NCBI GenBank assembly: GCA_048886185.1
Contig: JBHLKY010000034.1
Location: 1 to 27,921 of the forward strand
From: Candidatus Hermodarchaeota archaeon
GTDB lineage: Archaea; Asgardarchaeota; Heimdallarchaeia; Hodarchaeales; Hodarchaeaceae
Reading direction: 5' to 3'
DNA length: 27,921 nt
Positions 1 through 27,921 of the stretch are shown one piece after another. A model generated the notes under the pieces. It made no database searches and was not told the origin of the DNA. It saw nothing but the letters and a program-made list of their open reading frames with translations. The position numbers and the translations under genes are program-made. How positions within the stretch are numbered: position 1 is the stretch's first letter; each line of letters starts with the position of its first letter.

Positions 1-1293
1 ATTACCAATAATAGAATTTCGGGTTACACAGGCACAGGTGTGGAGCTGCTAGGTTCTTCTGACAATCTCATTGATGGTAATATGATTGATAACAGTGTAG
101 GCGAGAATGGGGTCTTCCTCGCAGAATCAAATTACAACACTATTACGAACAATGATGTTTGGGGTTGTTACGATGATACTTTATTAGAGACAACCTCGCA
201 GAAAATTAAGTACAAAGTGGATGGAACTCAAGCATTTATCAGTCGAGGTGTCTTCTTGGATCCCTCCAACTATAATGTAATTGCCAATAATAAAATTTCC
301 AACATTACTGGACTGGGATTATATCTACTTAATTCTATAAATAATTCAGTCGTTGAAAACCAAATTGCGAATAATGCAGAGGACGGTATTTTATTATTCG
401 GATCCAATAATTCCGATATTTCCCACAATGTAATCTATAATGACGATCTTTATGGAATAAGCATTTCTTATGCATCTACTTATAATAACATAGATTGGAA
501 CGACTTCATTGGGAATAATATCGGAGGAACCTCTCAAATCAATGATGATGGCTCAGGAAATCAATTTTCTAACAACTTCTTAGTTGATCATGATAACACA
601 GATAACAATAATGACAGTATCTCAGATAATCCCTACTATATTGATGGAGACGCAGGAAGTACTGATTATAGTCCGTATTCTCTTCCTGTACAACCGTTAA
701 AAGATTTGGATTTGGCTTTAGCCGATTTAGATGCCGAAGTGGATTATGAATCGGAAACCCTCAATTTAAAAAATGAGGGTAATTGGGAAACGGTTAAGAT
801 TAAATTACCTGAAGGTTATTCGGCAACAAATATCAATGTTAGTTCTATTTACACAGATGGTATGATTTATGCTGAAGAAGCCCAAGTGCAGAATCCAAGA
901 ACATTAACAGTTAAATTTAATCGAACTGCATTAATCATCTATCTAGAATCAATTTTAACGATATTTCCAATTGACGTCAAAATGAACGTTACAGGCTGGT
1001 TAAATGGAGAATTTCTAATGTTCTATGGGTACGATTTCGTAAAAGTGCTCAATTCGGACAGTGCTGATCCTGCTTTGATCATTGATCAAGAAATAGAAAA
1101 ATTAAATAACAATCCAGCCCAGAAATTTATAGATCACGTTATAATGCCAACTGTAGCTATTCCAACGCAAATACTCATTGATCAGATTACTTCAATATCT
1201 CAAAGGACCTTTGGATTAACAATTGGAATTCTTTTTGCTCCCATGATAACAGCTGTAGTAATCCGTAGATTTCATTCAAAAAAGAAAGTATGA
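1..1293 (+). CDS. Right-handed parallel beta-helix (NosD/CASH-like) surface protein with C-terminal membrane anchor, 5'-truncated
   Basis: Frame 1 is open from base 1 (ITNNRISGYTGTG...), so the track's GTG at 40 is internal. Repeated Asn-rich NxIxxNxIxN units; DNNNDSISDNPYYIDG end motif; C-terminal hydrophobic helix followed by RRFHSKKKV. Confidence 0.8.
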   Translation: MTNNRISGYTGTGVELLGSSDNLIDGNMIDNSVGENGVFLAESNYNTITNNDVWGCYDDTLLETTSQKIKYKVDGTQAFISRGVFLDPSNYNVIANNKISNITGLGLYLLNSINNSVVENQIANNAEDGILLFGSNNSDISHNVIYNDDLYGISISYASTYNNIDWNDFIGNNIGGTSQINDDGSGNQFSNNFLVDHDNTDNNNDSISDNPYYIDGDAGSTDYSPYSLPVQPLKDLDLALADLDAEVDYESETLNLKNEGNWETVKIKLPEGYSATNINVSSIYTDGMIYAEEAQVQNPRTLTVKFNRTALIIYLESILTIFPIDVKMNVTGWLNGEFLMFYGYDFVKVLNSDSADPALIIDQEIEKLNNNPAQKFIDHVIMPTVAIPTQILIDQITSISQRTFGLTIGILFAPMITAVVIRRFHSKKKV

Positions 1294-1324
1294 AGTAGTG
1301 TTTGTGGCTATTTCAGCTTCCTTA

Positions 1325-1333
1325 TTTTTTTTT
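1325..1333 (+). terminator. Oligo-T (T9) archaeal-type terminator candidate
   Basis: T9 run about 30 nt after the stop at 1293. Confidence 0.45.
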
Positions 1334-1417
1334 GATCATTAGAAAGTAGCTCGTACTTTCAACCAATGGGTAATAATTTAAAATCTATATTTTCAAAGTA
1401 ATTCGAGGATAAAATTA

Positions 1418-3652
1418 TTGCCAAGTCGTTTTAGTTCAAGATATTTTGGGCGTGAAAAATTATCTAATTCAGATTTAAAGCAATTAGAAAAACTTAAGGG
1501 AGGAATCTTGAAAAGTTATGACTTTATTCAAAGAGGAAACTATGATAAGGCGTTAAATCTAGCCACACAAACATTAAAGGAGAGTGAAGAAAGTGAAGTC
1601 CTCTGTAAGAAGCCAATACTCGTTGACGCTATTATCTGCAAGGGATATGCCTTATTAGGACTCGGAAAGCTAGATGAATGCCTCAATATGGTCGAGAAAG
1701 GGGAAAATCTACTTGATTCGTTAAAAAACATCAAGAAATATGTAATGATCGAAAAACAAGCTATAATAAGCGAACTTAAAGGAATTATTTACAGATATAA
1801 AGGAAATACAATATTAGCATACGATTTTTTAAACCAATCGTTATCTATAATGGAAAAACTCAAGAATAAGGGAGGTCAGGCTGGATTATTAAATAATCTT
1901 GGTATAATTCATGCTTCTAAGTATGAAATTGACCAAGCTCTTGAATTTCTTCAACGAAGTCTAGGGATGTTTGAAGAACTTGAGATAGTGAGTCCTAAAT
2001 GTAAAGTACTCAATAATATCGGACTTGTTCATTCTTTAAAGGGGGAATTCGATCTAGCCTTAGAATTTTATCAAAAAAGCTCTGAGCTGAATAAAGAGTT
2101 CAATGAAAAAAAACCAGAAGCAACTTTACTCATGAATACAGCACAAATTTACCACCATAGAGGGGATTTAGAAACAGCTATTGAATATAATCATAAGTGT
2201 CAGAAAATATTTGAAGAATTAAACTGCTCATTTGAAAGAGCGATTTGCCTCAACACAATTGGTACAATACATGAACTTAGGGGAGAATTGTACAAAGCTC
2301 ACGATTTATACACAAAAGGATTTATCACATTTAAAGAAGTGGATAATAAACCTAGAACAGCAATGGCTTATAATAATATTGGTAATACTTATTTAGATGG
2401 TGGAGATATTGATAAAGCAATATCTCATTATGAAGAAGCTTTAGAAATCTTCAAAAATAGTTGTAATGATCTTGAAACCTGTATAACGCTTTATAACTTA
2501 ATTTCTGTGAATATCCAACACGACTCAAAAGACATTTCACAAAAATACCTACATAATCTTCAAGAAATTAACGAGAGAAGAAATGATAACATCATAAATC
2601 AGATCTATCATTTAGCTCAAGCTCTTGTTCTAAAAACAAGTGAAAGAGTTATCAATCAGGCCGAAGCACAGCAGATTTTCCAAACAATTATTGATGAAAA
2701 AAAAATAAGGAATGAATTCTCGATTATTGCAAAGAAAAATCTGTTTGAATTACTTATCCAAGAACTTTCTACTTCAGGAGATGAAGAAATTCTTGATGAA
2801 ATTAAAGAGATTTCCCAAGATTTGATAACAATCGCTAAGAAACAACAATCATCTTCACTTCTTATTGAAACTTACATTTTACAATCAAAAATGGCCTTAT
2901 TGGAGTTAGATATAGAAACAGCACGGCAATTATTAAATACAGCCCGAAAGATTGCTGAAGAAAAAGAGTTACAACGGTTGGCTGTAATGATATCAAGAGA
3001 ATATGACTCTCTATTATCTCAAATGAGTAGATGGACAAATCTAGCTGACCGTGACGTTTCTTTAGCAGAAAGGCTGGAACTAGCAGAGCTAGAAAGTATG
3101 GTTACCCGTTTAATCAGAAAAAAAGCAGAAATCGATGAACTTTCCGAAGAAGAACCAATTCTATTCCTAATTCTTGCAAGAAGTGGAATGAGTATGTTTT
3201 CTAAGCATTTTATCTCCGAGAGTCAACTTGTAGACCAGCTTATAGGTGGCTTCTTAACTGCAATCAATGCTTTTACACAACAAGCTTTTTCAGAATCCGG
3301 TACAATTGAAGGTATCAAGCATAGAGAGTATACAATTCTTATGAATCCCACAGATCCGTTACTTTGCTGTTATGTGTTTAAAGGGCCTTCATACTATGCA
3401 CTTCAGAAATTAAAGAACTTTAGCGAAACTATAAAGGTTTCAGACACAATCTGGAATACCATGTTGGAAGCAAGCAAAATAGGTAGGGATATTTCGGAGG
3501 ACAATGCAATCAACGATTTAGTAACCAAAATATTTCTCAGTTCTTCTGAAGAAATAATACAGAGTACATCAGAAGTTTTTTTCGGTCAAAAAATGAATAT
3601 TCCAATTGAAAATGGCATATTTCTAGACATTTCATTTTTTAATGTCAATTAA
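1418..3652 (+). CDS. Tetratricopeptide repeat protein with C-terminal longin-like domain (paralog 1)
   Basis: About 40-aa repeats (LNNLGIIH, LNNIGLVH, YNNIGNTY...A..Y.K/EAL), a helical linker, and a C-terminal alpha/beta domain EEEPILFLI...DQLIGGFLTAINAF...CCYVFKG. TTG start preceded by GAGGA. Confidence 0.85.
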   Translation: MPSRFSSRYFGREKLSNSDLKQLEKLKGGILKSYDFIQRGNYDKALNLATQTLKESEESEVLCKKPILVDAIICKGYALLGLGKLDECLNMVEKGENLLDSLKNIKKYVMIEKQAIISELKGIIYRYKGNTILAYDFLNQSLSIMEKLKNKGGQAGLLNNLGIIHASKYEIDQALEFLQRSLGMFEELEIVSPKCKVLNNIGLVHSLKGEFDLALEFYQKSSELNKEFNEKKPEATLLMNTAQIYHHRGDLETAIEYNHKCQKIFEELNCSFERAICLNTIGTIHELRGELYKAHDLYTKGFITFKEVDNKPRTAMAYNNIGNTYLDGGDIDKAISHYEEALEIFKNSCNDLETCITLYNLISVNIQHDSKDISQKYLHNLQEINERRNDNIINQIYHLAQALVLKTSERVINQAEAQQIFQTIIDEKKIRNEFSIIAKKNLFELLIQELSTSGDEEILDEIKEISQDLITIAKKQQSSSLLIETYILQSKMALLELDIETARQLLNTARKIAEEKELQRLAVMISREYDSLLSQMSRWTNLADRDVSLAERLELAELESMVTRLIRKKAEIDELSEEEPILFLILARSGMSMFSKHFISESQLVDQLIGGFLTAINAFTQQAFSESGTIEGIKHREYTILMNPTDPLLCCYVFKGPSYYALQKLKNFSETIKVSDTIWNTMLEASKIGRDISEDNAINDLVTKIFLSSSEEIIQSTSEVFFGQKMNIPIENGIFLDISFFNVN

Positions 3653-3665
3653 CATATTTAAAGGG

Positions 3666-3694
3666 TTGATCAATAGTCACTTCATATTGATCAA
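3666..3694. repeat. Perfect 10-bp inverted repeat TTGATCAATA-N9-TATTGATCAA
   Basis: Read directly: arms at 3666-3675 and 3685-3694, between the two TPR genes. Function unknown. Confidence 0.8.
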
Positions 3695-3795
3695 ATTTAA
3701 GCAATGATGTAAAAAGACTTCATGAAATAGAAACTACCCTTTTTTTGGATTTCAAGCAAAATTAACGCTATAAACAAGGAACGGATGAGAAAATA

Positions 3796-6036
3796 TTGGC
3801 AATGTCTTTCATATCTGACCTTATTATACGAGTAAAAGAGAAATTAAAACTCTCAGGCCCGACCAAAGTATTAGTTCAAGTGAAGCAACTCATACAGGAA
3901 GGAAATCTCAATTTAGCGTTGAATAAACTTCAACTTTTGGAGAATCATAGAAATTTAACCGAAATTGATCACCTGAAAGGCCAGATCTTAAAATGTAATA
4001 TCTTAAACGAGAAAAGGGAGTATGATAATGGATTAAAATTATCTAAACAGACATTGGATGAAAGCAAAGAACTTGAACAGCCCTTATTAATGATAGATGC
4101 CATAATTTGCCAAGGAAATGCTTTACTAGGAATGGGGGAACTTGATGATTGCCTTATGAACATAGAAAAGGCAGAGAATCAGTTAAAAAGGATTCAAGAC
4201 GTTAGAGAAAAAGAATTCATTGAAAGAAAAGCCGCGATAACAGAGCTAAAGGGAAAATTATATCGCCGAAAAGGCGATATGAATCTTGCTTTAGATCTCC
4301 TTGAAGTATCACTATCCATTAGAGAAAAACTCAAGGATCTCTATGCTAAAGCTGATATACTTAATAATATGGGCATAATTCATGCCTCAAAGGGAGAATT
4401 TGACTCTGCGCTAGACTATCTTCAAAAAAGTCTCGTGATTTATGAAGATTTAAGAATGAAACAACCAATAATTAAGCTGTTCAATAACATTGGACTTATA
4501 TATTCATACAAAGGCGAGCTGGATAAATCCTTAGAATACTACCAAAAAAGCTTAGATTTAAGTGAAAAGTTCGAGAATAAACAAATCTCTGCAACTTTGA
4601 TGCTTAACATTGGTCAAATCTATTTAAATAAGGGAGAGTTAGATCTGGCTTTAGACTACAACCAGCGAAGCCTTGCATTATATGAAGAATTAGAAAGTAC
4701 ATATGAACTTGCGATTTGCCTCAATAACATTGGGGGTATTTTTGAAAGGAAGGGGGAATTAACCCAAGCGCTTGAAGTCTATACCAGAAGTTTAAACATG
4801 TTTGAAAAGATTCAGGATAATTCAAGTATTGCTGTGAGCTTAAATAACATTGGAAATGTCTATAGAACCAGAGGAGAAGCAAATAAAGCAATATCTTATT
4901 ACAAAAGGAGTCTAGAATTTTTCGAAGAAACAGGTAATAATCTTGAAGCAAGTGCAGCCCTTCTCAATCTGATTTTGGTGACAGTTTACTTGGAAAGTGT
5001 CGGGGATCCTCACCCATATTTAGAAAAATTACAAGAAATTGATAACAAAGAGGAAAATAAAGCAATTAACCAAATTTATAGACTCGCAAAAGCAATTGTC
5101 TTGAGAACAAGTGCTAGAGTTGTTAAACAAGCTGAAGCTCAACAAATTTTCCAACAAATAGCAGAAGAAGAGATTATCCTCCATGAGCACACAGTTGATG
5201 CTATGCTCAATCTTTGTGACATGCTTATACTTGAATTACGAACTTCTGGAAATGAAGAAGTCTTAAAAGAAATAACAGGAATTTTGCAGAAATTACAGAC
5301 AATTGCTGAAAATCAACATTCCTACTCATTACTTGTAGACACATACATGTTGAAATCGAAAATGGCTTTGCTAGAGTTGGACCTTGATTCAGCACGACAA
5401 TTATTAAGTGATGCACAACAGATTGCGGAAGAAAAAGGCCTACAAAATTTAGCTATGATGATTTCTGGAGAATATGACACCTTAATGGATCAATTAGGGA
5501 AGTGGACCGATTTAATTGACCAAAATGTTTCCATGATCGAAATGTTAGAGCTAACAGAATTAGAGGGGATGGTTCAGAGAATAATAAGAAAAAAGGCTGA
5601 GACACCTGAATTCTCTGAAGAAGAACCAGCTCTTTTCTTAATCCTTACTGAAACTGGAACGTTGAAATTTTCCAAACAATTTGCCCCTGAAGGAGCCCTA
5701 GATGACAAGGTCATTGGAGACCTCTTAACTGCCATCAACAATTTCATTCAGGAAACTTTCGCTGCAACTGGGTCAATTGAACGGATAAAACACAAAGAAC
5801 ATACGTTATTATTGAAACCTATGGATCCGTTACTTTGTTGTTATGTATTTAAAGGCCAATCATATTCAGCTCTTCGAAAATTGGACACATTTATTGATAA
5901 GATTAAAAGTTCCAGATCTTTATGGAGATTATTAAATAGTCCTGTTAAATCAGAAAAATTATTACCAGTAGAAAAGGAGATGGAAGATATTATTAGTAAA
6001 ATCTTCCTGACACAAAAAAGCTCCGCCATTACCTAA
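3796..6036 (+). CDS. Tetratricopeptide repeat protein with C-terminal longin-like domain (paralog 2)
   Basis: Same architecture and colinear with 1418..3652. Shared blocks include QAEAQQIFQ, SKMALLELD and DPLLCCYVFKG. Start is TTG 3796 or ATG 3802. Confidence 0.85.
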   Translation: MAMSFISDLIIRVKEKLKLSGPTKVLVQVKQLIQEGNLNLALNKLQLLENHRNLTEIDHLKGQILKCNILNEKREYDNGLKLSKQTLDESKELEQPLLMIDAIICQGNALLGMGELDDCLMNIEKAENQLKRIQDVREKEFIERKAAITELKGKLYRRKGDMNLALDLLEVSLSIREKLKDLYAKADILNNMGIIHASKGEFDSALDYLQKSLVIYEDLRMKQPIIKLFNNIGLIYSYKGELDKSLEYYQKSLDLSEKFENKQISATLMLNIGQIYLNKGELDLALDYNQRSLALYEELESTYELAICLNNIGGIFERKGELTQALEVYTRSLNMFEKIQDNSSIAVSLNNIGNVYRTRGEANKAISYYKRSLEFFEETGNNLEASAALLNLILVTVYLESVGDPHPYLEKLQEIDNKEENKAINQIYRLAKAIVLRTSARVVKQAEAQQIFQQIAEEEIILHEHTVDAMLNLCDMLILELRTSGNEEVLKEITGILQKLQTIAENQHSYSLLVDTYMLKSKMALLELDLDSARQLLSDAQQIAEEKGLQNLAMMISGEYDTLMDQLGKWTDLIDQNVSMIEMLELTELEGMVQRIIRKKAETPEFSEEEPALFLILTETGTLKFSKQFAPEGALDDKVIGDLLTAINNFIQETFAATGSIERIKHKEHTLLLKPMDPLLCCYVFKGQSYSALRKLDTFIDKIKSSRSLWRLLNSPVKSEKLLPVEKEMEDIISKIFLTQKSSAIT

Positions 6037-6563
6037 AATTAAATTGTGTAATCAGCTCATAACTAAATAAACCCAAAATATGGAAATATTGCATTTTATC
6101 TTTTCAAATGCACATCATTAACCTATTAAAATTCTTGTGCACTTTTTCAACTGATGTTTGTTCAGCTAGAATCTCTACAATTTCCTTAGAATCTTTATAG
6201 GCATTATGAATCATTCTCAAAATATTGAACAATCTTAATCTTAGGTATTAAAAAAAATGTTGGAACCCACCTTATATGAAAAAGAAAGAGATTCTCAAAG
6301 AAATTTAAAGTGAGAAAAAAGAATGAATAGCAATAATTCAAGCATCTATCACTTTTATTTCCTTTTCAATCTAGAAGAGAGCTTAGATATTCTAGCAAAT
6401 TCAAATCTGATTATTTTCTGGTAGGAAAATCAAACTAAATCTAGCTAATTTCGATAAGCGGACTATTAAAAGATAAAAAACAAGAATAAAAGAAGCAAAT
6501 ATTCATTAACGGAGTTTTAATTAAGACTAGATCGATAATTTAGGAGATTGGAAGGTAAGGAGA

Positions 6564-8267
6564 ATGAAAGACGTTATTATAGCAATTTGTGGTGCAGCTG
6601 GTCAAGGAATTGCAACAGTAGAAGAATTAATCACTGGTATTCTAAAACAAGCTGGTTATCACTGTTACAGTACAAGTGAATTTATGTCTCGAATTCGAGG
6701 GGGCACAAATTCCACAATCATACGAATTTCATCCAGCAGAATTAACCCTGCATTCATTAATCGTATTGATATATTATTACCCCTTCATCATTCGGCATTA
6801 CCACACCTTAAACATAGAATCACCTCAAACACCACTATCCTGGGTGAGGAAAAGAATATAGATGAATCTAGTGTTGATCTAGAGCAAGTAATCAAAATAC
6901 CGTTCTCAGAGATTGCAAAAGAAGTAGGTGGAACTATTTACACCAACATTGTTGGAATTGGAGTATTTCTAGCCTTTTTTGAAGTCGAAGAAGATATTTC
7001 AGAAAGATTTCTCTCAGAACGATTTGCCAGAAAGGGAGATAAAATAGTACACCAAAATATTGAGGCCTGTAAGAGGGGATATTCGATTGGAAATGAACTA
7101 GTTAAAATTGGAAGATTTAAAAATCCGCTTCAAAAGGATAAATCAATACGAAATGACATAGTTCTCAGTGGTGCCGAGACTGTGGGAATAGGAGCAATTG
7201 CAGGAGGATGTAATTTTATTAGTTCATATCCAATGTCACCTAGTACAAGTGTGCTTGTATTTTTATCCCAAAATGCCGAGGATTTTGATATCATCATTGA
7301 TCAAGCTGAAGACGAAATTGCAGCTATCAATAAGAGCATTGCAGCGTGGTATGCAGGTGCAAGGGCAATGATTACAACCTCTGGAGGAGGTTTTGCGTTA
7401 ATGACTGAAGGAGTATCATTAGCAGGCATGCTTGAATCACCAATGGTTCTTCATATAGGCCAACGTCCTGGACCAGCCACAGGATTACCTACAAGAACTG
7501 GCCAAGAAGATTTACAACATGTTCTAAATGCAGGGCACGGAGAATTCCCTAGAGTCATACTAGCTCCAGGAAAACCCCAAGATGCCTTTTATCTAACGCA
7601 AAAAGCATTTAATCTTGCTGATAAATATCAAATCCCAGTTTTCATATTGACGGACCAATTTTTTCTTGATTCACACTATTCTATTCCAGATCTGGATTTA
7701 AACACGATAAAGAATGAGAAGCAGATAGTACGAACCAAAAAAGATTATAAACGATATCAGCTTACTGATGATGGGGTATCCCCAAGGGGGATTCCTGGGT
7801 ACGGTAATGGTCTGGTAAATGTTGATAGTGATGAACATGATGAAGAGGGACACATAACGGAGGATGTTCATGACACCAGACCGAGAATGGTTGAAAAAAG
7901 GCTTTATAAAAAGCTCGAGCTGCTTAAACGAGAGATTATTGAACCAGAGTTAATTGGAAGTAAAAATTATAAGAAACTTGTGATTGGATGGGGATCTACA
8001 TACGGAGTGATTAAGGAAGCGATTGAAAATCTTGGAAAAGACGACATTGGATTCCTTCATTTTAAGCAGGTATACCCTTTAGATGATGCCATTAATAAAA
8101 TACTAAAAAAGGCAGAAAAGACTATTATCATAGAAAACAACGCCACATCACAATTTGGTAAAGTTCTTAAATTAGAACTAGACTTTGATGTTGATGAGAA
8201 ATTTCTCAAGTACAATGGTATGCCTTTCTCTGTTGAGGAAGTTACAGAATTTTTAGAGAAAATTTGA
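6564..8267 (+). CDS. korA: 2-oxoacid:ferredoxin oxidoreductase subunit alpha (fused gamma-alpha type)
   Basis: N-terminal GAAGQGI...SRIRGG gamma domain; YPMSP; [12 protein letters not shown]; [15 protein letters not shown]. Substrate specificity is not determinable from sequence. Confidence 0.92.
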
Positions 8268-8270
8268 TTA

Positions 8271-8276
8271 AGGAGG
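8271..8276 (+). promoter_or_regulatory. Shine-Dalgarno site for the beta subunit
   Basis: AGGAGG 7 nt upstream of ATG 8284. Confidence 0.7.
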
Positions 8277-8283
8277 AAAGAAA

Positions 8284-9147
8284 ATGACAACAGAAATATT
8301 TGATATGCCACAAGATACTGACATTGCATGGTGTCCTGGATGTGGAAACTTTGGAATCCTACATATAGTAAAAACAGCATTAACTGAGCTTAATATTAGG
8401 CCAGAGGAATTAGTAATGGTCTCTGGAATTGGTCAAGCTGCGAAAACTCCTCATTATCTCAAATCGAATATATTTAATGGTCTTCATGGCCGAGCAGTTG
8501 CATCTGCTTTTGCCATCAAAGCTGTAAACCCTTCTCTCACAGTTATTGTTGAAACTGGTGATGGATGCTCCTTTGGAGAAGGAGGAAACCACTTTATTCA
8601 CAATATTCTCAGAAATCCAAACATTGTGCATCTTGCTCATAATAATATGGTTTATGGGCTTACTAAAGGACAAGCCTCCCCCACGAGTCAGTTCGGCTTC
8701 GTCACCCCTGTTCAAGTTCAGGGGGTGACAAACGAACCCTTTAATCCAGTTGCAATAGCAATAACTCTCGATGCAGCCTTTGTAGCCAGAGTTTTTGTTG
8801 GAGATCAAGATAAAACAATAGAAATAATTAAAGCGGCAATTTCACATAAAGGTTATTCATTTGTCGATATATTACAACCTTGTGTAACATTTAACAAAAT
8901 AAATTCTTGGAAATGGTTCAAAGAAAACACATTCTACTTAGAAGATTCACACGAACCTAATAATAAAGTCATGGCTTTTAAACGGGCTACAGAAAAAGGT
9001 AAAATTCCTTTAGGAGTTTTTTATATAACTTCAAAACCCTCTTTTGAGGAACATCTACCTGTCTATAAAACAAAAAAGGATCCACTTTACTTAAGAGAAG
9101 TAAAGCTAGAAAAGCTCAAGAAACTCTTGGACGCAAAAAGGAATTAA
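8284..9147 (+). CDS. korB: 2-oxoacid:ferredoxin oxidoreductase subunit beta
   Basis: WCPGCGNFG; LHGRA; TPP-binding GDG...GGNH...[15 protein letters not shown]; LQPCVTFN. Confidence 0.93.
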
Positions 9148-9180
9148 TTAAACCAAAAAAAGTAACAAAATGGTGATTTA

Positions 9181-9687
9181 TTGGCTGTAAAAGAGGTTTT
9201 AATGATAGGAGACCCAAAACTCAGAGAACCTTCAGAGAATGTTTCAGACTTTGGAGAAAATCTCCAACGAATAATACAGGATTTGAAAGATACGCTTACA
9301 CATCTTCAGGCATCCAAGAAGATTGGAAGAGCGTTAGCTGCTCCTCAAATTGGATATAAGAAAAAAGTTATCTACTATGGGCTTCCTGATGAACCCTTTG
9401 TTATGATCAATCCAAAAATAATAAGTAAAAGCCAAGAAAAAATCTGGATATGGGATAGTTGCTTTAGTTTTGATGTGGCCTTTTTTATAGAAATCTTACG
9501 CCATAAGCAAATAAATGTAGAATATTTAAATGAAAGTGGCAAATTAGAGAGGAAGAAGTTCAAAGATGACTTATCAGAATTAGTTCAGCATGAAACAGAT
9601 CACTTAGAGGGAGTTCTGGCAACAGATCATTTAACAGATGTCAAAAGGATTATGCTTCGAAAAGAATGGGAAAAAAGAGTTAGGTGA
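9181..9687 (+). CDS. def: Peptide deformylase family protein with atypical motifs
   Basis: GDPKLRE; motif 1 GRALAAPQIG; motif 2 DSCFS; motif 3 QHETDHLEG. TTG start with GGTGA upstream. Confidence 0.88.
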   Translation: MAVKEVLMIGDPKLREPSENVSDFGENLQRIIQDLKDTLTHLQASKKIGRALAAPQIGYKKKVIYYGLPDEPFVMINPKIISKSQEKIWIWDSCFSFDVAFFIEILRHKQINVEYLNESGKLERKKFKDDLSELVQHETDHLEGVLATDHLTDVKRIMLRKEWEKRVR

Positions 9688-9755
9688 GAGATTTTATTGA
9701 AGTAAATACATCTAAATATAAGTAATTACATTTCTCATAATATATATGATCAATT

Positions 9756-11141
9756 CTAAAGAACCAGGGTTCCAGTAAATATTGGATTAGAAATAGTCTC
9801 AAGTGAATTCACTAGTAAGTATTGGATGCGTAAAGGATAATTACATTTGATTTTTAATGAATTTAAATCGAGAAAAATAGTGGAATTTGCTTTAAGAGTA
9901 ATCTCTTGAAAGGGTATCTCAGTTTCAGTTCCATTCTGGAAAACCTGGATAGCAGACGTTAAAATTATTGGAATGTCACCTCTATTCTTAATATTAAATG
10001 TACTGTTCTTAATCATGTCTAAATCAAGTATAGTGGTGTACTGATAATGGAGAGCTTCTTCAATTGCTCGTATCTGACCCTTTGGCAATGTTAGCTGATT
10101 TTTGTACAAATAAGAGAATACTTTAGAGAATTGCCAGCTTTTTAACCAAGTAAATAAAAAATAAAAACTTTCCTTGGTCATATTTTCAGGAACAGCACAT
10201 TCTATATTAAATGGTAAACCAAGAAATATTGCTAAGACAAGAAATTCTTCATTTTGGCTAGTGGTGAATAGCTCGCAAAATAAGAGAGGTAAACTTTGAC
10301 GAGAAGGATTTCTAATGAGATCTAATGGCAATTTTAATAAGAATAGAAAATCAAGTGTTTTCATTGGAATGTCATAATAAAAAGTAATTCTATTTAGAAG
10401 GGTGTAAATTTGAAGAGGTTCTAATTGACTCCAAGCATCCATCTCTTGAATCAGTTTGTAGGATTCCCGATTTTTGATTAATGATTCATCCTTCACTTTT
10501 TCGAAGTAGTTGAGTAGTTTAAAAGCAAGGGCCTCTGATAACTCTGCATTTTGTTGAATTGAAGAAGGAAGAAAAAAGTAAAGAGAATAGTAATAAAAAA
10601 TCAATCTTATATTTGAACTTCGATAAGGAATTAGAATGAAGTCTTTGGTGAATTTTGAGTTGAAAATTCCCTCAGCTTCTTGATCTATCCCCTTTATCAG
10701 TGGCCTCTTTTGACGTTGCTTTTTAGAAATTCCCAATATTTTTGCTATTCGAGTCCATACCTGTTGAAACTGCCTATCAAGATGACGATTTTGTTGGGCA
10801 ATGGTCAGTTCTTTTTTGGGAGGAGGGTACATAGCAATTTTCTTAGATTTGGAACGAAGATCCTTTGACACTTCTTCTAAAGAGGAAAAATAAGATTGTC
10901 CATGAAGCATATTTCCTTCAATGTCAAAAAGATATAGTCGTATCTCCTTTTTCCAAAGAATTACTACCATATAAGAGAGACCCGCATCTGTGTTGATAAC
11001 CAAGCTTGGTATACTTGGTAACCCCTTTTTGAAAACAATGTGTTTTTTTAAGCGACGTAACTCTCCCGAATCAGCACCCTTCTCTTTCACCTCCCTTCGT
11101 ACAAACTTCATTAATTCTTTCTTTACTTCTCGGCGTACCAT
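9756..11141 (-). CDS. Hypothetical protein, 461 aa
   Basis: Long ATG-started ORF filling the gap between neighbours; no family motif recognised with certainty. Confidence 0.8.
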   Translation of the reverse strand: MVRREVKKELMKFVRREVKEKGADSGELRRLKKHIVFKKGLPSIPSLVINTDAGLSYMVVILWKKEIRLYLFDIEGNMLHGQSYFSSLEEVSKDLRSKSKKIAMYPPPKKELTIAQQNRHLDRQFQQVWTRIAKILGISKKQRQKRPLIKGIDQEAEGIFNSKFTKDFILIPYRSSNIRLIFYYYSLYFFLPSSIQQNAELSEALAFKLLNYFEKVKDESLIKNRESYKLIQEMDAWSQLEPLQIYTLLNRITFYYDIPMKTLDFLFLLKLPLDLIRNPSRQSLPLLFCELFTTSQNEEFLVLAIFLGLPFNIECAVPENMTKESFYFLFTWLKSWQFSKVFSYLYKNQLTLPKGQIRAIEEALHYQYTTILDLDMIKNSTFNIKNRGDIPIILTSAIQVFQNGTETEIPFQEITLKANSTIFLDLNSLKIKCNYPLRIQYLLVNSLETISNPIFTGTLVL

Positions 11142-11165
11142 CAGTAAATTCGGTGATTTTTCAAC

Positions 11166-11179
11166 TATTTAAGTTTCTT
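11166..11179 (-). promoter_or_regulatory. BRE-TATA candidate for the 461-aa gene
   Basis: Minus strand reads GAGAAA-C-TTAAATA, with the TATA-like box 25-31 nt upstream of ATG 11141. This fits a leaderless or short-leader archaeal transcript. Confidence 0.45.
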
Positions 11180-11234
11180 CACTATGCTAAAGAATCTTTT
11201 TCAATGTTCACTATAAATAACGTTTGTGCAAATG

Positions 11235-11549
11235 ATGAAACTACGAATTCAGTTATTTGGACAATTAGGAGCGAATTTAGGTTCTAACATAGAATTAAGG
11301 TTTAATGAGAAAGAACCAACTCTTCGAGAAGTCATTGAGATGCTAATCAAAAAAGATGAAAAATTAGAATCTCTGCTATTGAAAGGAAATGATTTGAAAC
11401 ATGGTACAATTCTCTTGGTTAACGGACATATTGTTGATAGATCACAATGGGGCCTAGATGAGAGTCTTAAACACCGAGATCACGTGACAATCGATCAATT
11501 AGGTTTTCTGCCCATTGTAGGTGGAGGTTATAATTGCCATATTAGGTGA
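11235..11549 (+). CDS. moaD: MoaD/ThiS/SAMP family ubiquitin-like sulfur carrier with a C-terminal extension after GGG
   Basis: MKLRIQLFG, PTLREVIEML, ILLVNG, and LPIVGGG followed by YNCHIR. Lies directly upstream of a Mo-hydroxylase. Alternative starts are GTG 11226 and ATG 11232. Confidence 0.8.
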   Translation: MKLRIQLFGQLGANLGSNIELRFNEKEPTLREVIEMLIKKDEKLESLLLKGNDLKHGTILLVNGHIVDRSQWGLDESLKHRDHVTIDQLGFLPIVGGGYNCHIR

Positions 11550-11550
11550 T
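11544..11550 (+). promoter_or_regulatory. Shine-Dalgarno site AGGTGAT for the Mo-hydroxylase large subunit, overlapping the moaD stop
   Basis: AGGTGAT 7 nt upstream of ATG 11558. Confidence 0.65.
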
Positions 11551-11557
11551 CTGAGTT

Positions 11558-13927
11558 ATGGTAAATTATGTTGGTCAATCAATCCCACGTAAAGATGCTT
11601 TTAACAAGGTATCTGGTGCTGCTATTTATGCTTTTGATATAGACAACTTTCCTAACATGCTTTACTGTAAGTTTTTAACATCACCACACGCGCATGCTCA
11701 GATTCTTTCTATCGATACTTCAAAAGCTGAAGAATTACCAGGGGTCGCAGCTGTTGTAACAGGTAAAGATTGGCCTATAAAAATAGGATTATATGCAGGA
11801 GATCGTGACATTCTGGCTGTAGAGAAAGTTGTTTGGCTCGGTCAACCAGTAGTCGCTGTAGCTGCAGAGTCAGAGAGATTAGCATCTCAGGCTCTGGAAC
11901 TAGTTAATATACACTATGAAATACTCCCCAATGTTTTAGATCCACTTGAGGCTAAAAACTCAACAAAAATCCTTGTTCATGAAAAGATGGCTGAATATGA
12001 ACATTCACCTGCTTTCAATCCTATTCCTGGTACTAACATTGCAAACCATTTCAAATTACGTAAGGGTGACATCAAGAAAGGCTTCGCTCAATCCGATTTA
12101 ATAATAGAAAACACGTTTTCTATGCCCCAAGTAGCTCATGCATACCTAGAACCACTTGTTTCAATTGGTCAATACAAAGAAGATGGAACAATACAAGTCT
12201 GGTCATCTGCACAATCACCCTTTACGGTAAGGTATTTACTTGGAGCTACGTTTGGAGTACCTATATCAAATATTACCGTCCATACCCCCTTCCTCGGTGG
12301 AGGTTTTGGGGGTAAAGCAGGTCTAAATTTTGAACCTCTAGTAGTTTTACTTTCACGAAAAGCGAATAATAGACCAGTAAAACTTCGATTGACTCGAGAA
12401 GAGAATTTTCGTAGCGCTCCTATTAGGGTAGGGATGATTGCGCATGTGAAAACAGGATTGAAGTCAAATGGTAGAATACTGGCAGAAGAACTTGAATATA
12501 TATGGGATTCAGGTGCATGTGCAGATTACGCAGTAAATGTAGGGCGTGCAGGTGGTTATGTTTCAATAGGCCCATACGATATTGATAACATTAAATCTGA
12601 TTCTTATACTATTTATACCAATAAACCCTACGCAACCGCTTTTCGTGGATTTGGCCATATGGAATTACATTGGGCCATTGAAAGACAACGTGATACCATT
12701 GCTAATGCTTTAAAGATGGATCCAGTTGAATTTCGGAAAATTAACACTCTGAAACCAGGAATATCTCTAACTGCAAATCAAGAGTGTCTTCGTACAGATG
12801 CAGGAAATCTCGATCAATGTCTTGAAAAGGTTTGGACTGAATTAAAATATGGCTTCTCAAACTCTCCAGTTGAAAAACCATGGTTATTTCGCGGCATTGG
12901 GATTGCAGGTTTTATGAAAGGGCCTGCTCAACCACCCAATAGTTCTGCATCAGCTTATGTTAAGTTTAATGAAGATGGAGGTATTTTAGTTTCTGTCGGA
13001 ACATCAGAGATGGGACAAGGAACTATTACAAGCCTTGCCCAAATTGCAGCTGAAGAATTAGGACTTCCTATAGAAAAAGTCAAGATCAGAGGAGACCGAG
13101 ACACTGATCGTGATGCATATACATGGCAAACTGTAGGATCCCGCTCTTTATTCATGGATGGAAATGCTGTTAAGAATGCCTGTAAAGACGCAAAATCACA
13201 AATACTTGAGTTAGCAAGTCAAGTATTACATGTTCAATCTGATGACTTAATAATTGAAAATGAACTAATATTTCCCAGGGGAGAAAAATGGAAACACATG
13301 AGTCTAGCTGAACTCGCAATGGGTTACATGTATGCCACTGGTGAATCTATAGGGGGACCTATAATCGGTAGAGGAAAGTATATTGCTAAAATGACAATGT
13401 TAGATCCAGAAACAGGTGCCGGAAAACCAGCTATCTTTGATACATTTGGAGCTCACGGAGTTGAAATTGAGATAAATGTCTTAACAGGGGAAATTACGGT
13501 TAAACGCTTGATTTCGGCATTTGATATCGGAAAAGCAATCAATCCGAGATTATGTGAAGGACAAATAATAGGAGGAAGTGTAATGGCTTTATCAATCGCA
13601 TTGAATGAACAACTTCAATACAATGAGGAGGGTGAGCTATTAAATCCTAATTTGGTAGACTATGTAATTGCTCGATCAGGGGATATTCCTGGAGAATTTG
13701 TTTCTTATTTAATAGAGAATCCACAAGAAGATGGACCCTATGGCGCAAGGGGCATTGGTGAGTTGACAATGCTCGGTGTGCCTGCTGCAGTAGGTAATGC
13801 TATATTTAATGCGATTGGTGTCCAAATTAATGATTTACCTCTCACACCCCAGAAAGTTTGGTCAGAAATTCACCAACAACGACCAGAACTCATAATGTCT
13901 ATGAAAAAGAGAATTTTGGAGGATTAA
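11558..13927 (+). CDS. Xanthine dehydrogenase family molybdopterin-binding (large) subunit
   Basis: HAYLEP; WSSAQSPF; GGGFGGK; AFRGFG; GQG..T...QIAAEELG; TVGSRS; GARGIGE with the catalytic Glu. Confidence 0.93.
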   Translation: MVNYVGQSIPRKDAFNKVSGAAIYAFDIDNFPNMLYCKFLTSPHAHAQILSIDTSKAEELPGVAAVVTGKDWPIKIGLYAGDRDILAVEKVVWLGQPVVAVAAESERLASQALELVNIHYEILPNVLDPLEAKNSTKILVHEKMAEYEHSPAFNPIPGTNIANHFKLRKGDIKKGFAQSDLIIENTFSMPQVAHAYLEPLVSIGQYKEDGTIQVWSSAQSPFTVRYLLGATFGVPISNITVHTPFLGGGFGGKAGLNFEPLVVLLSRKANNRPVKLRLTREENFRSAPIRVGMIAHVKTGLKSNGRILAEELEYIWDSGACADYAVNVGRAGGYVSIGPYDIDNIKSDSYTIYTNKPYATAFRGFGHMELHWAIERQRDTIANALKMDPVEFRKINTLKPGISLTANQECLRTDAGNLDQCLEKVWTELKYGFSNSPVEKPWLFRGIGIAGFMKGPAQPPNSSASAYVKFNEDGGILVSVGTSEMGQGTITSLAQIAAEELGLPIEKVKIRGDRDTDRDAYTWQTVGSRSLFMDGNAVKNACKDAKSQILELASQVLHVQSDDLIIENELIFPRGEKWKHMSLAELAMGYMYATGESIGGPIIGRGKYIAKMTMLDPETGAGKPAIFDTFGAHGVEIEINVLTGEITVKRLISAFDIGKAINPRLCEGQIIGGSVMALSIALNEQLQYNEEGELLNPNLVDYVIARSGDIPGEFVSYLIENPQEDGPYGARGIGELTMLGVPAAVGNAIFNAIGVQINDLPLTPQKVWSEIHQQRPELIMSMKKRILED

Positions 13928-13929
13928 AG

Positions 13930-14790
13930 ATGACTGAAACTATCTCACATGTAAACCTTCCTCAGTTTGAGATTCTAATCCCCAATTCAATAGAAGAAGC
14001 ATTAAAAATGCTTCACAGTCACCGAGATAACTGTAAGCTTCTTGCTGGAGGAACAGATCTATTGAACGACCTTCGTCATCGATTAATACGACCAAAGGTT
14101 CTTATTGACATAAAAAACGTTCCAGAATTGAATACACTCGAATTCACACCAAATGAGGTACAAATTGGAGCAGCAGTAGCTATTTCCGAAGTATTGAAAC
14201 AGCCTCTGTTAAAAGTGCATTATAATGCACTTTATCAAGCACTTAATGACATGTGTGATGAAATCCTGAGGAAAAGGGCTACTATAGGAGGAAATATTGC
14301 AACAGCTTCCCCAGCAGCGGACACTGCTGCCCCTCTTTTTGTACATCAAGCTGTAGTCGAAGTTCAATCTCAATCTAGAGGAAATAGGCGAATACCAATC
14401 GTTGAATTCTTTAGAGGAGTGAAAAAAAACGATCTTGTTTCTGATGAGCTAATAGTTTCAATCACAATTCCTAAACCTATCTCTGGAAATAAGTCAGCAT
14501 TTATGAAGATGAAGCGTGGAGTAGAAGATTTAGCTCTAGTAGGAGTTGCAGGTTCACATGATCAACACCGAACATACTTAGGCTTCACAGCTGTAGCTCC
14601 GACACCTATATTTTTAGATATATCAGCTCTCATAACCAATAACCAGATCTCTGAAGATGTATTCCAACCAATATGGCAGGAGATTCTATCAAACATAAAT
14701 CCCATAACTGATGTACGTTCATGTAGAGAATACCGCATTCATATTGCAGAAATATTAACTAGATTAATCATCAAGGAGATTATGTCATGA
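13930..14790 (+). CDS. Xanthine dehydrogenase family FAD-binding (medium) subunit
   Basis: AGGTDL; RATIGGNIATASPAAD; P+TDVRS..EYR. The likely start is ATG 13930 (GGAGG upstream, 2 nt after the large-subunit stop), not 13858. Confidence 0.92.
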   Translation: MTETISHVNLPQFEILIPNSIEEALKMLHSHRDNCKLLAGGTDLLNDLRHRLIRPKVLIDIKNVPELNTLEFTPNEVQIGAAVAISEVLKQPLLKVHYNALYQALNDMCDEILRKRATIGGNIATASPAADTAAPLFVHQAVVEVQSQSRGNRRIPIVEFFRGVKKNDLVSDELIVSITIPKPISGNKSAFMKMKRGVEDLALVGVAGSHDQHRTYLGFTAVAPTPIFLDISALITNNQISEDVFQPIWQEILSNINPITDVRSCREYRIHIAEILTRLIIKEIMS

Positions 14791-15254
14791 AAAAGCACAT
14801 AAGAGTTATTGTAAATACTAAAACTTATGATATTCTAGCTAAACCTAATGAAACTTTACTTGATATTTTACGTAATCACCTACACATCACATCAGTTAAA
14901 GCAGCCTGTTGGCAGGGCGATTGTGGAATATGCACTGTTCTCCTCGAAGGAATTCCAATTAAATCTTGTTTAGTACTAGCACATGAAGCAAATAACAAAA
15001 ATATATTAACAGTTGAAGGTTTATCAAGAGAAGGAGTTATTTCAAATCTCCAAAAGTCATTTATCACTAGTGGAGCTGTTCAGTGTGGATTTTGTACTTC
15101 AGCGTTTCTGCTTATGGGGCACTACCTTTTATCACAGGGTAAACCACTAGACCGAAAAGAAGTTGGACATCTATTAAATGGGATTATCTGCAGATGTACC
15201 GGATATAAACAAATTATTGATTCAATCATTGCAATTAATACAATCACGGAGTAA
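14787..15254 (+). CDS. Xanthine dehydrogenase family 2x[2Fe-2S] (small) subunit
   Basis: CWQGDCGICTV...SCL and QCGFCT...CRCTGY; ATGA overlap with the medium subunit. Confidence 0.94.
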   Translation: MKKHIRVIVNTKTYDILAKPNETLLDILRNHLHITSVKAACWQGDCGICTVLLEGIPIKSCLVLAHEANNKNILTVEGLSREGVISNLQKSFITSGAVQCGFCTSAFLLMGHYLLSQGKPLDRKEVGHLLNGIICRCTGYKQIIDSIIAINTITE

Positions 15255-15328
15255 TCTAATCAACGAATCCAAATCTTATTCAAATAACGTCATTTCTTCC
15301 AAGATTAAAATGAATTGCGGGTATATTC

Positions 15329-16267
15329 TTGAAAGTGAGGTTTGAATGTCTTTATTGTCTATTTCACAGAGCAGAAAGACAAATAGAAAGGTTAACAACC
15401 AATGAAGAACTTCGTTTTAGAGCTTTAGCTGGAGTAATCCGAATTATTGCCAACCATGTAGATCCTAGTGGTTCTGAGAATATTTCTCATCCTCTTCGAC
15501 TTTGTCCCAGTTACATTGGTACTAAACGAGACAGATTTCTTCAAACATTCTTTCAAGTAGTTGACATATACAAGAAAGAGAAGTCAGAAACCAAAGCTCA
15601 AACGCTCTATCTTTGGCGTATGATTCAAAATGAGATGAAAAGCTTAAGTAATTTGCAAAAACAGCTGAATAAAGCTTTAGCATTAGCTACAGCAGCTAAT
15701 ATCATCGAATATGACCTTTTAACTCAGAAAAGGGAACCCAATATAAACCAAAAGATAGAGTTCGTCTTTAATTTTGCAGAAAAAGAATGGGATGACCTTT
15801 CTTATGAATTAATTCCTAACTTTTTGTCTAATATTAAATCAGCAAATAAAATTCTGTACCTTACTGATAACATTGGAGAAACTGTGTTTGATGCAAAAGT
15901 CATTGACATCCTCTTACACCTAGGTAAAGATATTATCATTGCAGGAAAAAGCAAACCTATTTTGAATGATGCTACTTATTTGGACTTAAGAGAACTTTGG
16001 GATAAAATAAATTGCAAAAATGATCTGAAAATCATTTCTATTGGTACGAATTCTGTAGGACTACTTCTAGATGAAGTATCAGACGAGTTTCAGGAAGCCA
16101 TGAGTGAATGTGATTTAATTATAGCCAAAGGAATGGGTCACTTTGAAACTCTACCAGAGTATGATTGGAATCAAGCTGTTTGGTGTCTCTTTCGTACAAA
16201 ATGTAATCCAGTTGCAATGGAAGCAAATTCAATTCTTGGAAAAAATTGTATTAGAAAAATTGCTTAG
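15329..16267 (+). CDS. DUF89/ARMT1-like damage-control metal-dependent phosphatase (subfamily I-like)
   Basis: N-terminal ECLYC; LYLTDNIGETVFD; PILNDAT; IIAKGMGHFETL; TKCNPVA. Confidence 0.85.
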   Translation: MKVRFECLYCLFHRAERQIERLTTNEELRFRALAGVIRIIANHVDPSGSENISHPLRLCPSYIGTKRDRFLQTFFQVVDIYKKEKSETKAQTLYLWRMIQNEMKSLSNLQKQLNKALALATAANIIEYDLLTQKREPNINQKIEFVFNFAEKEWDDLSYELIPNFLSNIKSANKILYLTDNIGETVFDAKVIDILLHLGKDIIIAGKSKPILNDATYLDLRELWDKINCKNDLKIISIGTNSVGLLLDEVSDEFQEAMSECDLIIAKGMGHFETLPEYDWNQAVWCLFRTKCNPVAMEANSILGKNCIRKIA

Positions 16268-16284
16268 ATCTGGATTGAAAGTAT

Positions 16285-16581
16285 ATGACTTCAGGAACCA
16301 AGAAAAGAACTGTATATTCTTCAGCGACAATTGCTGCTGCAGCATTCAATCTTCCAGTTATGGTAATTGCAGGTTTAATCATAGGGTATCTCTTATCCGT
16401 AAATCAAGAACCCCCCTTACGTGAAATAATACTAATTGGCACTCCCATCATATTTTTTGTATTAGCAATATTAGAGCTCTACTATGCAGTTAATAAACAA
16501 CAATTGCAGCAAGCTCGTGTGATATCCTCTCAAAGTGGCTTAGCTAAGCTAATAACAATGGAAGGGGATGAAGAGGAGTAG
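16285..16581 (+). CDS. Small two-TM membrane protein, possibly AtpZ/AtpI (ATPase gene 1)-like
   Basis: Two hydrophobic helices (...VIAGLIIGYLL and ...IGTPIIFFVLAILELYY) joined by a short Pro-containing loop. The family call is by eye only. Confidence 0.55.
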   Translation: MTSGTKKRTVYSSATIAAAAFNLPVMVIAGLIIGYLLSVNQEPPLREIILIGTPIIFFVLAILELYYAVNKQQLQQARVISSQSGLAKLITMEGDEEE

Positions 16582-16612
16582 TGTTTTCCAACACTCATAT
16601 CCTTTCATCAAG

Positions 16613-16990
16613 TTAACCTATCATCTGGCCAATAGCTAGGTATAACATGAATGCAATAACGAAACCAAAGACACCAATACCCTCAATAAAGGCAATGAAT
16701 ATGATAGTTCGACCAAAGACTTCAGGACGCTCTGCAATAGCTCCAATGGCAGCAGAGCTAGCTGTTCCCAGAGCAAGAGCTGCACCTAATCCTGCCAATC
16801 CGATGGCTATCCCCGCTCCAATAGCTAATCCAAAAATTGCCTGTCCAGTATCTTCTTGTGCAGGTTCTTGAGTTGTTGAGGGACTGGCTACTACCGATGT
16901 AACTATCATTGTTAGACTAAGAAGGGCTATTGTTATTAGGCCTATTGCAAATTGCAGCTTAATTATTTGTTTTTTTTGATGTGTATTCAT
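16613..16990 (-). CDS. atpK: A/V-type ATP synthase proteolipid subunit K (c), single hairpin with an N-terminal hydrophobic extension
   Basis: GIAIGLAGLGAALALG; AAIGAIAERPEVFGRTIIFIAFIEG with the conserved carboxylate. GGTGA upstream. Confidence 0.93.
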   Translation of the reverse strand: MNTHQKKQIIKLQFAIGLITIALLSLTMIVTSVVASPSTTQEPAQEDTGQAIFGLAIGAGIAIGLAGLGAALALGTASSAAIGAIAERPEVFGRTIIFIAFIEGIGVFGFVIAFMLYLAIGQMIG

Positions 16991-17060
16991 TCTGTTTCAC
17001 CAAATGGTTGATTCTCCTAGATTTTTTCATTTTATTCTTATTTACACTTAATCAATAGCA

Positions 17061-18143
17061 TTACTTGAAGTAAATTAGCAGTTCACGAGCGAATTCAATA
17101 TCTATACCTTTCCATTTCGTTTCAAAGATAATCCTTAAATTCTCTGTTTCTTGCAAACGAAATATAATATATGCCAAAAATATACCGATATGAAAGGGGT
17201 ATCCAGCCATCATTGTAAGTAAGGATTGAATAAACCATTCTTTTTGAAGTTGTTCAATTTTAGTAATAGATTTATCTTTCTCTCTATATTCACGAAATAT
17301 AGCTTGAATTAGATCAGAATAAACTGTAGTTTGAAATTGATCTATTGCATCTTGAAATGAGAAAGCTTCGACAGCTTGGTCTAAAACGGAACGTAAACGA
17401 TAATTAATAGGAATAATTTGAAACAAAATGTTCTTAGACGGAAAATTAAGTAATTTACTTCTTAACACAATATTAAGATTGATAAGATCGATCTCTGTTC
17501 CTATTATCTTTTCTGTTACCTTCCTATCTCTCTCATTTTGAGAGGGTATTATTACTTCCCATATTTGTTTATAAAAAGAATGATCAATTGCATTTTCTAA
17601 TAATAAGATATTTTTTTGTTTCTGATATTCATCTAATTTTGAATTCAGTGCTTCTACGACCCAAGGTGTTTGGAGCTTTTGAATTAATTCCTCAATACTT
17701 TCTACTTTGGAGATAATTGCTAATTCTGTTTTCTCATCTGAATTTGCAATAATAAACTTTCTAGACACCAATGATTCAATATCTTTCGTGTGAATCTTAC
17801 GTATTATTTGTTTTAGAATATTCGTGTAAGGTTTTTTTAAATAAAACTCTATAAGAGCGCGTGCCTTCTTAGGAGTATCCTTTAATAATACAAGCATTTC
17901 ATCATAAACATTCTTGTAAAGTGAATCTACCAAAGTTTCGATGAAGTTGTTAGCTTTTAGATCCACACTAGTAAGTGAATCTTTGTATCGAGGAGTGTCT
18001 TGAAGATAACTCAAACCTTCAATCAATGAACTGGATAGTAATCGTTCATAATCAGCAGAAGAGAAAAGTTCCCCTTTTCGGGCCTTTATTCGGGTGTTTA
18101 TGAAGGAATATTCCTTGGCTTCAGTCACTTGCCCAAGTCTCAT
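17061..18143 (-). CDS. atpC: A/V-type ATP synthase subunit C (homologue of eukaryotic V0 d)
   Basis: YSFINTRIKARKGELFS..DYERLL; GTEIDLINLNIVLRSK; ETENLRII. Confidence 0.9.
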   Translation of the reverse strand: MRLGQVTEAKEYSFINTRIKARKGELFSSADYERLLSSSLIEGLSYLQDTPRYKDSLTSVDLKANNFIETLVDSLYKNVYDEMLVLLKDTPKKARALIEFYLKKPYTNILKQIIRKIHTKDIESLVSRKFIIANSDEKTELAIISKVESIEELIQKLQTPWVVEALNSKLDEYQKQKNILLLENAIDHSFYKQIWEVIIPSQNERDRKVTEKIIGTEIDLINLNIVLRSKLLNFPSKNILFQIIPINYRLRSVLDQAVEAFSFQDAIDQFQTTVYSDLIQAIFREYREKDKSITKIEQLQKEWFIQSLLTMMAGYPFHIGIFLAYIIFRLQETENLRIIFETKWKGIDIEFARELLIYFK

Positions 18144-18189
18144 AATTACACACTCAATTCGGATAAATAATCATATTTTACATAAAAGC

Positions 18190-20334
18190 TTATTTTCCCG
18201 TTGCAGTAAATAATCGAATCTCTTTAAAAGGTTGAAAAAGGTATCCTGAACCTTGGAAGTGAATTTTTGAAAAAAATTCCACCCAGCAAAGACGCAATGA
18301 CTGAAGGAATGATACTAATAATTCTAAAGGAATAACCACAAATCCACCTAATATCATCCCAGGAAGGTATTCGATAAGAGTATGGGCATTTCCAGAGAAT
18401 AGCTGTATGAAGACCAAAGAAAGAGAGCCATGAACCATTGTATAAGCAAATATTCTGGCGAATGATATTGTATTTGATATCATAGTGATTAAATAATCAA
18501 GTAACTCACCAATTCCATCCATTCCATGTTTAAAATGATAAATGGATGATAGAACCAGAGGTACTATGACTAACGCAAGTGGATAACTTATGTTCAATAG
18601 AGGAACAGGTAAGACTGGTATTCCCCAGTTTGAAACACCAAGACCATCAAATAACTCACCAACAGGACTGATAAAGTCAATATGATGGTGATGCATGTAT
18701 TCTTCCTGACTATGGGCAATGGTTTGTAATGCTTTTAAATCGAATGTTCCCTCAGTAGCAGATAACCATAATGTTGGATTAGGCCCAAATGTGAATACCA
18801 AAAATATCAACCCAACATAAAATAAGAAAAACATGCCAGGTAAAAATATAGCTTCATTTTTATTATGACTCCATGCTCCTAAAAACTGTATAACCAGAGC
18901 AGATCCAATAACAAGAGCTCCTATAAAGATTGCTAGCTCTAATAATGCAAATTGACCTCCCTGTATCTCTGGTGAAAACCACAAAACTGGTAAGCCAACT
19001 TCTAATGCATGATGACCCCCAAGTCCCCTATAACTCCCGAAAAGAAATCCAAAAATCATGGCTGTAAACCCAATTGTTACTAATATGGGCCCCCCTTTGT
19101 CAAAATAGGATTGAAGTTCAGCCAGCATAGAATTCTGAGAGTATTTCTTTGGATTCAGTGATAAACCATACAAACCTAGAAGAAAGACCACAAGTCCATC
19201 AATAACATCACCAAACATGATACCAAAAAATATGGGAATTAGAAGACTTAAGAATTTAGTTGGATCCCATTCTTTATACCCAGGAACCCCAAAACCATAT
19301 ACAAGACCCTCGAAGGAACGTGAATAGATATTATTTCGTACTTTGGTAGGAAACTCACTGCTTTCTAGCTTTGGTTCAAGAATTTCAGCAGTTATTGAAG
19401 GATTAATATTCTGAATTTTCTTTAGAAACCGCTTCTTTTGCTTTGTTGGGAGCCAAGCCCATATGATATAATGTTCTTTACGTAATTGGGTTCGCTGTAG
19501 AATTCTTAACCGTTCTTCTTCTAAAGATAATTGTTCTTCCATTGCATGAATTTCGAGTTCAAATTCCTCAACTAATTCTTTCACACTATCTTGAAGTGCT
19601 TTTATTTCGTGTTCACGTTCTGTAAGTTCCTTCTCTGCTTGTTTAAGAGCTTCACTAGGAGTACCTTGAAGTTCCTTCGGAAATTTTACTTCTTCGAATC
19701 CTAATCCGCTTAAAAGGCGGTTCAAAGCTGATTGATAAGATTTCATTACCCCCACAAGGCAGGTCACCTTAACCTTTTTTGAAGGAACAGGTATAAAAAT
19801 AAAATCTCCCCCTGTGAGCTGATCTAATGCCATTTCAAGCCGATATTGATGGATCCCCTTCAAAAAGCCAAGAACAGCATAAAAATGACTCCCTTCTCCA
19901 ATATCTTGAATATTATGAATATCCAAATCTTTAATCTCTAATAATGACTCAATGAACTTTTTAAACTCATCCTCTTCATCTTTAAGCCATTTTATTGATT
20001 CTAATTTCTCTGTTAATGGTTTGATGGTTTCTAACAATGATTGTGCTTTATTATTGAGGTCAATTAATGAAAGGTTTTCAAAGTTCATATTCCCTTCTTT
20101 TTTTGAACTCATACTATCCAGAAGATCTGCTATTTTCTTAAACTCACTATGTAAATCAATGGTCTGTGTTTCAACATCTGAGAGTGGTAACGGTTCAGTT
20201 TGAGCAGTTTTCACTAAATCAATAATATCCAAATCTAACTTGCTACTATTACCGACTTCGTTTAGAAATTGCCTACCTAGCTCTTTTTTAAGTGAAACCT
20301 TTGCGATATTCATTTTTTGTGGGCGAAAACCCAA
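18190..20334 (-). CDS. atpI: A/V-type ATP synthase subunit I (homologue of eukaryotic V0 a)
   Basis: Soluble coiled N-terminal half; DPT...FFGIMFGD; SNTISFARIFA with the essential Arg; SLRLCWVEFFSK..G.G..FQPF. TTG start with GGAGG 7 nt upstream. Confidence 0.93.
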   Translation of the reverse strand: MGFRPQKMNIAKVSLKKELGRQFLNEVGNSSKLDLDIIDLVKTAQTEPLPLSDVETQTIDLHSEFKKIADLLDSMSSKKEGNMNFENLSLIDLNNKAQSLLETIKPLTEKLESIKWLKDEEDEFKKFIESLLEIKDLDIHNIQDIGEGSHFYAVLGFLKGIHQYRLEMALDQLTGGDFIFIPVPSKKVKVTCLVGVMKSYQSALNRLLSGLGFEEVKFPKELQGTPSEALKQAEKELTEREHEIKALQDSVKELVEEFELEIHAMEEQLSLEEERLRILQRTQLRKEHYIIWAWLPTKQKKRFLKKIQNINPSITAEILEPKLESSEFPTKVRNNIYSRSFEGLVYGFGVPGYKEWDPTKFLSLLIPIFFGIMFGDVIDGLVVFLLGLYGLSLNPKKYSQNSMLAELQSYFDKGGPILVTIGFTAMIFGFLFGSYRGLGGHHALEVGLPVLWFSPEIQGGQFALLELAIFIGALVIGSALVIQFLGAWSHNKNEAIFLPGMFFLFYVGLIFLVFTFGPNPTLWLSATEGTFDLKALQTIAHSQEEYMHHHHIDFISPVGELFDGLGVSNWGIPVLPVPLLNISYPLALVIVPLVLSSIYHFKHGMDGIGELLDYLITMISNTISFARIFAYTMVHGSLSLVFIQLFSGNAHTLIEYLPGMILGGFVVIPLELLVSFLQSLRLCWVEFFSKIHFQGSGYLFQPFKEIRLFTATGK

Positions 20335-20341
20335 TTATACG

Positions 20342-20346
20342 CCTCC
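20342..20346 (-). promoter_or_regulatory. Shine-Dalgarno site for atpI
   Basis: GGAGG on the minus strand 7 nt upstream of TTG 20334. Confidence 0.65.
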
Positions 20347-20539
20347 ATAGTAACTATTTGACGGGTATTCTATTGATTCTCGACTTTGAACATAATATTA
20401 TTAATTATTTCGATAAAAATAAGCGAAGAATGAAAAGATAATTAATACAGTTCAGGGAGAAAAGAAAAGAAAGAAAGGAAAATTCATTGGTTAAAAGAGA
20501 GTCTTTCAATAAAATCCATTAAAATGCAAGGGAATCATA

Positions 20540-21616
20540 TTGGATAATATTCAAGTCAAATCTATTGAAAATACATCAGTCAACCATTCTTTTCCTGATA
20601 TATTCTCTGATTTCTTTTCCACGATAACTTCCAATGAAATCATTACCTATTTACGAAAAAAACGCGAAGAACAAAGAATATTGAAAGAAATATCTCTTTC
20701 AGACCTGTTTTCTTTACATGAAAGATACAGTTCGTTGAACACAATCTCATATCAGGTTCATATATCAGAAACGATTGAATTAATTGAGGGAAGAATAGTC
20801 TCAAGTGATATCAACCAATATCGTGGATTATTATTGAATATTGAGCGAGCTATGAGCTATTTTTACTTGTTTTATTGGATTTTCCGTTTTTTTAAATATT
20901 CTAATGCAACTAGGATTTCTCTCGAAAGTTATTCATTATTTCGACGTATGTTTGAACATCTATGGCAAATACAATATCCATGGGATTTGATCCGTCCAGC
21001 AAGAATTTCACGACCTTTGAATTACACAGAAACTCGTGAGATTCAAAAGATCGTTACTTATCAGCAGAAAAAAGCTTGGCAAATTGCAAAATTCATTGAA
21101 AAGAAGGGAGACGTCAAAGAATCACTAAAAGAGGTGGAAATTCTTCCACATATAATAAAATCTATGGGCATTACTGGACCAATTGCACGAATTTCAGGAA
21201 ATTTTCCCTTGTTGATACCACCATCATCAGTCCATACACGACGATCAGCACAACTTTTTCTCAAGTATGCTTATTCCAATGATAATAATCTATTAAGTAT
21301 TTTGAAAATAAGTTATGCTGAATTAATTCTTGCATTAAATAGAATTTCTCAACTACTTGGAGAATTTCCTATTGAATCTCCCGAGATTCCGAAAACACTG
21401 GTGAATGGTGAAGCCACAACATCCTTTGAAACTGTATTTGGTAAATGTCATTTAACAATAAACATATCCGATAACAAGATCATCTATTACAATTTCATTC
21501 CCCCCCAAATGACGAATTTGACTGGATTCCTGGAAATTCTTTCAACAACACCAGTCTCTTTAAAACCCATCTTTTTGTTATTGTTCGATCCCGAAATCTC
21601 TTTAAAGGTTAAGTGA
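20540..21616 (+). CDS. Degenerate group 4 [NiFe]-hydrogenase large subunit / NuoD-fold protein lacking Ni-Fe cysteine ligands
   Basis: Colinear blocks: ERYSSLN...ETIELIEGRIV...YRGLLLNIERAMSY; MGITGPIARISG; GEATTSFETVFG; IPPQMTNL; LFDPEISL. These correspond to ERxCGxC...AVE...G.EVP...R....ELERI.SH, GVTGP.ARASG, GE...E.PRG, PS..NL and DPCxxC. Confidence 0.75.
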   Translation: MDNIQVKSIENTSVNHSFPDIFSDFFSTITSNEIITYLRKKREEQRILKEISLSDLFSLHERYSSLNTISYQVHISETIELIEGRIVSSDINQYRGLLLNIERAMSYFYLFYWIFRFFKYSNATRISLESYSLFRRMFEHLWQIQYPWDLIRPARISRPLNYTETREIQKIVTYQQKKAWQIAKFIEKKGDVKESLKEVEILPHIIKSMGITGPIARISGNFPLLIPPSSVHTRRSAQLFLKYAYSNDNNLLSILKISYAELILALNRISQLLGEFPIESPEIPKTLVNGEATTSFETVFGKCHLTINISDNKIIYYNFIPPQMTNLTGFLEILSTTPVSLKPIFLLLFDPEISLKVK

Positions 21617-21622
21617 GTAGCA

Positions 21623-21976
21623 GTGCTATCGATTCAACTTCAATTTCTTTTATTTATCTTATTCACTTTTATTCTTCTAATCTTAATAGCTTTGGATATT
21701 GATTATTTTAATCGTTTTCTTTCACAAGAGAAATATTGGAAAATAGCACCGAAACCCTATATTAAGAAGGATATAGGAGAAATTATTCAACAGCTTAATT
21801 CACATATTCAATCAGAAAGTCTTGCAAGAAGGTCAGTTCAAATTTGTCCTGTTGAAGCTTTAAAATTAATAAGAGATCATAAAAAAAACCTTATGATCTC
21901 AGAAAAAAGATGTCTGGGAGACACTTGTCTTGAATGCTTAAAATTAATCCCATCTCAAAGTACGAAATCGGAATAA
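21623..21976 (+). CDS. Membrane-anchored degenerate ferredoxin (NuoI/EchF-like), probably one [4Fe-4S] cluster
   Basis: N-terminal hydrophobic helix; QICPVEAL; CLGDTCLEC. GTG start 6 nt after the upstream stop. Confidence 0.65.
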   Translation: MLSIQLQFLLFILFTFILLILIALDIDYFNRFLSQEKYWKIAPKPYIKKDIGEIIQQLNSHIQSESLARRSVQICPVEALKLIRDHKKNLMISEKRCLGDTCLECLKLIPSQSTKSE

Positions 21977-22010
21977 TAGAAAATAAAGTTAATCAGAAAA
22001 AAGATGTAAT

Positions 22011-22031
22011 GGAAAAAGAGGGAAAGGAAAA
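22011..22031 (-). terminator. Pyrimidine-rich terminator candidate after ppsA
   Basis: 21-nt pure pyrimidine tract (TTTTCCTTTCCCTCTTTTTCC) on the minus strand immediately after the ppsA stop. Confidence 0.45.
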
Positions 22032-24479
22032 TTAGGGGATGATACCTAATTCCTTTTCTTTCTTGGCAATGTCAAGTTTCGTTTTTACAACAGTATCGGG
22101 ATTCAGACTCATAGAGTCAATTCCACATTCGACAAGAAAAGTGGCAAATTCGGGAAAGTCACTCGGAGCTTGTCCACAGATGCCAATTTTTTTACCTTTT
22201 GCTTTGGCAGTTTCAATAACTGACTTTACAAGTCGTTTCACAGAGGTGTCACGTTCATCATAGATATGCGCTACTAGTTCTGAATCACGATCAAGTCCAA
22301 GAGCTAATTGAGTGAGATCGTTACTTCCGATTGAAAATCCATCAAAAACTTCCGCAAAACCATCTGCTTCAATTACATTTGATGGAATCTCAGCCATGAC
22401 GTATACTTCTAATCCATTCTCACCTTGTTTTAAGCCAGCTTCAGCCATTGCAGAAATGACCTTTTTGCCTTCACCTACAGTACGACAAAAAGGTATCATG
22501 GTTATGACATTAGTCAGACCCATATCATCACGAACGCGTTTAATCGCTTTACACTCCATGATAAAAGCAGGTTTGAAGCTTGGGTCGTAATAGCGAGAAG
22601 CACCACGCCAACCAATCATTGGATTAGATTCATTGGGTTCATAAAGTGCTCCACCGATTAAATTGGCATATTCATTTGTTTTGAAATCAGATAATCTCAC
22701 TACAACATCATTTGGATAAAACCCAGCAGCAATACGCCCAATTCCCATCGCTAGATTTTCTATAAAGAATTCCTCTTTATCTTCATAAGCAGAAGTTTTT
22801 TCATCAATCTTTCTTATGATTTCTCGTATTTCTGGGTCTGTATCAGCTTTTTCTTTAAGATCTTTATAATGATGTAAAGCAAGAGGATGAATTCCAATAT
22901 ATGAGTTGATAATGAATTCTTCTCGAGCTAGGCCAACACCATCGTTAGGAATCTGCCCTTGGTCAAAAGCTTTCTCTGGAATGCCAACATTCATCATGAT
23001 TTTTGTTCGTGTTTTTGGCATTTCATCTAATAAAATTCTTTCGACTGTGAATGGAAGAATACCTTCATAGATAATACCTTCTTGCCCCTCCGCACACGAA
23101 GCAGTTACTTCCATGCCATCTTTCAGTACTTTGGTTGCATTCTCTGTTCCAATGACTGCTGGAATACCCAGTTCTCGTGATACAATAGCTGCATGACAGG
23201 TACGTCCACCACGATTTGTAATAATAGCTGATGCGATTTTCATGATTGGTTCCCAATCGGGATCTGTCATATCAGTAACTAGAACTTCTCCTTTCTTAAA
23301 CTCATGAATTCGAGATGACTTCTCGATAACATTGACCTTTCCCTGTCCTATTTTAGAACCAACAGCTTGTCCACGAATCAATTCAGATCCTTTTTCTCCG
23401 AGGACGTATGTTTCAATAACATTCGATGATTTCAGAGAGTGTACTGTTTCTGGCCGTGCTTGGACTATGTATAGCTTTCCATCACCCTCGTAATCCCCAT
23501 CTCCATTCTTAGCCCATTCAATGTCCATAGGTTTTCCATAATGCTCCTCAATGATGGTTGCCCATGTGGCAAGTTGAATAATTTCATCATCAGTAATACA
23601 GAAAGATTTTCGCATTGAATCTGGGGTATCTACATTTTTAGTTGGGCGACGTTGATCTGATGTATAAACCATCATTTCTTCTTTAGTCCCAAGACGTTTT
23701 CCAATTATTGGCCGTTTCCCATGTTTCAGGGTCGGTTTAAAAACATAAAATTCATCAGGATTCACAGCTCCTTGAACCACATTTTCACCGAGTCCCCAAG
23801 CGCCAGTTATAAAAACTGCCTCTTTGAAACCAGATTCAGTGTCAATAGAGAAAATAACACCTGATGATGCTGCATCCGAACGAACCATGACTTGAACACC
23901 TATCGAGAGATAAACATCAAAATGACCAAAACCTTTATCTTCACGATAACTTATCGCACGATTAGTAAAAAGACTAGCAAAACATGAACGACATGCAAAT
24001 AACAGAGACTCCTCTCCACGAATGTTTAGGTATGTTTCTTGCTGTCCTGCAAATGATGCATCTGGGAGATCCTCTGCAGTTGCACTTGATCGTACTGCAA
24101 CATCTACATCGTTTGTTCCTGTTTCTTCGCAAAGACGACGATACGCTTTTCGGATTTCTTCGTCTAAATCATCAGGTAGCTTAGCATAACGGATTATTTC
24201 TCTTACTTTTCTTCCACGTTCCTGAAGATTGCGAATATCATGAGTATCTAAGCCAAGTAATGCGTTTTTAACTGCATCTTCGATTCCAGCATCCTTTAGA
24301 AGATGACGATATGCAGCTGCAGTGATTGCAAAACCATTTGGGATCAAAACCCTTTTCTCTTTGAGACTATGATACATTTCACCCAAGGATGCGTTTTTTC
24401 CTCCAACTAAAGGCACATCTTCGATCCTAAGATCGTCAAACCAAATAATGTACTTCTCACTTTTATTTTCTGACATCAT
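22032..24479 (-). CDS. ppsA: Phosphoenolpyruvate synthase (pyruvate, water dikinase)
   Basis: VGGKNASLGEM; AVRSSATAEDLPDASFAGQQET; QARPETV; phospho-His motif GGRTCHAAIVSRE; DGFSIGSNDLTQL; ICGQAPSD. Confidence 0.97.
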   Translation of the reverse strand: MMSENKSEKYIIWFDDLRIEDVPLVGGKNASLGEMYHSLKEKRVLIPNGFAITAAAYRHLLKDAGIEDAVKNALLGLDTHDIRNLQERGRKVREIIRYAKLPDDLDEEIRKAYRRLCEETGTNDVDVAVRSSATAEDLPDASFAGQQETYLNIRGEESLLFACRSCFASLFTNRAISYREDKGFGHFDVYLSIGVQVMVRSDAASSGVIFSIDTESGFKEAVFITGAWGLGENVVQGAVNPDEFYVFKPTLKHGKRPIIGKRLGTKEEMMVYTSDQRRPTKNVDTPDSMRKSFCITDDEIIQLATWATIIEEHYGKPMDIEWAKNGDGDYEGDGKLYIVQARPETVHSLKSSNVIETYVLGEKGSELIRGQAVGSKIGQGKVNVIEKSSRIHEFKKGEVLVTDMTDPDWEPIMKIASAIITNRGGRTCHAAIVSRELGIPAVIGTENATKVLKDGMEVTASCAEGQEGIIYEGILPFTVERILLDEMPKTRTKIMMNVGIPEKAFDQGQIPNDGVGLAREEFIINSYIGIHPLALHHYKDLKEKADTDPEIREIIRKIDEKTSAYEDKEEFFIENLAMGIGRIAAGFYPNDVVVRLSDFKTNEYANLIGGALYEPNESNPMIGWRGASRYYDPSFKPAFIMECKAIKRVRDDMGLTNVITMIPFCRTVGEGKKVISAMAEAGLKQGENGLEVYVMAEIPSNVIEADGFAEVFDGFSIGSNDLTQLALGLDRDSELVAHIYDERDTSVKRLVKSVIETAKAKGKKIGICGQAPSDFPEFATFLVECGIDSMSLNPDTVVKTKLDIAKKEKELGIIP

Positions 24480-24733
24480 TTAACACGTCTATGAATTAAT
24501 AATGAAAATTATAGAATTCGTTGCTAATATTGGGTTATTTCGGCATGCAGCCTCTTTTAAACAAAAATATATATATGTAATTTAATACACAATTACGTAC
24601 ATTTTTGATTATAACATAGTAAAATCTTTTAGAGCTAAAAAATTATTTCTATCTAGAAAAATGGAAAGATAATGAAAAAAAGAATTAGAAGAAAAGAAAC
24701 CATATCTTCTACGTGTTTTATATGAATTAGATT

Positions 24734-26005
24734 TCAGATCTGCCTAAATTTAGCTCCTGCATAAGTAGCTTGATCACCCAGTTGTTCCTCAATTCGGATC
24801 AATTGATTATATTTTGATAACCTTTCAGAACGACATGGAGCACCAGTTTTAATCTGACCTGTTTTTAATCCAACCACTAAATCTGCGATAAATGAATCTT
24901 CAGTCTCACCTGATCTATGAGAGACCATCACTGTCCAATCATTATCTTGACTTAATTTTGCGGCATTGATGCTTTCTGTGATGGTACCAATCTGATTAAC
25001 CTTCAATAAAAGCGAATTACAGGCTTTGGAATCAATAGCTTTTTGAATACGCTTAACATTAGTGACCAATAGGTCGTCTCCAACAATTTGGAGCTTTTCT
25101 CCATTTCTCTGAGTGAATTTCTGAAATGTTATCCAATCATCCTGATCAAATGCATCCTCAATAGAAATTATAGGATATTTATCAATGAAGCTCTCATAGA
25201 CCTCTATGAAAGCATCTGAATCCAATGCTTTGCCATCAACAATATATTTCCCATTATCATAGAATTCAGATGCAGCTGGATCCAGAGCTAGCTTGAATTT
25301 TCCCGTATGACCAGCCTCATCTATCGCTTCCATTATAAGTTTTAATGGCTCTTCAACCAAACTTAAAGGAGGAGCAAATCCACCTTCATCACCTACATTA
25401 ATAGCAGTGGTCCCATGTTTCTTCTTGATGATTTTTCTCAAGGTATGATATACTTCAACACCCAGAACCATTGCTTCTTTGAAACTAGGTGCATCTAAAG
25501 GCATTAACATAAATTCCTGAAACGCAATGTCATTCCCACCATGTTTTCCACCATTAATGACATTTAGACTTGGTACAGGTAATATAAATTGATCATTACC
25601 TCGAAGATTTCCAATATGATGATACAAAGGAATACCTTGACTTATCGCTCCAGCCTTGCAAACAGCCATAGAAATCCCTAGGATGGCATTTGCTCCCAGA
25701 TTTGACTTATTCTCAGTGCCATCGATTTCAAGGAGGAGATGATCGATTTCTGTTTGATCTTGAGCATCCCTCCCAACTAGTTGGGGAGCGATAGTGCGGA
25801 TATTCGTAACAGCTTCTGACACTGATTTACCCATGAGTCTGGTACCTCCATCTCTCAATTCCAAGGCTTCATATATACCTGTACTAGCACCTGAAGGTAC
25901 CATAGCCCGAGTAAGAGTTCCATCATCAAGTGTGCATTCTACTTCGACCGTAGGATTACCCCTAGAGTCAAACACTTCTCTACCATGGATTTTTCTTATA
26001 CTCAT
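24734..26005 (-). CDS. eno: Enolase
   Basis: [10 protein letters not shown]; VPSGASTG; GDEGGFAP; LLLKVNQIG; SHRSGETED; [18 protein letters not shown]. Confidence 0.98.
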
Positions 26006-26108
26006 ATGAATATCTCCTAATTATATAACAAAAGTTGATGGATAATCGTTTTTGGGACATGCTACTAGAAAAATAAATCTCTGATAAACTTTTAGGTTTC
26101 ATTCTAAT

Positions 26109-26117
26109 AAAAAAAAA
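26109..26117 (-). terminator. Oligo-T (T9) terminator candidate after the lipid kinase gene
   Basis: T9 on the minus strand 12 nt past the stop at 26130. Confidence 0.45.
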
Positions 26118-26129
26118 GATCTTTGGTAC

Positions 26130-27083
26130 TTATTTTTTCTTCTGATCTATCTTTTTTTGCCAAATTTCCGAATATGAAAGCCAAGGGGAAGGAACTCTAA
26201 CCGTTAGAGCGTTAGGCTTAGTAATAAAGGTTTCAGGCAAATGACCTAATATCTCACCATCAACCTGATATAAACATTTCTTTTTTGGTGAATCCACATG
26301 CATTGAGGAGGTTTCAAAAGTTTCGACGCGTTTATGAGTTACATGCTTACCATCATAAACCTTAGGAAAAATTCTGAGAAGGGTGATCCGACTAATCTTA
26401 TTTAGAGCTGTTACAGTGAACTTACCATCAGTCACTTCTGCATCAGGACAGATGTGCATACCTCCTCCATACCTTTTTCCATTACCTATAGCAAGTAACA
26501 TTCTCTGACCTTCAATGAGATCGCTATTAATTTTAATACTTAAATCATAAGGTTTAAACTTCATAATTGTTTTTAAGAGAGCGATTTGGTAATTTCGTGT
26601 CCCGCTTAATCTTTTTGATCCTTTGTTTGTACGATCAGCCACCTCTGCGTCAAATCCCATTGAAGCAACTCCAGCAAAATAACGATTCGCAGCTTCACAG
26701 TAACCTACATCAAAATTTTTATTTTGCCCCTTTTTAAGACAAAGAATGGCAGCTTCCAAATCTCCTTCAGGAATCCCAAAAATAGTTGGAATGTCATCCC
26801 CAGTTCCAATAGGAATTGCAGCAAATACCCCAGGCTTTTCTGCTTTTAGTACGCCGTTAAGTACCTCATTTGCAGTTCCATCACCACCCACAGAACAAAT
26901 ATACTTGTAATCCTCAATTATTTGGGCTTGAGCTAGTTTAATTGCATGTTGAGGATGCGAGGTAAACTCAAAATCGTATTCCAAATTATATTTATCCAAA
27001 AGCGGGATAATTTGAGCATTCCATATCTTCTCAACACGTCCTCCAGCAGCAGCAGGATTAACAATAAAAAAAAACTCTTCCAT
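26130..27083 (-). CDS. Diacylglycerol kinase family lipid kinase (YegS/DgkB/BmrU-like)
   Basis: FIVNPAAAGG; VGGDGTANEV; IPIGTGDD; GVASMGFDAEV; NGKRYGGGM; QVDGE. Confidence 0.92.
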   Translation of the reverse strand: MEEFFFIVNPAAAGGRVEKIWNAQIIPLLDKYNLEYDFEFTSHPQHAIKLAQAQIIEDYKYICSVGGDGTANEVLNGVLKAEKPGVFAAIPIGTGDDIPTIFGIPEGDLEAAILCLKKGQNKNFDVGYCEAANRYFAGVASMGFDAEVADRTNKGSKRLSGTRNYQIALLKTIMKFKPYDLSIKINSDLIEGQRMLLAIGNGKRYGGGMHICPDAEVTDGKFTVTALNKISRITLLRIFPKVYDGKHVTHKRVETFETSSMHVDSPKKKCLYQVDGEILGHLPETFITKPNALTVRVPSPWLSYSEIWQKKIDQKKK

Positions 27084-27204
27084 GGTGGAATCCTCAAATG
27101 AAGGTGACCAATTTAGGTTTAAAAATTTAAGGAAGAATGCCCTTTTAAGAATGTACTTTGATCATTTTTCTTGATTACACGAAATATCAGAAAGAAACTT
27201 GGTT

Positions 27205-27238
27205 AAAAAAAATAAAAAGAGAGGTCCAGAGGAGGAGA
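27205..27238 (-). terminator. Pyrimidine/oligo-T terminator candidate after etfA
   Basis: Minus strand reads GTCTCCTCCTCTGGACCTCTCTTTTTATTTTTTTT right after the stop. Confidence 0.45.
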
Positions 27239-27239
27239 C

Positions 27240-27921
27240 TTAAATCTTCTTTATTAGCTCAGGAAGTACCTCATGCAAGTCAGCGATAACAGCATAATGG
27301 GCAACATCAAGAATCGGGGCTTCTTCATCGGTATTGATAGCAATTATTGTTTTAGAGTTCCTCATACCAACCAAATGTTGGATAGCACCAGAGATGCCAC
27401 ATCCTATGTAGAAATCTGGGGTTATGGTTTTTCCAGTTTGACCTACTTCATGATCATAGGGAACCCAATCCGCATCAACAGCCGCACGACTTGCCCCGAC
27501 CTCACCACCCAATGCCTTAGCTGTATCAAAGATGATAGCGTACTTTTCTTTACCACCCACTCCACGACCACCTGCAACGATCAGCTTAGCTTTTGTAATG
27601 TCCACAGAGACCTTAGCAATCTTCTCTTCGACAAAAACTTCGCGTTTATCACTATCATTAATAGCGGGAGCGAAATCAGTAACTTCCCCAGAGAAAGAGT
27701 CATCTGGTTCAACCTCGGGATTATTTCCGCCTAAAATAGTTAAAAAATTTAATTGATTTTGAGGAGCTGACATGGTGCCAAGGAGTTTCTCTTCAAAGAG
27801 GGGATGAATCCCGAGAAGAGTGTTCCCCTCTACGGTCATGTTGGTGACGGAGGCAAACAACGCGGAATGGAAGCGGGCAGCCAAGCGGGGGATGATTTCC
27901 TGACCATATAGACTTGCTCCA
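27240..27921 (-). CDS. etfA: Electron transfer flavoprotein subunit alpha, 5'-truncated by the window end
   Basis: The frame stays open to the window edge (GASLYGQEIIPRLAARF...). AKLIVAGGRG; GASRAAVD; VGQTGK; GISGAIQHLVGM; AINTDEEAPI. Confidence 0.95.
   Translation of the reverse strand, partial: GASLYGQEIIPRLAARFHSALFASVTNMTVEGNTLLGIHPLFEEKLLGTMSAPQNQLNFLTILGGNNPEVEPDDSFSGEVTDFAPAINDSDKREVFVEEKIAKVSVDITKAKLIVAGGRGVGGKEKYAIIFDTAKALGGEVGASRAAVDADWVPYDHEVGQTGKTITPDFYIGCGISGAIQHLVGMRNSKTIIAINTDEEAPILDVAHYAVIADLHEVLPELIKKI

Follow-up and report, generated by a model that had tools for sequence, protein, structure and literature searches.

A Type 3-like peptide deformylase gene beside korAB in a Hodarchaeales archaeon and the accessory clade to which it belongs

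Introduction

Canonical peptide deformylases (PDFs, types 1 and 2) share motifs that in their updated forms read G-Phi-G-Phi-A-A-x-Q (motif I) and E-G-C-L-S (motif II) (PMC12690207). Type 3 PDFs, known from Archaea, protists and certain bacteria, carry substitutions in motifs I and II, and no structure of one has been solved (PMC12690207, PMC5591237). They have weak or no activity in some cases and are active in trypanosomes (PMC12690207, PMC5591237). Which formylated substrate archaeal PDFs act on is described as unknown (PMC3660681). In the Giglione/Meinnel classification, Type 3 is a heterogeneous bin that includes trypanosomatid enzymes, second copies of Streptococcus and Staphylococcus, and methanogen enzymes. 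The presence of Type 3 PDFs in Asgard archaea is already on record, as the preliminary description of the present locus had noted for divergent PDF-like proteins in archaea generally: the tree of Grzela et al. 2017 lists "Candidatus thorarchaeota" and "Lokiarchaeum sp" among Type 3 (supplement of PMC5591237). Literature searches combining peptide deformylase with archaea and Asgard, or with aspartate racemase, returned no account of the function or gene context of Asgard PDFs.

Two described enzymes of known structure are close to the protein studied here. The Type 1B PDF of Thermotoga maritima (PDB 1LME) serves as a housekeeping enzyme in a bacterium that has fmt, and its motifs are the canonical G-x-G-L-A-A-x-Q and EGCLS. 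Def2 of Vibrio cholerae (PDB 3QU1, 9QFT) is a second, mobile copy beside a canonical def (PMC12690207). The motifs of Def2 remain canonical, and the enzyme sustains growth as a genuine PDF.

Here we describe a PDF-family gene of an Asgard archaeon and compare it with these systems. It lies in a stretch of DNA of 27,921 nucleotides (the window), which is contig C34 of a 4.84-Mb host genome (G000) that is 96% complete and contains a single PDF gene. The features of the window are collected in Table 1.

Table 1. Coordinates of the PDF gene, its motifs and the surrounding features in the window
Feature	Position	Strand	Basis
TPR protein, first of a tandem paralogous pair, 744 aa	1418..3652	+	
TPR protein, second of the pair, 746 aa	3796..6036	+	
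'korA', 2-oxoacid:acceptor oxidoreductase alpha subunit, fused gamma and alpha domains	6564..8267	+	622 bits to TIGR03710, above cut-off
'korB', 2-oxoacid:ferredoxin oxidoreductase beta subunit	8284..9147	+	448.6 bits to NF008821, above cut-off
korB-PDF spacer, 33 nt, A-rich, no T-run; length varies among six aligned ortholog junctions	9148..9180	+	
GGTGAT, Shine-Dalgarno-like element, 3 nt 5' of the TTG start	9172..9177	+	
PDF-family gene, Type-3-like variant, 168 aa, TTG start	9181..9687	+	ORF, profile matches, AF2 model
Motif I, GRALAAPQ (residues 49-56), Gln56 kept	9325..9348	+	Sequence, subfamily alignment
Motif II region, W-DSCFS (DSCFS = residues 92-96); Cys94 metal ligand; Trp91 subfamily-invariant	9451..9468	+	
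Motif III, QHETDH (residues 136-141); His137 and His141 metal ligands, Glu138 catalytic	9586..9603	+	
Convergent conserved hypothetical gene, 461 aa	9756..11141	-	
MoaD/ThiS/SAMP-like small protein, then XdhA-like molybdopterin oxidoreductase large subunit and further subunit genes	11226..16267	+	

Results

The window protein has the fold and catalytic residues of a PDF

The protein matches the Pfam family PF01327 (Pep_deformylase) with an E value of 3.9e-39 and 134.2 bits (cut-off 22.8), over profile positions 2-155 of 156. It also scores 111.9 bits against TIGR00079, the NCBIfam equivalog for peptide deformylase, above the cut-off of 103.95. An AF2 model built on 31 relatives has a pLDDT of 92.8 and a pTM of 0.87, and Foldseek aligns it with many solved PDFs at TM scores of 0.80-0.87. 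The metal ligands Cys94, His137 and His141, the catalytic Glu138, and Gln56 of motif I are invariant among the 31 aligned subfamily members. Profile matches, catalytic residues and fold thus all place the protein in the peptide deformylase family. Sequence and profiles also confirm the open reading frame, the three motifs and the same-strand position after korB that the preliminary description had given.

Among proteins with a structure, 1LME is the best match both by sequence (E 7e-24) and by structure (TM 0.81/0.92, rmsd 1.8 Å, 32% identity). It belongs to the same length class and has the same C-terminal helix. Def2 of V. cholerae is among the best sequence matches as well (E 3.7e-23), but the window PDF differs from it in motifs I and II and resides in a host without formylated proteins.

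The TTG start is supported because residues 1-7 match the N-terminal strand of PDFs with known structures, a segment conserved in all relatives aligned, and because TTG and a GGTG located 4-5 nt upstream of it are kept in 6/6 korAB-linked orthologs. The sequence contains no N-terminal hydrophobic signal. The gene is intact and under purifying selection, with a dN/dS of 0.05-0.14 in the pairs with unsaturated dS; several other pairs are saturated.

Motifs I and II depart from the canonical form. In motif I, Ala replaces the second Gly, and Arg50 occupies the place of a hydrophobic Ile/Val whose backbone binds the substrate and whose side chain lines the S1' site (PMC5071857). In motif II, Asp92 stands for Glu and Ser93 for Gly. 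By the published definition (PMC12690207, PMC5591237), these substitutions mark the protein as Type-3-like, and it resembles the Type 3 enzymes in fold, metal site and archaeal occurrence. Unlike the Type 3 bin, the window PDF falls into one coherent sub-clade, which is characterized by Arg50, Trp91-Asp92 and a clade-specific Glu133-Leu134 on the N-terminal side of motif III.

The substrate pocket is predicted to be polar

In the PDF of S. agalactiae, the Met side chain is held in a hydrophobic pocket (PMC5071857). The pocket is composed of the residue after the first Gly of motif I, the Leu six residues before the Cys, the Glu of motif II, the residues seven and three positions before the first His of motif III, and that His (PMC5071857). 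The peptide backbone pairs with the motif I residue and the Gly of motif II (PMC5071857); Gly89 and Ile44 contact actinonin (PMC13746276). The equivalent positions in the window PDF, assigned by a motif-anchored alignment, are Arg50, Ile88, Asp92, Asp130, Leu134 and His137, with Ser93 in place of the Gly. In addition, Glu133 is present clade-wide, one helical turn before His137.

These residues suggest a pocket more polar than in canonical PDFs. Such a pocket argues against a Met-tuned site, and the enzyme probably prefers something other than a methionine side chain. In canonical PDFs, the position of Glu133 is often occupied by Arg, so Arg50 and Glu133 may constitute a swapped structural pair rather than a specificity switch.

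The PDF belongs to a patchily distributed clade

The nearest relatives form a tight subfamily of 168-residue proteins that are 53-77% identical to the window protein, with 46 positions invariant among the 31 aligned members. The subfamily node has a support of 99/98. Its members come from several Asgard families and from Bacteroidota, Orenia, Thermohalobacter and Halanaerobiales. Loki-type genomes carry orthologs 53-62% identical to the window protein, which, given the published listing of the Lokiarchaeum and Thorarchaeota PDFs, indirectly suggests a place among Type 3. A Heimdall-class copy is sister to a Halanaerobiales copy in the tree. A second Asgard group, 37-45% identical to the window protein, belongs to a different clade together with Bacteroidota and Clostridiaceae; it dominates the family (f31) that holds Thorarchaeota OWC3. 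In total, a PDF match is present in 79/400 Asgard genomes. This patchy distribution, along with a tree that mixes Asgard families with bacteria, points to a horizontally mobile accessory gene that Asgard archaea acquired more than once. No mobile-element genes flank the PDF in the window.

An exhaustive search places the subfamily within a large clade. The clade has a signature of an Arg after the first Gly of motif I, a Trp-Asp before the Cys, and a Glu-Leu located four and three residues before the first His of motif III. These positions co-vary. Five bacterial genomes were searched, and each contains two PDF genes, namely a clade member and a higher-scoring canonical PDF. In this respect, the bacterial members of the clade resemble Def2 of V. 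cholerae, which likewise accompanies a canonical def.

The clade also includes P0258, a sequence from a eukaryotic transcriptome (eukprot) that carries GRAIAAVQ and WDDCMS. Its nearest named relatives are bacterial metagenome proteins and contamination or transfer is possible, so no link between Asgard and eukaryotic PDFs is claimed. The published Type 3 list shows Asgard PDFs beside those of Amoebozoa, Heterolobosea and ciliates (supplement of PMC5591237).

The host lacks fmt

The host is a Hodarchaeales archaeon of the GTDB genus of Ca. Hodarchaeum mangrovi. The genome is archaeal, since it encodes ribosomal protein L31e, and the close homologs are labelled Hodarchaeota, Hodarchaeales or Heimdallarchaeota. 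A binning error is unlikely because the korAB-PDF block is also present in a closed 4.94-Mb congener genome.

The fMet initiation that a canonical PDF serves requires fmt. No fmt above cut-off was found in the host genome, where the sole weak match is PurN (176 bits against a cut-off of 150). None of 41 relatives has an fmt over the cut-off, while bacterial controls were positive in the same search. The host does not make fMet-tRNA. The missing fmt therefore excludes a housekeeping role on nascent chains, in agreement with the earlier expectation for this gene.

The linkage to korAB is confined to close relatives

The genes korA and korB encode a two-subunit 2-oxoacid:acceptor oxidoreductase. 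The name korAB is used here as a family name only, as substrate specificity is not readable from the profile matches. The PDF is probably co-transcribed with korAB, as proposed earlier: the A-rich spacer spans few nucleotides, no T-run follows korB, and both GGTG and TTG are kept among the linked orthologs. A short T-rich stretch is located 3' of the PDF stop.

Within the genus, the PDF is present in 10/21 other genomes and is absent from half of the congeners, including genomes that are 93-94% complete. It directly follows korB only in the host (G000), in G003, G007, G008, G010 and G012, and on the P0009 contig, and there the whole block is syntenic. The korAB-linked PDFs form one small clade in the tree. 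Genome G021 has the most similar korB (86% identity), yet there the convergent 461-aa gene comes ~67 nt after korAB and no PDF intervenes. The PDF of G021 has an ATG start and is located on another contig than its korAB. In congeners whose korB is 77-79% identical, no PDF was found downstream of korB.

Beyond the genus, none of the PDF loci examined adjoins korAB, those of Loki-type genomes, P0029, P0006, Orenia, Halanaerobiales and Bacteroidota among them, and the PDF locus of H. mangrovi shows none either. In Thermohalobacter, a four-subunit oxidoreductase is located 1.6 kb upstream of the PDF, with two genes between. Orthologs of korAB occur in 34/41 genomes of the class.

The korAB-PDF linkage is a recent, lineage-restricted arrangement of one sub-clade of one genus. 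It had been expected to recur in other genomes, and its absence elsewhere in the material examined goes largely against that expectation. The position beside korAB thus appears to be an opportunistic local accident in ~7 close congeners and not a dedicated pathway operon. A joint transfer of korA, korB and the PDF, which had also been suggested, is contradicted because korAB orthologs occur class-wide without the PDF and because the PDF tree shows its own horizontal history. The korAB "operon" of the window should not be read as a pathway.

Two further observations concern the congeners. In genome G014, the PDF is represented only by fragments that in-frame TGA and TAG codons interrupt, on a very short contig (C247:9-376), and the contig with korAB stops directly 3' of korB; the gene may be a pseudogene there, or the assembly may be broken. 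In two congeners, genes of Ras-family small GTPases adjoin the PDF or stand two genes off (L021:4057-4617, L023:3629-4180).

A racemase-family gene is the recurrent partner of the clade

The neighbors of 70-odd PDF loci, taken from a sequence search of genomes, were clustered. One clear recurrent partner emerged, a gene of the Asp/Glu/hydantoin-racemase family (Asp_Glu_race), which directly adjoins the PDF in 15 loci and lies no more than three genes away in 18. Adjacency occurs in at least five contexts; the racemase-linked loci come from two Loki-type genera, genomes G307 and G021, one Acidobacteriaceae genome and one Eisenbacteria genome. The two Loki-type genera share the gene order MGMT-like, PDF, racemase, MFS transporter. 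On the archaeal contig P0029, the racemase adjoins a PDF that is 70% identical to the window protein. MFS transporters stand beside the PDF in the Loki-type, H. mangrovi and P0029 loci. In H. mangrovi, the MFS gene is upstream, and a nucleotidyltransferase gene is located right after the PDF.

Gene fusions extend these associations. A 392-aa Tissierellia protein, found on at least 19 contigs, joins a PDF to a racemase half that passes the TIGR00035 cut-off. Complete genomes of Bordetella genomosp. 9 encode a PDF fused to a PLP enzyme resembling threonine/serine dehydratase. Other fusions in the clade contain a GNAT acetyltransferase, in one case with 52-53% identity to the window protein, an ANT(4')-like nucleotidyltransferase, or a glyoxalase-fold domain. 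Such partners have amino acids or small molecules as their targets rather than ribosomes. The neighborhoods are heterogeneous, and many neighbors look damage-controlling or drug-modifying rather than catabolic.

The racemase module is absent from the window. The single racemase ortholog of the host is located on another contig (C21:33842-34531), where a MMPL transporter, a class I Trp/Tyr-type aminoacyl-tRNA synthetase and TldD/PmbA surround it and give no further clue. No MFS partner for the PDF was found in the host genome.

Some loci have additional features. In G307, a LarA-like gene of the lactate racemase family lies between the PDF and the Asp/Glu racemase (L173:6809-7924), so that two racemase-type genes stand in a row. 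The P0029 racemase (L210:5594-6745) comprises 383 residues, of which the N-terminal 160 weakly match DinB_2. The MGMT-like gene, which resembles O6-methylguanine-DNA methyltransferase (DNA_binding_1, with Methyltransf_1N in the bacterial copies), adjoins the PDF in L172 and L174-L176 (Loki-type) and in L034-L036 and L039 (Acidobacteria).

Discussion

We consider it an even chance that the window PDF works in the cytoplasm and hydrolyzes N-formyl amino acids or short peptides that the cell has imported. In a peptide-fermenting cytoplasm, the enzyme would strip the N-formyl block from such compounds, with release of formate. The amine freed in this way would be open to peptidases, racemases, aminotransferases and finally 2-oxoacid:ferredoxin oxidoreductases. 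Cultured Hodarchaeales are reported to be obligate peptide degraders, a way of life that suits a cytoplasmic enzyme for freeing amino acids or peptides of an N-formyl group. The catabolic deformylase of the preliminary description is retained in this form, favored by the association of the clade with racemases, MFS transporters and PLP enzymes and by the dependence of cultured Hodarchaeales on peptides for growth, but fMet peptides as its substrate are made less plausible by the partly charged pocket. Known small-molecule N-formyl amidohydrolases include formylmethionine deformylase (EC 3.5.1.31) and N-formylglutamate amidohydrolase. The likeness to them lies in the proposed chemistry only, the release of formate in catabolism, and no sequence kinship is claimed. 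Natural pools of free N-formyl amino acids are, to our knowledge, poorly documented.

A broader and more tentative proposal concerns the whole clade defined by the Arg, Trp-Asp and Glu-Leu signature. Its members might be stand-alone amidohydrolases of N-formyl, or small N-acyl, amino acids with a polar pocket, which together with the Asp/Glu-type racemase and an MFS transporter would salvage D/L amino-acid derivatives. If true, the amidohydrolase reading would give archaeal Type 3 PDFs a substrate.

Other roles have to be weighed against hydrolysis of imported compounds. An enzyme of damage control or repair, removing adventitious N-formyl or small acyl groups from endogenous metabolites or proteins rather than from food, is unlikely, though it ranks ahead of the remaining alternatives. 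Formylated amines arising from reactive one-carbon species would be an example of its substrates. It would suit the MGMT-like gene beside clade PDFs in four Acidobacteria and four Loki-type loci, NUDIX genes near the PDF in two loci, DJ-1/PfpI genes upstream in Orenia, and the fusion of a glyoxalase domain to PDF. However, each such neighbor is a common gene seen in few lineages, none is near the PDF in the window, and the most recurrent partner is a racemase with an adjoining transporter. The Orenia locus had raised the idea of isonitrile detoxification by PDF and isonitrile hydratase, a DJ-1 family protein; the idea was dropped as it was based on a single locus. Drug-modifying neighbors suggest yet another role, that of an inhibitor-insensitive copy or a processor of N-formylated peptide antibiotics, carried horizontally. 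Susceptibility to actinonin is lowered by accessory PDFs that bacteria carry on mobile elements (PMC12690207), and neighbors or fusions in the clade include AAC(3), ANT(4')-like, GNAT, beta-lactamase-fold, S66 peptidase and toxin-antitoxin genes. In an archaeon that lacks fMet, though, there is no PDF target in need of protection, flanking mobile-element genes are missing in the window, and the conservation of the gene in many Asgard lineages speaks for a benefit to the archaeon itself; an antibiotic-related role is improbable.

We rate equally low a three-gene pathway operon in which deformylated amino acids would be converted to 2-oxoacids and oxidized by KorAB. The common strand, the 33-nt spacer, the conserved GGTG and TTG and the synteny in ~7 congeners are compatible with such a partnership, as is the upstream oxidoreductase of Thermohalobacter. 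Against it stand G021 and the congeners with a 77-79% identical korB, in which no PDF follows korB, the lack of linkage in the loci examined outside the genus, and a window that contains no aminotransferase or dehydrogenase linking deformylation to KorAB. A dedicated feed of PDF products into the adjacent oxidoreductase, as first proposed, thus does not hold beyond the close relatives that share the linkage. The two extremes of function fare worst. A classical role, co-translational deformylation of proteins that the archaeon itself formylates, could draw on the complete predicted fold with its C-terminal helix, as in ribosome-binding type 1 enzymes, but this reading is close to refuted by the lack of an fmt over the cut-off in the host and in all 41 relatives and by the absence of the gene from half of the congeners. 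A functionless passenger of recent transfer would explain the patchy distribution and the interrupted fragments of G014; it is close to excluded, given the low dN/dS, the invariant catalytic residues and the 53-77% identity across distant Asgard families.

One more occurrence of a PDF alone adds little. What the comparison contributes is the clade signature and the association with a racemase, a transporter and PLP enzymes, which make the old question of the substrate testable. The sub-clade signature, the second copies of bacteria, the linked or fused partners and the strong purifying selection in a lineage without fMet provide handles for experiments. For Asgard biology, the gene is a further accessory gene of bacterial type that peptide-fermenting anaerobes of sediments exchange with one another.

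Other genes in the window

The product of the convergent gene 3' of the PDF has no Pfam or NCBIfam match. It is 48-63% identical among congeners and adjoins korB where the PDF is missing. The tandem TPR proteins upstream of korA are ~49-57% identical to each other's orthologs and are kept in the congeners G010 and G008. The block that begins with the MoaD/ThiS/SAMP-like protein is syntenic among congeners, and on one congener contig a gene for a FAD-binding subunit follows XdhA.

What the first reader, a model, noticed from the sequence alone, without database searches (positions are those of the whole stretch)
20540..21616. Orphan 'dead' hydrogenase/NuoD homologue transcribed divergently from the I-C-K operon
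The protein is colinear with group 4 [NiFe]-hydrogenase large subunits, yet all four Cys ligands are gone: ERxCGxC becomes ERYSSLN and DPCxxC becomes DPEISL. The HRG motif and the Arg of ExPRG (now ETVFG) are also lost, and the protein has only one Cys. The ORF is nevertheless intact over 358 aa and ends where such subunits normally end, which argues for a retained non-catalytic role. Cys-less relatives are known (NuoD, Ehr/Mbx-type), but they sit in operons with a NuoB-like small subunit and NuoH/antiporter subunits, and none of those is here. Its only partner is a membrane-anchored ferredoxin, and it shares a 205-bp divergent region with the ATPase membrane sector. Hypothesis: a repurposed pseudo-enzyme/ferredoxin pair acts as a redox sensor, scaffold or assembly factor for the membrane rotor or another complex.
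Basis: partly seen in the sequence, partly recalled or inferred. Interest (0 to 1): 0.75.

Follow-up and report, generated by a model that had tools for sequence, protein, structure and literature searches.

The report
Cysteine-less orphan NuoD-fold protein, Asgard
This gene encodes an intact hydrogenase/complex-I "large subunit" look-alike that has lost every metal-binding cysteine. Selection keeps it in one genus of Heimdall-type Asgard archaea, and its position next to the ATPase genes is inherited gene order, not evidence that the two work together.

Summary
Window 20540-21616 (+) encodes a 358-aa protein with a full-length NuoD/[NiFe]-hydrogenase large-subunit fold (Z 28, about 313 aligned residues). 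It is colinear with the genome's own group-4 hydrogenase paralogue. Both Cys pairs are replaced (ERVCGIC to ERYSSLN, DPC to DPE), and the single Cys is not conserved.

It belongs to a small undescribed family found in 20 of 21 genomes of one GTDB genus and in no other of 400 Asgard genomes. dN/dS is 0.16-0.26, so selection is purifying but 2-4 times looser than on neighbouring enzymes. All four NuoB-type genes of this genome sit beside their own large subunit, and both NuoH genes lie in such clusters, so this copy is a true orphan.

AtpI is the divergent neighbour in 11 of 21 loci. In four loci the gene directly follows an XDH-family Mo-hydroxylase operon. In two it follows a 2-oxoacid:ferredoxin oxidoreductase operon. 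The whole region is syntenic by descent.

A tightly coupled membrane-anchored protein with four invariant Cys accompanies the gene in 13 of 21 loci. It is absent, and not found elsewhere, in five genomes searched.

Best reading: a non-catalytic scaffold, usually paired with that Fe-S protein. The mechanism is inferred, not shown. The scan had already noted this family in another genome (e1-3524358).

The parts
20540..21616 (+). Cys-less NuoD/[NiFe]-hydrogenase-large-subunit-fold protein, 358 aa (P0001)
   Evidence: Fold. Colinear hhalign to the genome's own group-4 paralogue with all ligand Cys replaced. Family alignment. dN/dS 0.16-0.26.
21623..21976 (+). Small partner protein, 117 aa. It has an N-terminal TM helix and a half-ferredoxin domain with four invariant Cys (C75-P, C97, C102, C105). 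Its start lies 6 nt after the stop of the NuoD-like gene.
   Evidence: Present in 13 of 21 loci, with 4-nt overlaps or gaps of 0-7 nt. Invariant Cys, P76, A79 and G99. Weak hits to the RamA ferredoxin domain (E 2e-5) and LdpA Fe-S domain (E 0.03). TM helix modelled with pLDDT 88-96; the soluble part is low-confidence.
20335..20539 (.). AT-rich 205-bp divergent spacer between atpI and the NuoD-like gene
   Evidence: Sequence read. In other loci this spacing ranges from about 100 to 280 bp. No promoter was tested.
16613..20334 (-). A-type ATPase membrane-sector genes K (c), C (d) and I (a). They are neighbours by synteny and are not shown to belong functionally.
   Evidence: Pfam PF00137, PF01992 and PF01496. 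Adjacent in 11 of 21 loci and absent from the locus in the others.
11226..15254 (+). MoaD/ThiS-like gene plus an XDH-family molybdenum hydroxylase (large 789 aa, FAD medium, 2x[2Fe-2S] small). Same strand as the NuoD-like gene and directly upstream of it in four other lineages.
   Evidence: Pfam and NCBIfam. Synteny.

Best explanation
The gene encodes a non-catalytic paralogue of the group-4 [NiFe]-hydrogenase large subunit / NuoD. It left its operon, lost the NiFe ligands and the quinone-site Tyr, and has been kept by purifying selection in a single genus of Heimdall/Hodarchaeales-type Asgard archaea. Shown: the fold, the loss of ligands, the narrow distribution, the selection, and the lack of a dedicated NuoB or NuoH. 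Inferred: it acts as a cofactor-free protein scaffold. In about two-thirds of the species it would pair with the translationally coupled, membrane-anchored single-[4Fe-4S]-type protein. That would make a minimal NuoD/NuoB-like two-piece module on the cytoplasmic face of the membrane, taking or passing electrons for nearby low-potential oxidoreductases (XDH-family Mo-hydroxylase, 2-oxoacid:ferredoxin oxidoreductase). It is not a hydrogenase, and nothing ties it functionally to the ATPase rotor.
For: Fold and colinearity. Ligand loss and a single non-conserved Cys. Conserved positions are mostly the inherited fold-core motifs (ER......E..G, RG..LN.ER, IRPG, GITGP.AR..G, E..L), which points to a structural rather than a new catalytic role. 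Omega is 0.16-0.26 at dS 0.25-0.8, against 0.04-0.07 for PEP synthase and 0.07-0.11 for CoxL. The ORF is intact wherever the contig allows. 20 of 21 genus genomes give a match: 19 at E < 1e-89 and one cut by a contig end. The small partner starts within 7 nt of the stop, or overlaps it by 4 nt, in 13 loci, and its four Cys are invariant. Basic residues after its TM helix place the Fe-S domain in the cytoplasm (inferred from the positive-inside rule). The gene is co-oriented with and directly downstream of the Mo-hydroxylase small subunit in four lineages, and of an OFOR-EamA string in G070 and G071.
Against: Seven loci lack the small Fe-S protein, and it was not found elsewhere in the five genomes searched (four of them 90-94% complete, one 70%). 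The NuoD-like gene there shows the same omega, 0.16-0.23. Its core role therefore cannot depend on that partner. G070 and G071 have no XDH-family Mo subunit at all. No expression or interaction data exist. All carriers are one genus, so synteny is weak evidence. NuoD-family proteins are not known to work without NuoB.
Confidence: 0.38

Rival explanations
1. It is a trans-encoded alternative or auxiliary large subunit. The Cys-less copy would plug into one of the two complete NuoB/NuoH-containing complexes encoded elsewhere (contigs C11 and C25). It could replace the catalytic large subunit or assist its assembly, changing or silencing that complex's chemistry.
For: The closest sequence relative in the same genome is the C25 group-4 large subunit (hhalign probability 96%). 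NuoD-fold proteins are otherwise always heteromeric (established knowledge of complex I and group-4 hydrogenases). In one search, genus genomes that lack the small Fe-S protein still list at least one other NuoD-type gene. The protein is retained without the small partner. A separately encoded NuoD2 was noted by this scan in actinobacteria (e1-2290270; not checked here).
Against: Every NuoB-type cluster here already has its own large subunit, so there is no NuoD-less operon to complete. The family sits on a long stem branch, evolves fast, and its first ~40 residues are variable and low-confidence in the model. This fits release from the old interfaces.
Confidence: 0.25
2. It is a dedicated accessory of the XDH-family molybdenum hydroxylase (an electron-exit module, membrane tether or maturation factor). 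The ancestral operon would be MoaD-like, L, M, S, NuoD-like, small Fe-S protein.
For: It lies directly downstream on the same strand in G073, G072, G057 and GCA_976602785 (gaps of about 40-240 nt). In eight further loci it has the same orientation, with only the opposite-strand K-C-I block (plus ARMT1 in one clade) in between.
Against: G070 and G071 (90% and 94% complete) keep the NuoD-like gene under purifying selection but have no PF02738 protein anywhere. No orthologous CoxL was found in G065 or G066, though both are only about 70% complete. The clade G064/G058/G061 has the Mo-hydroxylase but no small Fe-S protein.
Confidence: 0.12
3. One reading: the pseudo-enzyme/ferredoxin pair senses redox state or helps assemble the ATPase membrane sector (I-C-K), with which it shares a divergent promoter region.
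For: AtpI is the divergent neighbour in 11 of 21 loci across several deep branches of the genus, and one more locus keeps an AtpI fragment.
Against: It is not adjacent in G073, G072, G057, GCA_976602785, G069, G070 or G071. AtpI of G070 and G071 lies on other contigs. The whole region is syntenic by descent within one genus. No known link exists between NuoD-fold proteins and A/V-ATPases.
Confidence: 0.05
4. It is a functionless relic of a decayed hydrogenase operon.
For: All catalytic residues are lost. It evolves fast: 27-60% identity within a genus in which PEP synthase stays at 73-95%. The window's own copy has a long terminal branch of 0.49.
Against: Omega is 0.16-0.26 at unsaturated dS. 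The roughly 350-aa frame is intact in essentially every genome, 31 columns are invariant, and the model is confident.
Confidence: 0.05

Closest known systems
Group-4 [NiFe]-hydrogenase large subunits (E. coli HycE, PDB 7z0s_E; P. furiosus MbhL, 6cfw_L; this genome's own copy on contig C25)
   Same: Same fold, colinear over almost the full length. Shared core motifs (ER..., E..G, R..LE.ER, GxTGPxARASG, E..S, and a C-terminal DP). Best in-genome sequence match.
   Different: Both Cys pairs of the NiFe site are gone. H and G of the HRG motif are replaced, with R kept. The first ~40 residues are variable and low-confidence in the model. There are no small subunit, NuoH-like or antiporter genes alongside.
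NuoD / Nqo4 / 49-kDa subunit of complex I (for example T. thermophilus 3iam_4, M. smegmatis 8e9g_D)
   Same: Also Cys-less. VIA Z about 28 over about 312 residues. Relatives hit NuoD NCBIfam and Pfam models weakly.
   Different: The position aligned with the quinone-binding Tyr (R-x-D-Y) is Ser65 and varies in the family. It has no nuo operon. The window protein itself gets no PF00346 hit at E <= 1.
Cys-less Ehr / Mbx / MBS-type large subunits (MbsL, 6u8y_L)
   Same: Hydrogenase-derived and non-hydrogenase. Z 28.0 to MbsL.
   Different: Those are encoded with NuoB-like, NuoH-like and Mrp antiporter subunits. None is present at this locus.
Separately encoded NuoD2 of actinobacteria (taken from scan note e1-2290270, not verified here)
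   Same: A NuoD-like gene that stands alone in the genome.
   Different: According to that note, NuoD2 completes a NuoD-less nuo2 operon. Here both NuoB/NuoH clusters already contain a large subunit.

Membership tests
[NiFe]-hydrogenase large subunit (group 4) | Large-subunit fold | tested here: met
   Foldseek hit to HycE 7z0s_E, E 7.7e-9. VIA Z about 28. hhalign probability 96% to the genome's own group-4 copy.
[NiFe]-hydrogenase large subunit (group 4) | N-terminal RxCGxC and C-terminal DPCxxC cysteine ligands | tested here: not met
   ERVCGIC aligns with ERYSSLN, and DPC with DPE. One non-conserved Cys in 358 aa.
[NiFe]-hydrogenase large subunit (group 4) | Adjacent NuoB-type small subunit (PF01058) | tested here: not met
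   The four PF01058 genes of the genome lie on C25 (two), C11 and C7, each beside its own large subunit. None is in the window.
NuoD / complex I 49-kDa subunit (PF00346) | Match to the family model above its cut-off | tested here: not met
   The window protein has no PF00346 hit at E <= 1 and scores 18 bits against a 360-bit cut-off for NF004739. 20 of 26 relatives give weak PF00346 hits, the best at 7e-9.
NuoD / complex I 49-kDa subunit (PF00346) | Quinone-site Tyr in the R-x-D-Y motif | tested here: not met
   The profile alignment to NuoC/D 7q5y_B puts the Tyr opposite position 65, which is Ser here and variable in the family. The His of the N-terminal loop could not be placed.
NuoD / complex I 49-kDa subunit (PF00346) | Encoded within a nuo-type operon (NuoB, C, H, I) | tested here: not met
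   Neighbours are AtpI, the small Fe-S protein and PEP synthase. The same holds in all 21 loci.
Ehr / Mbx-type Cys-less complexes | Co-encoded NuoB-like, NuoH-like and Mrp antiporter-like subunits | tested here: not met
   None is found in any of the 21 loci. A different Asgard lineage does have a Cys-less NuoD-like gene next to a NuoH-like gene.
Separately encoded subunit of a NuoD-less complex (NuoD2-type) | A nuo or hydrogenase operon elsewhere that lacks its large subunit | tested here: not met
   Both NuoH genes and all four NuoB-type genes lie in clusters that hold their own large subunit.
2x[4Fe-4S] ferredoxin (for the small partner) | Two CxxCxxCxxxCP motifs | tested here: not met
   Only C-P plus Cx4Cx2C are present, four invariant Cys, enough for one cluster. 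No Fer4 Pfam hit; only weak LdpA and RamA ferredoxin-domain hits. Cluster binding itself cannot be tested here.

The most novel reading that the evidence does not exclude
The NuoD-like protein and the membrane-anchored single-cluster Fe-S protein form a previously unknown minimal two-protein descendant of the hydrogenase/complex-I Q-module. A cofactor-free NuoD shell would hold a NuoB-replacing [4Fe-4S] carrier at the membrane. This module would dock soluble low-potential dehydrogenases (XDH-family Mo-hydroxylase, OFOR) to the membrane in Hodarchaeales-type Asgard archaea.
Probability: 0.15. Interest if true: 0.7.

Novelty: new variant of a known kind. Interest (0 to 1): 0.45.

Why it matters
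Cys-less descendants of [NiFe]-hydrogenase large subunits are central to how complex I evolved. So far they have been described as parts of multi-subunit membrane complexes. Here a selectively maintained family has the same fold but no NuoB, NuoH or antiporter partners. It occurs in a lineage close to the eukaryotic stem, and it is often coupled to a one-cluster membrane ferredoxin. This shows that the fold can be kept outside those complexes, and it gives a defined two-gene target for biochemistry. It also removes a tempting but unsupported link between this gene and the split V0-like ATPase gene set next to it.

Tried and rejected
1. Pfam and PDB sequence searches with the single protein found nothing useful; a family profile was needed.

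2. Complex prediction of the NuoD-like protein with the soluble part of the small Fe-S protein returned 'no answer' (score 0.00). This counts neither for nor against binding.

3. The look-up of sequencing runs listed no RNA holder. The only holders are sediment and estuary DNA metagenomes, four of which are possibly the source sample. Expression and co-transcription therefore could not be examined, and read laying was not used.

4. The AF2 model of the small protein was confident only for the TM helix (soluble part pLDDT 54-68), so no fold search was run on it.

5. A word-based homologue search with the small protein found only itself. Its relatives were collected from syntenic loci instead.

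6. Literature searches found no description of this family. The Asgard oxygen-metabolism preprint (10.1101/2024.07.04.601786) discusses only NuoBCDI-type and Mbh-like complexes.

7. Contigs for the distant metagenomic members P0032, P0033 and P0036 were too short to add context beyond PEP synthase.

8. Two dN/dS values for CoxM are artefacts of out-of-register tblastn segments and were ignored.

9. The backbone of the family tree is unresolved. It could not be decided whether the K-C-I block was inserted between the Mo-hydroxylase operon and the gene or was lost from there.

Full report
**What is in the sequence.** Window 20540-21616 (+) is an intact 358-aa ORF with a TTG start. The orthologues begin with the same Met-Asp-Asn residues. 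A 117-aa ORF starts 6 nt after its stop, at 21623-21976. Upstream on the opposite strand lie the ATPase genes I, C and K, at 20334-16613, separated by a 205-bp AT-rich spacer. Downstream and convergent are PEP synthase, enolase and a DAG-kinase-like gene. Further upstream on the same strand is a MoaD/ThiS-like gene plus an XDH-family molybdenum hydroxylase with large, FAD and 2x[2Fe-2S] subunits, at 11226-15254.

**Is it a NuoD/hydrogenase homologue?** The single sequence hits nothing in Pfam or PDB. Four lines of evidence still support the homology.
- It has 29 close homologues, all from Heimdall/Hodarchaeales-labelled Asgard assemblies.
- 20 of 26 aligned relatives hit PF00346.
- The family profile hits NuoD, MbsL and MbhL chains.
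- NCBIfam NuoD models are hit by 12 of 13 diverse members.

The AF2 model (pTM 0.81) matches HycE, Nqo4/NuoD and MbhL across nearly its whole length. Foldseek gives E 7.7e-9 and TMq about 0.7. VIA gives Z about 28, rmsd about 3 A and about 313 residues. The ESM Atlas's own model gives the same answer, TM 0.8.

hhalign against the genome's own Cys-bearing group-4 large subunit (contig C25) is colinear, 41-352 against 69-388, with probability 96%. It shows these replacements:
- HRG becomes KRE.
- ERVCGIC becomes ERYSSLN.
- DPC becomes DPE.

The protein has one Cys, C303, and that position is not conserved in the family. The position equivalent to the quinone-site Tyr of NuoD is Ser65 and is variable. 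Only the ExPRG register is slightly uncertain.

**Distribution and selection.** A profile search of 400 Asgard genomes found matches in 20 of 21 genomes of one GTDB genus. Nineteen score E < 1e-89, and one is cut by a contig end. Nothing comparable turned up elsewhere: the next hits, at E 1e-19 or weaker, are ordinary PF00346 proteins. An exhaustive search of 1.8 billion representatives found only 15 clusters.

Within the genus the protein has diverged to 27-60% identity, while PEP synthase stays at 73-95%. Pairwise Nei-Gojobori dN/dS values at unsaturated dS (0.25-0.8) are:

| Gene | dN/dS |
|---|---|
| NuoD-like | 0.16-0.26 |
| PEP synthase | 0.04-0.07 |
| CoxL | 0.07-0.11 |
| AtpI | 0.10-0.12 |
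| AtpC | 0.14-0.22 |
| Small partner | 0.21-0.35 |

The reading frame is intact wherever the contig allows. One genome has a stop only in the dispensable N-terminal ~25 residues. The gene is therefore maintained, under relaxed but clearly purifying selection. The conserved columns are mainly the inherited fold-core motifs, which fits a structural role.

**Is it really an orphan?** The genome has four NuoB-type genes. All four sit in clusters that hold their own large subunit, and both NuoH genes lie in two of those clusters:
- a complex-I-like cluster on contig C11 (NuoB, C, D, H);
- a group-4 hydrogenase cluster on C25, with intact Cys motifs;
- two group-3 hydrogenases, on C25 and C7.

No operon lacks its large subunit, so the NuoD2-type explanation (a detached subunit of an otherwise complete set) is not met.

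**Neighbourhood across 21 loci.**
- AtpI is the divergent neighbour in 11 loci, and one more locus keeps only a 110-aa AtpI fragment.
- In four lineages (G073, G072, G057, GCA_976602785) the gene directly follows the Mo-hydroxylase small subunit on the same strand.
- In eight of the AtpI-adjacent loci the same Mo-hydroxylase operon lies just beyond the opposite-strand K-C-I block.
- In G070 and G071 the gene ends a string of a four-subunit 2-oxoacid:ferredoxin oxidoreductase plus an EamA transporter. These genomes (90% and 94% complete) have no PF02738 protein at all, and their AtpI lies on other contigs.
- PEP synthase is convergent downstream in about 18 loci.

All carriers are one genus, and the whole ~25-kb region is syntenic, so adjacency to AtpI is no stronger evidence than adjacency to enolase. 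The family tree backbone is unresolved, so the order of the rearrangements cannot be fixed.

**The small partner.** Thirteen loci carry the 109-122-aa gene immediately downstream, with a 4-nt overlap or a gap of 0-7 nt. It has an N-terminal TM helix followed by basic residues, which by the positive-inside rule puts the C-terminal domain in the cytoplasm. Its invariant residues are C75-P76, A79, C97-L-G99, C102 and C105. That gives four Cys, enough for one [4Fe-4S] cluster in a half-ferredoxin. This agrees with the scan's note e1-5455451.

Seven loci lack the gene, and the NuoD-like gene there abuts PEP synthase. No copy was found elsewhere in the five such genomes searched. dN/dS of the NuoD-like gene in those lineages is unchanged at 0.16-0.23. 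The pair is therefore frequent and tightly coupled but not obligate.

**Interpretation.**
- Shown: a cofactor-ligand-free NuoD-fold paralogue that is genus-restricted, selectively maintained, and has no dedicated NuoB or NuoH.
- Inferred (confidence about 0.4): it acts as a non-catalytic scaffold. In most species it would work with the co-translated membrane-anchored Fe-S protein as a minimal NuoD/NuoB-like module near low-potential oxidoreductases.
- Main rival (about 0.25): it works in trans with one of the complete complexes encoded elsewhere.
- A dedicated Mo-hydroxylase accessory role (about 0.12) is weakened by G070 and G071.

The complex prediction gave no answer and no RNA data were available. 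Neither counts as evidence.

**Novelty.** I found no description of this family in the searchable literature. The scan had already flagged a member in another genome (e1-3524358, an unverified first-reader note). I rate it a new variant of a known kind: a Cys-less hydrogenase-derived large subunit that stands outside any complex-I-like operon.

Noticed in passing
L061:9878-12827 (G084, a different Asgard family, f7/g17): A Cys-less PF00346 NuoD-like gene (375 aa) is followed by a NuoH-like gene (351 aa, PF00146) and a 209-aa polytopic membrane protein, with no NuoB nearby. All 11 genomes of that genus gave NuoD-type matches (E 1e-7 to 1e-19) to the family profile. This may be a reduced NuoD-NuoH module, intermediate between full complexes and the orphan studied here.
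   Followed up: partly
window:11226-15254 and window:9756-11141: A MoaD/ThiS-like gene plus an XDH-family Mo-hydroxylase (L, M, S; below all NCBIfam equivalog cut-offs, substrate unknown) is conserved across the genus. It comes with a divergently oriented 461-aa protein that has no Pfam or NCBIfam hit.
   Followed up: partly
G066:C1:564423-564746 (beside L044): Only the first ~110 codons of atpI remain upstream of the NuoD-like gene, followed by ribosomal-protein genes. This is a rearrangement breakpoint (or a misassembly) inside atpI.
   Followed up: no
L056 and L057, about 11000-15550 (G070, G071): A four-subunit 2-oxoacid:ferredoxin oxidoreductase (gamma, delta, alpha, beta) and an EamA transporter precede the NuoD-like gene on the same strand. 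These two genomes have no XDH-family Mo subunit (PF02738) at all.
   Followed up: partly
window:16285-16581: A conserved 98-aa protein with two predicted TM helices and no family hit sits between the ARMT1-like phosphatase gene and the 3' end of the ATPase K gene. It is present in most loci that carry the K-C-I block.
   Followed up: no
window:20540-21616: The window's own copy has a terminal branch of 0.49 substitutions per site, against 0.07-0.23 for its closest relatives. Its evolution has accelerated in this lineage.
   Followed up: no
window:16613-20334: Only the ATPase subunits I, C and K are encoded here. Pfam PF01496 finds no second subunit-I gene in the genome. The location of the A1 genes was not examined.
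   Followed up: no
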